From: Polyangia bacterium
GTDB taxonomy: Bacteria; Myxococcota_A; Polyangia; Fen-1088
DNA length: 55,547 nucleotides
Assembly (NCBI GenBank): GCA_038325725.1
Contig: JBBQJG010000002.1
Location: 1-55,547 of the forward strand
Reading direction: 5' to 3'
Of the stretch, positions 1 through 55,547 are shown piece by piece (positions within the stretch are counted from its first letter, which is position 1; the number at the start of each line of letters is the position of its first letter). A program made the translations under genes and the position numbers. Below the pieces are notes generated by a model, which was given only the letters and a program-made list of their open reading frames with translations, did no database searches and had not been told where the DNA came from.

Positions 1-1755
1 GATCTGTTCGCGTTCGTCGCCGAGGTCCTGACGCGCCAGCGTCGTTACGACCAGGCGCGCGCCGTCGCCGAGGCGGGCGCCACGCTCGACCCGACGTGCG
101 CCCGCTGCGTCTCGGCCGCCGCGACGACTCTGCTGCGCCTCGGCGACGAGACGCGCGGCCTCGAAGCCCTGCGGCGCGCCTGGAAGCTCGACCCCTACGA
201 CGCGCGCACGTTCAACCTCCTCGACCTCTTCGAGAAGGTCATCCCCGCGCGCTACGAGATGGTCTCGACGGCCCACCTGCGCTTCCGCATCGAGCCCGCG
301 ACCCGCCTCGCGATCGAGACCGTCGTCGCGCCGTTCCTCGAGGAGACCTACGCGCGCTACGTCGCCCGCTACGGCTTTCGGCCCAAGGGTCCGATCACCT
401 TCGAGCTGTACGGCGATCCGCGCCACTTCGCCGTGCGCACCGTCGGCCTGCCGGCGATCGGCGTGTCCGCGGTGTGCTTTGGTCGCGTCATCACTTCACA
501 GGCGCCGACGAACCACGCGTTCAACTGGGGCATGGTGCTCGCGCACGAGCTCGCCCACGTCTTCGCGATCGAGCTGTCGCGCTCGCGCGTGCCGCGCTGG
601 TTCACGGAAGGCCTTTCGGAGGTCGAGACGATGCGCGCGCGGCCCGAGTGGGCGCGCCACGACGACGTCGCGCTCTGGGGCGCGGCGAAGCGCGGTGAGC
701 TCCCGCCCTTGACGTCTCTCTCGGACGCGTTCATCGACGCACGCGACGGCGAGGCCGCCGTCCAGGCGTATTCGCACGCGGCGCTCGCCGTCGAGTTTCT
801 CGAACGTCGGTTCGGCTTTCCGCGCCTGCGCGCCGCCCTCGTGTCGTACGGCCGCGGCGCGCGTGGACCCGGCGTGCTCGAGACGCTCGCCGGGATGTCG
901 GCCGCGGCCCTCGAGCGCGCGTTTCAGGAAGATCTCTCGCGCCGCTTCGCTCGCTACGACACCCAATATGTACCGACCCAAACGCTGCGAACGCCACGGA
1001 AAGCGCCGCGTCTCGGGACGCCACCCGACGCGAGAGACGAGGTTCTCGGCGGGCTCGACGCGCTTGCGAGCGGCGACGTCGGCGGGGCGACACGCGCCCT
1101 GGCGCGCGCCCGTGCCACGCATGCCGGCTCCCGCGACGCCGAGGCCGCCGTGTCCTTCTTCGCGGGCGAGCTCGCCCTCGCCCGTCGCGACGCCGACGCC
1201 GCCGTGGCCGCCTTCACGGGCGTCCTCGAAGTCGATCCGAAGGCCTACGACGGCTACGACGTGCGCGTGCGTCTCGCGCTCGCCGAGATCCACCGGCACG
1301 CGCCCGCCGCCGCCGAGGCGCACCTGCGTCGCGCGATCAGCTTCGATGATGGCCGCGTCGAGCCACACGCCCTGCTCGCGGAGCTCTTCGCGGACCAGGG
1401 CCGCGACGCCGATCGCGCCACCGAGCTCGAGGCCGCGCTCCGCCTCGAGCCGCAGAGCGCGGAGCGGGCCAAAGAGCTCGTGCTGGCCAGCGCCCGCGCG
1501 GGCCGCAGCGCCCGTGTGCTGTGGGCGGCGCCCGTGGCGACGTTCATCGATCCCGCCGACGCCGAGGTCTTCGCGGCGCACGGGCGCGCGCTCGCCGCGA
1601 CGGGGCAGCCGGCCGCAGCCGCGACGTTGCTCGAGCGCGCGTTGCTCTTCCACGCCCCCGATGCGCCCGCCCTGCACCGCGCCCTCGCCGACCTCTATAT
1701 GAAGCTGGGTGACCGCGCGCGCGCCGAGGTTCACCGCGCCGCGGTCGCGCCCTGA
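1..1755 (+). CDS. Zincin-like metallopeptidase (peptidase MA-type HExxH) with C-terminal TPR-like repeats; 5' end cut by the window edge
   Basis: Frame 1 is open from base 1 through the ORF-track Met at 259. The upstream translation (DLFAFVAEVLTRQRRYDQARAV...) is helical-repeat-like, so the gene starts outside the window. HELAHVF lies at 544-564 and is followed by WFTEGLSEVE. The C-terminal ~250 aa are Ala/Leu/Arg-rich TPR-like helices. Confidence 0.7.
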   Translation, partial: DLFAFVAEVLTRQRRYDQARAVAEAGATLDPTCARCVSAAATTLLRLGDETRGLEALRRAWKLDPYDARTFNLLDLFEKVIPARYEMVSTAHLRFRIEPATRLAIETVVAPFLEETYARYVARYGFRPKGPITFELYGDPRHFAVRTVGLPAIGVSAVCFGRVITSQAPTNHAFNWGMVLAHELAHVFAIELSRSRVPRWFTEGLSEVETMRARPEWARHDDVALWGAAKRGELPPLTSLSDAFIDARDGEAAVQAYSHAALAVEFLERRFGFPRLRAALVSYGRGARGPGVLETLAGMSAAALERAFQEDLSRRFARYDTQYVPTQTLRTPRKAPRLGTPPDARDEVLGGLDALASGDVGGATRALARARATHAGSRDAEAAVSFFAGELALARRDADAAVAAFTGVLEVDPKAYDGYDVRVRLALAEIHRHAPAAAEAHLRRAISFDDGRVEPHALLAELFADQGRDADRATELEAALRLEPQSAERAKELVLASARAGRSARVLWAAPVATFIDPADAEVFAAHGRALAATGQPAAAATLLERALLFHAPDAPALHRALADLYMKLGDRARAEVHRAAVAP

Positions 1756-3332
1756 GGCAGCGTGGCCACGCCCGCGCGCGCGTCGTCCCCCTCGCGCGTC
1801 GGTTCGCTGGCCGAGGGCACGACGGCCGCGCGCGTCGCCGAGAGCGCCGGGAACGTCAGCACGAAGCGCGTGCCACCGCTCGCGCCTGCCGCGACCTCGA
1901 TGCGCCCACTGTGCTCGACGACGATCTCTTGCACGAGCGCGAGCCCCAACCCGGTCCCGCGCTCCTTCGTCGAAAAGAAGGGGTCGAAGATCTTGTCGAG
2001 ATACTCGCTCGGGATGCCGGGCCCCGAATCGGCGACCGTCAAGACGACCGACGCCACGTCGTCGGTCCCGACACTCCCGTCGACCGTCACGGTGAGGCGC
2101 CCGGGCCGGCCGCCTTGTCCCTCGGTCATCGCCTCGCGCGCGTTGCGCACGAGATTCAAAATGGCTTGCCGCAGCTGCGCCTCGTCGGCGGCGACCTCGG
2201 GCAGGCCCGGTGCGACCCGCAGCTCGAGTGTGATGCCCGCCTGCGACAGCTCGGCGCGCGCGAACTCGAGCACTCCCGTCACGATGGCCCCCAGATCCTC
2301 CGTCTCGAGCTTGGGCCGCGGCAAGCGCGCGAAGCGCAGATACGTCTCGGTGATCTCCGTGAGGCGATCGACCTCGGCGATGATCGATTGCACGAGCCGC
2401 GCGGGCTCCTCGGTCGTCTTTCCTTCGCCCCCGCGCTCCGCGATCTCGTCGCCCAGCAACTCGGCGTAAAGGCCGATCGACGCGAGGGGGTTGCGAACCT
2501 CGTGCGTGATCTGCGCGGCCATGCGCCCCACGGTCGCGAGGCGCTCGGAGCGGATGACCTTCTGCTCGCGCTCTTCGATCGCGCCGGCCATCGCATCGAA
2601 CTCGCGCGCCAGGTCGCCGATCTCGTCGTGCGACGTGACGCCGGTGCGCTTGGCGTAGTCACCCCCGGCGACCTGCCGCGCGCGGGTCCGCAGCACGCGC
2701 AGTGGCCGCAAAGTGCGCAACGTGAAGAAGAACGCCGCTCCCGCAATCGCAAGCCCCGCGATGCCAAGCCCGACCGCCATCTGCAGCGCCGTTTCCTCGT
2801 CGTCGGTGAGGCGCTGCGCGATCGCGCCGCTCTCGCCGCGCAGCGGCTTGCGCATGCGGTTGAGCATGTGGGTCACGGCCGCGAAGTGGCTTTCGAACTC
2901 TGGCCGGGCCTTCGGGTCGGTCGCCGCCTCCGCCGTGCCCGCCTCCGCGGCGAGCCCGTCCACCTGCTGCGCGAGCGCGACGATCTGCCGCCGCTTCACC
3001 TCGAAGTCGGGCCGCCGGTACGACGCCGATTCCTTCTCGAGATAGCGATCGATGGCCGCGACGCCGTCGTCGAGGTGTTTCCGCGCGCCCTTGAACGCCA
3101 AGGCGAGGTTCGGGTCGAGCCGGACGTTGTTCCGTCCCAGGGAGGGCGCGAAGTCGTTGAGCGCCTTCCAAGCCGCGTCCACGGAGCCCTGCAGGTCGAG
3201 GTAGGCCTCGTTCGCGAGCACGCCTTGCCGCGCCCGGTGAATGGACAGCACTGTGAACGTCGCGTCACCGGCGAACGCCACGAGGAGCGCCGTCAGCGCG
3301 AGCAGAACCTTCCCAGAAACCCCCAAGCGCAT
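1731..3332 (-). CDS. Sensor histidine kinase (two TM segments, extracytoplasmic sensor region, HAMP, HisKA, HATPase)
   Basis: 533-aa ORF. It has an N-terminal TM (VLLALTALLVAFAG) and a second TM (GLGIAGLAIAGAAFFFTL). These are followed by HAMP (RPLRVLRTRARQVAGGDY...DEIGDLAREFDAM), an H-box (HEVRNPLASIGLY) and N/G boxes (LNLVRNAREAM, DSGPGIP, GTGLGLALV). No response regulator gene is adjacent. Confidence 0.9.
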   Translation of the reverse strand: MRLGVSGKVLLALTALLVAFAGDATFTVLSIHRARQGVLANEAYLDLQGSVDAAWKALNDFAPSLGRNNVRLDPNLALAFKGARKHLDDGVAAIDRYLEKESASYRRPDFEVKRRQIVALAQQVDGLAAEAGTAEAATDPKARPEFESHFAAVTHMLNRMRKPLRGESGAIAQRLTDDEETALQMAVGLGIAGLAIAGAAFFFTLRTLRPLRVLRTRARQVAGGDYAKRTGVTSHDEIGDLAREFDAMAGAIEEREQKVIRSERLATVGRMAAQITHEVRNPLASIGLYAELLGDEIAERGGEGKTTEEPARLVQSIIAEVDRLTEITETYLRFARLPRPKLETEDLGAIVTGVLEFARAELSQAGITLELRVAPGLPEVAADEAQLRQAILNLVRNAREAMTEGQGGRPGRLTVTVDGSVGTDDVASVVLTVADSGPGIPSEYLDKIFDPFFSTKERGTGLGLALVQEIVVEHSGRIEVAAGASGGTRFVLTFPALSATRAAVVPSASEPTREGDDARAGVATLPQGATAAR

Positions 3333-3423
3333 GCTGGCTTACGCTAGCATGCACGGTGCCGCGCCACGAAAACCTGCCGCTCCGGCGCGCCCGTGCGTTC
3401 CCTCCAAACCGGGGCCTCGATCA

Positions 3424-3452
3424 TTGACAGGGCGGAAGTCTGCGGAAACAAT
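3424..3452 (+). promoter_or_regulatory. Possible sigma-70-type promoter (TTGACA-N17-AACAAT) for the PEGA gene
   Basis: A perfect -35 hexamer at 3424-3429 and a weak -10 at 3447-3452 that overlaps ATG 3451. If used, it implies a near-leaderless transcript that starts translation at ATG 3466. This rests on pattern match only. Confidence 0.25.
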
Positions 3453-4713
3453 GCGCTCCTGTAAGATGAGCTGGTTTCGCTGTCTGGGAGGATTTGCAGC
3501 TTTCACGGTCCTCGCCGCCCTGACGGCCGGGCGCGCGGTCGCAGGCGACCCGTCCGATTCCACGTCTACGATCGCCGTCCTGGGTCTCGAGGCCCTCGAC
3601 GGCGCACCGGACAGCATCGCCTCGGACATCACCGACGCTCTTCGCCAGCGCGTGGCCTCGACCAAGGGTCAGCAGCTCGTACAGGGTAAAGATTTAGTTG
3701 AGGTGAAGCTGGTCTTCTCGTGTCCAGATGAGGCGCCTCCCTGCATGGCGCAAGCGGGCAAGAGCATGGGCGCCAGCAAAGTGATCTTCGGCAACGTCAA
3801 GCGCGCGGGGGCGGACTACCAGGTCACGCTCAAGCTGCTCGACGTCGGGCACGGTACCGTCGAGTCCTGGGCGACGGAGACCATCGCGCGCAAGCGGGCC
3901 GAGTCGCAGGCCTTCCGTTCGCTCGCGCCGGCGTGGCTTTCGAAGCTCACCGGAAAGGGCGCGGGCGGCACACTGCAGATTCGCGCGAGCGTCGTGGGCG
4001 CCTCGGTGTCGCTCGACGGAACGCACGTCGGCGTCACGGGGAGCGGCCCCGTCGTCGTTCCGGACGTCGCCCCGGGGCGCCACGAGGTGGCCGTCGAGAA
4101 GGACGGGTACACGACGACCAAACAGGACTTCACGCTCGCGACGGGCCAGAGCTTGCCCCTCAGTTTGTCGCTGTCGGCCCTGTCGTCGGACGTGGGCGGG
4201 ACACCTCCAAATGAAACGCCGCCGGTGCTCGTTCACCGACCCGAGCCGGCCGACGAGGCTCCCTCTGGGGGATCGCGGACCATGTCGCGCGCCGCGTTCT
4301 GGGTTGCGGTGGTCGGGACCCTGACCACCGCCGGGTTGGGCCTCAAGTTTGCTAAAGACGTCGAGCAGCTGAATGCCGACCTCAATCCGTATCGCCGCCT
4401 CGACGCGGGACAATCGCCTTGTCCCGCGACAAACGTGGGCCAATGCGACCTCAAAGGCGATCCAGCCACGCCCCTCGACGACTCAGATTTCAAGAAGCAG
4501 AGGAGCCTTTTGGATCAGGGTCACACGGCCGAGACCCGCGAGATCGTCTTCCTGTCCTTCGCTGGCGCGTTCGCGATCGCGGGCGGGTACTTCCTCTATC
4601 GCGGCTACCTGGATTCGGGGACCGAGACCAACACCGCTTCCTCCCGCGGCCTTAGAATTTTTCCGACCGCGACGGCCTCCGCGGGCGGGATCGTCACGGA
4701 GTTCGATTTCTAG
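3451..4713 (+). CDS. Exported PEGA-domain protein with C-terminal TM segments
   Basis: Signal peptide (FAAFTVLAALTAGRAVAG). PEGA-type segment (ASVSLDGTHVGVTGSGPVVVPDVAPGRHEVAVEKDGYTTTKQDF). Hydrophobic segments near the C-terminus. The start is ATG 3451 or ATG 3466; the ORF-track start at 3241 gives an implausible Arg/Pro-rich leader that overlaps the divergent kinase gene. Confidence 0.75.
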   Translation: MRSCKMSWFRCLGGFAAFTVLAALTAGRAVAGDPSDSTSTIAVLGLEALDGAPDSIASDITDALRQRVASTKGQQLVQGKDLVEVKLVFSCPDEAPPCMAQAGKSMGASKVIFGNVKRAGADYQVTLKLLDVGHGTVESWATETIARKRAESQAFRSLAPAWLSKLTGKGAGGTLQIRASVVGASVSLDGTHVGVTGSGPVVVPDVAPGRHEVAVEKDGYTTTKQDFTLATGQSLPLSLSLSALSSDVGGTPPNETPPVLVHRPEPADEAPSGGSRTMSRAAFWVAVVGTLTTAGLGLKFAKDVEQLNADLNPYRRLDAGQSPCPATNVGQCDLKGDPATPLDDSDFKKQRSLLDQGHTAETREIVFLSFAGAFAIAGGYFLYRGYLDSGTETNTASSRGLRIFPTATASAGGIVTEFDF

Positions 4714-4736
4714 TTAACGCCCGGCTTTTAGTTAAC
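4711..4736. repeat. Direct repeat TAGTTAAC-N10-TAGTTAAC in the AT-rich PEGA/kinase intergenic spacer
   Basis: Exact 8-mers at 4711-4718 (this copy includes the TAG stop of the PEGA gene) and 4729-4736. Each contains the palindrome GTTAAC. They lie 18-43 nt upstream of the kinase TTG start. Confidence 0.6.
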
Positions 4737-4753
4737 AATAAGGCCCCCTACCC

Positions 4754-6286
4754 TTGAGCCTCATCAACACAACTGTAGGCAACTACAAGGTCACCAAGCT
4801 GCTCGGCGAAGGCGGCATGGGCATGGTGTACCTGGGCGAGCACCCGGTCATTGGTCGCAAGGTCGCGATCAAGGTCCTGCACGCCGCGTTGGCCGCCGAC
4901 AAGGACATCGTCTCCCGCTTCTTCACCGAAGCGCGCGCGATCCACATGATCGGGCACCCGAACATCGTCGAGATCCTCGACTTCGGCGCGACGCCAGACG
5001 GGCAGCCGTATTTCATCATGGAGTACCTCACGGGGGAGGCGCTGAGCGAGCGCGTCGCCCGCGGGCCGATGTCCGGCGAAGAGGTCGGACCGATCGCCGA
5101 TCAGATGTGCCGCGCCCTCGCAGCAGCGCACGCCAAGGGCATCGTTCACCGCGACCTCAAGCCGCACAACATCCAGATCCTCGAGCGCGACGGCGCGCTG
5201 CTCGTCAAGATTCTCGACTTCGGCGTCGCCAAGATCCTCGCGGCGCCGGACGGCTCGGAGTCGGTCAAGACGCGCACGGGCTCGCTCATGGGCACGCCGC
5301 TCTACATGTCGCCAGAGCAGTGCAAAGGCGCGGGGCTGCTCGATCACCGCACGGACATCTATTCGTTGGGCGTCATGCTCTTCGAGATGCTGGCGGGTCG
5401 TCCGCCCTTCCTGGCCGAGGGCATCGGCGAGCTGTTCGCGATGCACATGCTCGAGCCGGCGCCAAACCTGCTCGACTTCGCGCCGCAGACGCCGCCGGCG
5501 ATGGCCGCCGCCGTCATGAAGGCGCTCAACAAGGAGCTCGACGACCGCTTCCCCAGCATGGAGGAATTCCGCCGCGCGTTCCTCGGCGAGGTGGCCATCG
5601 CCCCCACGGCGGCGCGCGCGACGTCGATCAAGAAGCCCGGCATGCGTTCGATGCCTGGCGTGCAGGTGTCGCCGCAGGCGCAGTCGACGACGCTGTCGTC
5701 GGCGACCTCGGAGATCGACGACGAGTTCGGGCCGCCCAAGCGCAAGACGGGCCTCATCGTCGGCGCCGTCGTCGCGCTCGCGGCCATCGGAGGCGTCGCG
5801 TTCATCGCGACGTCGAAGAAGTCCTCGTCGACTCAAGGCAGCGGGCCCATTGCCAATGTGTCGACTCAGACGACACCGCCGGGCACGACGCCGCCCGCGC
5901 CACCGACCCCGGCGGCGCCCACGACCGTCAAGATTCGCCTCGAGGCAATTCCCCCGGGGGTTCACGTCTTCCGCAAGGCCGACAACACCGACCTCGGCAC
6001 GGCGCCCTTCGAGCGGCAGCTGCCGCGTAACGGGCCGGCGGTTCTCTACGTGCTGCGCAAGGATGGCTACAAGGACCTCGACGTCGGGACCGATCTCGCC
6101 AGCGACCACACGCTCCACGTCGCGCTCGAGAAGGTCGCCGAGGCCATGGGCGACAAAGACGACAAAGGCGACAAAGGCGAGCCGCAAAAGAAGAAGGCCG
6201 GCGCGGGCGGTGGACACCACGTCGCCAAGCACAAGGGCGGCAGCCCCGCCCCGGACGAAGACGGACTCGCGACTCCCAGCTTCTAG
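4754..6286 (+). CDS. Ser/Thr protein kinase (RD type) with TM segment and C-terminal PEGA-like domain
   Basis: Kinase motifs: G-loop LGEGGMGMVY, VAIKVL, HRDLKPHN, DFGVAK, GTPLYMSPE. TM segment LIVGAVVALAAIGGVAFI. C-terminal VKIRLEAIPPGVHVFRKADNTDLGTAPF...LRKDGYKD. TTG 4754 is the first possible start after the in-frame stop at 4739-4741, and an ATG further downstream would delete the G-loop. Confidence 0.9.
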   Translation: MSLINTTVGNYKVTKLLGEGGMGMVYLGEHPVIGRKVAIKVLHAALAADKDIVSRFFTEARAIHMIGHPNIVEILDFGATPDGQPYFIMEYLTGEALSERVARGPMSGEEVGPIADQMCRALAAAHAKGIVHRDLKPHNIQILERDGALLVKILDFGVAKILAAPDGSESVKTRTGSLMGTPLYMSPEQCKGAGLLDHRTDIYSLGVMLFEMLAGRPPFLAEGIGELFAMHMLEPAPNLLDFAPQTPPAMAAAVMKALNKELDDRFPSMEEFRRAFLGEVAIAPTAARATSIKKPGMRSMPGVQVSPQAQSTTLSSATSEIDDEFGPPKRKTGLIVGAVVALAAIGGVAFIATSKKSSSTQGSGPIANVSTQTTPPGTTPPAPPTPAAPTTVKIRLEAIPPGVHVFRKADNTDLGTAPFERQLPRNGPAVLYVLRKDGYKDLDVGTDLASDHTLHVALEKVAEAMGDKDDKGDKGEPQKKKAGAGGGHHVAKHKGGSPAPDEDGLATPSF

Positions 6287-6327
6287 CTCCGAACGCGAGG
6301 CTACGGGTCGCTTCGACTCGCCTTCTT

Positions 6328-7161
6328 CTAGTCTTTTTCGAGAGCCTTCGGCTCTCGCTTCGCTTGGCGCTGGGTGAGGAGGTCCAAGAAGCGCTCTGGC
6401 GCGAGCGCGACGCGGCTTCGGCTCTCGAGGTAGCGCTTGCGGTCCAGGGCGAACACGCCGCCGGCGGCGACGCCTCCGCTCGCGAGCGCCGCGAGATCGG
6501 CGAGGCCGAACCCCGGGAACATGGCGGCACCTCCGAGGCCCACGAGCGCGAAGGCCATCGCCGCGCGCAAGCTCATCTGCGTGAGGCGTTCTCGGCGCAT
6601 GTCGGCGAGGTCGATGTTGAACGTCACGGCCGTCTGCGCGGCGCGCGCGGCGTCGGAAGTATCCTCCTCGCCATCTTCACTATCTTCGCCTTCGACGATC
6701 GTCTCGACGCGCGAGACGAGGCTGAAGGCGTAGCGCTTCGAAAAATCGAGCGAGCGCGCGAGGCCCGGCCAGATGCCCTGCGCGCGCTCCCACTCGATGC
6801 GCCCGCCGTGGTGGCGACGAACCGTCATGAGCTGCTCGCGAAGAAACCGATCGACGGCCCGACGCACGGACGCCACGGGCGCCGGCACGAGGCGGCTCAC
6901 GACGATGCGGCTCGCGCCGAGGGTATGGGCGACCACCCCGCTCTCCTCGGGCTCGATCGAAACGCCGCGGCGAACCTCCGCAAGCGCTTGCGAGAGGGCA
7001 GCCCCGTGTAGTCCCGCCTCCTCGCCGAGGCGCACGATCTCGCCGACGCTGAGGCCGCCCTCGGGCGCGCGCTCGGCGTCGGTCCCACCACGCGTGTCGA
7101 GCTCGGCCGCGCGGCGCAACACGAAGTCGACCTGCTGGCGCGTAAGCTTGTCCGAGGACAC
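6328..7161 (-). CDS. Hypothetical protein with acidic linker and C-terminal Gly/Ala-rich TM segments
   Basis: The distal part of ORF 6328..8010 has protein-like composition starting at GTG 7161 (VSSDKLTRQQVDFVLRRAAELD...), preceded by an AAGGA-like SD. Upstream of that point the same frame is Arg/Ala/Pro-rich and overlaps the SDR gene. I did not recognise a family. Confidence 0.5.
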   Translation of the reverse strand: MSSDKLTRQQVDFVLRRAAELDTRGGTDAERAPEGGLSVGEIVRLGEEAGLHGAALSQALAEVRRGVSIEPEESGVVAHTLGASRIVVSRLVPAPVASVRRAVDRFLREQLMTVRRHHGGRIEWERAQGIWPGLARSLDFSKRYAFSLVSRVETIVEGEDSEDGEEDTSDAARAAQTAVTFNIDLADMRRERLTQMSLRAAMAFALVGLGGAAMFPGFGLADLAALASGGVAAGGVFALDRKRYLESRSRVALAPERFLDLLTQRQAKREPKALEKD

Positions 7162-7202
7162 GGTCCTTCGAGTATAGCCCCAAGAAAACCGCGTCGCAGA
7201 GC

Positions 7203-8108
7203 TCAGGTGTGCGGACTGTCTGGCGCCGATTTCGTGGGGGGCAGCGCGCGCGCGCGACGGATGGGGAAGGCGAGGCGCATGACCCACTCGTAGACGAGGT
7301 CCGGGCACAGCGAGCGCAGGCGGCCCGCAGAGAATGAGGTCGGCCCCGCGAGCCAGCGCAGCCGCGGTCGCCGGGCCGTCGCCGCCCGCTCGATGAGGTC
7401 GATGAGGGCGGGCAGCGGCGCTCGCCGCAGCCTCCCCGACTGGCGCCGGTACGCGGCGAGGAGCGCCGCGTAGGGGCTGTCGGGGCGTCGCGAGGCCTCG
7501 GACTGGATCTCTTTGGTGTGTAGGTCGCTCTCGTACGGGCCCGGCTCGATCAAGACGACCCGCACGCCGAAGGGCAGCAGCTCGAGGCGCAGCGATTCGA
7601 TCATGCCCTCGAGCGCCCACTTCGAGGCGTGGTACGGCCCCGACATGGGCACGGCGACGAGGCCCGAGATCGACCCGAGGGTCACGATCGTTCCGTCTCG
7701 GCGCGCGCGCATCGCGGGAAGGACGGCCCGCGTCACGCGGTGGACGCCGATGACGTTGGTCTCGAGCTGCGCGCGCAGCTCGTCGGGCGTCGTCTCCTCG
7801 AGCGCGCCGAGGGCGTAGTAGCCGGCGTTGTTGACGAGGACGTCGAGGCGCCCGCCCGTCTCGGCGAGCGCAGCGTCGACGGCGGCCGTGACCGAATCGT
7901 CGCGCGTGACGTCGAGCGTGGGCGTCGTGAGGCGCCACCCGAGCCGCGCGGCCTCGTCGCGCAGCGCCTGGGCGCCCTCCGGCCGCCGCATCGTCGCGAA
8001 CACGCGCCACCCGCGCGTCGCGAACCTGCGCGCGAGCGCGAGCCCAATCCCCGACGACGAGCCGGTGATCAGGATCGAGCGTGGGTCAGCCGAGGCTTGG
8101 TTCATCAC
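7203..8108 (-). CDS. Short-chain dehydrogenase/reductase (SDR) family oxidoreductase
   Basis: TGSSSGIGLA Rossmann motif, NNAG, and catalytic YHASK (YxxxK), in a 301-aa ORF. Confidence 0.9.
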   Translation of the reverse strand: MMNQASADPRSILITGSSSGIGLALARRFATRGWRVFATMRRPEGAQALRDEAARLGWRLTTPTLDVTRDDSVTAAVDAALAETGGRLDVLVNNAGYYALGALEETTPDELRAQLETNVIGVHRVTRAVLPAMRARRDGTIVTLGSISGLVAVPMSGPYHASKWALEGMIESLRLELLPFGVRVVLIEPGPYESDLHTKEIQSEASRRPDSPYAALLAAYRRQSGRLRRAPLPALIDLIERAATARRPRLRWLAGPTSFSAGRLRSLCPDLVYEWVMRLAFPIRRARALPPTKSAPDSPHT

Positions 8109-8151
8109 TCGAGGATCATCGCCGGCCGCGGCGCGCGGTCAACCGCGGCCC

Positions 8152-9324
8152 TCAATACGGCATCGTGTAGCCGAGCTGCAGGACGTGCGCGTTGCCGAAG
8201 CTCGTGTTCTGAAAGTAGTGGCCATAAGAGACGTCGAACGTGCCCGCGGCGAGCCACCCGAGCACGGGAACGTCGGTCAGTGCTTCGGCCAACCACACGA
8301 GTTGGACCTCGGGGTACTCGGTCCGCACACGGCCGAGCTTGGGATCGGTGCTGTAGTAGAGCGCGGCCGGCGGATAGCAGCCGGGGCGCCCGAGGGCGTC
8401 GCACCAGAACTGCGCGCGCGACTGGAAGTACTGGCGGTAGGACAGCCGCACCTCGAGCGTGCGCGTGACCGGTTGATAGACGCGCCCTTCGACCATGTGC
8501 GATTGAATTCGCCACGGATCTTCCGCGCCGCGATCGCCTGGTCCGAAGTCGGTGTAGTAGCGGTACGCGAGGCGGAGCGCCGTTTGGGTCGCGGCGACGT
8601 AGTAGGCGAGCCGCCCCGCGACCGCGGCTCTCACGCGCTTGTCGGGGACGACCTCGTAGCCGAAGTTGGGGACCGAGCGGTACAGGTTGCCCTGGAAGCC
8701 TTCGAGGAAGCTGACCTCGGTGGACGATTGCGCGACGAGGTCTTGCGTGACGACCTGCGTGTACGTCAGCCCCAAAAATGACGGCGCGAGGAGTCGCCCC
8801 ACGGCGCCAGAGAAGAGAGGGAAGCCGTTCAGCGAGCACGCCGTGCTCGGCGGCGTCGCGCAGGCGGGCGTCCGGAAGCGCGACGAGATCGTGTCGTGGG
8901 TGAACCCGAGCGACACGCCGACGCGGCCCGTGTCGCCCCAAACGCGACGCGAGAAGCTGAAGGCGACCGCGTGCGACCAGTAATCGGACTCGGCGCTGTA
9001 CCTGTAGCCAACGGTGAAGTCGTTGCGGCTCCAGCGCTTTCGGAGCGCGAGGCCGACTTCGTTGCGTGTTTCGGTGAAGATCGTGTCGGCGGCTGTCCCC
9101 GCCGAGACGGAGGCGGAGGTGATCGTATCGACGAGGAAGTGCGCCTTGACGTCGATGCCTGAATCGTCGTCGCGCTCGACTTCGACCGTTGGTTGAATCA
9201 CGCGCGTCGAGGGCTCGCGGTAATAGGCGCCGCGGAGCGTGACGGTGTCGTCGGCGCGCGCGCCGGCTGCCGTGATCGCCACCGCGACCAGCGCGGACGC
9301 CGCGACGAAGAGCACGTGCCTCAA
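8152..9324 (-). CDS. DUF3570-like outer-membrane beta-barrel protein
   Basis: After a signal peptide (RHVLFVAASALVAVAITAAGARA/DD) the protein shows alternating beta-strand patterns and ends in ...LQLGYTMPY (aromatic C-terminus). The likely start is TTG 9324 (or GTG 9315); TTG 9324 overlaps the stop of the upstream DUF4266-like gene. The longer ORF-track N-terminus is Arg-rich filler. Family assignment is from memory of DUF3570. Confidence 0.7.
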   Translation of the reverse strand: MRHVLFVAASALVAVAITAAGARADDTVTLRGAYYREPSTRVIQPTVEVERDDDSGIDVKAHFLVDTITSASVSAGTAADTIFTETRNEVGLALRKRWSRNDFTVGYRYSAESDYWSHAVAFSFSRRVWGDTGRVGVSLGFTHDTISSRFRTPACATPPSTACSLNGFPLFSGAVGRLLAPSFLGLTYTQVVTQDLVAQSSTEVSFLEGFQGNLYRSVPNFGYEVVPDKRVRAAVAGRLAYYVAATQTALRLAYRYYTDFGPGDRGAEDPWRIQSHMVEGRVYQPVTRTLEVRLSYRQYFQSRAQFWCDALGRPGCYPPAALYYSTDPKLGRVRTEYPEVQLVWLAEALTDVPVLGWLAAGTFDVSYGHYFQNTSFGNAHVLQLGYTMPY

Positions 9325-9605
9325 TTGCAGCCGCAGCCCCCGCCGGGCTCGCCGAAGCCGAGGTCGCTCCCCTCTCGCGCGCCGAGCCAGTGCTGTCGAA
9401 AGCGATCCTCTGCGAGCTCGCCCGGTTGATCGAAGCGCATGCCGCGCTTCGCGAGATGCTCGCGTTGCCACGGCCGCACGGGCGGCTGCCGGTGGGCGCA
9501 TCCCGATGACGTGACGACGAGGCCGAGACCGACGCAGAGGCCGAAGACGACGAGCGTCCGGGAGACGAGCCGTGCCGCGCGGCGAGGCGGACGCAGGCGT
9601 GACAT
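9321..9605 (-). CDS. DUF4266-like small lipoprotein
   Basis: ATG 9605. Lipoprotein signal (LVVFGLCVGLGLVVTSSGC). The C-terminus ends ...GEPGGGCGCN, which is the GCGC signature of DUF4266. It is paired with DUF3570 as in other genomes (from memory). Confidence 0.7.
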   Translation of the reverse strand: MSRLRPPRRAARLVSRTLVVFGLCVGLGLVVTSSGCAHRQPPVRPWQREHLAKRGMRFDQPGELAEDRFRQHWLGAREGSDLGFGEPGGGCGCN

Positions 9606-9692
9606 GCGGCCGTTTGTAACACATCGCCGCCGCCGCGCCGGACGCCGAAGCGGTCGCTTTTCGCACCGGCGTCGCGGGTACAATGCCGCCCC

Positions 9693-10418
9693 ATGGGCGG
9701 TCCCACGAGCTACCTGGTCCTCGACATCGAGACGATTCCCGACCCCGAGCTGTACACGGCGCCGGAGGCGAGCAGCGGCGTCGAGCGCCCGTTCCCGCCG
9801 CTATACGCCTGTCGCCCCATCGTCCTCGGCGTCATGTGGTTCGACGAGACGCTCGCCATCAAGCGCATCGGCACGATCGGCGAAGGCAAGGACGAGGCGG
9901 GCATGATGGAGGACTTCGCCGACTTCATGACGAAATTCCGTCCGCACGTCGTCACGTGGAACGGTCGCGGGTTCGACCTCCCCGTGCTCGCGCTGCGGGC
10001 GCTGCGCTTCGGGCTCGACTTCAACTGGTACTACCGGGGCGAAGGCTACCGCTATCGCTTCAGCGAGGACGGGCACCTCGATCTCGGCGACGTCCTGTCC
10101 GACCACGGCGCCGCGCGCATGACGTCGCTCGACGGCGCGGCCCGCCTCATCGGGCTGCCGGGCAAGGACGGCATCGATGGCAGCCAGGTCGAGGGGCTCT
10201 TTCATGCCGGGCAGATCGAGGCGCTGCGGGCCTACTGCTTGTCCGACGTCGCACAGACGGCGTTCTTGTTCCTGCGCTACCGGCTCGTCTCGGGCAGCAT
10301 CGATCGGGACGCTTACCGCCGCGCGGCCACGGGCCTGTTGGCGGCGATGGAGGCCGACGGCCGCTTCGGGCGTTTGCTCGGCGCCGTCGAGCGCCCACGG
10401 CTCTTGCTCGGGGAGTGA
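9693..10418 (+). CDS. DEDDy-type 3'-5' exonuclease related to the PolB exonuclease domain (RNase H-like fold)
   Basis: Exo I: LVLDIETIPD. Exo II: VTWNGRGFDLPVL. Exo III: YCLSDVAQTAFLF. 241-aa ORF. Confidence 0.75.
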   Translation: MGGPTSYLVLDIETIPDPELYTAPEASSGVERPFPPLYACRPIVLGVMWFDETLAIKRIGTIGEGKDEAGMMEDFADFMTKFRPHVVTWNGRGFDLPVLALRALRFGLDFNWYYRGEGYRYRFSEDGHLDLGDVLSDHGAARMTSLDGAARLIGLPGKDGIDGSQVEGLFHAGQIEALRAYCLSDVAQTAFLFLRYRLVSGSIDRDAYRRAATGLLAAMEADGRFGRLLGAVERPRLLLGE

Positions 10419-10420
10419 GC

Positions 10421-11017
10421 GTGACGCGGTTGGTGCCGCTTCCCCGCGCCTTCTACGCGCGGCCGACCGAGCTCGTCGCCCGTGAGCTCGTCGGGAAGAT
10501 CATCGTGCGCCGACGCGCCGGCGGCGAGCAGCGGGCGCGCATCGTCGAGGTCGAGGCCTACTTGGGCGAGCGCGACGCGGCCTCCCATGCGCGGCGGGGG
10601 CCGACGCCGCGCGCGGCGATCATGTTCGGCCCGCCCGGCCACCTGTACGTCTATCTCGTGTACGGCATGCACCACTGTATGAACTTCGTCACCGAGATCG
10701 ACGGCAAGGCGGGCGCGGTGCTCATCAGGGCCGCCGAGCCGATCGGGTCCACGGATTTCGCCGCGCCCTTCCCTTTGCGCGGTCCCGGCAAGCTGTGCGC
10801 CGGACTCGGTGTCACGCGGGCCGAAACCGGCCTCGACCTGACGACGCAGGGCGCGCTCTTCGTCGTCGACGAAGGCGCGCCGGCCCCTCGCCTTTCGCGG
10901 TCGCGCCGCATCGGCGTCGACTACGCGGGAACCTGGGCGGCCCGACGTCTGCGCTTCTTCGTGCCGCGGAATCCCCACGTCTCGGGGGGCGCGCTCAAAC
11001 CCTCAAGGAGAGCTTGA
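10421..11017 (+). CDS. mpg: DNA-3-methyladenine glycosylase (AAG/Mpg family)
   Basis: GTG 10421 lies 2 nt after the exonuclease stop codon. Family-typical blocks: ELVGKIIV, RIVEVEAYLGERDAASHARRGPTPR, MFGPPGHLYVYLVYGMHHCMNFV, AVLIRAAEP. Confidence 0.85.
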   Translation: MTRLVPLPRAFYARPTELVARELVGKIIVRRRAGGEQRARIVEVEAYLGERDAASHARRGPTPRAAIMFGPPGHLYVYLVYGMHHCMNFVTEIDGKAGAVLIRAAEPIGSTDFAAPFPLRGPGKLCAGLGVTRAETGLDLTTQGALFVVDEGAPAPRLSRSRRIGVDYAGTWAARRLRFFVPRNPHVSGGALKPSRRA

Positions 11018-11512
11018 AGGTCTGTCGGCCGCCGCACCCGCCACCTGGCGCTTTCGCACCTCGCGCTCGAGCGACGCGAACATGTTGGGCAGCGAAGCCG
11101 AGACGAGCCCGTCGGTCACCTTGCGCAGCACGAAGCCCGGCAGGGGCGCGCGTACGTCGATGCTCGCGACGTACTCGACATCGGTTCCGTCGCCCGCCGC
11201 CGTGAAGCGCCACCCGCCCTTCGAGCCCGTCACGACCTCGCCCTCGACGTAGGTCCAGTCGACGGTGAGCGGCGCGGCGGGATCCGCGGGCGCGCCCACG
11301 CACGAAAGGTCGAGGACGTAGCGAATCGGCAGCACCATGTGGGCGCGGAATTCGACGCGCATGACGGCGCCCGTTGCGGACAGCACGCGGGCTTCCTTGA
11401 GCTCGGGGAACAGGCGCGGGTAGGACGGGAAGTCGACGACGACGTCGTATACGTCCCGCGGCGTGGCGCGCGGGAGGTGCTGCCGTCGGCGGACAGGCTC
11501 GCGGGAGTCCAT
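11003..11512 (-). CDS. SRPBCC (START/polyketide-cyclase-like) family protein
   Basis: ATG 11512 (MDSREPV...). DVYDVVVDFPSYPRLFPELKE... is typical of Polyketide_cyc2/COQ10-like folds. The 3' end overlaps mpg convergently by 15 nt. Confidence 0.6.
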   Translation of the reverse strand: MDSREPVRRRQHLPRATPRDVYDVVVDFPSYPRLFPELKEARVLSATGAVMRVEFRAHMVLPIRYVLDLSCVGAPADPAAPLTVDWTYVEGEVVTGSKGGWRFTAAGDGTDVEYVASIDVRAPLPGFVLRKVTDGLVSASLPNMFASLEREVRKRQVAGAAADRPSSSP

Positions 11513-11558
11513 GGCGGACGGAGTATGACCTATTTGACCGCCGCCGCCGCCGCCGCTT

Positions 11559-14210
11559 ATGGTGAAAAACCCCTCGACCATGGCTCAACCCTTCGCGCTC
11601 CCTGGAACCCGTACCAACTTCACGGCCGATCGCTCGCTGCGCGTCGTGCACGTCCGGCTCGACCTGGACCTCGACTTGCCGGGCAAGCGCCTCGCCGGCG
11701 TTGCGACGCTCACGCTCGCGGCGCGGCGCGACCAGCTCGCCGTGGTCACGCTCGACGCCGTCGAGATGGACATCGAGGGCGTCGCCGTCGACGGCGAGCC
11801 CGCCGCGTTCTTCTACGACGGCGAGCGGCTGCGCGTGACGTGCGCGCATCCGTACGCCAAGGACGCCGAGCTGCGCGTCGAGGTCCGCTATCGCTGCTCC
11901 CCGCGCCGGGGCCTGTATTTCATGGGCCCCGACGAAGGGCACCCGGATCGTCCGCTCCAGTGCTGGACGCAGGGACAGGATGACGACTCCCGCCACTACT
12001 GGCCGTGCATCGACCACCCGATCGAGAAGTTCACGTCCGAGGTCATCTGCACGGCGCCCGCGGGGCTGTTCGTGCTGTCGAACGGCGACCTGCGCGAGCG
12101 GCGCGAGCTGCCCGCCGAGAAGGGAACCAAGACGGGCGCGCGCACGCGCTGGCACTACTTCCTCGATTTTCCGCAGCCCTCCTACCTGCTGACGCTCGTC
12201 TGCGGCCCCTTCGTCGAGCTGCGCGACAAGGCGCCCAAGACGGGCGTCGACGTCTATTACTACGCGGCGCCGGGCCGGCAAGACGACGCGCGCCGCAGCC
12301 TCGCGCGCACGCCCGCGATGATCGACTACTTCTCGGAGCGCATCGGCGTCCCCTATCCGCACAAGCGCTACAGCCAAATTTGCGTGCCCGACTTCATCTT
12401 CGGCGGCATGGAGAACACCAGCGCGACGACGCTCACCGAGCTGGCGCTCGTCGACGAGCGCGCGGCGCTCGACCACGACGTCGACGGCCTCGTGTCGCAC
12501 GAGCTGGCCCATCAGTGGTGGGGCGATCTCGTGACCTGCCGCGAGTGGTCGGAAGGTTGGCTCAACGAGGGCTTCGCGACCTACTTCGAGTACGTGTGGC
12601 GTGAGCACGCCAAGGGTCGCGACGAGGCCGACATCGAGCAGCTCAACGACACCGAGGGCTATCTGTCCGAGGCCGGTCGCTACCAGCGCCCCGTCGTGTG
12701 CCGCCAGTACGAAGAGCCGATTCACCTCTTCGACGCGCACCTGTACGACAAGGGCGGCCGCGTGCTGCACATGCTCCGCCACGAGCTCGGCGAAGACCTA
12801 TTCTTCCGCGCGCTCGGCCACTACGCGCGCACGCACGCCAAGGGCTCCGTCGAAACGCGCGATTTGTCGCGCGCCCTCGAGCACGTCGCGGGCCGCAGCT
12901 TCGACGAGTTCCTCGACCGCTGGATCGCCAAGCCGGGTCATCCGGAGCTCGAGTGCGCGTGGGAGTGGGACGAGGATCGCAAGGTCGGCACGCTGCGCGT
13001 CGCGCAGAAGCAGGCCATCAACGCGGACGCGCCTCTTTTCAAGTTCAAGACGCGCGTGCGTTTCGAGATCGAAGGGCAGGAACGCGACGAAGCGGTGAAT
13101 ATCACCGAGGCGACGCACGCCTTCGAGCTGAAGCTGCCGGCGCGTCCCACGCAGGTCGTGCTCGATCCGGGCGACGTCATCCTCAAGACGGTGAAGTTCG
13201 AGAAGCCGCGCCCGCTGTGGCGGCGGCAGCTCGAGGCGGCGCGCCTCGGCATCGACCGCGTCCTCGCGGCGAACGCCCTCGCGGGCATCGTCGAGCCGGC
13301 GTCAGTCGAGGCGCTCGCGGGCGCGATGCGCCGCGATTCATTTTGGGCGGTTCGGGTCGCGGCGACGCGCGCCCTCGGACGCATGCGGCGCGATGACGCT
13401 CTCGCAGCCGTCTTGGGCGCCTTCGACGACGCGCACCCGAAGGTGCGCCGCGCGGCGGCCGCCGCCCTCGGCGAGTGGCGCGGCGACGAGCGCGCCGCGC
13501 ACGCTCTCGCGACGCGGCTTCAAAAAGGCGACCCCAGCGTGTTCGTCGAGGCCGAAGCGGCGCTCGCGCTCGGGCGCACGCGCTCGCCTCTCGCGCTCGA
13601 GATCCTGCCGACGCTGTTCGAGCGCCCCGCGTTTCAAGACCTCTTGCGCACGCGCGCCATCGAGGGCCTCGGCGCGTCGGGCCAGGAACGCGCGCTCGGC
13701 CTCATCAAGGGCGCGTGGCGGCGCGCGGGCGCGGGTGTGTACCTCGCGCGCCGGGCCGTCGTCGTCGCCGCGGCCGAGTTGTGCGCGGGCACGGCGCAGG
13801 CGCGCGCCGCGCGCGAGCTCATCGAAGACTGCCTCCTCGATCCGGACTTCCGCGTGCGCGGCGAGGCGTCGGCGCAGCTCGCGCGCCTGGGAATGCCCGA
13901 GGCGATCCCCGCGATCGAACGCACCCTCGCCGCCGAGCTCGATGGCCGCTCGCGGCGACGCATGGGCGACGCCCTCCGCACGCTGCGCGACGGCGTCCGG
14001 CCGGCCGAGCAGGTCCGGCAGCTCCGCGACGAGCTCGATCGCCTGCGAGGCGATCAGTCTCGTCTGCGGGAGCGTCTCGAAAAGCTCGAAGCGCGGGGGA
14101 ATTCAACGCCACCGGCGCGCGGCGGCCCTCCCCCGGCACCGGCGCCCAAGGCGAAGCGGCCGCGCCCCGTCGTGCGACGCCGCTCGGGACGCCCCCCCGT
14201 CCGACGCTGA
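11559..14210 (+). CDS. pepN: M1 family aminopeptidase (aminopeptidase N-like) with C-terminal HEAT/ARM-like repeats and a basic tail
   Basis: GGMENTSATT (GxMEN) and HELAHQWWGDLVTCREWSEGWLNEGFATY (HExxH-x18-E). The C-terminal repeats read RVAATRALG/KVRRAAAAALG. The start is ATG 11559 or ATG 11580. Confidence 0.9.
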   Translation: MVKNPSTMAQPFALPGTRTNFTADRSLRVVHVRLDLDLDLPGKRLAGVATLTLAARRDQLAVVTLDAVEMDIEGVAVDGEPAAFFYDGERLRVTCAHPYAKDAELRVEVRYRCSPRRGLYFMGPDEGHPDRPLQCWTQGQDDDSRHYWPCIDHPIEKFTSEVICTAPAGLFVLSNGDLRERRELPAEKGTKTGARTRWHYFLDFPQPSYLLTLVCGPFVELRDKAPKTGVDVYYYAAPGRQDDARRSLARTPAMIDYFSERIGVPYPHKRYSQICVPDFIFGGMENTSATTLTELALVDERAALDHDVDGLVSHELAHQWWGDLVTCREWSEGWLNEGFATYFEYVWREHAKGRDEADIEQLNDTEGYLSEAGRYQRPVVCRQYEEPIHLFDAHLYDKGGRVLHMLRHELGEDLFFRALGHYARTHAKGSVETRDLSRALEHVAGRSFDEFLDRWIAKPGHPELECAWEWDEDRKVGTLRVAQKQAINADAPLFKFKTRVRFEIEGQERDEAVNITEATHAFELKLPARPTQVVLDPGDVILKTVKFEKPRPLWRRQLEAARLGIDRVLAANALAGIVEPASVEALAGAMRRDSFWAVRVAATRALGRMRRDDALAAVLGAFDDAHPKVRRAAAAALGEWRGDERAAHALATRLQKGDPSVFVEAEAALALGRTRSPLALEILPTLFERPAFQDLLRTRAIEGLGASGQERALGLIKGAWRRAGAGVYLARRAVVVAAAELCAGTAQARAARELIEDCLLDPDFRVRGEASAQLARLGMPEAIPAIERTLAAELDGRSRRRMGDALRTLRDGVRPAEQVRQLRDELDRLRGDQSRLRERLEKLEARGNSTPPARGGPPPAPAPKAKRPRPVVRRRSGRPPVRR

Positions 14211-14232
14211 TTCCGCCGCTGACCTCGGGCGC

Positions 14233-15192
14233 TCAGCCGGTCTGCAGCTCGGTCACGATCTCGCGCGCGACCTCGCGGGCGCGATCGATCTCGGCCGCGG
14301 GCATCGACACGGCGCCGACGACCGGATGGCCACCCCCACCGTAGCGCTCGCAGATCTTGCTAATGTCGTGCGTGCGCGGCACGCGCGCCCACGGATTCGA
14401 GCCCACTGAGATCTTCGCGCGCGCGCCCACCGTCAGGCCCACCGAATAGCGGGCGTCGGGGAAGACGTAATACGAGATGAACTTGTTGAACGCGCCGATC
14501 GCGCTGTTGCCCAGATCGAAGAACGTCACGCCCCCGTCCAGCTTCGCGACCTTGCGGATCGCCTCGATGTTGCGCGTGTGCTGTTCGAGCACGGGGACGA
14601 GCGGCTCCGCGACGTACTCGTCAGCGGCGATCTCGGCGAGCGGCCGCGCCACGAGGTCCGCGATGAACCGCTCGGCCGTGGCGGTGTCGCGATTGTTCTC
14701 GATGAACGTCATGAGGCGCAGCGCGGGCTCCTTGAGCTCGACGGCCATCTTCGCCGACGGAAAGAGCGCTCCGTCGACGATCTCCGCCCACTCGATGAGC
14801 TCGGCGAGCGGCGCCGTGTCGAAGCCGAACTTCGCGGCGACGGTGTCGGCGAGGAACTTCGTGCAGCTTTTTGCAGCCGGATCGTAAAACTTCCGGCCCG
14901 TGGCATCGGCGCGGAAGTGCGCCTCGTCGCCCGAGACCTGGAACGCAGACGCGTGGTGATCGAACCACCACGACAGTCGCGGGTCCTGCGAATAGCGAAA
15001 ATCGACGCACGCGTTCTCGTCGCCGTCGAACACGTCGGCGGGAAATGCCTGTGCGTCGCCCTTGTGCTCCATGGGGCGATAGACGATCTCGACCGGACCC
15101 TTCGCAACGCACTCCCGATAAAAACGCGTGAAGAGGCCAGCGCTGCTGCACCCATCAAAACAGTTGCCGTGATAAAGGACGCGCAAACGCAC
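14233..15192 (-). CDS. DHH/DHHA1 family phosphoesterase
   Basis: N-terminal YHGNCFDGCSSA, a DHH motif (WWFDHHAS) and a C-terminal GGGGHPVVGA (DHHA1 GGGH motif). Confidence 0.75.
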   Translation of the reverse strand: MRLRVLYHGNCFDGCSSAGLFTRFYRECVAKGPVEIVYRPMEHKGDAQAFPADVFDGDENACVDFRYSQDPRLSWWFDHHASAFQVSGDEAHFRADATGRKFYDPAAKSCTKFLADTVAAKFGFDTAPLAELIEWAEIVDGALFPSAKMAVELKEPALRLMTFIENNRDTATAERFIADLVARPLAEIAADEYVAEPLVPVLEQHTRNIEAIRKVAKLDGGVTFFDLGNSAIGAFNKFISYYVFPDARYSVGLTVGARAKISVGSNPWARVPRTHDISKICERYGGGGHPVVGAVSMPAAEIDRAREVAREIVTELQTG

Positions 15193-15305
15193 GATCTCAC
15201 GTTAGGTGAGGGTCCGCGCGAGGGCAAGCCCCCAACTCGGGCCCTCTTGCGATGCGCGCACCGCGGACTCGCCCGCGCGCCTGGGAGCATATACAGTGTC
15301 ACGCC

Positions 15306-17099
15306 ATGCCCGAGTTCCTGACAGACCTGAAGCGATCTCATGACTGTGGCGCGCTCCGCGCCGCCGACGCCGGCAAGCGCGTCGTGCTCTTCGGTTGGGT
15401 GGCGTCGCGCCGCGATCACGGCGGCCTCGTCTTCATCGACCTTCGCGACCGCGCCGGCATCACGCAGATCGCCTTCGAGCCCGATCAAAGCGCCGAAGCG
15501 TTCGCGCTCGCGGGCGAGCTGCGCAACGAGTTCTGCATCGGCGTGACCGGCACCGTCGCCGAGCGCGGCGGCAAGAAGAACCCCAACCTCGCGACGGGCG
15601 AGATCGAGATCAAGGCGGACGCGCTCACGATCTTCTCGCGCGCCGAGACGCCGCCCTTCGAGATCACCGACCAGACGCTCGCGGGCGAGTCGGTGCGCCT
15701 CAAACACCGTTACCTCGATCTGCGTCGCCCCGCGCTGCAGAAGAACTTCCTCGTGCGGTCGACGATCTATCAGACGACGCGCCGGTACCTTTCGCAAAAT
15801 GGCTTCGCCGAGATCGAGACGCCCTTCATGGTGAAGTACACGCCCGGCGGCGCGCGCAACTTCCTCGTGCCGTCGCGCCAGAACCCCGGACAGTTCTACG
15901 CTCTCGCAGAGAGCCCGCAGATCTTCAAGCAGCTCTTCATGTGCTCGGGCTTCGATCGCTACTTCCAGATCGTCCGCTGCTTCCGCGACGAGGACCTGCG
16001 CCTGGACCGCCAGCCCGAGTTCACGCAGATCGATCTCGAGATGAGCTTCGTCGTCGAAGAGGACGTTCAAGGCATCATCGAGGGCCTCGCGGCGTCGCTG
16101 TGGAAGGACGTCCTGGGCATGGAGCTCACGCTGCCCCTGCCGCGTCTCACGTACGCGGACGCCATCGGCAAGTACGGCTCCGACAAGCCCGACCTCCGCT
16201 TCGAGCTGCCGCTCGTCGATCTCACGGCGGCCTGCCGCGCGCACGATGGCGGCGGCGTCGGTCTCATTGCCGGCGCGCTCAAGACGCCGTCGGCGATCGT
16301 CAAGGCGTGGCGGCTGCCCGCGGCGAACGCCGCCAAGCTCGCGCGCTCGGACCTCGACAAGCTCGAGGAGTTCGCCAAGGGCTTCGGCGCGGGAGGTCTC
16401 GCGCGCGCGCGCATCGGCGCCGGGGGCGCGTGGACGCAGACGCCCATGAAGACGATCACCGACGACCTACGGACCGCGATCAACGCCGCCGCGGGCGCCG
16501 AGGAAGGCGACTTGCTGTTCCTGCAGTTCGGCGCGAAGAAGCTCGTCAACACAGTGCTCGGCGCGCTGCGCCTGCACGTCGCGGGCAAGCTCGAGCTCAT
16601 CCCGAAGAACACCTGGAGCTTCGTCTGGGTGACCGACTTCCCGCTGTTCGAGGTCGGTGACGACGGCCATCTCGCCGCCGCGCACCACCCGTTCACGTCG
16701 CCGCACCCCGAAGATCTCGAGCGCCTCGAGAGCGATCCGGGTTCGGTGCGCGCGCGCGCCTACGATCTCACGCTCAACGGCAACGAGATCGCGGGCGGCT
16801 CGATCCGAATCCACCGACCCGACGTGCAGGCGCGCGTCTTCCGCGCGCTCGGCCTCAGCGACGCCGACGCCAACGCGAAGTTCGGCTTTCTCCTCGAAGC
16901 CTTCAAGTACGGCCCCCCGCCCCACGGCGGCATCGCGGCCGGCGTCGATCGCCTCGCGATGCTCCTGTGCGGCGCCGAATCGCTTCGCGACGTCATCGCC
17001 TTTCCGAAGACGCAAAAAGGCACCGATCTCATGACCGACGCCCCGTCGGGCGTGTCGAAGCGTCAGCTCGACGAGCTTCACATCGCCCTCAAGGAGTGA
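15306..17099 (+). CDS. aspS: Aspartate--tRNA ligase
   Basis: ATG 15306 (MPEFLTDLKRSHDCG...). Class II motifs: FRDEDLRLDRQPEFTQID, the GGSIRIH loop, and GIAAGVDRLAML. Length about 597 aa. Confidence 0.95.
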   Translation: MPEFLTDLKRSHDCGALRAADAGKRVVLFGWVASRRDHGGLVFIDLRDRAGITQIAFEPDQSAEAFALAGELRNEFCIGVTGTVAERGGKKNPNLATGEIEIKADALTIFSRAETPPFEITDQTLAGESVRLKHRYLDLRRPALQKNFLVRSTIYQTTRRYLSQNGFAEIETPFMVKYTPGGARNFLVPSRQNPGQFYALAESPQIFKQLFMCSGFDRYFQIVRCFRDEDLRLDRQPEFTQIDLEMSFVVEEDVQGIIEGLAASLWKDVLGMELTLPLPRLTYADAIGKYGSDKPDLRFELPLVDLTAACRAHDGGGVGLIAGALKTPSAIVKAWRLPAANAAKLARSDLDKLEEFAKGFGAGGLARARIGAGGAWTQTPMKTITDDLRTAINAAAGAEEGDLLFLQFGAKKLVNTVLGALRLHVAGKLELIPKNTWSFVWVTDFPLFEVGDDGHLAAAHHPFTSPHPEDLERLESDPGSVRARAYDLTLNGNEIAGGSIRIHRPDVQARVFRALGLSDADANAKFGFLLEAFKYGPPPHGGIAAGVDRLAMLLCGAESLRDVIAFPKTQKGTDLMTDAPSGVSKRQLDELHIALKE

Positions 17100-17107
17100 C
17101 GGAAGCG

Positions 17108-18787
17108 ATGGCAGCGCCCGCGTCCCCGCCCACGCGCGCGGCCACGCTCGAGCGGCTCGGGCGCGCGACGCGCGACGAGCTGGACTTGCTCGTGATCGGC
17201 GGCGGCGCCACGGGCGCGGGCATCGTGCGCGACGCGGCTCTGCGCGGCCTCACCGTCGCGCTCGTCGAGGCCGGTGACTTCGCGAGCCAGACGTCGAGCC
17301 AGTCCTCGCGTCTCGTCCACGGCGGCCTTCGCTATCTGCAGTACGGCGACCTGCGCCTCGTGTTCGAGGGACTGCGCGAGCGCCGCAACCTCATGACGAT
17401 GGCGCCGCACCTGTGCCGCCCCGTAGAGTTTCTCTTCCCCGGCTACGAGGGAGAGAGCCCCGGGCTCTTCACCGAGGGCCTCGGCATCAAGCTCTACAAC
17501 GCGCTCGCGCTGTGGCGTCCTCCTGCGTCTTCGCGAAGGCTCGCGGCGCGCGAGGTCTACGAGGCGGCGCCCTTTCTCCGCAGCGCGGGTCTCCTCGGCG
17601 CGCAGGCCTATGTCGATTGTCAGACGGACGACGCCCGCCTCGTGCTCGAGAACATCCTCGATGCCGAGCGCGCGGGCGCCGACGTGCTCTCGCACGCGCC
17701 CGTGACGTCGTTGTTGCACGACGAGCGCGGCCGGCTGCGCGGCGCGCACGTCGCGCCCGACGGCGCCGGCGCTCCCATCGATCTGCACGCCCGCGTCGTC
17801 GTCAACGCGACGGGCCCCTTCTCCGATACCTTCGATCGAGGCCGACAGAACCTGCGCCCCACCCTCGGCGTCCACATCATCGTCGACGCCGCGAGGTTGC
17901 CGCACGGCGGTCGCGTCGTCGTGCTGCGCTCGCCGCGCGACAACCGCTTGTTCTTCGTGCTGCCCGCGGGGCCGCGTACGGTCGTCGGCACGACGGACAC
18001 TGACTGGACGCAGCCCGGCAGCGCCGACGCGCGCGCGGCGCCGCGTCTCGGCGACGTCATCCGCGCGCGTGGCGCCGACGTCGCCTATCTGCTCGAGGCC
18101 CTCAACCATGCGTATCCGCCGGCGCGCCTCGGCACCGACGATGTCCTCGCGACGACGGCCGGCCTCCGTCCGCTCGTCGCGACGCCGGCGCACACGCCGT
18201 CGCAGACCTCGCGCGAGCACGAGCTGCTGCGCGAGCCCGACGGGCTGCTCACGATCGTCGGCGGCAAGCTGACGACGCTGCGGAGCATGGGCGAGCAAGT
18301 CGTCGACGCCGTCGTCGAGATCCTCGCCGACAAGGGACGCGAAGCCCCGCTCGGTCCTTGCGTGACGGCGACGCGCCCCTTGCCAGGGGGCGGCGCTCTC
18401 CCTGCGCCGTCCGCGGCGTTCTCGGTCCTACCCGACGACGTTCAGGCACACCTGCTCGCGACCTACGGCGCCCTCGCGGGCGACGTGCTGGCGCCGAGCA
18501 TCGCCGCGCCCGCGCTCGCGACGCGCGTCGATCCCGAGCTCCCGTACCTGTGGGCCGAGGTCGTCCACGCCATTCACGCCGAGCACGCGCGCGAGGTCGC
18601 CGACGTGCTCGCGCGCCGCGTGCCGCTCTTTCGTCAGGCGCGCGACCAGGGGCTCGGCGTCGCGCCGCTCGTCGCGGCCTCACTGGGCGAGCTCCTCGGC
18701 TGGACCGCCTCGCGCCGCCAGCAGTCCCTCGATGCGTATGTCGCGGCCGTCGAAGCGTCGCGCGCCTGGCGCCACGACCCGCCTTAG
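17108..18787 (+). CDS. glpD: FAD-dependent glycerol-3-phosphate dehydrogenase
   Basis: ATG 17108. DLLVIGGGATGAGIVRDAALRGLTVALVE..FASQTSSQSSRLVHGGLRYL is the typical GlpD N-terminus. It sits 8 nt downstream of aspS. Confidence 0.85.
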   Translation: MAAPASPPTRAATLERLGRATRDELDLLVIGGGATGAGIVRDAALRGLTVALVEAGDFASQTSSQSSRLVHGGLRYLQYGDLRLVFEGLRERRNLMTMAPHLCRPVEFLFPGYEGESPGLFTEGLGIKLYNALALWRPPASSRRLAAREVYEAAPFLRSAGLLGAQAYVDCQTDDARLVLENILDAERAGADVLSHAPVTSLLHDERGRLRGAHVAPDGAGAPIDLHARVVVNATGPFSDTFDRGRQNLRPTLGVHIIVDAARLPHGGRVVVLRSPRDNRLFFVLPAGPRTVVGTTDTDWTQPGSADARAAPRLGDVIRARGADVAYLLEALNHAYPPARLGTDDVLATTAGLRPLVATPAHTPSQTSREHELLREPDGLLTIVGGKLTTLRSMGEQVVDAVVEILADKGREAPLGPCVTATRPLPGGGALPAPSAAFSVLPDDVQAHLLATYGALAGDVLAPSIAAPALATRVDPELPYLWAEVVHAIHAEHAREVADVLARRVPLFRQARDQGLGVAPLVAASLGELLGWTASRRQQSLDAYVAAVEASRAWRHDPP

Positions 18788-18792
18788 CCCGC

Positions 18793-19944
18793 CTATTCGC
18801 GCGTCGACAGCAGCGCGGGCAACGTGACCGTCACCTCGGCGCCGCCGCCCTCGCGGTTGCGCGCGGCGATCTTGCCGCCATGGTCTTGGACGATCGCGTA
18901 CGCGACGGCGAGCCCGAGTCCCCGCCCTTTGCCCTCTTCCTTCGTCGTGAAGAAGGGATCGTACAGGCGCAGCAAGTTCTCCTCGGCGATGCCCGTGCCG
19001 CGATCGCGCACGATGATGCGTACCTCGTCGGTGTCGAAGACGGTCGCGATCTCGACCTCGCCCCTGCGGCCGCCACTGTCGAGCGCGTTCGAGAGCAGCT
19101 GCGAGACGACCTGTTGGAGCTGCCACGGGTCGCCCATGACGGGCGGCATACGCTCGGCGAGCGCGAGCTGCGCCGGCAGCGCCCGCTCGGGCTCGCGCGC
19201 CGTGAACGCGCGCACGGTGTCCCGCACGACGTCGTTCGCGAGGAGGCTGCGCCGGTCGGTGCCCGACGCCTGCCGCGAAAAGCGCACGAGCGCGTCGACG
19301 ATGTCCTTGCACCGCAGGGCGCTCTTTTCGATCTCGCGCAGATAGTCCGCGCGCTCGGCCTCCGTGACGGCGCCGCGCTGGAGGATCTGCGTGAAGGCGA
19401 GGATGCCGCCCAGGGGGTTGTTGATCTCGTGCGCGACGCCGCCTGCGAGCCGCCCGATCGCCGAGAGCCGCTCGGCGCTCGCGAGCTCGGCCGCCATGAC
19501 CCGCTCGTCGGTGACGTCGTGATAGTGGCAGACCGTGAGCGTCTCGTCGGGATCGAGCACGGGGAACGCCCGCAGCGTGTACGTGCGCCCATGCGTCGCG
19601 CGGACCTCGCCCTCGGCGGCCGTGCCGCAGCGCTGTGCCTCCGCGACGGGGCACCCCGTGCAGGGCTGCGCGCCGCTGCCGATGAGCTTGTGCGTCGATG
19701 CCGCCCGAACCTCGTGGCACCGCTGCCCCACGACGCGTTGAATCGCCGTACCCAGCTCGTCGGCGAGCGCGAGGTTCGCGCGCTTGATGACGTAGCCGCG
19801 GTCTACGATCATGAGCGGCTCCGAGATCGCATCGAAGGTGCGCTCCCATTGCCGCTTGGCCACCGACACGAGCACGCGTGTCTCGTCGTCGAGCTTTTCG
19901 TCGGGAGCCTTCGTCATGGGCGCAGCGAGCACATTGTGTCTCAC
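18793..19944 (-). CDS. Cytoplasmic PAS-type sensor histidine kinase
   Basis: No TM segment. PAS-like N-terminus. H-box HEINNPLGGILAF. N/G boxes LLSNALDS, DRGTGI, GRGLGLAVAY. The start is GTG 19944 (a GTGA overlap with the upstream stop) or ATG 19917. Confidence 0.85.
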   Translation of the reverse strand: MRHNVLAAPMTKAPDEKLDDETRVLVSVAKRQWERTFDAISEPLMIVDRGYVIKRANLALADELGTAIQRVVGQRCHEVRAASTHKLIGSGAQPCTGCPVAEAQRCGTAAEGEVRATHGRTYTLRAFPVLDPDETLTVCHYHDVTDERVMAAELASAERLSAIGRLAGGVAHEINNPLGGILAFTQILQRGAVTEAERADYLREIEKSALRCKDIVDALVRFSRQASGTDRRSLLANDVVRDTVRAFTAREPERALPAQLALAERMPPVMGDPWQLQQVVSQLLSNALDSGGRRGEVEIATVFDTDEVRIIVRDRGTGIAEENLLRLYDPFFTTKEEGKGRGLGLAVAYAIVQDHGGKIAARNREGGGAEVTVTLPALLSTRE

Positions 19945-20303
19945 AAAATAGTTTTCACGCCATCGATCGCACGCAGCTTCGCGTAAAGGACGAGCACGTG
20001 CTCGGCGCTCGCGACCTGGACCGTGATGCGGTGGCTCACGTACTTGCCGCCTGCGGACGGTTTTCGCTCGTGAGCCCCTGCCGCGATCGCCTCCGCCACG
20101 GCCTCTTCGAAGGCGGCCTCGGCGATCCGCGCGGCGACATCCTCCGCGTTGAGCGCGATCACCGAAAGCGAGTAGGCCGTCGGGAATTCATGGTTCGCCT
20201 CGAGGAGAGCAATCGCGCGCGCCCGCTCGTCGCCCGCATCTTTGCTGACGGCTTCGCTGTCGCCTTCGCCGACGGCTTCGTCGACCTCACGCGGCCCGCT
20301 CAA
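19941..20303 (-). CDS. DUF493 (YbeD-like) family protein
   Basis: The C-terminal ~90 aa match the YbeD pattern (LLEANHEFPTAYSLSVIA...GGKYVSHRITVQVASAEHVLVLYAKLRAIDGVKTIL). The only plausible in-frame start is TTG 20303, which overlaps the upstream stop (TTGA). Confidence 0.6.
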   Translation of the reverse strand: MSGPREVDEAVGEGDSEAVSKDAGDERARAIALLEANHEFPTAYSLSVIALNAEDVAARIAEAAFEEAVAEAIAAGAHERKPSAGGKYVSHRITVQVASAEHVLVLYAKLRAIDGVKTIL

Positions 20304-21334
20304 TTGAGGCCGCTTCGAGCAGAAACCGACGCGGCCCCCAGGTGCACGGGCAGCGGCTTGTTCGTGCGCAGGACCTGTACGGGCAGCACGATGCGCATCG
20401 ACTCGGGCAGCGGTTCGAAGAACCAAGAAGAGATCACGTTCGACATGCAGACGTCCACGGGGCATTCCTTGCCATAGGTCGATCGCGCGATCCAGCTCGT
20501 GCGGATCTCCCCGTCTCGCGCGAGGGAGAGCCCCACGCCGACGTACCCCGGGTGCTGGCAGGACAGCGGCAGCGGGTCGAAGCAGGTGTACAGCGTCGCC
20601 GCCTGGATCTGCGCCTCCTGTCGCAAGAGCTTCTCGACCTCCCACGGCGAAGAATCCGCCGGGATGGCCGACCTCATGTCGTGCTCGCCGAGGAGAGCGC
20701 CCGCGGGCACTGTGCAAAAGAACGTCGCGAGGGCCGCGAGCTGGATCGGCACCAACGCACGCCGCACGAAGGGCCGGCAGAATCCCGAAGAGAGCGCGAT
20801 GCGCGCCCCCTCGGACGCGAGCCCGCGGATCGCGAACGTCGTCTTGGCGATCGCGATCTCGGCGTGCACGCCGTCCGCAAGCGCCACGCGGGCGCGCCCC
20901 ATTCCGTCAATGGCGCGGGTTCGCTGGCCGGCGGCCGTCGCCGCGTCTTCGATGATGCCGCTCATGCCGGGCGCGATCGCGAGCTCGTACCGTTGCCCGC
21001 GGCGTCGCACGAGGGTGATGGGCAGCGGCGAGAACGCGTCGTCGTCGAGGTCGAGACCAATCGTGTAGTGCCCCGCGCGACGACGGGCCCGCGCCGCGGC
21101 GGCGAGCGTCAGCACGATGCCGAGCGCCGACCACAACGCGACGAACACGGGGCCGTGAATGATTCGGTGTCCCGCGAGGAGCCCGAGCGCCAACAGCGTC
21201 CCCGCCGCGAGCGTCACCGAGAGGACGACGAGCGCGGCGCGCGCGGCGGCGCGCCGTTCGTTTTGCGGCGAGAGAATGCGGACGGAGAGCGTCTCTCCGT
21301 TTACGAGATGCGCGATCTGAACGCTCTGTTTCAC
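20300..21334 (-). CDS. Membrane protein with Cys-containing C-terminal domain resembling the AgmX/PglI (TonB-C-like) tail
   Basis: GTG 21334 with a GAGGGG SD. Two TM segments (AALVVLSVTLAAGTLLALGLLAG; VFVALWSALGIVLTLAAA). The C-terminus reads ...LYTCFDPLPLSCQHPGYVGVGLSLARDGEIRTSWIARSTYGKECPVDVCMSNVISSWFFEPLP. The family call is tentative. Confidence 0.6.
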   Translation of the reverse strand: MKQSVQIAHLVNGETLSVRILSPQNERRAAARAALVVLSVTLAAGTLLALGLLAGHRIIHGPVFVALWSALGIVLTLAAAARARRRAGHYTIGLDLDDDAFSPLPITLVRRRGQRYELAIAPGMSGIIEDAATAAGQRTRAIDGMGRARVALADGVHAEIAIAKTTFAIRGLASEGARIALSSGFCRPFVRRALVPIQLAALATFFCTVPAGALLGEHDMRSAIPADSSPWEVEKLLRQEAQIQAATLYTCFDPLPLSCQHPGYVGVGLSLARDGEIRTSWIARSTYGKECPVDVCMSNVISSWFFEPLPESMRIVLPVQVLRTNKPLPVHLGAASVSARSGLN

Positions 21335-21348
21335 GCTGTTCCCCTCTG

Positions 21349-21363
21349 CGCTGACTGTCAGCG
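21349..21363. promoter_or_regulatory. Perfect 7-1-7 palindrome CGCTGAC-T-GTCAGCG in the leader of the minus-strand operon that starts at 21334
   Basis: It lies 15-29 nt upstream of GTG 21334, just 5' of the GAGGGG SD. A TAGAAT -10-like hexamer sits at 21368-21373 on the minus strand. It may be an operator or a leader hairpin; its function is unknown. Confidence 0.3.
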
Positions 21364-21635
21364 AAAAATTCTACTCGCTCCTCGCGATGGCGCCGCTGCG
21401 AAGTTCCGGAACGAGGTTCCTCGGAGCTGGCTCCAACGCGGGGGTGCAAAAGCGCGTACGCACCTCTTTCGGCAGGTCGTGACGTCAGTGTGACAACCAA
21501 GTCGCGCTTTTCCGCCGCAAATCACGATTTCGTCTCCTTGCAACCGAAGACGGGGTGCGTAGCGTGGTACGCGCGTGTGCCCCTCCCGACGCGCCGGTGA
21601 GCTAGTAATTTCAGCCACTTAAGAAAATTCCCGCC

Positions 21636-21651
21636 TGGCACAAGGCGTGCT
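21636..21651 (+). promoter_or_regulatory. Candidate sigma-54 (-24/-12) promoter
   Basis: TGGCAC-aaggc-GTGCT has correct GG..GC spacing and matches the consensus TGGCAC-N5-TTGCW at 10 of 11 positions. It lies 37 nt upstream of ATG 21688 in an AT-rich intergenic region. Confidence 0.5.
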
Positions 21652-21687
21652 AAATGTCGGCGCGACCTTCTGGGAGGAGGGTTCTAG

Positions 21688-21906
21688 ATGCCTCAACTCG
21701 TCACCCAAACGAAGCCCGGGGATAAGACCTCGGCCACGGTTCCCTCGACGATGCCGAACCGTGAAAAGGCTCTCAAAATCCTTTCGAAGTCGATCTACAA
21801 GGAGATGCGCCAGAACGGCTACGAGCCAAAGCAGATCGTCGCCCTCGCGACGGAGCTCATCAGCCTCGTGACCTCGGACATCAAGGAAGATTCAAGGCTC
21901 GATTAG
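21688..21906 (+). CDS. Small (72 aa) hypothetical protein, predicted helical; family not recognised
   Basis: A strong SD (gggaggaggg, 21672-21681) sits 7 nt before the ATG. Its Lys/Ile/Ser/Thr/Glu-rich composition is unlike GC shadow ORFs. An intrinsic terminator lies downstream and a candidate sigma-54 promoter upstream. Confidence 0.55.
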   Translation: MPQLVTQTKPGDKTSATVPSTMPNREKALKILSKSIYKEMRQNGYEPKQIVALATELISLVTSDIKEDSRLD

Positions 21907-21952
21907 CGGGCATTTTTTCTAGCATTCAGATCCCGCTTCGAGCATTCTTCCG

Positions 21953-21978
21953 CGCGCCCCAAGGGGCGCGTTTTTTTT
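21953..21978 (+). terminator. Rho-independent terminator
   Basis: The stem cgcgccc(c)/(g)gggcgcg (21953-21960 with 21963-21970) is followed directly by T8 (21971-21978). It starts about 45 nt after the stop of the small ORF. Confidence 0.75.
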
Positions 21979-21993
21979 GCGCCCTGTCGTCTT

Positions 21994-22019
21994 TTTTACC
22001 TTCGGGTTTTACCTTCGGG
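21994..22019. repeat. Two tandem copies of the 13-mer TTTTACCTTCGGG, just upstream of the pgk ribosome-binding site
   Basis: Exact copies at 21994-22006 and 22007-22019. pgk starts at ATG 22035. Confidence 0.8.
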
Positions 22020-22034
22020 GAGCAAACGTAAGCC

Positions 22035-23219
22035 ATGGCAATCAAGACTATTTCCGAGCTCGACATCGCGGGGCGACGTCTCTTCGTCCGCGTCGACTTC
22101 AACGTTCCTCTGACCCCTGCGGGCGGCGTCGCCGATGACACGCGCATCCGCGAGAGCCTGCCGACGATCAAGTACGCGATCGGCCAGGGCGCGCGGGTCG
22201 TGCTCGCTTCTCATCTTGGCCGGCCCAAGGGCAAGGTCGACAAGAAGTACTCGCTCGAGCCCGTCGCGGCCCACCTCGCTGGGCTGCTCGGCGTCGACGT
22301 CGCGCTCACCGACGAGCCCGTCGGCGACGGCGCGCGCAAGGTCGTCAACGATCTCAAGGCCGGCTCCGTCGCGCTCCTCGAGAACTTGCGCTTCGCCGCC
22401 GGCGAAGAAGAGAACGACGAGACGTTCGCGCGAGCGCTCGCGAGCTACTGCGACGTCTACGTCAATGACGCCTTTGGAACGGCGCACCGGGCGCACGCGT
22501 CGACGGCCGGCATTACTAAGTTCGTGTCCTCGAAGGGCATGGGCCTGCTCATGGAGCGCGAGGTGAAGTTCCTCGGCAAGCTGCTCGGCGACGTCGAGCG
22601 TCCGTTCGTCGCCATCATCGGCGGCGCGAAGGTCTCGGACAAGATCGCCGTCCTCGAGAACCTCTTGCCGCGCGTGAACCAGCTACTCATCGGCGGCGCC
22701 ATGGCGAACACCTTCCTCAAGGCCAAGGGCGGCCACCTCGGTCGCTCGCTCGTCGAGGAGGACAAGCTCGCCCTCGCCCGCTCGTTCCTCAAGAAGGCCG
22801 ACGAGGCCGGCGTCGACGTGCTCTTGCCGCGCGATGCGGTGGCCGCCGCCGGGATCAAGGCCGAATCGGGTCGCGTCGTGCAGGCCTCGGAGATCCCCGA
22901 TGACCTCGCGGCGCTCGACATCGGTCCCGAGACGGCGCGCGGTTTCGCCGACGCCGTGGCGCGAGCCAAGACGATCCTGTGGAACGGTCCCATGGGCGTC
23001 TTCGAGTCGGCGCCCTTCGCGGCGGGGACGTTCGCCGTCGCGAAGGCCATCGCCGAGACGAAGGGCGTCCTGTCTGTTGTCGGAGGCGGCGATTCGGTCG
23101 CGGCCATTCACAAAGCCGGCGTCGCCGACAAGATCTCGCACATCTCGACGGGTGGCGGCGCCTCCCTCGAGTTCCTCGAGGGCAAGACCCTGCCGGGTCT
23201 CCTCGCGCTCGAGAGCTGA
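22035..23219 (+). CDS. pgk: Phosphoglycerate kinase
   Basis: 394 aa. Typical blocks: RVDFNVPL, SHLGRPKG, NLRF, AFGTAHRAHAS, GGAKVSDKI, GGGDS, STGGGASLEFLEG. Confidence 0.95.
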   Translation: MAIKTISELDIAGRRLFVRVDFNVPLTPAGGVADDTRIRESLPTIKYAIGQGARVVLASHLGRPKGKVDKKYSLEPVAAHLAGLLGVDVALTDEPVGDGARKVVNDLKAGSVALLENLRFAAGEEENDETFARALASYCDVYVNDAFGTAHRAHASTAGITKFVSSKGMGLLMEREVKFLGKLLGDVERPFVAIIGGAKVSDKIAVLENLLPRVNQLLIGGAMANTFLKAKGGHLGRSLVEEDKLALARSFLKKADEAGVDVLLPRDAVAAAGIKAESGRVVQASEIPDDLAALDIGPETARGFADAVARAKTILWNGPMGVFESAPFAAGTFAVAKAIAETKGVLSVVGGGDSVAAIHKAGVADKISHISTGGGASLEFLEGKTLPGLLALES

Positions 23220-23230
23220 GCCCAGCACTC

Positions 23231-24016
23231 ATGTCGACGTCGACCCCGAGCCGCAAGCGGCGCCCCTTCTTCTGTGGGAACTGGAAGCTCAACGGCACGA
23301 TTGCCGAATCGCTGAGCCTCGCTGCGGACGTACGTAACGGTGTCGCGAGCGCGGCGCGCGCGGCCGACGTCGTCGTGGCCCCGACCTTCACGGCCCTCCA
23401 CGCCGTCGCGAAGCGCCTCGAGGACGGTCCCGTCGGCGTGGCGGCCCAGAACTGTTCTTGGGAAGCCAAGGGAGCGTTTACTGGCGAGGTGTCGCCGGCG
23501 CAGCTCGTCGACGTCGGCTGCAAGTACGTCATCCTCGGGCATTCCGAGCGGCGGCAACTCTTCGGTGAGCTCGACGCGAGCGTGAATCTCAAGGCCCGCG
23601 CCGCGCTCGCGGCGGGTCTCGCGCCCATCATCTGCATCGGCGAGACGCTCTCCGAGCGCGACGCGGGCGAGACGCTGGGGCGCATCCAGGCCCAGCTCGA
23701 GGGCGCGCTCGCCGACATTGGCGCCACCGAGTTGGCCCGCTGCCTCATCGCTTACGAGCCCGTATGGGCCATCGGCACGGGGCGCAACGCGACCCCAGCC
23801 CAGGCCCAAGAGGTTCACGCTTTCATCCGGGCTCGTGTGGCGGCAAAATCACCCGCGGTCGCCGAGGGCCTCCGCATCCTCTACGGGGGAAGCATGAAGC
23901 CCGACAACGTCCGCGCGCTCATGGCCGAAGCGGATGTCGACGGAGGCCTCATCGGGGGCGCTTCGTTGGTGGCCGAATCGTTCGTTCGTCTCGTGCAACA
24001 GGGAATTGAGGGCTGA
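23231..24016 (+). CDS. tpiA: Triose-phosphate isomerase
   Basis: ATG 23231. Typical blocks: FFCGNWKLNG, GHSERR, IAYEPVWAIGTG, YGGS. Confidence 0.95.
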   Translation: MSTSTPSRKRRPFFCGNWKLNGTIAESLSLAADVRNGVASAARAADVVVAPTFTALHAVAKRLEDGPVGVAAQNCSWEAKGAFTGEVSPAQLVDVGCKYVILGHSERRQLFGELDASVNLKARAALAAGLAPIICIGETLSERDAGETLGRIQAQLEGALADIGATELARCLIAYEPVWAIGTGRNATPAQAQEVHAFIRARVAAKSPAVAEGLRILYGGSMKPDNVRALMAEADVDGGLIGGASLVAESFVRLVQQGIEG

Positions 24017-24021
24017 TCGTC

Positions 24022-24699
24022 ATGACGACGTTTTTGACCGTACTTCACGTGACCGTTTGTTTGTTCCTGATCCTCGTGGTGCTGCTGCAGGCCGGCAAGG
24101 GCGGCGGCATGGGCATCGCGTTCGGCGGCGGAGGCGGCAGCCAGACCGTCTTCGGCTCGTCGGGGGCGGGTAACTTCCTCACGAAGCTCACGTCGGTGAC
24201 GGCGTTCATCTTCCTCGTGACGTCGCTCGGTCTGGCGCACTACTCGAGCCAGCAGGACTCGAAGCGTCTGCAGCGGCTCGCGGAGCACAAGACCGAGGAG
24301 AAGAAGGTCGAAGACGAGCGCGCCGTGAAGCTCAAGGCCGACCTCGACAAGGCGCGGGAGGCCGCCAAGAAGACGGGCGCTCCCGAGGCGCCGAAGACGT
24401 GGGACTCCCCGGTGGGCGCCGCGGCCGCGTTGCCGACGCCGACGTCGAAGGCCGGCGAGAAGGCCGTCGCCAAGGATTCAGCGAAAGAGCCCGCGAAGGA
24501 CTCGCCCAAGGCGGCCCCGAAGACCCTCGTGAAGGACAAGGCGGTCGAGGCCGCCCCCTCTGTCGCCGCGCCGACGGACGGCACGGCCGCGCCTGTGAAG
24601 CCGAAGAGGAAGCGCCGCACCGCACCGCCCGTCGAGGGCGCTGAGGGCGCGGCGGCTCCCGCGGCCCCGGCGGAAGCGCCGGCCGCTCCCGCGCAGTAG
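24022..24699 (+). CDS. secG: Preprotein translocase subunit SecG with a long low-complexity C-terminal extension
   Basis: The N-terminal ~75 aa form the SecG core (LFLILVVLLQAGKGGGMG..FGG..SQTVFGSSGAGNFLTKLT + second TM). The remaining ~150 aa are Lys/Glu/Ala/Pro-rich. It occupies the classic position after pgk-tpiA. Confidence 0.85.
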   Translation: MTTFLTVLHVTVCLFLILVVLLQAGKGGGMGIAFGGGGGSQTVFGSSGAGNFLTKLTSVTAFIFLVTSLGLAHYSSQQDSKRLQRLAEHKTEEKKVEDERAVKLKADLDKAREAAKKTGAPEAPKTWDSPVGAAAALPTPTSKAGEKAVAKDSAKEPAKDSPKAAPKTLVKDKAVEAAPSVAAPTDGTAAPVKPKRKRRTAPPVEGAEGAAAPAAPAEAPAAPAQ

Positions 24700-24711
24700 A
24701 CTGGCGACGGC

Positions 24712-25647
<936 letters not shown>

Positions 25648-25664
25648 ACCCCGCGCACCAGCGC

Positions 25665-26771
25665 CTAAAACAACGTCGACTGGCCCGCGGGGGGCTTGCT
25701 GGGCGGAGGAAGCTTCAGGTGCTCGTACGCGCGGCGCGTGACCTGGCGGCCGCGCGGCGTGCGCAGCAAGAAGCCTTCCTGGATGAGGTACGGCTCGTAG
25801 ACGAATTCCAGCGTATCGCGATCCTCGGCGAGCGACGCCGCGAGCGAATCAATGCCGACGGGGCCGCCGTCGAAGCGCTTGATGATCGTCGACAGGATCT
25901 TGCGATCGCCCGCGTCGAGCCCGGCGGCGTCGACCTCGAGGCGATCGAGCGCGTACTCGGCGAGGTCCTTCGTGACGCGGCCGTCGCCGCGCACCTCCGC
26001 GAAGTCACGCACGCGCCGCAGGAGCCGGTTCACGATGCGCGGCGTCCCGCGCGCGCGGCGGCCGAGCTCGTCGGCGCCTGCGTCGTCGATGGGGATGCCG
26101 AGCAGCCGCGCCGAGCGGCGCACGATCGTCGTGAGCTCGACGGGCGAATAAAAATCGAAGGCCTCGACGATGCCGAAACGCGAGAGCAGCGGCGAGCCGA
26201 GCTGGCCCGTGCGCGTCGTCGCGCCGACGAGGGTGAAGCGCTCGATGGGCAGCGGGATCGCGCGCGCGCCCGCGCCCGCGCCCGTGACGAGCTCGATGCG
26301 AAAGTCCTCCATCGCCGGATAGAGGCTCTCCTCGATGACGGCCTGCAGGCGGTGGATCTCGTCGATGAAGAGGATGTCGCCCTTGCCGAGCGACGTGAGG
26401 ATGCCGGCGAGGTCGCCCTTGCGCTCGAGCGCGGGGCCCGAGGTGACCTTGACCTGCGTGCCCATCTCGTTCGCGAGCAGATAGGCGAGCGTCGTCTTTC
26501 CGAGTCCGGGCGGCCCCGACAGCAGCACGTGGTCGAGGGCGTCGCCGCGCTTGCGCGCCGCCGCGACGTAAACGGCCAGGTTGTCAGCGATCTTCTTCTG
26601 ACCGACGAACTCGGCGAAGCTGCGCGGCCGAAGCGCGGCGTCATCGTCGTAGGGATTGGCCGCCGACGCTTCGGACGAGAGCACGCGCGCGCCGGACGGC
26701 TCCGCGCCGCCGTCCTCGTCGCGGTCTGCGCCGACGTCGTCGCCTTCGTCTTCGTGTCGCTTGCGCGGCAT
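25665..26771 (-). CDS. ruvB: Holliday junction branch migration ATPase RuvB
   Basis: Typical blocks: [12 protein letters not shown], Walker [26 protein letters not shown], and the C-terminal winged helix. Confidence 0.95.
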
Positions 26772-26773
26772 AT

Positions 26774-27382
26774 CTACTGTCTCCTCAGCGCCGCGAGGGC
26801 CTCACGGAGAAGATCGGTCACGGGCCGCTTGCCGTCCATTTTCTCGACGAAGGCCGCGAACTCGACGGGCTTGTAGCCCGCGTGGAGCAACGCCCCGTAC
26901 ACCTCGCCGAGCGGCCCGGTCGGCACGCCGGGCGTCGCAGGCGACATCGCGGGAGCGAGACCGCGGCCCGCGGGCAACGTCGTGATCTTCTCGCGCAGCT
27001 CGAGGGCGAGCCGCTCGGCGATCTTGCGCCCCACCCCTTTGATCTGTGTCAGACGCGCGATGTCGCCTTTCGAGATGGCGCGCACGAGCTCGTCCGGGGG
27101 CAGGCCGGCGAGGATCGCGAGCGCGACGCGCGGGCCGACTCCCTGGACATCGATGAGTGTCTCGAACAAGCCGCGCTCGTTGGGCTCGGCGAAGCCATAG
27201 AGGCGGAGCGGCTCGTCCTTGACGAAGTGCGAGTGGATGTGGAGCCGCACCTCGGCGCCCAGCGCCGGCAGCGCGCCCAGGGTGGCGGCGCTCACGATCA
27301 CCTGGTAGCCGATGCCCGCGACCTCGACGACGACGGATTCGCCGTTGTTGTCGAGGAGCTCGCCGCGCAAAAACGCGATCAC
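26774..27382 (-). CDS. ruvA: Holliday junction DNA-binding protein RuvA
   Basis: GTG 27382 (VIAFLRGEL...). HhH motifs: [16 protein letters not shown] and [20 protein letters not shown] overlap with the ruvC stop, and 2 nt before ruvB. Confidence 0.9.
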
Positions 27383-27948
27383 GGGCGCCGCCTCGTGCGA
27401 CCGGAGAACGCCGCCCGCGCGTGGCAGATCGCGATCGCGAGCGCGTCGGCGGCGTCCGGCTCTGGCACGCGTCGCAGCGACAGCAGCGCGCGCACGAGAT
27501 ACCCGATCTGATCCTTGGTGGCACGGCCGTGACCGACGACCGATTGCTTCACCGTCGCGGGCGCGTAGCCGCTCACCGACAGGCCGTGCTCGGAGGCGAC
27601 GAAGATCGCGACGCCGCGCGCCTCGCCGAGCGCGAGCGTCGACTGGACGTTCTTGCCGAAGAACGCCTCCTCCATCGCGACGGCGTGCGGTCGCAGCTCG
27701 GTGACGAGCTCGCGCAGGGCGCCGCCGATCTCGGCGAGGCGCGCCTGCCGGGTTGCCTTCGCGGGGGCCGTGAGCACGCCGCACTCGACGTAGCGGACCT
27801 CGTCGCCGCGGCCGCCGCACTCGACGACGCCATAGCCGAGGCGCACCGTGCCCGGGTCGATGCCGAGCACGCGGAACGTCCCCGCGGGCGCCGCCGCGGG
27901 GCGCCCCCGCGGGGTCGCGGGCGCTGACAGACGCACGGGGCTCGCCAT
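27379..27948 (-). CDS. ruvC: Crossover junction endodeoxyribonuclease RuvC
   Basis: ATG 27948. Typical blocks: VLGIDPGTVRLGYGVV, AMEEAFFGKNVQSTLALGEARG, VKQSVVGHGRATKDQ, DAADALAIAICH. It carries a short N-terminal extension. Confidence 0.9.
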   Translation of the reverse strand: MASPVRLSAPATPRGRPAAAPAGTFRVLGIDPGTVRLGYGVVECGGRGDEVRYVECGVLTAPAKATRQARLAEIGGALRELVTELRPHAVAMEEAFFGKNVQSTLALGEARGVAIFVASEHGLSVSGYAPATVKQSVVGHGRATKDQIGYLVRALLSLRRVPEPDAADALAIAICHARAAFSGRTRRRP

Positions 27949-27976
27949 TGTTGTTGGGGTTGGGCCGACGTGCGGC

Positions 27977-28726
27977 CTAACCGCCGCTCTCCAGGGCCGA
28001 CTCGTCGACGTCCATGTTGGAGAACACGTTCTGCACGTCGTCGCTGTCCTCGAGCGCCGCGACGAGCCTGAGCGCGGTGGCCGCCTCCTTGCCTTCGAGG
28101 TGGACGACGTTCTGCGGGACGAGTGAGACCTCGGCGTGGAGCGGTGCTGGCAGCCCGCCCTTCTCGAGCCCGTCGCGGATGCGCTCGAACTCCTTCGGGT
28201 CGGTGACGACGACGAGCGCTTCGCCCTCGGCGCGAATGTCGTCGGCGCCGAGCTCGATTGCGGCGTCGGTGGCCTTGTTCTCGTCGACGGCCATCTTGTC
28301 GAAGACGATCTGCCCGAGCTTCTTGAACATGTACGCAACCGAGCCGGAGGCGCCGAGGTTGCCGCCGTTGTGCGTGAGGATGCTGCGAACCTCGCTGGCC
28401 GTGCGGTTGCGGTTGTCCGTCATGACCTCGACGAGCAGCGCCGACCCGCCCGGACCGAACACCTCGTAGTGGAACTCTTCGTACTGCACGCCGTCCAGAT
28501 CGCCGACGCCCTTCTTGATGGCGCGGTCGATCGTGTCGTTCGGCATGTTGACCTCGCGGCCCTTGTCGACGGCCGTCCGCAGCCGCGGGTTGGTGGCGAT
28601 GTCGCCGCCGCCGAGTCGGGCCGAGACGGTCAATTCCTTGATGACCTTCGTCCACGTCTTCGACTTCTTCGAGTCGGTGACCTCTTTCTTGTGCTTGATC
28701 TTCGACCAGCGATTGTGGCCCGACAT
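27977..28726 (-). CDS. yebC: YebC/PmpR family DNA-binding transcriptional regulator
   Basis: ATG 28726. MSGHNRWSKIKHKK...NPRLRTAVDKGREVNMPNDTIDRAIKKG is a family hallmark. Confidence 0.9.
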   Translation of the reverse strand: MSGHNRWSKIKHKKEVTDSKKSKTWTKVIKELTVSARLGGGDIATNPRLRTAVDKGREVNMPNDTIDRAIKKGVGDLDGVQYEEFHYEVFGPGGSALLVEVMTDNRNRTASEVRSILTHNGGNLGASGSVAYMFKKLGQIVFDKMAVDENKATDAAIELGADDIRAEGEALVVVTDPKEFERIRDGLEKGGLPAPLHAEVSLVPQNVVHLEGKEAATALRLVAALEDSDDVQNVFSNMDVDESALESGG

Positions 28727-28790
28727 GGCCTCTGTCCTACCACAGGGCCCTGGTCGTCGGGAGGCGGTCCGCGGGCTCGGGCCGCTCTGT

Positions 28791-30008
28791 TCAGGGCGCT
28801 TCCGCGCCGGGGGTCGCGGGCAGCGGCGTGTGGTTCCAAGCGTCCTTTCGATCGCACGCGCTCTGCACGAGCCGATGCACCGAGTGTCCCGCCCACGCGA
28901 CCGACGAGACGTCGACCCACCCGCCGTAGCTCGAGACGACGGCGTCGCCGCGCAGCAGCCGCGTGACCTCGCCACTGTTCGACAGGCCATCGGCGCCGAT
29001 GCGCCCATCGACGCGCAGGAGCTGCGTGCCCGCGCGCGGGGGCACGTCCTGCCCGTCTTGGGCCACGTAGGCCGACGTCACGACCAACGCGTACTCGCCG
29101 GGCCCGATCGTCGTCGGTGGAAGCGCGTCCGAGCCGCGCCCGTCAGCGATCGAGAGGCCATCCGTCGCGATGATCTCGCCGCCCAGGTTCCGAAGCTCGA
29201 CGAACTCCTGCGCCGGCTCGGTGCCCGCCGCGTTCGCGAGGACTTCCGTGATCGCGAGCGCGGGTAACGCCGCGGGCGTCCTCCACGCGACGGCCGCCGA
29301 TTCGGCGACGTTGCCCGCGCGATCGATCGCCCGCACGGTGAGGGTCGCGTCGCTGTCGGGCGGCAACATCCCCACGGGCGCCGCCAGATCGAACGTCGTC
29401 GCGCCCGCGCCCGCGGCGACGTCGCTCTCGGCGTCGCCCGCGCGCAGAAGCACCGTGCCTGTGGCCGGCTCGTCGGTCGAGAACGTGACGGCCACGCACG
29501 GGCCCTCCAGCGCGAGCGTGACGCCCGAGACCACGGGCGGCGTCACGTCGGCGTCAGCGGCCGTGTCGAACACGCCCACGAGGCCCGCCGGCAGCGGCGC
29601 GCTCTGTTCGTCGCTGGCGCCTCCGCCGAGCGCGACCCGACAGCTCGTGAGCGCGGGCAGGCGCGCGCCGACCGTGACGTCGTAACAGAGGCCGCCTTCG
29701 CAGAGGGCCGCGTCCGAGACCGCCGTCGAGGGCGTGCCGCAGACGTCGAACGCCGGCGTCCCGAAGGCGACCGGCCCCGGGAACTTCACGCGGAGGGCGG
29801 CGAGGTTGAGCGGCACGTCCGTCGCCCCCGCGACCGGATCGACGAGCGTCCCGGCCGAGGCCGCCGGCGCGGCGCGCCCGCCCCCCCGCGCAACCTTGGT
29901 GAGATCGGTGTCGGGCACGCACCCCGCGACGATCGAGAAAACCAGGACGACTAGGAACGCTCCCGAGGCGACCGCGAGGAGCTCCCACCCACCGATGTGA
30001 ACGCGCAT
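28791..30008 (-). CDS. Lipoprotein with C-terminal lamin-tail-domain (LTD)-like module
   Basis: ATG 30008. Signal/lipobox ...LVFSIVAGC. C-terminal ITEVLANAAGTEPAQEFVELRNLGGE...GLSNSGEVTRLL is typical of LTD. Confidence 0.7.
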   Translation of the reverse strand: MRVHIGGWELLAVASGAFLVVLVFSIVAGCVPDTDLTKVARGGGRAAPAASAGTLVDPVAGATDVPLNLAALRVKFPGPVAFGTPAFDVCGTPSTAVSDAALCEGGLCYDVTVGARLPALTSCRVALGGGASDEQSAPLPAGLVGVFDTAADADVTPPVVSGVTLALEGPCVAVTFSTDEPATGTVLLRAGDAESDVAAGAGATTFDLAAPVGMLPPDSDATLTVRAIDRAGNVAESAAVAWRTPAALPALAITEVLANAAGTEPAQEFVELRNLGGEIIATDGLSIADGRGSDALPPTTIGPGEYALVVTSAYVAQDGQDVPPRAGTQLLRVDGRIGADGLSNSGEVTRLLRGDAVVSSYGGWVDVSSVAWAGHSVHRLVQSACDRKDAWNHTPLPATPGAEAP

Positions 30009-30066
30009 GGCGCCTTTTCGGCCGCCCGTCCGTTCGGTTGCCACGTGATAGAAAGACCTCGCAAAA

Positions 30067-30726
30067 ATGTCCGATGCTCCTGATCGCCCAGCCGCCGTCC
30101 GCCCGCCCGACCTCGTTCTCGCCTCGGCGTCGCCGCGTCGCCGCGAGCTGCTCGAGCGTATGGGTCTGTCCCTCGTCGTCGCGGCCGCCGACGTCGACGA
30201 GACGCCGCTGCCCGACGAGCGACCGGCCGACTACGTCCGCCGCGTGGCCGGGAGCAAATGCGATACGGTCGTCGCCGCGCGCTCGCCGGCGGTCTCAGAG
30301 GGCCTCGCCGTGCTCGCCGCCGACACTATCGTGATCGCCGCGGGCGACGCCAACCAGATCCTGGGCAAGCCCGTCGACGCCGACGACGCGCGGCGGATGC
30401 TGACGCGGATCGCCGGCCGCAAGCACGAGGTCGCGACGGCCTACCGCATCCGCGTCGGCGAGCGCTCCGTCGAGCGCACGGTCACGACGATCGTCTCCTT
30501 CCGCGCGCTTTCGCCCGCCGAGGTCGACGCCTATGTCGCCTCGGGCGAATGGCGCGGCAAGGCCGGCGGCTACGCCGTGCAGGGCATCGCCGGCGCCTTC
30601 GTGACCGAGCTGCGCGGCTCGCACACGAACGTCATCGGGCTGCCCGTGTCCGAGGTGCTCGCCGATCTCCAGGCGTTGGGCGCCCTGCCCGGCTATCCGC
30701 CGCCTGGCTTTGGGGGCGCCGCCTGA
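30067..30726 (+). CDS. maf: Maf-like nucleoside triphosphate pyrophosphatase
   Basis: Typical blocks: LVLASASPRRRELL, AADTIV, KAGGYAVQGIAG, NVIGLP. Confidence 0.9.
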   Translation: MSDAPDRPAAVRPPDLVLASASPRRRELLERMGLSLVVAAADVDETPLPDERPADYVRRVAGSKCDTVVAARSPAVSEGLAVLAADTIVIAAGDANQILGKPVDADDARRMLTRIAGRKHEVATAYRIRVGERSVERTVTTIVSFRALSPAEVDAYVASGEWRGKAGGYAVQGIAGAFVTELRGSHTNVIGLPVSEVLADLQALGALPGYPPPGFGGAA

Positions 30727-31430
30727 CGCGCGACGCGGAGATCGCGGCCGGTCTCGCTGACGTCCGCGCGCGGCTCGCGACCGCCGAGCGGGCCGCGGGA
30801 CGCGCCGCCGGCAGCGTGCGCCTCGTCGCCGTCAGCAAGAAGATGCCCGCCGACGACGTGCGCGCGGCGCTCGCCGCGGGCCAAATCGACTTCGGCGAGA
30901 GCTACGGACAGGAGTTCCGCGACAAGCGCCAAGCTTTCGGGGCGGACGCGCCGCAGCCGCGGTGGCACTTCATCGGTCCGCTGCAGGCGAACAAGGTGAA
31001 GTACGTCGCGGGACACGTCGCGCTCGTCCACTCCGTCGATTCGGCCGAGCTGGTCGCGGAGCTCGAGCGACGGGGAGACCCCCAGGCGTGTCTCATTCAG
31101 GTGAACGTCGCCGGCGAGATCCAAAAACGTGGCGTCGCGCCCGACGCGCTGCCGGCGCTGCTCGATCTCTTCGCCAACCTGCGCCACGTTCGGTGCGAGG
31201 GGCTCATGACGGTTCCGCCGCTCGCGGATGATCCCGAGGCGTCTCGGCCGCACTTCGCGGCGTTGCGCACGCTGCTCGAGCGCGAGGGCGCGCGATCCCG
31301 ACCCGGCGTCTCGCTGCGCGAGCTCTCGATGGGAATGAGCCATGATCTGGAGGTCGCTGTGGCCGAGGGTGCGACTCTGATTCGGGTGGGGACCGCTATC
31401 TTTGGCGCACGTATCCCGTCGAAGGAGTGA
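30723..31430 (+). CDS. yggS: YggS family pyridoxal-phosphate homeostasis protein (start codon uncertain, non-canonical)
   Basis: Typical blocks: VRLVAVSKK (PLP lysine), FGESYGQE, WHFIGPLQANKVKY, LSMGMSHDLEVAVAEGATLIRVGTAIFG. The first canonical start, ATG 30843, would delete the PLP-Lys motif. The only upstream in-frame candidates are CTG 30723 (a CTGA overlap with the maf stop) and ATC 30741. Confidence 0.8.
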   Translation: MTRDAEIAAGLADVRARLATAERAAGRAAGSVRLVAVSKKMPADDVRAALAAGQIDFGESYGQEFRDKRQAFGADAPQPRWHFIGPLQANKVKYVAGHVALVHSVDSAELVAELERRGDPQACLIQVNVAGEIQKRGVAPDALPALLDLFANLRHVRCEGLMTVPPLADDPEASRPHFAALRTLLEREGARSRPGVSLRELSMGMSHDLEVAVAEGATLIRVGTAIFGARIPSKE

Positions 31431-31581
31431 CACGCGCGCCCGGATTTCGACAGACGACGCGCGGCCGCGCAAGACTGCGCCAGCCCGAGCGTCCACGATT
31501 TCCGTAGTTGAGTCGTGGACCTCCGACGTACACAGCGGCGCGTTCGCGCCGCGGCGCGTGTCTTGCTACTGTGGTCGCCCC

Positions 31582-32544
31582 ATGATGAAGCCCTCCACCT
31601 TGATCCTCTCGTTGGCGCTGACCACCCTCGCCGCGGTCGCCGCTCCCGCGGCCGCCCACGCCGCCGTTTGTGTCCAGCTGGACACGGCGCACGACAACCT
31701 CTCCGAGCAAGAGCGCGCGGGCACGATGACGATGCTCGTGCAGACGCTGCAGCAACAGGGGCAGCAGGTCGGGACGGAGGGCTGCCAGGGAACGTACGTC
31801 GTCTATCACGTGCGCCTCGGCTACAGCGTCAACGTCGTGTTGCAGGGGCCGGGCGGATACCGCCAGGGTATGGCGCGCGCGATCGAAGAGGTGCCGGCGC
31901 TCTACAGCCAGATGGTCCGGTCGCTGCTCACGGGGCAGCCGATGAACACGGCGAACGGGACGGTCGATCGCACGAACGTCACGTCGGCGCAGGTCGCGCC
32001 GAACCGGGTCGAGGCCGACTCGCTCTGGTACGTGCGCCTCGGCTACGCGGGCATCGTGGGTCCGAAGTTCGGTGGCGGCCCCGCCTTCGGCTTCGGCTAC
32101 CGCTACGAGCTGGACTCGATCGGCATCGATTTTTCGTTCCTGAACTTCGTCGTGCCGAGCAGCAACAGCTCGAACACGTCGGTGGGCTTCTCGGGCTCGA
32201 TCATCAAGCTCCAGGGGCTGTACTTCCTCAACCCGATCGCGAACGGCTCGATGTACCTGGGCGCGGGCGCGGCGTGGGGCTTCACGGCCAGCTACGAGGA
32301 GGACTCGCTGGGCAACATCCGCTCGCTCAGCGGCTCGGGCCTCCAGGGCGAGGCGACCCTCGGCTACGAGTTCCTGCGGGCGAGCACGATCCGCATGTTC
32401 GCGCAGGCCGACGCAACCCTGCCCTTCTACAAGATGACCGGAAGCACCTTCTCGACGAACGACGAGAGCTGGGCTCCCACCTTCGCGCTGTCGGTGGGCA
32501 TCGGCTGGGGCCGCGGCACGGCCCGCGTTCACCTTGTGCAGTAA
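31582..32544 (+). CDS. Exported hypothetical protein, probable small outer-membrane beta-barrel
   Basis: ATG 31582. Signal peptide (LILSLALTTLAAVAAPAAAHA). The C-terminal half has alternating Gly/aromatic beta-strand patterns (WYVRLGYAG, FGFGYRYE, LGYEFL, FALSVGIGWG). Confidence 0.55.
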   Translation: MMKPSTLILSLALTTLAAVAAPAAAHAAVCVQLDTAHDNLSEQERAGTMTMLVQTLQQQGQQVGTEGCQGTYVVYHVRLGYSVNVVLQGPGGYRQGMARAIEEVPALYSQMVRSLLTGQPMNTANGTVDRTNVTSAQVAPNRVEADSLWYVRLGYAGIVGPKFGGGPAFGFGYRYELDSIGIDFSFLNFVVPSSNSSNTSVGFSGSIIKLQGLYFLNPIANGSMYLGAGAAWGFTASYEEDSLGNIRSLSGSGLQGEATLGYEFLRASTIRMFAQADATLPFYKMTGSTFSTNDESWAPTFALSVGIGWGRGTARVHLVQ

Positions 32545-32572
32545 CGCGCCCGTTTGGGGGTAACATGGCGCG

Positions 32573-33502
32573 GTGAGCGATGACGGCGGCGTTCCCGATG
32601 TGGTCCCCGAGGACGAGACGATCGCCGTCAGCGGCCGCAAGTCGCAGGAGATCGTCCCCCCCGTCTTGCAGCAGCGCACCGTCGTCAAGGTGCTCACGGG
32701 CCTCGAGGCGGGCCGCGTCCACGTCGTCACGCAGGACGTGATCGTCGTGGGGCGCGGCGCCGGGTGCGACCTGCGCATCGACGATTCGTCCTTGTCGCGG
32801 CAGCACTGCCGCATCCGCCTGACGAACGGCACGTTCTTCGCCGAGGATCTCGACAGCCGCAACGGCACGATGGTCGACGGCACGCGCAGCAAGACGCCCA
32901 TCGCGCTGCACGACGGCGCCCTCATTCAGCTCGCCGCGAGCACGATCATCATGTTCTCGCACCAGGAGGACCTCGAGGTGCAGGCCGAGCAGCGGCTCTA
33001 CGCGTCGGCGGTCCAGGATCCGCTCACGGGGCTGCACAACCGGCGACACTTCGACGCGCGCCTCAAGTCCGAGTTCGCCTTCGCGAGCCGTCACCAGACG
33101 CCCCTATCCGTGCTGCTCATCGACATCGACCACTTCAAGAGGGTCAACGACACCTACGGTCACCCGGGCGGAGACGCGGCGCTGCGAATCCTCGGGGATC
33201 GGCTGCAGCGCACCGTGCGCACGGAGGACATCGTCGCGCGCTACGGCGGCGAGGAGTTCGGTGTCATCGCGCGCGGCATCGAGAGCGCCGGCGCGATGCT
33301 GCTCGCGGAGCGCGTGCGCTCGACGGTCGAAAAGATCAGCCTCGTGCACGACGACAAGACGATCACGTTCACGATCAGCGTCGGCGTCGTGACGCAGTCG
33401 CGCGAGCGCGTGTTCGACACGCCGGCCGCCGTGCTCAAGGCCGCCGACGACGCGCTCTACCAGGCGAAGGCCGCCGGCCGAAATCGATCGATCCGCGGCT
33501 GA
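32573..33502 (+). CDS. FHA domain-containing diguanylate cyclase (GGDEF)
   Basis: GTG 32573. FHA: VVGRGAGCDLRIDDSSLSRQHCRI...AEDLDSRNGTMVDG. GGDEF: DPLTGLHNRRHF, DIDHFKRVND, and RYGGEEFGV with an RTED I-site 5 residues upstream of GGEEF (GGEEF at 33245-33259). Confidence 0.9.
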   Translation: MSDDGGVPDVVPEDETIAVSGRKSQEIVPPVLQQRTVVKVLTGLEAGRVHVVTQDVIVVGRGAGCDLRIDDSSLSRQHCRIRLTNGTFFAEDLDSRNGTMVDGTRSKTPIALHDGALIQLAASTIIMFSHQEDLEVQAEQRLYASAVQDPLTGLHNRRHFDARLKSEFAFASRHQTPLSVLLIDIDHFKRVNDTYGHPGGDAALRILGDRLQRTVRTEDIVARYGGEEFGVIARGIESAGAMLLAERVRSTVEKISLVHDDKTITFTISVGVVTQSRERVFDTPAAVLKAADDALYQAKAAGRNRSIRG

Positions 33503-33504
33503 CG

Positions 33505-34134
33505 TCAGGCGGGCGCGAGCACGGCGATCACCCGCAGCGTCATCTTCGACACGACGATCTCGCGCACCTCGAAGGTGGTCTCGGCGGCGGCGCCTTCGTC
33601 GACGAGGCGCGCGTGGGCGGCCTCGGTGAGCAGCGTCTCGCCCGCTTCGGCGACGTCCTCTCCGAGCTTCGAGGCGATGTTGAGCTCGTTGCCGTAGAAG
33701 TCGTCCTCGAGCATGAGCACTTCGCCGAAGCCGACGCCGATGCTCGCGTGCAGATCCCAGTCCTCGGGCAGGAAGACGTTCGCCGTCGCGAGCTGCGTGT
33801 GAACGTCGCGCGCCGTCGCGACGGCGGCGGCGACGGTCCGGAACACGGCGAAGACGTTGTCGGCCTCCGTCTTGACGATGCGTCCGTCGTTGCGCGCGAC
33901 GATGGGACGCACGATGCCGTGCAGCCGGTGAATCATCGCGAGGAAGTGCGTGATGCCGTAGCGCGCGGTGAGGCGAGAGAAGCCGCTCATGTCGAGCACC
34001 CACAGCGCGTGCGTCTCACCGAACGCCTCCCAGATCTCACGATCGATCTCGGTGAGCCGCTCGGGATGCTCGTTGCGCCGTTCGAGCATGCGCGCGAGCG
34101 CCTCGTGTCCCTCAAGACCTTCCCACTTCGCCAT
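33505..34134 (-). CDS. Class III adenylate/guanylate cyclase domain protein
   Basis: Typical blocks: VLDMSGFSRLT (metal Asp context), VKTEADNVFAVF, IGVGFGEV, FYGNELNIASKL. A GAGGAGG SD lies before the ATG. Confidence 0.75.
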   Translation of the reverse strand: MAKWEGLEGHEALARMLERRNEHPERLTEIDREIWEAFGETHALWVLDMSGFSRLTARYGITHFLAMIHRLHGIVRPIVARNDGRIVKTEADNVFAVFRTVAAAVATARDVHTQLATANVFLPEDWDLHASIGVGFGEVLMLEDDFYGNELNIASKLGEDVAEAGETLLTEAAHARLVDEGAAAETTFEVREIVVSKMTLRVIAVLAPA

Positions 34135-34167
34135 GAGACCTCCTCGGCCAGTTTCTCACGGCCTCCC

Positions 34168-34193
34168 GGCGGGGGCGAGACGACGCCCCCGCC
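34168..34193 (-). terminator. GC-rich hairpin immediately after the TolC-like gene (terminator-like, no U-tract)
   Basis: A perfect 10-bp stem (ggcgggggcg at 34168-34177 with cgcccccgcc at 34184-34193) and a 6-nt loop, 5 nt downstream of the stop on the minus strand. No T-run follows, so its function is uncertain. Confidence 0.4.
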
Positions 34194-34197
34194 CCCG

Positions 34198-35532
34198 TCA
34201 GGGAAAGCGGCCGCTCGCGACGAGGAGGTCGAGGCGCGCGTGGCGGGCGACGTCCTCGGCCTGGGAAGCGTCGCCCTCGGCGTCGCGCGCGCGGTGAGCG
34301 GCGTCGATGACCTCGAGGTTCGTGGTCGCGCCCGCCTCGTAGGCGAGGTTCGCGAGGTCGTAGGCCTTGTGCGCGAGCAAGACCTCCTCGCGCACGGAGA
34401 GCAGCGCCTGATCGGCGTGCAGCAGGGACTCGAAGGCGACGCGCACCTCTGATTGCGCCTGGCGAAGAGAGGCGTCGAGGTTTGCGCGGGCCTCGGTGAC
34501 GAGCGCGTCGCGCTCGCCGCCCACACCGGCGCGGAGACCGCCGTCGTAAAGCGGCAGCGTGAGGAGGAGCTGAGCCTGCCAGCCGATCTTGGCCTGCAAC
34601 GCGGAGCCTATCTGCACGAACGGCTGGCCCACGGCCGCGAGGTACGGGGCGTAATAGGCCCAGACGTCCTTGCGTGCGTGCTCGGCGGCCACGACCTTCC
34701 CGCGCTGGGCGTCGATGTCCGGGCGCCGCGCGCGGGCGTCCTCGAGCGCGTCGGGGAGGCTCGGCAGCTTCCCCAGATCGACGCCGTTGACGGAATCGAC
34801 GGGGGTCGCGCCGCCCACGAGCACGCCCAGCGCCTCGCGTGCGCGCACGAGCCCTGTGTAGACGGTCTGCAGCTGTACCTCGACGGTGGCGAGGTCTTGT
34901 TGGGCCCGCACGTCGTCGATGCTGCGGCCGACGCCGCCGGCGAGCCGCGTGTGCGCGTACGTCGCGTGGGCCCGGGCGTTGGCGCGCGCGGCCTCCGTCG
35001 AGCGGATCTGTCGGTGTTGCGCGAGGACGGAGAGATAGGCGTTGGCGGTCGCCTGCGCGATGAGGCGGCGCACGTCGCCCGCGTTCTCCTCGGCAACGCG
35101 GCGAGCGTCGCGTGCGCGGCGATCGGCCGTCCAGCCCTGCGGCGCGACGAGCGGCACCGTGAGCACGAGGTTGCCGGCGATCTGATTCTCAGCCGCGATG
35201 ACCTTCTCGTTGAGGACGCGGTCGTGGTCGAGCCGTGTGTAGACCCCGTTCCCGACGAGCGTGGGCCACCAGCCCGCGCGCGCCTGCTCGAGGAGGCCTT
35301 CGGCGCGCGCGACCTCGGCGCGGGCGATCGCCAAGGTCGGGTTGCGCGCGACCGCGCGGCGGATCGCCTCGTCGAGCGTGATGCGCTCGGTGGTGTCGGC
35401 GGGAGGTCCCGCCCCGGGGCCGACGGGGACCTCCGTCGCGCGCGCCGACGGCGCGGCCGCCACCGAGGCCATGACGAGGAACGTCCACGAGAGACGCCGG
35501 CTACGCATGAGCGCCCTCGCCCCTCGCGACAT
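34198..35532 (-). CDS. TolC family outer-membrane efflux protein
   Basis: Signal peptide (FLVMASVAAAPSARA) and two repeated coiled-coil/beta halves typical of OEP (NPTLAIARAEVARAEG...; ...LDLLVASGRFP). An alternative start at ATG 35508 gives an 8-nt overlap with the RND stop. Confidence 0.85.
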   Translation of the reverse strand: MSRGARALMRSRRLSWTFLVMASVAAAPSARATEVPVGPGAGPPADTTERITLDEAIRRAVARNPTLAIARAEVARAEGLLEQARAGWWPTLVGNGVYTRLDHDRVLNEKVIAAENQIAGNLVLTVPLVAPQGWTADRRARDARRVAEENAGDVRRLIAQATANAYLSVLAQHRQIRSTEAARANARAHATYAHTRLAGGVGRSIDDVRAQQDLATVEVQLQTVYTGLVRAREALGVLVGGATPVDSVNGVDLGKLPSLPDALEDARARRPDIDAQRGKVVAAEHARKDVWAYYAPYLAAVGQPFVQIGSALQAKIGWQAQLLLTLPLYDGGLRAGVGGERDALVTEARANLDASLRQAQSEVRVAFESLLHADQALLSVREEVLLAHKAYDLANLAYEAGATTNLEVIDAAHRARDAEGDASQAEDVARHARLDLLVASGRFP

Positions 35533-38500
35533 CGTCCGCGTCGGGCGAGGCCCCGTGGGCCCGCTTCGAGAAACGCTCGAGCGCCGTGTAGAGCGCCGGC
35601 ACGAGGAACAGCGTGAAGAACGTCGACACCGTGAGGCCGCCGATGACGGCGCGCGCGAGCGGCAGGTTCGTCTCGCTGCCCTCGCCGATGCCCGCCGCCA
35701 TCGGGATGAGGCCCACGATCGTCGCGATCGTCGTCATGAGGATGGGCCGCAGGCGCGTGCGCCCCGCTTCGATCGTTGCCCGGTTCAAGTCCATGCCGCG
35801 GTCGCGCAGCACGTTCGCAAAATCGACGAGCAGAACCCCGTTCGACACGACGATGCCGACCATCATGATGATGCCCATGAAGCTGTTCACCGAGAGCGTC
35901 GTACCTGTCAGGTACAACGCGACGAACACGCCCGTCACGCCGAGCGGCACGCTGAACATGATGACGAGCGGGTCGATGAGCGACTTGAACTGCGACGCGA
36001 GCACCATGTACACGAGCAGGATCGCGAGCACGCCGCGAACCCGAGATCGGCGAAGGCCTGCTTCTGGGCCTCGGTCTGCCCGCCCAGGTGCGCCGTGAAG
36101 CCGTCGGGCGGCGGCAGGTCGTCGAGGACAGCTTGCACGGCGGCGCTCGCGCCGCCGAGATCCTTGCCGGGGCCGACGTTCGCCGTGACGTCGACGATTC
36201 GCTGCAGGTACTTGCGGTTGATGACGACGGGGCCGCTGCCGCGGGTCACCTTCGCGACGGTGTCGAGCGCCACCATGCCGCCCGCGGGCGTGCGCATGAA
36301 CAGCGTCGACAGGTCGCCGACGCGCGAACGGTGGGCGTCGTCGAGACGCACGTTGATGAAGTACTCGTTGCCCGTCTTCGGATCGGTGAACGGGATGGGC
36401 TGGAACTGCGTGTTGCCGACGAGGCTCGTGAGCACGGTCTGTGCGACCTGCTCTTCGCTGAGGCCCAGGGTGCCGGCCTTCTCGCGGTCGACGGCGACGT
36501 CGAGCTCGGGGTAGTTGTCCTCGCGGTTGATCTGGACGTCGGTGAGCCAGGGCTTGCCGTCGACGTCGTTGAGCGCGCGCACGCGCGCGAGCACGCGCTT
36601 GGCGTACTCGGAGCCGACGTCGAGGTCGTGGCCGACGATCTCGATGTCGACGGGCGCCGGCGCGCCGAAGTTCAGGATGCGCTTCACGATGCCGCCAATG
36701 AAGAAGTAGGCCTGCGTGCCCGGCAGCGCGTCGCGCAGCTCGGCGCGCGTGAGCTCGGCGGCCTTCGTGTCCGAGATGTCGCGTTGGGAACGCGGCACGA
36801 GGTTCACCTGCACGTTGCCGGAGTGCGGCCCCGTGTTCTGCGAGAACACGGCCGAACGCCCGATGGGGAGGCCGACGTCCGAGATCATCGTCGTCGTCGC
36901 TGGTCGAGGTCCTGCTCGCAGGTGCTTGTCGGCCGCCTGCTCGATGCGCCGGCTCACCTCCTCGGCGTGCTCGACGCGCGTGCCGATGGGCGCCTTGAAG
37001 CTCACGGTGAACTGGGCCTCATCGGCGTCGGGGAAGAACTCGGTGCCGATGAAGCGTTTGAGAAACAGTGACACGGCGAACAGCCCGAGGATGCCGAACA
37101 CCGTGACGGCGCGGTGCCCGAGCACCCACCCCAAAGAGCGGGCGTACGCGGCGTCGACCGCCTCGAGTCTTCGGGTGATGACGCCCGCGAGGCCGCTCGG
37201 CTTGGTCTCGCCGTCGCCGCTCTTGAGCGTGAGCAGGCACAGAAGCGGCGTCACCGTGCGCGACACGAAGAAGCTCATCGAGAGCGCGAAGGTGATCGTG
37301 AGCGCGAGCGGCAGGAACAGGTTCCGCGCGACGCCCGTGAGGAATAGCACCGGAAAAAACACGACGATCGTCGTAATCGTCGACACGAGGATCGGCATGG
37401 CGACTTCCTGCGCGGCGGCGAGCACGGCGGCGCGCCGGTCTTGGCCGAGCGCGAGGTGGCGGTGGATGTTCTCGAGCTCGACGATCGAATCGTCGACGAG
37501 CCGCCCGACGCCGAGGGCGAGCCCCCCCAGTGTAAAAACGTTGAGCGTCTGCCCCGTGAAGTACAGGCACACGAACGTCGCCATGATCGACAGCGGGATC
37601 GCGACGGCGATGATGCCGGTCGAGCGCAGGCTCACGAGGAAGATGAGGATGACGAGCACGGCGAGCAGACCACCCGAGACGGCCTCGTGCTCGAGCGCCG
37701 ACACGGCGGCGCGGATGTAGTGCGACTGGTCGAAGGCGATCGAGAGCTTCACCGTGGGCGGCACACCGCGCAGCTTCGTCATCGTGTCGCGCAGGGTGTC
37801 GACGACGGCGATCGTGTTGGCGCCCGGTTGCTTGAGCACGCGCAGATAGACGCCGCGCGACCCGTTGACGCGCACGATCTCCGTCTGGTCGGCGGCCGCG
37901 TCCTTGACGGCGGCGACGTCGGAGACGCGGATTGCCGACGTCCCTTCCCGCCCGTTGCCGGCCGCGGCGCGCCGCACGATGACGTCCTCGAGCGGCTTGG
38001 CGCGGTCGACTTGCGTGTTCGAGAAGATGTTGTAGTCGCGGTCGCCGGCGCGCAGGTTTCCGCTCGGCAGCAGGAGGTTCGACGCTTTGACCGCCGCGAC
38101 GAGGTCGAGGATGCCGAGCCCGCGCGCGCGCAGCGCATCGGGCTGCGCCTCGACGTTGATCTGCCGCGTCTTGCCGCCGCTGACGTTCGCGCTCGCGACG
38201 CCGGGGATGCGCTCGAGCTGCGGCTCGATCGTGTTGTAGGCCAGATCGTAGAGCTGGCGCTCGTCGAGGCCCTCCCCCGTGACGGCGACCTGCGCGACGG
38301 GGATGTTCGTGATGTCGAACTTGATGATGAACGGCTGCTGGATTCCGGGCGGCAGCGTGTTGAGGATCTGCGCGACCCGCTGCGACACCTCGAACTGCGC
38401 GTTGTCGAGGTTGACGCCGTAATTGAACCAAACGCTCACCGACGAGAAGCCCTGCCGCGAGATGCTCTCGACGCGATCGACGCCCGGCGACGCGCCCGTG

Positions 38501-38709
38501 GCGCGCTCGATGGGCTCGGTGATGCTCTTCTCGATGTCACCCGGTCCCGCGCCCGTATAGAAGGTCGCGACGCGGATGACCGGGACGGTGATCTCCGGGA
38601 ACAGATCGACGCTGAGGCGACGCACGGACACGATGCCCAGCACGACCGTCATGAGCGACATCATGAGGATGAGGACCGGATTTCGGAGGGCGAGGCGCGT
38701 GAGCCACAT
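35501..38709 (-). pseudogene. Efflux RND transporter permease (AcrB/HAE1-like) with its reading frame broken near 36030-36037
   Basis: ORF 35935..38709 gives a typical RND N-terminus (MWLTRLALRNPVLILMMSLMTVVLG...) up to ...QAFADLGFAA, then becomes Cys/Ser/Arg nonsense. The frame offset by one base (ORF 35501..36031) continues with the conserved VLAILLVYMVLASQFKSLIDPLVIMFSVPLG...RLRPILMTT... block. Together they make about 1065 aa, a normal RND length. Confidence 0.85.
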
Positions 38710-38724
38710 GGCGCGTTCCTCTCC

Positions 38725-39906
38725 CTAGGGGCGACTGGCGTCGGGGGCGTTGGTCGCCGTGACGGCGCGCCCGATCTGCGCGCCCGTGAACGGATCGACG
38801 CCGCGCGTGGGCCGCACCTTCACGCCCTCGGCGAGGCCCTCGACGCCGGCCGTGACGACATCCTGCCCCGCGCGCAGGCCGGCCAGGACCTCGAACCAGT
38901 CGCCGCCATCGACGCCCGTCGTGAGCGCCACGCGGTGGACGATGTCGCCGTCGACGACGAAGACGAACGGCTTGGCGTCGACGAAGACGACGGCGCTCAC
39001 GGGCACGACGACGGCGGCCGGGTGCACTTCGACGACGATCGCGCCGCGTCCGTACATGCCGGGCCGCAGCTCGCCCGTCGGGTTCGCCAGCTGGACCTCG
39101 ACGTCGAGCGTGCGCGTCCCGGGGTCGAGCGACGGCGAGAGGCGCACGACCTTGCCGGCGTACGAGCGGCCCGGCATGGCGTCCAGCTCGACGTGCGCGT
39201 CCTTGCCGACGGCGAGTCCGCGCAGCTCGCGCTCGTTGACGCCCACGAACATGCGCAAGACGTCGACGCGCGCGACGGTCAGGATCGCGCCGCCGCCCGG
39301 CGGGCCCACGAGCGCTCCCGGGTCGAGCCGCCTCTGCGTGACGACGCCCGTGAGCGGCGAGGCGATGCGCGTCTCGCCGAGGCGCACGGCGACAGCGGCG
39401 ATCTGCGCCTGCGCGGCGGCCTGCGTGGCCTCCGCCGAGGCGACCTGACTCTCGGCCTGCTGCAGCTCTTGCTGCGAGATCACGGCCGAGGGCGCGAGGG
39501 CCCGCGCGCGCGCGAGGTTGGTCCGCGCGAGCGCCGCCGACGATTGGGTCTGCGCGAGCGTGCCGCGCGCGGCCGCGAGCTGATCGGGCAGGTCGCTCGG
39601 CCGCACGAGGGCGAGCACCTGACCACGCTTGATGTGATCGCCGCGATCGACGAGCACGGCGTCGAGGTATCCGAGCGTCTTGGCGCCCACGTCCGCCTGC
39701 TCGAGGGGCCGCAGATCGACGGGCGCGCGCACCTCGACGGGGACGTCGCGCGCCTCGACCCTCGCGACGATGACGAGCGGCGGCTGCCGCGCCGTCGCCT
39801 TCGTGGCGTCGGCGCCATGGCAACCAGCGACCGCGGCGGTCAATCCGACGAGGGCCACGAGAGCCGGACGACAAGGGAGAAAACGCAAGAGACGAGGAAG
39901 GTCCAC
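38725..39906 (-). CDS. Efflux RND transporter periplasmic adaptor (membrane fusion protein)
   Basis: Lipoprotein signal (ALVALVGLTAAVAGC). Typical MFP lipoyl/hairpin/beta-barrel blocks (GYLDAVLVDRGDHIKRGQVLALV; ARTNLARARAL; ASPLTGVVTQR). The start is probably GTG 39906; ATG 40002 would overlap the divergent gene. Confidence 0.85.
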   Translation of the reverse strand: MDLPRLLRFLPCRPALVALVGLTAAVAGCHGADATKATARQPPLVIVARVEARDVPVEVRAPVDLRPLEQADVGAKTLGYLDAVLVDRGDHIKRGQVLALVRPSDLPDQLAAARGTLAQTQSSAALARTNLARARALAPSAVISQQELQQAESQVASAEATQAAAQAQIAAVAVRLGETRIASPLTGVVTQRRLDPGALVGPPGGGAILTVARVDVLRMFVGVNERELRGLAVGKDAHVELDAMPGRSYAGKVVRLSPSLDPGTRTLDVEVQLANPTGELRPGMYGRGAIVVEVHPAAVVVPVSAVVFVDAKPFVFVVDGDIVHRVALTTGVDGGDWFEVLAGLRAGQDVVTAGVEGLAEGVKVRPTRGVDPFTGAQIGRAVTATNAPDASRP

Positions 39907-39962
39907 GCGAATGCCGTTTCTATACCAATTCACGGCGCTTCTTGCTGATACATTGACGGGCG

Positions 39963-41306
39963 GTGAGCGTCGACCTTCGAGACCTGCCACCGGGTGCCTC
40001 ACGCGGCGCGCCCGTCGTCATCGACTTCGAGGGCGAGCCCATCCGGGCCTTTGCTGACGAGCCCGTCGCCGTTGCCCTGCACGCGGCGGGCGTGCACACG
40101 CTGTCGCGCTCGCCGAAGTACCACCGCCCGCGCGGGGCTTTCTGCCTCGACGGACACTGCGCTTCTTGCACGCTGCGCATCGACGGGCGCCCCAACCGGC
40201 GCGCGTGCACGGTGCTCGCGCGCGCCGACCTGCACTGCGAGCGACAGAACGCCTTCCCGAGCGCCGACGTCGATCTGCTCACGGCGGCGGATTGGCTGTT
40301 CCCCGGCGGAATGGATCACCACACCCTGATGACAGGAAATCGCTTCGGGAACGCACTTTTCTTGAAGCTCGTGCGCGAAATGGGCGGCTCGGGCACGTTG
40401 CCAGAGGCGGTCCCTAAGGTCTTGCCCGCGCTCCGCGACGAGGAGGTCGACGTCTGCATCGTCGGCGGAGGTCCCGCGGGCCTTTCGGCGGCGCGCGCCG
40501 TCGCCGCCGCGAAGCCCGGCGCGCGCGTGGCGCTCTTCGACGAGCAACCGACGCTCGGCGGCTCGCTGCTCGCGCTGCCCGGCGGCGCGACGCGCGCCAC
40601 GGCGCTCGCCGACGCGGCCGAGACAGCCGGCGCGCGGTTGACAACGGGCGCGACGGTCCTCGCCTTCTATCCCGAGGACGAAGGTCCGGCGGGCACGCTT
40701 GGAGTCCTCGCGATCGCGACGTCCGAGGGTCTGCGCCGCCTCTCGGCGCGGCGTTTCTTGTACGCGACGGGCAGCTACGACCAGAACCTGCCCTTCGTCG
40801 ACAACGATCGGCCGGGCATCCTGTCGGCGCGCGCCGTGGGACGGCTCGCCTTCCAGTGGGGCGTGCGCCCCGTGCCGCGCGACGCGCGCGTCATCGTCGT
40901 CGACGGCGCGCCGACGGCCGGCCCGCTCGCGCGCGGCCTCGTCGCGGCGGGGGTGAAGGTCGAGGTCGTCGACCTCGCGCGCGATCGCGTCGTCGCCGCG
41001 CGCGGCACGCAGCGCGTGCGCGGCCTCGTCGTCAAGGGCCCGTCTGGCCGCGAGCGCCGCATCGACGGAGACGTCGTCGCGATCGCGACGCTGCCGGCGC
41101 CCGCCTCCGAGCTGCCGCGCCAGCACGGCGCACAGGTGCGGCTCGAACGAGCGCGCGGCGGCTTCGTCGCCCTGGTCGACGACGCGTACGCGACGTCCGC
41201 GCAGCACGTCTTCGCCGCCGGAGACGTCACCGGTTACCGAGGTCCCGAGGATTCCGCCACCGCGGGCGCCGCCGCCGGCCGCGCCGTCGCCGCCACATTG
41301 GAGTGA
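39963..41306 (+). CDS. Fusion of a SoxA/HcnA-type 2Fe-2S (Fer2_4-like) N-domain with an FAD/NAD(P)-binding oxidoreductase (HcnB/OoxA-like)
   Basis: GTG 39963. IDFEGEPIRAFADEPVAVALHAAGVHTLSRSPKYHRPRGAFCLDGHCASCTLRIDGRPNRRAC, then VDVCIVGGGPAGLSAA...LFDEQPTLGGS and a second dinucleotide fold, and a C-terminal FAAGDVTG. Confidence 0.75.
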   Translation: MSVDLRDLPPGASRGAPVVIDFEGEPIRAFADEPVAVALHAAGVHTLSRSPKYHRPRGAFCLDGHCASCTLRIDGRPNRRACTVLARADLHCERQNAFPSADVDLLTAADWLFPGGMDHHTLMTGNRFGNALFLKLVREMGGSGTLPEAVPKVLPALRDEEVDVCIVGGGPAGLSAARAVAAAKPGARVALFDEQPTLGGSLLALPGGATRATALADAAETAGARLTTGATVLAFYPEDEGPAGTLGVLAIATSEGLRRLSARRFLYATGSYDQNLPFVDNDRPGILSARAVGRLAFQWGVRPVPRDARVIVVDGAPTAGPLARGLVAAGVKVEVVDLARDRVVAARGTQRVRGLVVKGPSGRERRIDGDVVAIATLPAPASELPRQHGAQVRLERARGGFVALVDDAYATSAQHVFAAGDVTGYRGPEDSATAGAAAGRAVAATLE

Positions 41307-41316
41307 GCCCGAGCCC

Positions 41317-42783
41317 ATGCCCATGTCATCGATGCCATCGAAACCGTCTTCTTTCGCTTCGGTCCTGGCCCTCGCCTCTCTCGCAGGGCTCTTGGCCTGC
41401 GCCGCGCCCGCGCCTCCACCGCCCGTGACGCCGGCCGAGGCGGTCGCGAGCCCGGTCGTTCAACCTCCGCCCTTCGCGCCGCGCGGTCCCGCGCCCACGA
41501 AGGAGGCCGCCGCGAACCACCGCCGCGCGCAGCGGACGGCGATCCTCGACGCCGCCTGGCGCACCGTGCGCGACAAGCACTACGACAAGACGCTGGGCGG
41601 CCTCGACTGGAACGCCGTACGCGCGCGCTACGAACCCCTCGCCCTCGCGGCCCCGTCCGAGGCGGCCTTCTATCGCGTGCTGAACCAGATGCTCGGTGAA
41701 GTTGGCCAGTCGCACATGATGATCACGGGCCCCGGCGCCGAGGACGAAGACGATATCGAGGAGCTGGCTGATCCTGGCGAGACCGCGGGCGGCGCGTCCG
41801 CCGCCGTCCCGTCGCCCTCGGGCGCCATCGGAGATCCCGGCCTCACCGTGCGGGTCATCGAGGGCCGGCCGACGATCTCCGACGTGCGCAAGGGCTCGGC
41901 CGCCGAGCGCGCCGGCCTGCAGCCCGGCTTCATCGTGACTCACATCGCGGGCCGCGCGCTCAAGGTCACGAGCGATTCGGCCCGCCCGATGCGCCCCGTC
42001 GAGGAGCGCTTCGCCGTGCGTCGCCTCGCGCTGCGCCGGCTCCTCGGCCTCGCCGGCACGCGCGTGACCGTCCGCTACCTCGACAACGCCGACAAGCCCG
42101 GGCACGTCGTCCTCGTGCGCGACGAGCCCGCCGTGCCGCCCGTGCGCATCGGCCACCTGCCGCCGCTGTATCCCGAAGTGCACTCGCGCCAGCGCGGCGA
42201 CGTCGGCATCATCGCGTTCAACGTATTCCTCGTCGACCCGGTGCTCACCGAGATCAAGAAGGCCATCGACGGCTTCCGCACGCGCGGTGCCCGCGCCCTC
42301 ATCCTCGATCTGCGCGGCAATCCCGGCGGCCAGGCGGCCATCACGATTCCCATCGCGGCGCGGCTCGTCGACGCCCCTCTCACGCTCGGCACGATCCAGT
42401 TCCGCGACTTCATGCAGACGCTCGTCGCGCGGCCCGAGGCGGGCGTGACGCCGTTCCTGGGTCCGGTCGCGATCCTCACCGACGAGGGCACGGCCTCGGC
42501 CTCCGAGCTGCTCGCGGCGGGTCTGCAGGAGGCGAAGCGCGCTGTCGTCGTAGGCGACTCGACGCTCGGCGCCGCGCTGCCGTCGGTGATCGAATCATTG
42601 CCGGGCGGCGCCGTCATGCAGTACGTCGTCGCCGATTTCAAGACGCCCAAGGGCGTCATGCTCGAGGGCCGCGGCGTCCAGCCCGACAAGCGCGTGCTCG
42701 AGACGCGCGCGAGCCTGCGCACCGGACACGATCCCGTCCTTGACGCCGCCCTCGTGGCCGTCAGAGCATCGCGGGCTCGATGA
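41317..42783 (+). CDS. S41 family (C-terminal processing/tail-specific) peptidase lipoprotein with PDZ domain
   Basis: Lipobox (LASLAGLLAC). PDZ-like GLTVRVIEGRPTISDVRKGSAAERAGLQPGFIVTHIAG. ALILDLRGNPGG. ILTDEGTASASELLAAGLQ (catalytic Ser context). Confidence 0.85.
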   Translation: MPMSSMPSKPSSFASVLALASLAGLLACAAPAPPPPVTPAEAVASPVVQPPPFAPRGPAPTKEAAANHRRAQRTAILDAAWRTVRDKHYDKTLGGLDWNAVRARYEPLALAAPSEAAFYRVLNQMLGEVGQSHMMITGPGAEDEDDIEELADPGETAGGASAAVPSPSGAIGDPGLTVRVIEGRPTISDVRKGSAAERAGLQPGFIVTHIAGRALKVTSDSARPMRPVEERFAVRRLALRRLLGLAGTRVTVRYLDNADKPGHVVLVRDEPAVPPVRIGHLPPLYPEVHSRQRGDVGIIAFNVFLVDPVLTEIKKAIDGFRTRGARALILDLRGNPGGQAAITIPIAARLVDAPLTLGTIQFRDFMQTLVARPEAGVTPFLGPVAILTDEGTASASELLAAGLQEAKRAVVVGDSTLGAALPSVIESLPGGAVMQYVVADFKTPKGVMLEGRGVQPDKRVLETRASLRTGHDPVLDAALVAVRASRAR

Positions 42784-43649
42784 TGATGAAAACACGCGCC
42801 TTTAGTTTTGTTTCGGTCGTCTTGCTCGGCGCCCTCGCTTCGGCGGGCGCGGCGCACGCCGCGCCCGCCAAGAAGATCCCCGACGGGCCCGCCGTCGCCG
42901 GCGCGCCCCGCGCCGTCGAGGCCATCCTCGCCGACGTCGTCACGGCGATGGGGGGCGAGGCCGCGTGGAAGAGCCACTCGACGATGGTCGAGAAAATCGA
43001 GCTCACGATCGCGGGGCTCGGCATGAACGGGACGGGCGAGCGCACGTCGACGAAGGACGACAAATCGTTGCTGACGACGCAGCTCCCTGGCATCGGGACC
43101 TCCCGCCAGGGCTCGAACGGCAAGGTCCTGTGGTCCGAGGATCCCATCAACGGGCTGCGCGTGCTCGCGGGCGCCGAGGCCGAGGCCGCGCGCGTCGAGT
43201 CGGCGTGGGCGCCGGAGCTGCACTTCGCGACGATGTTCAAGAAGATCGCAGCGACGAACGCCACCGGCCCCGGCGGCGTCGCGCTCGAGTGCCTCCTGCT
43301 CACGCCGCACGAGGGCTCGCCGATCACGAACTGCTACGACGCCAAGACGCACCTTCAAGTGTTGCAAAAGGGAACGCACCCAACACCCCAGGGCGACACG
43401 CCTTTTACATCGACCGTCAAGGACTGGCACGACGTCGGTGGGTTGAAGATGCCGTTCGCCGTCGAGACGACGACGGGGCCGATCACGTTCTCGCTGCACA
43501 TCACGGACTGCAAGCTCGACGTCCCCGTCGACGACAAGCTGTTCGACCCGCCGGCGGGCGCGAGCGCCAAGAGCAAGGCGAAGAAGCCGGCGAAGGTGAA
43601 GGCGGCGGCAAAGGCAAAGGCAAAGACGAAGGCCAAGGCCAAGCCCTGA
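42780..43649 (+). CDS. Secreted hypothetical protein (LolA/LppX-like fold guess) with Lys/Ala-rich C-terminal tail
   Basis: An ATGA overlap with the S41 stop. Signal peptide ([18 protein letters not shown]). The tail reads [27 protein letters not shown]. The fold assignment is speculative. Confidence 0.55.
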
Positions 43650-43662
43650 CGAAAGTGCGCGC

Positions 43663-43935
43663 GTGTCCTCCAAGGTGATTCTTTGTCGCTGCGAGGACGT
43701 CACGCTCGCCGACGTTCAGCACGCCGTCGCCGCCGGCTACGCCGACCTCGAGGAGGTGAAGCGGTACACCGGCTTTGGCACGGGCCCCTGCCAGGGCAAG
43801 GAGTGTCTGCGAGAGGTCGCGTTGGCGATCGCCGACGCCGCGGGCCGCCCACCCCGCGAGCTCGCGCCGTTCACGTCGCGCCCCCCGCTCGTGCCGACGG
43901 AGCTCAAGGTCTTCGCGGCGCGCCGCCCGCGCTGA
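43663..43935 (+). CDS. BFD-like [2Fe-2S]-binding small protein
   Basis: GTG 43663. [13 protein letters not shown]...[14 protein letters not shown] is the four-Cys pattern of BFD-like domains found inside HcnB/OoxA-type subunits. Confidence 0.7.
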
Positions 43936-43952
43936 GGGAACAACCAAGAACC

Positions 43953-45167
<1,215 letters not shown>

Positions 45168-45191
45168 GGCCGCCGGCTCAAGGGGATGACG

Positions 45192-45794
45192 TCAGCGCGT
45201 GGCGACGGGCTTCGGCGCGGGCAGCTCGCAGTGCGACGCTAAATCCTGGCGCGCGTCGTCGGCGAACGAGACGACGTCCTTCTTGTGCATCGCGGGCTCG
45301 TGCGCGGCCTGCGCCCAGACCTCGCGCGCATGCGCGCACGCGCCGTGGCGCGCGAGCAACGACACGAGGCTGAGGCGCACGCGGATGAAGCCCGGGTTCT
45401 CGCTCACCTCGCGCTCGAGGACGCGCCGCGCGTCGACGAGCTTGCCGACCTTCTCGTAGGCGCTCGCGAGATCGATCGCCTCGGCCCCGTCGGCCTCGAG
45501 CGAGCCGCGCACGGCCTTCTCCAGCAGCGGGATCGCGACCTTGGGCCGTCCGAGCTTCAGCTCGAGCGCGCCCGCGCGCCAACACGACTCACTGTCCTTG
45601 GGATCGAAGCGCAGCGCCGTTCGGTACTCGACGAGCGCGGCGCCGAAGTTCCTGGACCGCTCGAGCTCGCGCGCGCGGCTGCGATGCTCGAAGGCCTGGT
45701 CGGAATTGTCGGCGCGGGCCACGCCCGAAGCGACGACCGCCAAGGCCACGAAGCCAGCCACGAAACCGAACAGCCACGGACGAGCGCGGGTCAT
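45192..45794 (-). CDS. TPR repeat protein with N-terminal signal/anchor
   Basis: ATG 45794 (or 45803). Hydrophobic N-terminus (WLFGFVAGFVALAVVASGVARA). TPR-like helices (ALVEYRTALRFDPKD..., LASAYEKVGKLVDARRVLE). Confidence 0.6.
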   Translation of the reverse strand: MTRARPWLFGFVAGFVALAVVASGVARADNSDQAFEHRSRARELERSRNFGAALVEYRTALRFDPKDSESCWRAGALELKLGRPKVAIPLLEKAVRGSLEADGAEAIDLASAYEKVGKLVDARRVLEREVSENPGFIRVRLSLVSLLARHGACAHAREVWAQAAHEPAMHKKDVVSFADDARQDLASHCELPAPKPVATR

Positions 45795-45913
45795 GTGGGG
45801 CATTCTGCCGAAATCCCCTGCCGCAAAAAAAGGGGCGCCGATGCACACCCCGAAACCCCAGGCGTGGCCCGGCGTTCGGCGCGGCTTTATGCGCGCGACG
45901 CCAGGGGTGGACC

Positions 45914-46339
45914 TTACGCGCTCGGCTTCACGAGCCGCGAATAGATGAGCTGACCGAGGCTGTCGACCATCATCTTCTCGACGAAGCGCTCGAGGTCGCG
46001 ACGCTGATCGCCGCTGTCGTAGACGAAGCGGATGCCCATGCCCGGCTCGTGGCCCGGCGCCGCCTGTGGCGGCAGCGGCTCGCCCTCCTTCACGATCCAG
46101 CGAACCTCGCCCCGCAATTCGAGCGGATCCGGCTGCTGCGGAACGGTGAGCTTGAACAAGAAGACGGTGCCGATGCCGAGGGGCCGCTCCGTCTTGATGA
46201 AGGTGCCACCCTTGGAGATGTTCTTCGTGTAATCGTAGAAGAACGTGTTGAGACGCTTGTACTCGACCTTGAGCTCGATCGGCGCGCGCGCTTCGTGGCG
46301 TCGGTCGCTGTCATCTGTGGCATCCGACGTTCCCGACAT
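45914..46339 (-). CDS. PilZ domain (c-di-GMP receptor-type) protein
   Basis: ATG 46339. It contains RRHEAR (RxxxR) and NISKGG ((D/N)xSxxG). 141 aa. Confidence 0.8.
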   Translation of the reverse strand: MSGTSDATDDSDRRHEARAPIELKVEYKRLNTFFYDYTKNISKGGTFIKTERPLGIGTVFLFKLTVPQQPDPLELRGEVRWIVKEGEPLPPQAAPGHEPGMGIRFVYDSGDQRRDLERFVEKMMVDSLGQLIYSRLVKPSA

Positions 46340-46396
46340 TCGGCGCGTCTCCGTCCCCTCCCGAATCGCGCGGCACGCGAGACGGCGAGTGTTTCC

Positions 46397-48826
46397 ATGG
46401 TAGGTCCGGCGGTGAAAGGCGTCAACGAACGCGGCGCCAATCCTGTGTTGCGCGCGACGATTCTCGTCGGAAAGCGCTGGCTCGTGTGGGTCGCCGTGCT
46501 CGCCGCTCTGACATTGGCGCTGGACTTCGTACCGCTGTTCGACGTCCTCGGGTACGACTTCGCCTTCGCGCTCGGGATGGTCGCTGCCTTCGCGTCTGTC
46601 GACATTGGGCACGGCGTCGTCGCGCGCTGGCGGGCTTCGACATTGGATTCTGGTGCCGCGCTCGACGCGCTCACGCTCGCGCGGCTCGTGCGGCGCGCCA
46701 TCCTCGCGGCGCTCGCGGCGCTCGCGCCGCCGCTCGTGCTGTCGCTCGCGAACGCGGCGCGCGTGCGGAACTGCAGCCTCGGCGACGGGCTCGCGTTCTA
46801 CGCGCTCCTCCCCGTCGGCACGGCGCTCTTCGCGGCGCCTGCAGGCGTGCTCGCGGGCGCGTGGTCCCCGCGGCGCGGGCGGCTCGTCGCCTGGTCAGTG
46901 CCCCTGCTGTCGCTCGCGTGGGCCGCGTGGCGCCTGTGGGCCGACCCGGCGGTGTTCGCCTTCGATCCGTTCGGCGGATTCGTGCCCGGACCCGTTTACG
47001 ACGAAGCGCTGCGCCCCCCTGCCCGCTTGCTGATCTTCCGCCTCACGAACCTCGTGTGGATCGGCGCGGCCGTCACCGTGGCGCTCGCCGCCGTCGGACG
47101 CGGGCGCGATCCGCGGCGCTGGCGCCGGGGCCTCACGCTCGCCGCGGCGCCGCTCGTGATCGCGTCGGCCTGCCTGTTTGCGCTGCGCGGGGATCTCGGC
47201 TTCGCGATTCGCCGGGACGATCTCCTCGTGGTGCTGGATCGCACGCTGACGACCGAGCACTTCGTCGTCCACTACGCGTCGTCCGCCGGCAAGACGCCCG
47301 CCGATCTCGCGCTTCAGGCCGAGGACTACGAGTTCCGCTACGCGCAGCTCAGCGAGACGCTCGGCGCGACGCCCGCGGGGCCGGTCACCGTCTGGGACTT
47401 CCCGAACGCCGACGTCAAGAAGGCGTACGTCGGCGCGGGCCACACGCTGTACGCGCGGCCGTGGACGCGCGAGATCTTCGTGCAGGCGGAGCGCTTCCCC
47501 TCGGGCCGCATTCGCCACGAGCTGGCGCACGTCTTCGCGGGGGCGTTCGGCGATCCGATCCTCGGCATCTCCTTCGCGTGGCATTGGAAGGGCCCGCTGC
47601 CACTCCCGACGCTCGCGATGGGGCTCGTCGAGGGCCTCGCCGAGGCGGCCGACACGAGCGATCCCGATGGTGCGTCGACGATCCACCAGGAGGCCGCGGC
47701 CATGATCGCCGACGGGCGCGCGCCGCCGCTGACCGCCATCGTGGGGGCGGGCTTCAGCGCGCAATCGGGCGCGCGGGCTTATACGATGGCCGGATCGTTC
47801 TGCGCGTTCCTCCTCGAGACGCGCGGGTCCGAGCGCCTGCGCGCGCTCTACCGCTCGGCCGGCAATTTCTCGGACGTCTATCGCACGCCGCTGGCGACGC
47901 TCGAGGTCGAGTGGCGGGCGTTCCTCGCCAAGCAGCCGCTGTCGAAGGACGACCGCGCCCGCGCCGCCGAGCAATTTCGCCGGCCCGCGATCTTCAAGAA
48001 GGTGTGCGCGCGCGATCTCGCGGCGCGGCTCGGAGAGGCCCGCGGGCTCGAACGCGTCGCGCCCGCCACCGCCGTCCGGATGCTCGAGGGCGCGTGCGCC
48101 GACGATCCGCACGAGCCGACATTCCGCCTCGAGCTCGTGCAGGCGCGGGCGTTCGCGGGCGATCGCAGGGGCGCGCTCGAGGGGCTCGGTCGCCTGGCCG
48201 CCGACGCCGATGTCACGCAGCCCTTGCACGCGCAGGCGGCCAGCCTCGCCGCCGAGATCCAGTTCCAGGCGCGCGACGTCGCGAACGCCGTCGCCGAGGA
48301 GAAGCGGGCGCTCGCTCTCGCGACGGAGGACGGCGACCGGCGGCTCGCGACGGTGAAGCTGCGCGCGCTCGAGACACCGCTCGGGCGCGACACGCTGGGA
48401 CGCGCGCTCTTCGGCGACGCGCTCGGCGGCGCGGGCGCCGATCCCGTGCTCATGTTCCACCTATTGGCTGAATATGCGCGCCTGTTCCCGGCCGATCGGC
48501 TGGGGCCGTATCTCCTCGGTCGACAACTGCTCGGGCGCGATCCGTCGCTCGCGCTGCCCTTCCTGAGCCGCGCCTGCGACGACGACGCGCCCTCGGGGAA
48601 CGCCGAGGGAACGCTGCCGCCCCTGTTCCAGCGCGAGTGCCGGCGCATGGTCGGAGAGGCGGCCTACCGCCTGGGCGACTTCGATCGCGCGCGCGCCGCC
48701 TATGGGCGCCTCGCCGACGAGGCCGACGTCGAGGCGGAGCGCCTGCGCGCGCTCGACATGCAGGCGCGGGCGATCTGGGCGTCGTCGCGCCGTCAGGGTC
48801 CGATCGCGCGCACGGCGGCGCCCTGA
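46397..48826 (+). CDS. Polytopic membrane protein fused to a zincin-like (HExxH) domain and TPR-like repeats
   Basis: ATG 46397. About 8 hydrophobic segments in the first ~300 aa. HELAHVF at 47516-47536 followed by LVEGLAEA. The C-terminal third is TPR-like. The HELAHVF heptapeptide and overall layout are shared with the partial gene at 1-1755. Confidence 0.7.
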   Translation: MVGPAVKGVNERGANPVLRATILVGKRWLVWVAVLAALTLALDFVPLFDVLGYDFAFALGMVAAFASVDIGHGVVARWRASTLDSGAALDALTLARLVRRAILAALAALAPPLVLSLANAARVRNCSLGDGLAFYALLPVGTALFAAPAGVLAGAWSPRRGRLVAWSVPLLSLAWAAWRLWADPAVFAFDPFGGFVPGPVYDEALRPPARLLIFRLTNLVWIGAAVTVALAAVGRGRDPRRWRRGLTLAAAPLVIASACLFALRGDLGFAIRRDDLLVVLDRTLTTEHFVVHYASSAGKTPADLALQAEDYEFRYAQLSETLGATPAGPVTVWDFPNADVKKAYVGAGHTLYARPWTREIFVQAERFPSGRIRHELAHVFAGAFGDPILGISFAWHWKGPLPLPTLAMGLVEGLAEAADTSDPDGASTIHQEAAAMIADGRAPPLTAIVGAGFSAQSGARAYTMAGSFCAFLLETRGSERLRALYRSAGNFSDVYRTPLATLEVEWRAFLAKQPLSKDDRARAAEQFRRPAIFKKVCARDLAARLGEARGLERVAPATAVRMLEGACADDPHEPTFRLELVQARAFAGDRRGALEGLGRLAADADVTQPLHAQAASLAAEIQFQARDVANAVAEEKRALALATEDGDRRLATVKLRALETPLGRDTLGRALFGDALGGAGADPVLMFHLLAEYARLFPADRLGPYLLGRQLLGRDPSLALPFLSRACDDDAPSGNAEGTLPPLFQRECRRMVGEAAYRLGDFDRARAAYGRLADEADVEAERLRALDMQARAIWASSRRQGPIARTAAP

Positions 48827-48863
48827 ATCTCCGGGCTGGACGCGCGGCGACCGGAAACGCAGA

Positions 48864-49337
48864 ATGACGGCGATGCGATCCCCCGGCCCCGCTTGCCGCG
48901 CGACGAGCCTGTGCGTCGCGACGATCTTGTTAGCTGCTTTGGCGACGCCCGCGCGCGCGGAGACACCCTCGTCGACGACGACGCCGGCGTCCACGACGCC
49001 TTCCGCGCCTGCGACGACGCCGTCGCCCGCGCCCCCGGGCTCCCTCGAGACAGGAGATACGGCGGCCCCCCCGGGCGCGCCTCCCGCCGCCGTCGAGCCG
49101 CTCGGCGCGCCGGTCTCGGGCGTGTTGCCCGTCGCCCCCACGTCCCTCACGGCGACCGAGGGTGCGTACGCGCCCCCTCCCCTGGCGCCTCGTCCTGTTC
49201 CTTTCTATCGAAAGGCTTGGTTTTGGGGCGTCTGCGGCGTCGCCATCGTGACGTTGACGATCATCGGTGTCCTGTCCCTGCAGCCCATCGATCCCGCCCA
49301 GCCCACGACGCGCCTCGGGGACATGCATGCGTTCTAG
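48864..49337 (+). CDS. Pro/Thr-rich exported protein with C-terminal TM anchor
   Basis: ATG 48864. Signal peptide (LCVATILLAALATPARA). PT-rich linker. TM segment WFWGVCGVAIVTLTIIGVLSL. Low-complexity content makes the call less certain. Confidence 0.5.
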   Translation: MTAMRSPGPACRATSLCVATILLAALATPARAETPSSTTTPASTTPSAPATTPSPAPPGSLETGDTAAPPGAPPAAVEPLGAPVSGVLPVAPTSLTATEGAYAPPPLAPRPVPFYRKAWFWGVCGVAIVTLTIIGVLSLQPIDPAQPTTRLGDMHAF

Positions 49338-50472
49338 TCGCTCTCGTTCGAGTCGCGCGTCGGTCTTTTCGGCGGCGCTGTTGTCCTTGGTGGCCCTCTC
49401 GCTCGCGACGGGCTGCGCGAAGCCCAAGTCGTACTTCGTGCTCAAGCTCGAATCGGGCACGCCCATCGTCGACATTCGGACCGTCGTCGTCGACGTTCAT
49501 CAAAGCGACACGCTCTCGAAGACGCTGACCTACCGCGCGGATCCGGCGATTGCGCTCGACGAAACGCACCCTTCCGACCTGTCCGTGAGCTTTTCGGGCG
49601 GTCAGTCGGGCTCGGTGTCGTTCCACGTGACGGTCAACGACCGGTACAACTGCAAGGTCGGGGAGAGCTCCACCGACACGACGGGAATCATCAAGGGCGG
49701 GAGCGTCGGCGAGGTCATCATCGCCCTGTCGGCCTTCGGCGGGTGCAGCACGCGAGACGGCGGCGCCCCCGACGGCTCGACGGGCGACGCGTTCCCCGGC
49801 TGCGATCCGGTGTCCCCCGTCTGCGGCCCCGGCAAGACCTGCCAAGTGAACTGCACCAAGAGCGTCGCCGAGTGCACCGCGGGCGGCAGCGGCGCGCCCG
49901 GGGCCCTCTGCGCGACGAACGCCGACTGCGCGGCCGGCTCGCAGTGCTTCGACTACTCCGGCACCGGCTGCGGCGTAAAACTGTGTCTCCGCTTCTGCAA
50001 CAACGACAACGGATGCGCCACGGGCCCGTCCCCGGACGCGGGCACGACGGACGCGGGCGGAGGCGCCACTGTCGGCACGCGCAGCTTGTGCGCGGGGCCC
50101 GTCCAGTGCGGCGGGAGCAACACCTCGTACCACACGTGCACGTTCGGCTGCGATCCGCGCGAGACCGCGGCGTCCGCGGGCACGGCAGGCTGCCCCAAGG
50201 GCCTCTCCTGCCTCGTCGTCGCCGACATGGATCAGGTCGATTGCGCGTGCGCCGACAAGAACCGCGTGGGCCTCGACAACACCCCCTGTACGAGCAGCGC
50301 GCAATGCGCGCCCGGCTACATCTGCAACCAGATGTCGAACGCGAAGGTCTGCCGCGCGATCTGCCGGTGCGACGCCACCGGAATGACGTGCAACGCGCCC
50401 AACGACTGCAAGGCGGCCGGAAAGTCGTGTGCGGCGCTCACGAACGATACGACCTTCGGGGTGTGCTTGTAG
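49327..50472 (+). CDS. Cys-rich lipoprotein
   Basis: ATG 49327, an 11-nt overlap with the previous gene. Lipobox (LVALSLATGC). The C-terminal two-thirds hold roughly thirty Cys in recurring C-x(3-5)-DC-x(2)-G-x(2)-C-like spacing (LCATNADCAAGSQCF, PCTSSAQCAPGYICN, TCNAPNDCKAAGKSCA). Confidence 0.65.
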   Translation: MRSSRSRSSRASVFSAALLSLVALSLATGCAKPKSYFVLKLESGTPIVDIRTVVVDVHQSDTLSKTLTYRADPAIALDETHPSDLSVSFSGGQSGSVSFHVTVNDRYNCKVGESSTDTTGIIKGGSVGEVIIALSAFGGCSTRDGGAPDGSTGDAFPGCDPVSPVCGPGKTCQVNCTKSVAECTAGGSGAPGALCATNADCAAGSQCFDYSGTGCGVKLCLRFCNNDNGCATGPSPDAGTTDAGGGATVGTRSLCAGPVQCGGSNTSYHTCTFGCDPRETAASAGTAGCPKGLSCLVVADMDQVDCACADKNRVGLDNTPCTSSAQCAPGYICNQMSNAKVCRAICRCDATGMTCNAPNDCKAAGKSCAALTNDTTFGVCL

Positions 50473-50480
50473 GCAGAGCC

Positions 50481-50705
50481 CGGACGCAGAGTCGCAGCGC
50501 GGACTCGCTCCCAGAAGGCGGACGCGGAGTCGCGTCGCGGACTCGCTCCCAGAGGCGGACGCAGAGTCGCATCGCGGACTCGCTCTCAGAAGGCGGACGC
50601 AGAGTCGCGTCGCGGACTCGCTCTCAGAAGGCGGACGCGGAGTCGCATCGCGGACTCGCTCCCAGAGGCGGACGCAGAGTCGCGTCGCGGACTCGCTCCC
50701 AGGCC
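50481..50705. repeat. Six head-to-tail copies of a 37/38-bp unit (cggacgcRgagtcgcNNcgcggactcgctcYcagaRgg)
   Basis: Unit starts are at 50481, 50519, 50556, 50594, 50632 and 50669, with no unique spacers between units. Each unit has an internal inverted repeat, GAGTCGC..GCGGACTC. Confidence 0.9.
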
Positions 50706-50720
50706 AGATCAATCCCAGTC

Positions 50721-50750
50721 CAGAGCCTCGCGTCCCATACCGCGCGGCAC
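50721..50750. repeat. Left arm of a perfect 30-bp inverted repeat (partner at 50983-51012)
   Basis: cagagcctcgcgtcccataccgcgcggcac is the exact reverse complement of 50983-51012. The similarity extends imperfectly to about 75 bp per arm, ending in gatctgccgcttggt (50774-50788) and accaagcggcagatc (50946-50960). Confidence 0.95.
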
Positions 50751-50982
50751 AATCGTCCCGACAGATTGCGCGCGATCTGCCGCTTGGTAGCTTTCGTCGC
50801 CGAGTGGCATCCGATCCGCTCTGCAAATAGAGCTCGACGACGGGACGAGGTCTCCCCTCCTTCGACGGTGAACGGATGCCACTCGCCGCCGAAAGCCCTG
50901 GTGGCAGACGCGGTGTAAGGGGGAGACCTCGGCACGGCGTGAGCAACCAAGCGGCAGATCAGGCCCAAGTTGTGGGGCGAGT

Positions 50983-51012
50983 GTGCCGCGCGGTATGGGA
51001 CGCGAGGCTCTG
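50983..51012. repeat. Right arm of the perfect 30-bp inverted repeat (partner at 50721-50750)
   Basis: gtgccgcgcggtatgggacgcgaggctctg is the exact reverse complement of 50721-50750. Confidence 0.95.
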
Positions 51013-51020
51013 GTCCGGGT

Positions 51021-51116
51021 CTGGGAGCGAGCCGCAGGCGAAGCGACTCCGGGCCTGGGAGCGAGTCCGCGATGCGACTCCGGGTCTGGGAGCGAGTCCG
51101 CGATGCGACTCCGGGT
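51021..51116. repeat. Three tandem copies (31-34 bp) of the reverse complement of the 50481-50705 repeat unit
   Basis: Units at 51021 (diverged), 51055 and 51086. Positions 51055-51082 are the exact reverse complement of the 28-nt core at 50638-50665 (cggagtcgcatcgcggactcgctcccag). Confidence 0.85.
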
Positions 51117-51149
51117 CCCACGCCAACGTGTTACCGTTTGCGTGTCCGC

Positions 51150-54100
51150 ATGAACGAGCCGAACACGGACGCGGAGGCTGACCTTCAGGGCCCGTTGCCC
51201 AGGGCCTTTGGGAACTTCACGCTGCTCAAGTCTTTGGCGCGGGGGGCGCGGGGTGAGGTGTTCGCGGCGCTTCGGCCCGTGGAGATTGAGCGGTTTTGCG
51301 CGCTGAAGGTGCTGACGGCCGAGACGACGCGGCGGCCGGACTTCGTCACCGGGCTTCGCAACGAGGCGACGCGCATCGTGAGGAGGATTCACGGCAACCT
51401 CGTGCAGCTGTATGACGTCGGGTTGGTCGATCAGCGCTTGTTCTTCGTGAGCGAGCTCGTCGACGGCCTCGACCTCGCGGCGCTGCAGGCGGCGTTGGCG
51501 CGGAGGCGGCAGGCGTTTCCCGTCGACGTCGCCGTGTTCGTCGCGATGGAGATCGCGGCGGCGCTCAGCTATTTGGGGCGGTTCGCGATTCGCAACGGCG
51601 ATCCGGCGCCGCTGCCGGGCGGATTGTCGCCGCGGGCGGTGCTGCTGTCCTTCGACGGCGAGGTGAAGCTGCTCCACTACGGCGCGATGATGGCGTCGCT
51701 GCCCATCCACGAGACGCTCATGCCGCCGATCGCCGTCGCGGCCAATCTCACGGCGCCCGGCGCGACCGAGATCTATTTGGTGGGAGAGCTCCTGCGCTCG
51801 CTCGTCGGCGCGTCGCCCGTCGCCGTGGGCAAGGCGCCCCCGCTGGTTCCGCCGGCCGGGGCGCGCGCCCTCCAGCCGCCCCCGACGCTCGCGCGCGTCA
51901 TCGAGCGGGCGCTCGCGACCGAGCCCTCGCAGCGCTTCGCCGACGTCGATGATCTGCGCGCGTCGCTCGCGACGATCCTGCGCGCGCTTCGGCCCGCGGG
52001 AGCGACGACGCCGGCCCTCGGCGACCTGCTCCGGCAAGCGGCGCCGCCCACGCTCGTCGATCGCGCGGCGCTCATTGCCCTCGCGAAGTCGTACGATCCG
52101 AAGCGCGGCGCCTCGCCCCCGACGTGGAAGGCCATCACGCTGACGCGCCTCGAGACGGGCGCCGCCTCGCGCCCACCGCGCGCGCTCGCGCCCGTCGTCG
52201 ATCTCGGCGCGCTCGGCGCGGGCGAGGTCATCCCCGGGACGCGCTATCGCATCCTGTCGAAGATCGGCGAGGGCGGCATGGGCAGCGTCTACCTCTCCGA
52301 GCACGTCGACCTCGAGAAGAAGGTCGCCCTCAAGCTGTTGCGTGCCGACGTCGCGCGCGACGCCGAGACGCTACAGCAGTTTCGCCAAGAGGCGCGCGCC
52401 GCCTCGAAGATCGGCAGCGCGTACATCTGCGACGTCACCGACTTCGGCGAGCTCGCCGACGGCCGCGTCTTCTTCGTCATGGAGTACCTCGACGGGCAGT
52501 CGCTCGGCCGCGTGCTCCGTCAGCTGTCGCGCATCCCAGCGGCGCGCGCGATCGCGATCCTGCGGCAAATCGCCAAGGCGCTAGGCGCGGCGCACGAAAA
52601 AGGCATCGTGCACCTCGACGTCAAACCCGACAACGTCATGCTGCTCGCCCAGGGCAAGCGCGTCGACGCCGTCAAGGTCGTCGACTTCGGCATCGCCGGC
52701 CTCATCCAACAAGGCGGAGAGGAAGAGGAGATCGCCGGCACGCCCGAGTACATCGCGCCCGAGCGCGCGCAGGGGCACGGCTACGACCACCGCAGCGACA
52801 TCTACGCCATGGGCGTCGTCGCCTACGAGATGATGAGCGGCAGCGTCCCCTTCCACGGCAAGAATCACGTCGCGACGCTGACGATGCAGGTCAAGGACCC
52901 GCCCATGCCGCTCGATCGCCAGCCCCAGACGAAAGGGTTGCCGCTCGAGCTCGTGAGCCTCGTCATGCGCATGCTCTCGAAGGATCCCGAGGCGCGTCCG
53001 CAGAGCATGGCCGAGGTCGAGGCGCTGCTGTGCGAGGCCCAGATCGCGGCGGGCCTCACGACGGGCTGGGACGATCTCGAGCTGCCCGCCGTCGACGACG
53101 CGTGGCGCGAGAAGCTCGAGCGGCGCATGCCGTCGTCGCGGCGTCCCCGGCGCGCGATCCTACTGGCCGCGGGCGGTGTCGCCGCCGTGTCGCTCGCCGT
53201 CGCGATCTACTTCGGCTTCGTGCGCGCGCCGTCCATCGTCGTCAAGGAGGTGCGCGTCGAGCTCACGAACACCGAGGAGGCGCCCGCCGTCGCGGCGGCG
53301 CTGCTCAAGGCCGATCAGGCCGCGCGGCGCGAACGCTATGTGCGCCCCGCGAACGATTCGGCGCTTCACTACATCGAGGTCGCCGAGGGCGAGGCGACTG
53401 CCCTGCGGCGCAATTCGGCGGGCGCGACGAGTCTGCGGCGCGCCTACGCCTCGGCCCTCACGGTGATCGGCAACGAGCTCGTCAAGGCCGACCTGCGAGA
53501 CTTGGCCGTCACGAAGTACAAAGAGGCGCTGTTTTTTCTCCCGGACGATCCGGCGTTGCAGGCGAAGGCCGAGCTGTCGCCAGACGAACGCCGGCGGCGC
53601 GAGCGGCGCGACGAGAAGCACGCCGCCGCGGCGGCGCTCGCGCCTGCGCCCGGCGACGACGCGAAAGACGCCGCGACGCGCGTCTTCGTCGCGGCGACGC
53701 ACGGGCGCCTGTCCGAGGCGCGCCTGGCGCTCAAGAGCTTGGGCGGCGACGATCCTGGCGGCGTGCAGAGCGCGCGCCTCGCCGATGCGCTGCGCACGCG
53801 CGCGGCCGCCGCTTGGAGCGCGGGACACCAGGACGACGCGCGCCCGCTTTACGCCCTCGTCAGCGAGATCGATGGGCACGACGCCGAAGCGCGCGAGCGC
53901 GGTAAGACGCCGACGGCCCCGACGGCGATCCCTGACGCGGGCGTGGCCGCGGTCGTCGCGTCGCCGCCCGCGGGCAAGGGCAAGCGCCGCGACGACGCGA
54001 GCCCGAACGACGCCGAAGCGAGCGCGCCACGCAACCCGGCCGCCGCGAAGGTCGCCGCGGAGGCGGGCCTCGCGGCGATGGCGCGCGGCCGCCTGCCCGA

Positions 54101-54401
54101 CGCCGAGCAGGCGTTCACGCGCGCCGTCCGCGCCGACTCGACGAACGCCGTCGCCGTGGGCGGTCTCGCCGAGGTCGCCTTCGAGCGCGCCCGGTATGCT
54201 GACGCGCTCGACTACGCCCGCCGCGCGTCGCGCCTCGCCCCGAAGAACCCGAAGTATCTCGTCGTGACGGGCGATGCCTTCTTCAAGTTGCTCCGCTACG
54301 ACGAAGCCCTCGCGAGCTACGAGAAGGCCGCCACCCTCGCCCCCCGTGACGCCGCCATCAAGGCCCGGGCCGATCGCGTCCGCGCCAAAATGGACAAGTG
54401 A
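51150..54401 (+). CDS. Tandem pseudokinase-kinase Ser/Thr protein kinase with TM segment and C-terminal TPR repeats
   Basis: ATG 51150. Domain 1 (about 51210-52020) is kinase-like ([24 protein letters not shown]), but the catalytic loop reads [10 protein letters not shown] and DFG reads HYG. Domain 2 (about 52240-53030) is intact: [23 protein letters not shown] (non-RD), [17 protein letters not shown] segment [26 protein letters not shown]-like repeats at the C-terminus. Confidence 0.85.
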
Positions 54402-54416
54402 GAGGGCCAGCAGAAG

Positions 54417-55496
54417 TTAAAACGTCCCGCTGACGCCGACGACCGAGGCGTGCGGTTGGCCCTCGTCGGTGCCGCGCGAGACGCCGACGCCGCTCAGATA
54501 CAGCCACACGCCTCCCAGCGTCGCCGACGCAGCGCCCACGCCCGTGAGGACGGCGCCGAGGACGCGCGTGCTGCGCAGGTGCGGGCAGTGGCCGAGATCG
54601 TCGCGCTCGGTGGTGTGGCAAGAGAGCTCTTTGCCGTCGATCGACTCGGCCCACACGCCGCCCGCGAGCGCCGCGGCGCCCACGGCGATCGCGAGCCACC
54701 CCATAGCCCGCAGCGGCAGCTTCGAGGGTTGGACGACGAGCTCGAGATCGAGCGTCTCGTCGACGCCGTTGACCGCCGTGATCGTTCGCTCGAGCGCATC
54801 GTAGCCGTCGGCCGCGAGCTCGAGCTTGTGAACGCCCGGCGCGAGCTCGCGATCGATGGGCGCGGCGCCGAGCGGCTCGCCGTCGAGCGTGACGCGCGCG
54901 CGCGACGGCTTCGCGCGGATGATGAACCGCGCGGGCGTGTTGGCGAGCGCCTCGAGCCGCGCGCGCAGCGCCGACGCCGCGAGGCTGACCTTCTCGCTCG
55001 CCTCCTCGACGCCGCAGATCTCGCAGCGCTCGCGGTTCGTGCCGATCGACACGCCGCTACGTCCGTTCACGAGCTCGAGCGTGACGTCGTAGGTCTTCTC
55101 GTGCTCGACGACCGACGCGTACACGAGGAACGCGACGCCCAGCACCTTCGCCGCCTTCTCCGTGCAACTGCCGCCCGCGCAGCTGTCGGCGCCGAGGCCC
55201 GCCGCCGCGAGGCGCTCGTGCACCATGGCACCCGACAGCGCCTCGAACCGCGCCGCCGTGAGCCCCTCGACGAGCCGCTGCGCGAACAGATCGCGCGCCG
55301 CCTCGGGGACGCCGCCCTCGAAGGCCAGCTTGACGACGGCGACGCGCTGCTTGCCACCCGCGGCTTCACCCTGCGCGTAGGCGCGCCCGGGGCGTCCCCA
55401 CGAGACGAGCGCGCACAACCCGACGAACGTCGCGATCCCGAGCGTGCGCGCCGACCGGGACGTCGCGCGCGCGACCGTCGCCCGTGCGTGGGACAT
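54417..55496 (-). CDS. Exported PEGA-domain protein, paralogous in layout to 3451-4713
   Basis: ATG 55496 (or 55511). Signal peptide (IATFVGLCALVSWGRPGRAYA). N-terminal module VAVVKLAFEGG...YDVTLELVNGRSG parallels IAVLGLEALDG...YQVTLKLLDVGHG of the 3451 gene. PEGA segment ARVTLDGEPLGAAPIDRELAPGVHKLELAADGYD. C-terminal TM segments. Confidence 0.75.
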   Translation of the reverse strand: MSHARATVARATSRSARTLGIATFVGLCALVSWGRPGRAYAQGEAAGGKQRVAVVKLAFEGGVPEAARDLFAQRLVEGLTAARFEALSGAMVHERLAAAGLGADSCAGGSCTEKAAKVLGVAFLVYASVVEHEKTYDVTLELVNGRSGVSIGTNRERCEICGVEEASEKVSLAASALRARLEALANTPARFIIRAKPSRARVTLDGEPLGAAPIDRELAPGVHKLELAADGYDALERTITAVNGVDETLDLELVVQPSKLPLRAMGWLAIAVGAAALAGGVWAESIDGKELSCHTTERDDLGHCPHLRSTRVLGAVLTGVGAASATLGGVWLYLSGVGVSRGTDEGQPHASVVGVSGTF

Positions 55497-55547
55497 GGCG
55501 GCATTGTACACCAGCGCGCGCCGCGACCCGACCCGCGAGATTCTGTT

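Follow-up and report, generated by a model that had tools for sequence, protein, structure and literature searches.

A rare, lineage-restricted non-coding foldback family in a small group of soil myxobacteria

To our knowledge, persistent non-coding repeats are few in bacterial genomes, and almost none have been described for the Polyangia. BOX elements are present in about a hundred or more copies per genome, and the interiors of MITEs are normally unconstrained. In eukaryotes, the long inverted arms of Foldback (FB) transposons consist of tandem subrepeats. The sopC site of the F plasmid is a run of contiguous tandem units, each about 40 bp long and with a short inverted repeat, and toxI of the type III toxin-antitoxin systems consists of 5.5 repeats of 36 nt. 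The pneumococcal BOX element is a composite of the form boxA - boxB(n) - boxC (Croucher et al. 2011, PMC3049150), and REP palindromes are marked on one side by a conserved tag, GTAG or CGTC (Di Nocera et al. 2013, PMC3733652). REPINs are described as being inherited vertically and as persisting over long times.

The locus described here is a non-coding composite element that occupies the spacer between a lipoprotein gene and a kinase gene in the window, by which we mean the whole stretch of DNA analysed (55,547 nt). There is no second such array or long palindrome in these 55.5 kb. The parts of the element and its right-hand neighbours are as follows (loci of relatives are denoted by L numbers).

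50481..50705, + strand: left arm array, six head-to-tail units of 37/38 nt, long-linker form
50706..50777, + strand: left strand of the long closing stem S, with a conserved outer block (50714-50759)
50778..50787, + strand: left strand of P0, TGCCGCTTGG, which pairs with 50947-50956
50790..50813, + strand: 5' strand of helix A (24 nt), which pairs with 50873-50896
50818..50833, + strand: small hairpin h, GCTCT-GCAAAT-AGAGC, with a GCAAA loop motif kept in L005, L006 and L008
50837..50857, + strand: 5' strand of helix B, inside helix A; its partner, 50920-50940, is outside helix A
50873..50896, + strand: 3' strand of helix A
50897..50919, + strand: conserved unpaired linker CCTGGTGGCAGACGCGGTGTAAG, identical in L005 at 20/23 positions
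50920..50940, + strand: 3' strand of helix B
50947..51020, + strand: right strand of P0 and right strand of stem S; 50983-51012 is perfectly complementary to 50721-50750
51021..51118, - strand: right arm array in reverse-complement orientation, short-linker form, a variant unit and then two canonical 31-nt units
51131..51140, + strand: GTGTTACCGT box, outside the element; resembles an extended -10 (TGn-TAnnnT), putative promoter
51150..54401, + strand: pseudokinase-kinase-TPR gene, ATG at 51150 (MNEPN..., conserved in orthologs)

A sequence-only reading of this spacer had described four structural parts, all of which were recovered at exactly the same coordinates. The first is the left array of six spacerless 37/38-bp units, each with its own inverted repeat. 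Tandem Repeats Finder delimits it at 50481-50702 (period 38, 5.9 copies, 91% matches). The unit lengths, read in order, are 38, 37, 38, 38, 37 and 37 nt, and there is a higher-order period of 113 bp, in which units 1-3 resemble units 4-6. Every unit contains GAGTCGC-NNN-GCGGACTC and has a 7-bp stem with one bulged base. The second part is the right array of three reverse-complement units, which the same program places at 51014-51117 (period 31, 3.3 copies) and whose innermost unit (51021-51054) is a divergent variant. The two arrays are exactly complementary over 28/28 positions (51055-51082 and 50638-50665). The common denominator is an imperfect palindromic unit, GAGTCGC-ATC-GCG(G)ACTC, within repeats of 31-38 nt; CGTC is confined to units 2, 4 and 6, where it is a loop variant. 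The pattern GAGTCGCNNCGCGGACTCGCTC has eight matches in the window, where 0.12 are expected, and 8/8 lie inside the element. The density of GANTC in the element is about 10 times the window average. GANTC methylation sites were considered as a family feature and dropped, the units of L006 being without GANTC.

The third part is a perfect inverted repeat of 30 bp (50721-50750 and 50983-51012, 30/30 complementary), whose imperfect extension comprises 46 nt at 91% and 43 nt at 77%. The fourth consists of two central stems: 50789-50816 pairs with 50870-50897 at 24/28 positions, and 50846-50857 pairs with 50920-50931 at 12/12, the latter stem extending to 21 nt at 86%. These are helices A and B, which interleave and whose duplexes have energies of -38.6 and -31.1 kcal/mol, respectively. 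The whole 677 nt folds at -267.7 kcal/mol, compared with -167 +/- 7 for shuffled sequences (z = -14).

The same element is found between the lipoprotein and kinase genes in two independent assemblies, L005 and L007 (GCA_028287125.1), so that three assemblies agree on its architecture and its site. A chimeric or collapsed repeat might be suspected, given that the contigs of L005 and L007 both break inside the element and that arrays of 31-38-bp units are hard for short reads. However, the three assemblies come from different projects and agree on the order of parts and on the locus, while carrying lineage-specific substitutions and compensatory changes. An assembly artefact, which the sequence-only reading had named as a danger, is therefore barely credible. 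Because of the contig breaks, the unit copy numbers in these short-read assemblies are uncertain; the left/right counts are 6/3 in the window, at least 5 and at least 5 in L005, and 1/3 in L006, with 5 units in the right arm of L007.

Related loci show that the element has been gained and lost. L047 is without it: the spacer is about 125 bp, with one right-type unit left. Since L047 is nested inside the element-bearing clade (300/300 bootstraps), this single unit is more likely to be a scar than a precursor. The common ancestor of the window, L007 and L005 lineages acquired the element between the lipoprotein stop codon and the kinase promoter, and a deletion in L047 left one unit. Seven kinase orthologs with ~73-78% identity have element-free spacers of 68-290 bp. 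In L006 (contig Ga0683573_0000007), the gap between the convergent stop codons of the kinase and PEGA genes consists exactly of a homologous element of ~490 bp (core, closing stems and 1+3 units), whose core has 72% identity (nhmmer E = 1.5e-36). In L024, whose kinase is 87% identical to that of L006, the kinase-PEGA gap is 1 nt and there is no copy. The L006 copy is a sister copy inserted between these stop codons. A half element lies beside CoA-transferase genes in L008.

The units differ between lineages in number, spacing and sequence. They are spaced at 37/38 or 31 bp in the window and L005, at 34-36 bp in L007 and at 45 to ~60 bp in L006. In the variant units of L007 and in the units of L006, the GAGTCGC/GCGGACTC repeat is swapped for other small hairpins. 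Within a genome the units are homogeneous, and both arms share lineage-specific changes, such as GCGGACTC to GCAGACTC in L005; judging from these alignments, the units are subject to concerted evolution. The long and short unit forms are on opposite sides in the window and L005, which hints at an arm swap by inversion of the centre or of the whole element. Different tandem hairpin repeats occupy the same lipoprotein-kinase spacer in L015 and L025, and an unrelated 130-bp palindrome is present at the kinase-PEGA junction of L022. In L047 and L048, unit-like sequence (GCGATGTGACTCCGGGG and GAGGACTCCCGGG) adjoins the promoter box and the rest of the element is absent.

One could imagine from this that the element is not mobile and arose on the spot, when a local hairpin or terminator sequence in a repeat-prone spacer was tandemly duplicated and inverted. 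The unit-like sequences beside the promoter box in L047 and L048, the hairpin repeats and palindrome of L015, L025 and L022, and the recent duplication of a 113-bp block in the left array would all fit such a history. It is nevertheless improbable. A homologous core and related units are present in L006 at another site, and its close relative L024 lacks that copy; the half element in L008 is homologous and lies in an unrelated context, and L047 is nested among element-bearing lineages. Related copies in three non-orthologous contexts and a clean presence/absence pattern among close relatives instead favour the first hypothesis of the sequence-only reading, a REP/MITE-like mobile palindrome. 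Of its three hypotheses this one is best supported in kind, but the element does not look like an ordinary high-copy REP/MITE. Related copies are gained and lost in intergenic DNA, and neither a leader of the kinase nor an operator array specific to one locus is supported.

The ~180-nt core has 90.5% identity between the window and L005, against 73% at four-fold codon sites, and the unit core is identical at 26/27 positions in L005 and throughout in L007. The inner block of stem S (about 50758-50777) evolves at a neutral-like rate, yet is still partly paired. Pairing in helices A and B is kept across seven double changes, two in A (compensatory pairs in L006) and five in B. Over the paired regions, 8 pairs are altered on both sides, compared with 0-2 in slid controls. 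Four 1-nt indels that break the frame separate the core from that of L005, and hence the element is non-coding. The ORFs over it are not conserved. Protein databases were searched for spurious ORFs called across other copies: the six-frame concatenate had no hit, and the 165-aa ORF gave, among 1.84 billion representatives, one marginal hit whose low-identity alignment is broken into six stretches. ARAGORN found no tRNA or tmRNA.

It is tempting to see in the core a structured non-coding RNA, with its own gene or as a 3'-UTR or intergenic RNA, in which an A/B pseudoknot is closed by the long stem. The stem and arrays would then form a double-stranded processing stem, like that of rRNA precursors for RNase III, and a host-selected RNA would have been carried to new sites by foldback arms. 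A core that evolves ~3 times slower than four-fold sites, with conserved unpaired linkers and neutral inner stem blocks, is consistent with this, as are the compensatory changes in both interleaved helices, but the arms of a DNA palindrome can also co-vary with no need for RNA. On the + strand, the long stem of L005 has 8 G-U-type and 1 A-C-type mismatches; the bias is absent in the window (3 vs 3) and reversed in L006 (2 vs 4). This asymmetry was discarded as a test for the RNA strand because the copies disagree. Helices of 21-24 bp far exceed those of known pseudoknotted RNAs, and the helix tips are invariant in sequence rather than covarying. The sequence-only reading had matched the region to no RNA family, and there is likewise no Rfam match at the gathering threshold. 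In a relaxed Rfam search the best hits had E ~0.5 and differed among the window, L005 and L006, none of which is matched by an Rfam family even at E = 10. No promoter-like or terminator-like site for a core RNA was found, and L047 has lost the element. An RNA is, on these grounds, rather unlikely.

The genes around the element permit two further readings to be weighed. All kinase ortholog loci have a conserved GTGnTACCGT box, whether or not the element is there, 12 to ~35 nt (mostly 12-22) upstream of the ATG. In the window, the GTGTTACCGT box to the right of the element would mark the kinase promoter, and the true start of the kinase is the ATG at 51150. The 1109-aa gene model in the database begins within the right array and probably extends too far upstream. 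These positions tell against the suggestion that the element is a leader controlling the kinase, since the -10-like box is to the right of the element in lineages that have it and is present in those that do not, the element is lost in L047, and the L006 copy is downstream of the kinase. The idea that TGGCAT-N5-CCGCT within the core is a sigma-54 promoter was rejected, as its spacing is not conserved in L005 or L006.

Regulation might also operate through DNA, with sites for a dimeric protein flanking a factor-bound core, either in a looped complex that controls the kinase promoter or in a centromere-like site. The 7-bp inverted repeat in each unit, the strong conservation of the unit, the position of the last unit abutting the conserved -10-like box, and the occurrence of other tandem hairpin repeats in the same spacer of L015 and L025 are in keeping with this. 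However, the spacing of units varies in the family (31, 34, 36, 37/38, 45 to ~60 bp), and both the variant units of L007 and the units of L006 have unrelated small hairpins in place of the inverted repeat. In L006, two stop codons enclose the copy and no promoter is nearby; no gene for ParA, ParB or another partner is adjacent to the element, and L047 keeps the promoter box without the arrays. Regulatory DNA is thus improbable, and the sopC-like array of dimer operators that had been proposed is not supported as a family property, given the same variation in spacing and inverted repeat and the sister copy between convergent stop codons.

The searches point to a low copy number. The 55 kb of the source genome contain a single copy, and, the L047 scar aside, nhmmer found neither extra cores nor solo units in the 355 kb of related loci. 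Among 185,579 species genomes, the exact unit pattern has only 4 single matches, in unrelated phyla, which were judged to be chance because none has further similarity to the element; exact-match scans of this kind would miss diverged parent elements. There was no blastn match in plasmids and phages, and three patterns gave no matches or chance ones in viral contigs (one in a coding region, the rest without a profile match). A metagenome scan with the arm pattern returned 7 loci. L008 alone is a true relative; the remaining six have no surrounding repeat structure and were set aside.

The setting is one of core chromosome. The 30 upstream genes scanned in the window include aspS, pgk, secG, dapF and ruvBC, with no transposase, mobile-element or RAYT gene among them, and the remaining window genes follow the synteny of relatives, likewise without a transposase. 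No parent insertion sequence with the same termini was found among the 30 window genes scanned, species genomes, plasmids, phages and viral contigs, nor was an autonomous partner found in these searches. A retron was considered and rejected, there being no adjacent reverse transcriptase. No direct repeat that would represent a target-site duplication is visible at the flanks of the element in the window; the L006 copy fills the entire gap, for which L024 has an empty site of 1 nt. An IS200/IS605-type insertion 3' of TTAC was rejected, as TTAC belongs to the conserved promoter box and lies 15 nt from the element. A GTAG at the left edge was also discounted: it belongs to the conserved context of the lipoprotein stop codon and is found at the element-free sites of L006, L017, L022 and L024.

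The explanation that we prefer, at about even chances, is that the element is a low-copy, non-autonomous foldback element of BOX/MITE/REPIN-like build with a conserved folded core that acts in cis. It represents a rare, lineage-restricted and previously unnamed non-coding foldback family. In the anatomy that we propose, the conserved core of ~180 nt would form two interleaved helices of 21-24 bp and be closed by the long imperfect stem, while the inverted arms would consist of tandem 31-38-bp hairpin units that drift in number and linker length via slippage and homogenisation. The window encodes no enzyme for mobility, so copying or movement of the element would take place in trans. The cis-acting sites for this may be the conserved core together with the bulged hairpins of the units, recognised when folded and single-stranded. 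Locally, the most plausible effect would be that of a large hairpin that ends or insulates lipoprotein transcription before the kinase promoter, rather than that of a kinase-specific switch.

Several observations stand against the foldback reading, among them the apparently low copy number and the failure to find a target-site duplication or an autonomous partner. If the element were a selfish insertion decaying at an orthologous site, 90.5% core identity would not be expected; this conservation points to a host-level function, to continuing conversion by other copies, or to site-specific insertions that occurred independently. The two independent insertion sites also adjoin one and the same kinase gene, which is partly an ascertainment effect, since all loci were fetched around that gene. 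It is possible, if doubtful, that the core is the heart of an undescribed class, selected in Polyangia since well before the lineages split: either a structured RNA (guide-like, ribozyme-like or a processing substrate) on foldback arms, or a folded single-stranded DNA site for a recombinase or HUH-type enzyme. Were the core an RNA, or a recognition site in folded DNA, a new family would be defined and an undescribed partner enzyme suggested; were it only a selfish palindrome, it would still be a useful marker. The element also breaks metagenome assemblies (2/3 contigs end inside it) and misleads gene callers, as the database kinase model begins within the repeat.

Comparison with the known systems shows partial likeness to each. 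With BOX, the likeness is in build only; there is no sequence similarity, and the host phylum differs. BOX has many copies per genome and here there is one per 55 kb. The tandem module of BOX lies between the complementary ends, whereas here the tandem units are themselves the inverted arms and the 180-nt core is central. What is shared is a composite non-coding intergenic repeat with complementary terminal modules and a predicted stem-loop, a tandem module of variable copy number, and proposed effects on neighbouring transcripts (PMC3049150). BOX has no clear target-site duplication, and no direct repeat is visible beside the present element in the window.

REPs and REPINs have an imperfect palindromic unit of 20-40 bp with a bulged base (Bertels & Rainey 2011, PMC3116915; PMC3733652), and inverted units form a long hairpin, as in the present element. 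In contrast to REPs, which have tens to hundreds of dispersed copies, the units here are confined to the element, are arranged directly head-to-tail rather than alternating, and, read directly, have no terminal GTAG or CGTC. REPINs are mobilised by RAYT, for which there is no gene among those scanned in the window, and the large conserved core has no REPIN counterpart.

The contiguous ~40-bp tandem units, each with its own short inverted repeat, are also reminiscent of sopC and iterons. However, the setting is chromosomal and housekeeping, with no ParA, ParB or Rep gene, neither the family spacing (31 to ~60 bp) nor the inverted repeat is conserved, and one copy lies between convergent stops. 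Similarly, a non-coding array of some six 36-38-nt tandem repeats without spacers recalls toxI, but here the array is followed by a palindromic core and then the kinase, not by a ToxN-like gene, a second array is inverted, and the period among relatives ranges from 31 to ~60 nt.

With MITEs, the element shares its small non-coding size (640 bp), inverted termini and presence/absence among close relatives; it differs in that no target-site duplication or parent insertion sequence was found, and in that its interior is the most conserved part. With FB transposons, whose hosts are eukaryotic, it shares arms of tandem subrepeats that are unequal and variable in length. The unusual combination is of three traits: tandem-hairpin arms as in these eukaryotic transposons, gain and loss among close relatives, and an interior that is conserved beyond neutral sites and has two interleaved helices held by compensatory change.

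The non-coding element in the spacer between the lipoprotein and kinase genes (window 50473-51149) comprises a left unit array, a long closing stem, a part named P0, a core with two helices, a hairpin h and a right array. Its main features, and the box that follows it, are:

50481-50705: left array, six head-to-tail units of 38, 37, 38, 38, 37 and 37 nt
50790-50813 with 50873-50896: helix A of the core
50837-50857 with 50920-50940: helix B of the core
51014-51118: right array, reverse-complement orientation, a variant unit plus two canonical units of 31 nt
51131-51140: GTGnTACCGT box

The sequence-only reading described this layout correctly in all its coordinates, including both arrays, the 30/30 inverted repeat and the interleaved stems. 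Positions 51055-51082 are complementary to 50638-50665 throughout (28/28), as are 50721-50750 to 50983-51012 (30/30), from which an imperfect stem runs on inward. The two interleaving central stems pair at 24 of 28 and 12 of 12 positions, and the second reaches 21 nt. By Tandem Repeats Finder, the left array has 5.9 copies that are 91% identical. This array also has a 113-bp higher-order period, in which units 4-6 resemble units 1-3 (94% matches), indicating that a three-unit block was recently duplicated. The 22-nt unit pattern matches eight times in the window (0.12 expected), every time within the element. The predicted fold of the 677 nt has an energy of -267.7 kcal/mol (z = -14), and there is no second comparable array or palindrome elsewhere in the 55.5-kb window.

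The same element is encountered at the same site in two close relatives. The contig of L005 (kinase 86% identical) starts within the left array and has at least five units to the left and five to the right of the long stem and core. The contig of L007 (92% identical, GCA_028287125.1), which starts in the helix B 3' strand, has five right units, three of variant type and two canonical. Thus, the element is real, with three lineages having it at this position, and an assembly artefact is scarcely conceivable. The two other contigs break inside it, L005 (position 1) in the left array and L007 (position 1) in unique core sequence; the latter break could stem from a structural polymorphism or from a hairpin that sequences poorly. 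Units are near-identical within each genome and evolve in concert, since lineage-specific changes, such as that from GCGGACTC to GCAGACTC in L005, are shared by both arms. Which arm has the long-linker units (37/38 nt) and which the short-linker units (31 nt) differs between the window (50481-50705 and 51021-51118) and L005 (1-143 and 456-648): the 38-nt form is found in the left arm of the window but in the right arm of L005, with the core in identical orientation. Independent homogenisation of linker indels and two successive inversions are both possible causes.

The sources recorded for the kinase homologs identify the window as a metagenome contig of a bacterium of the Polyangia (Myxococcota). 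All 30 genes scanned upstream are of the usual chromosomal kind (aspS, pgk, secG, dapF, ruvB, ruvC, maf, an RND efflux pump, histidine and Ser/Thr kinases), with no transposase, integrase or partition gene among them. An AcrB-type RND transporter (35501-38709, - strand) is split into two overlapping ORFs, which points to a frameshift in the genome itself or in the assembly:

35935-38709, - strand: ORF 1, profile positions 2-862
35501-36031, - strand: ORF 2, profile positions 870-1020

Gene order around the element is kept in many relatives: a PilZ-domain gene, three genes without a Pfam match (the third being the lipoprotein gene), the pseudokinase-kinase-TPR gene, a PEGA-domain gene, another gene without a Pfam match, and RecA-like (ImuA-type), Y-family polymerase (ImuB-type) and DnaE2-like polymerase genes. 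The ATG at 51150 is the kinase start, and the protein's MNEPN... is common to the closest relatives, L005, L007 and L047. Gene callers are misled by the repeat: the database model P0001 (1109 aa) begins 26 codons 5' of this conserved ATG (window 51072-51149), within the right array, and the L007 call likewise passes through the repeats (MRLRGWERAEGDATPG...).

The GTGnTACCGT box precedes the kinase ATG by 12 to ~35 nt, in most lineages by 12-22 nt. Every lineage has it, with the element present or absent, and always to the right of the element: at 51131-51140 in the window, at ~9976-9985 in L006, and just 5' of the ATG in L015, L017, L022, L024, L025, L047 and L048. From its sequence, the box is a putative extended -10 (TGn + TAnnnT), with no match in a simple promoter scan. 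Such a -10 would imply a very short kinase leader, and would place the element upstream of the promoter, outside the kinase 5' UTR. Of the earlier suggestion of a leader or non-coding RNA, the kinase leader is not supported; the part that may still hold is a free-standing RNA.

A comparison of the window with L005 gives 73% identity at four-fold degenerate sites, in the kinase (n = 596) as in the PEGA gene (n = 211). The core (50778-50957) is identical at 163/180 positions (90.5%) and the unit core at 26/27, while the outer long-stem blocks are ~84% identical and the inner ones, at ~65-70%, near neutral. This indicates that particular blocks are probably under purifying selection. A recent transfer of the whole element was also considered, and is ruled out by the block-wise mosaic of identities. 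The core can have no conserved reading frame, as four 1-nt indels fall within it.

In a three-way core alignment, 88.8% of cells are paired and eight pairs have changed on both sides (two in helix A, five in helix B, one in the small hairpin), compared with 0-2 when partners were slid by 1-3 columns as a control. RNA duplex energies are -38.6 (helix A) and -31.1 kcal/mol (helix B), and the best nested fold that contains helix A reaches -97.2 kcal/mol, compared with -88.2 kcal/mol when helix B is enforced. Both helices are maintained, as a pseudoknot or as alternatives. A structured RNA selected by the host is an unlikely reading. Mismatches of G-U versus A-C type (8 vs 1 in L005, 3 vs 3 in the window, 2 vs 4 in L006) do not identify a transcribed strand. 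The helix tips are nearly invariant (TGGCATCC/GGATGCCA and the GG(T/C)CTCC/GGAG(A/G)CC region), which suggests sequence-specific recognition besides pairing. The operator array once proposed was not supported, and a protein-binding regulatory array is very unlikely.

Seven more distant kinase orthologs (~73-78% identity) lack the element in their spacers of 68-290 bp; the element-less ortholog set was L006, L015/16, L017-21, L022, L024 and L025. Two loci found via the lipoprotein, L047 (75% identity) and L048 (71%), have spacers of ~125 bp each, and L047 retains one right-type unit (AGCGCGTCAGCGATGTGACTCCGGGG) adjoining the promoter box. In bootstrapped neighbour-joining of the kinase N-terminus, L047 falls within the clade of the window, L007 and L005 in 300/300 replicates, and pairs with the window and L007 in 77%. 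Since L047 is nested in an element-bearing clade, the element was either lost there or gained twice at the same place.

L006 has no element 5' of its kinase; a homologous element of ~490 bp takes up precisely the interval between the stop codons of the convergent kinase and PEGA genes. This copy has one left unit, three right units, and perfect 22-bp and 13-bp closing stems. Its core is 72% identical to that of the window (nhmmer E = 1.5e-36), and its units have GAGCCGAAGGCGA in common with variant units of L007 and the window. L024 has a kinase 87% identical to the L006 one and only 1 nt between the two stop codons, so the L006 copy is a later insertion. A soil contig, L008, carries half an element (long stem, P0, helix A strand, hairpin h) adjoining CoA-transferase genes. 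Copies at the window-type site, in L006 and in L008 thus give the family three contexts and both gain and loss; a local hairpin repeat grown in place is quite unlikely.

Other repeats occur in these gaps. The lipoprotein-kinase spacer of L015 (9438-9618) and L025 (1556-1850) opens with a terminator-like hairpin, GGGACCC-TGAGA-GGGTCCC, followed by 2-3 direct repeats of a different unit containing GCCGAGC-AAA-GCTCGGC. Hairpin repeats seem to arise readily in this spacer. In L022 (13201-13340), an unrelated ~130-bp palindrome (CAACCGCCATGGCGCCATGACGCC...GGCGTCCTGGCGCCATGGCGGTT) fills the kinase-PEGA gap, which bears the element in L006.

The family is rare. Neither solo units nor further cores were found in 355 kb of related sequence; the mobile palindrome first proposed is borne out in kind, but not as a high-copy family. 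In exact-match scans, which miss diverged copies, the unit pattern gave only four single matches in 185,579 species genomes, all judged chance, and the arm pattern one true relative in the metagenome collection. No relatives were found in plasmids, phages or viral contigs, no Rfam family matched the window, L005 or L006, and two attempts to reach other copies through spurious ORF calls in protein databases found none. As far as the window and the related loci show, the copy number per genome is unlike that of a typical REP family.

We consider a mobile foldback element to have about an even chance of being the right reading. The properties of the family fit a non-autonomous palindromic repeat element, since it is non-coding and of foldback build, with tandem-unit arms of varying number, intergenic insertion, a one-unit loss scar and no associated gene nearby. 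The insertion sites are intergenic gaps, one of them between convergent stop codons. In build, the element comes closest to pneumococcal BOX elements, which have complementary ends and a tandem module of variable number (PMC3049150), to REPINs (PMC3116915) and, in its subrepeat arms, to eukaryotic foldback transposons. In the defining features tested it departs from REPs and REPINs, having neither a GTAG or CGTC tag nor dispersed units. It is at most a candidate MITE, since neither a target-site duplication nor a parent insertion sequence was found. The conserved core, which may be a cis site for copying, an RNA, or both, argues against dismissing the element as junk: its two covarying, interleaved helices have no counterpart in these families.
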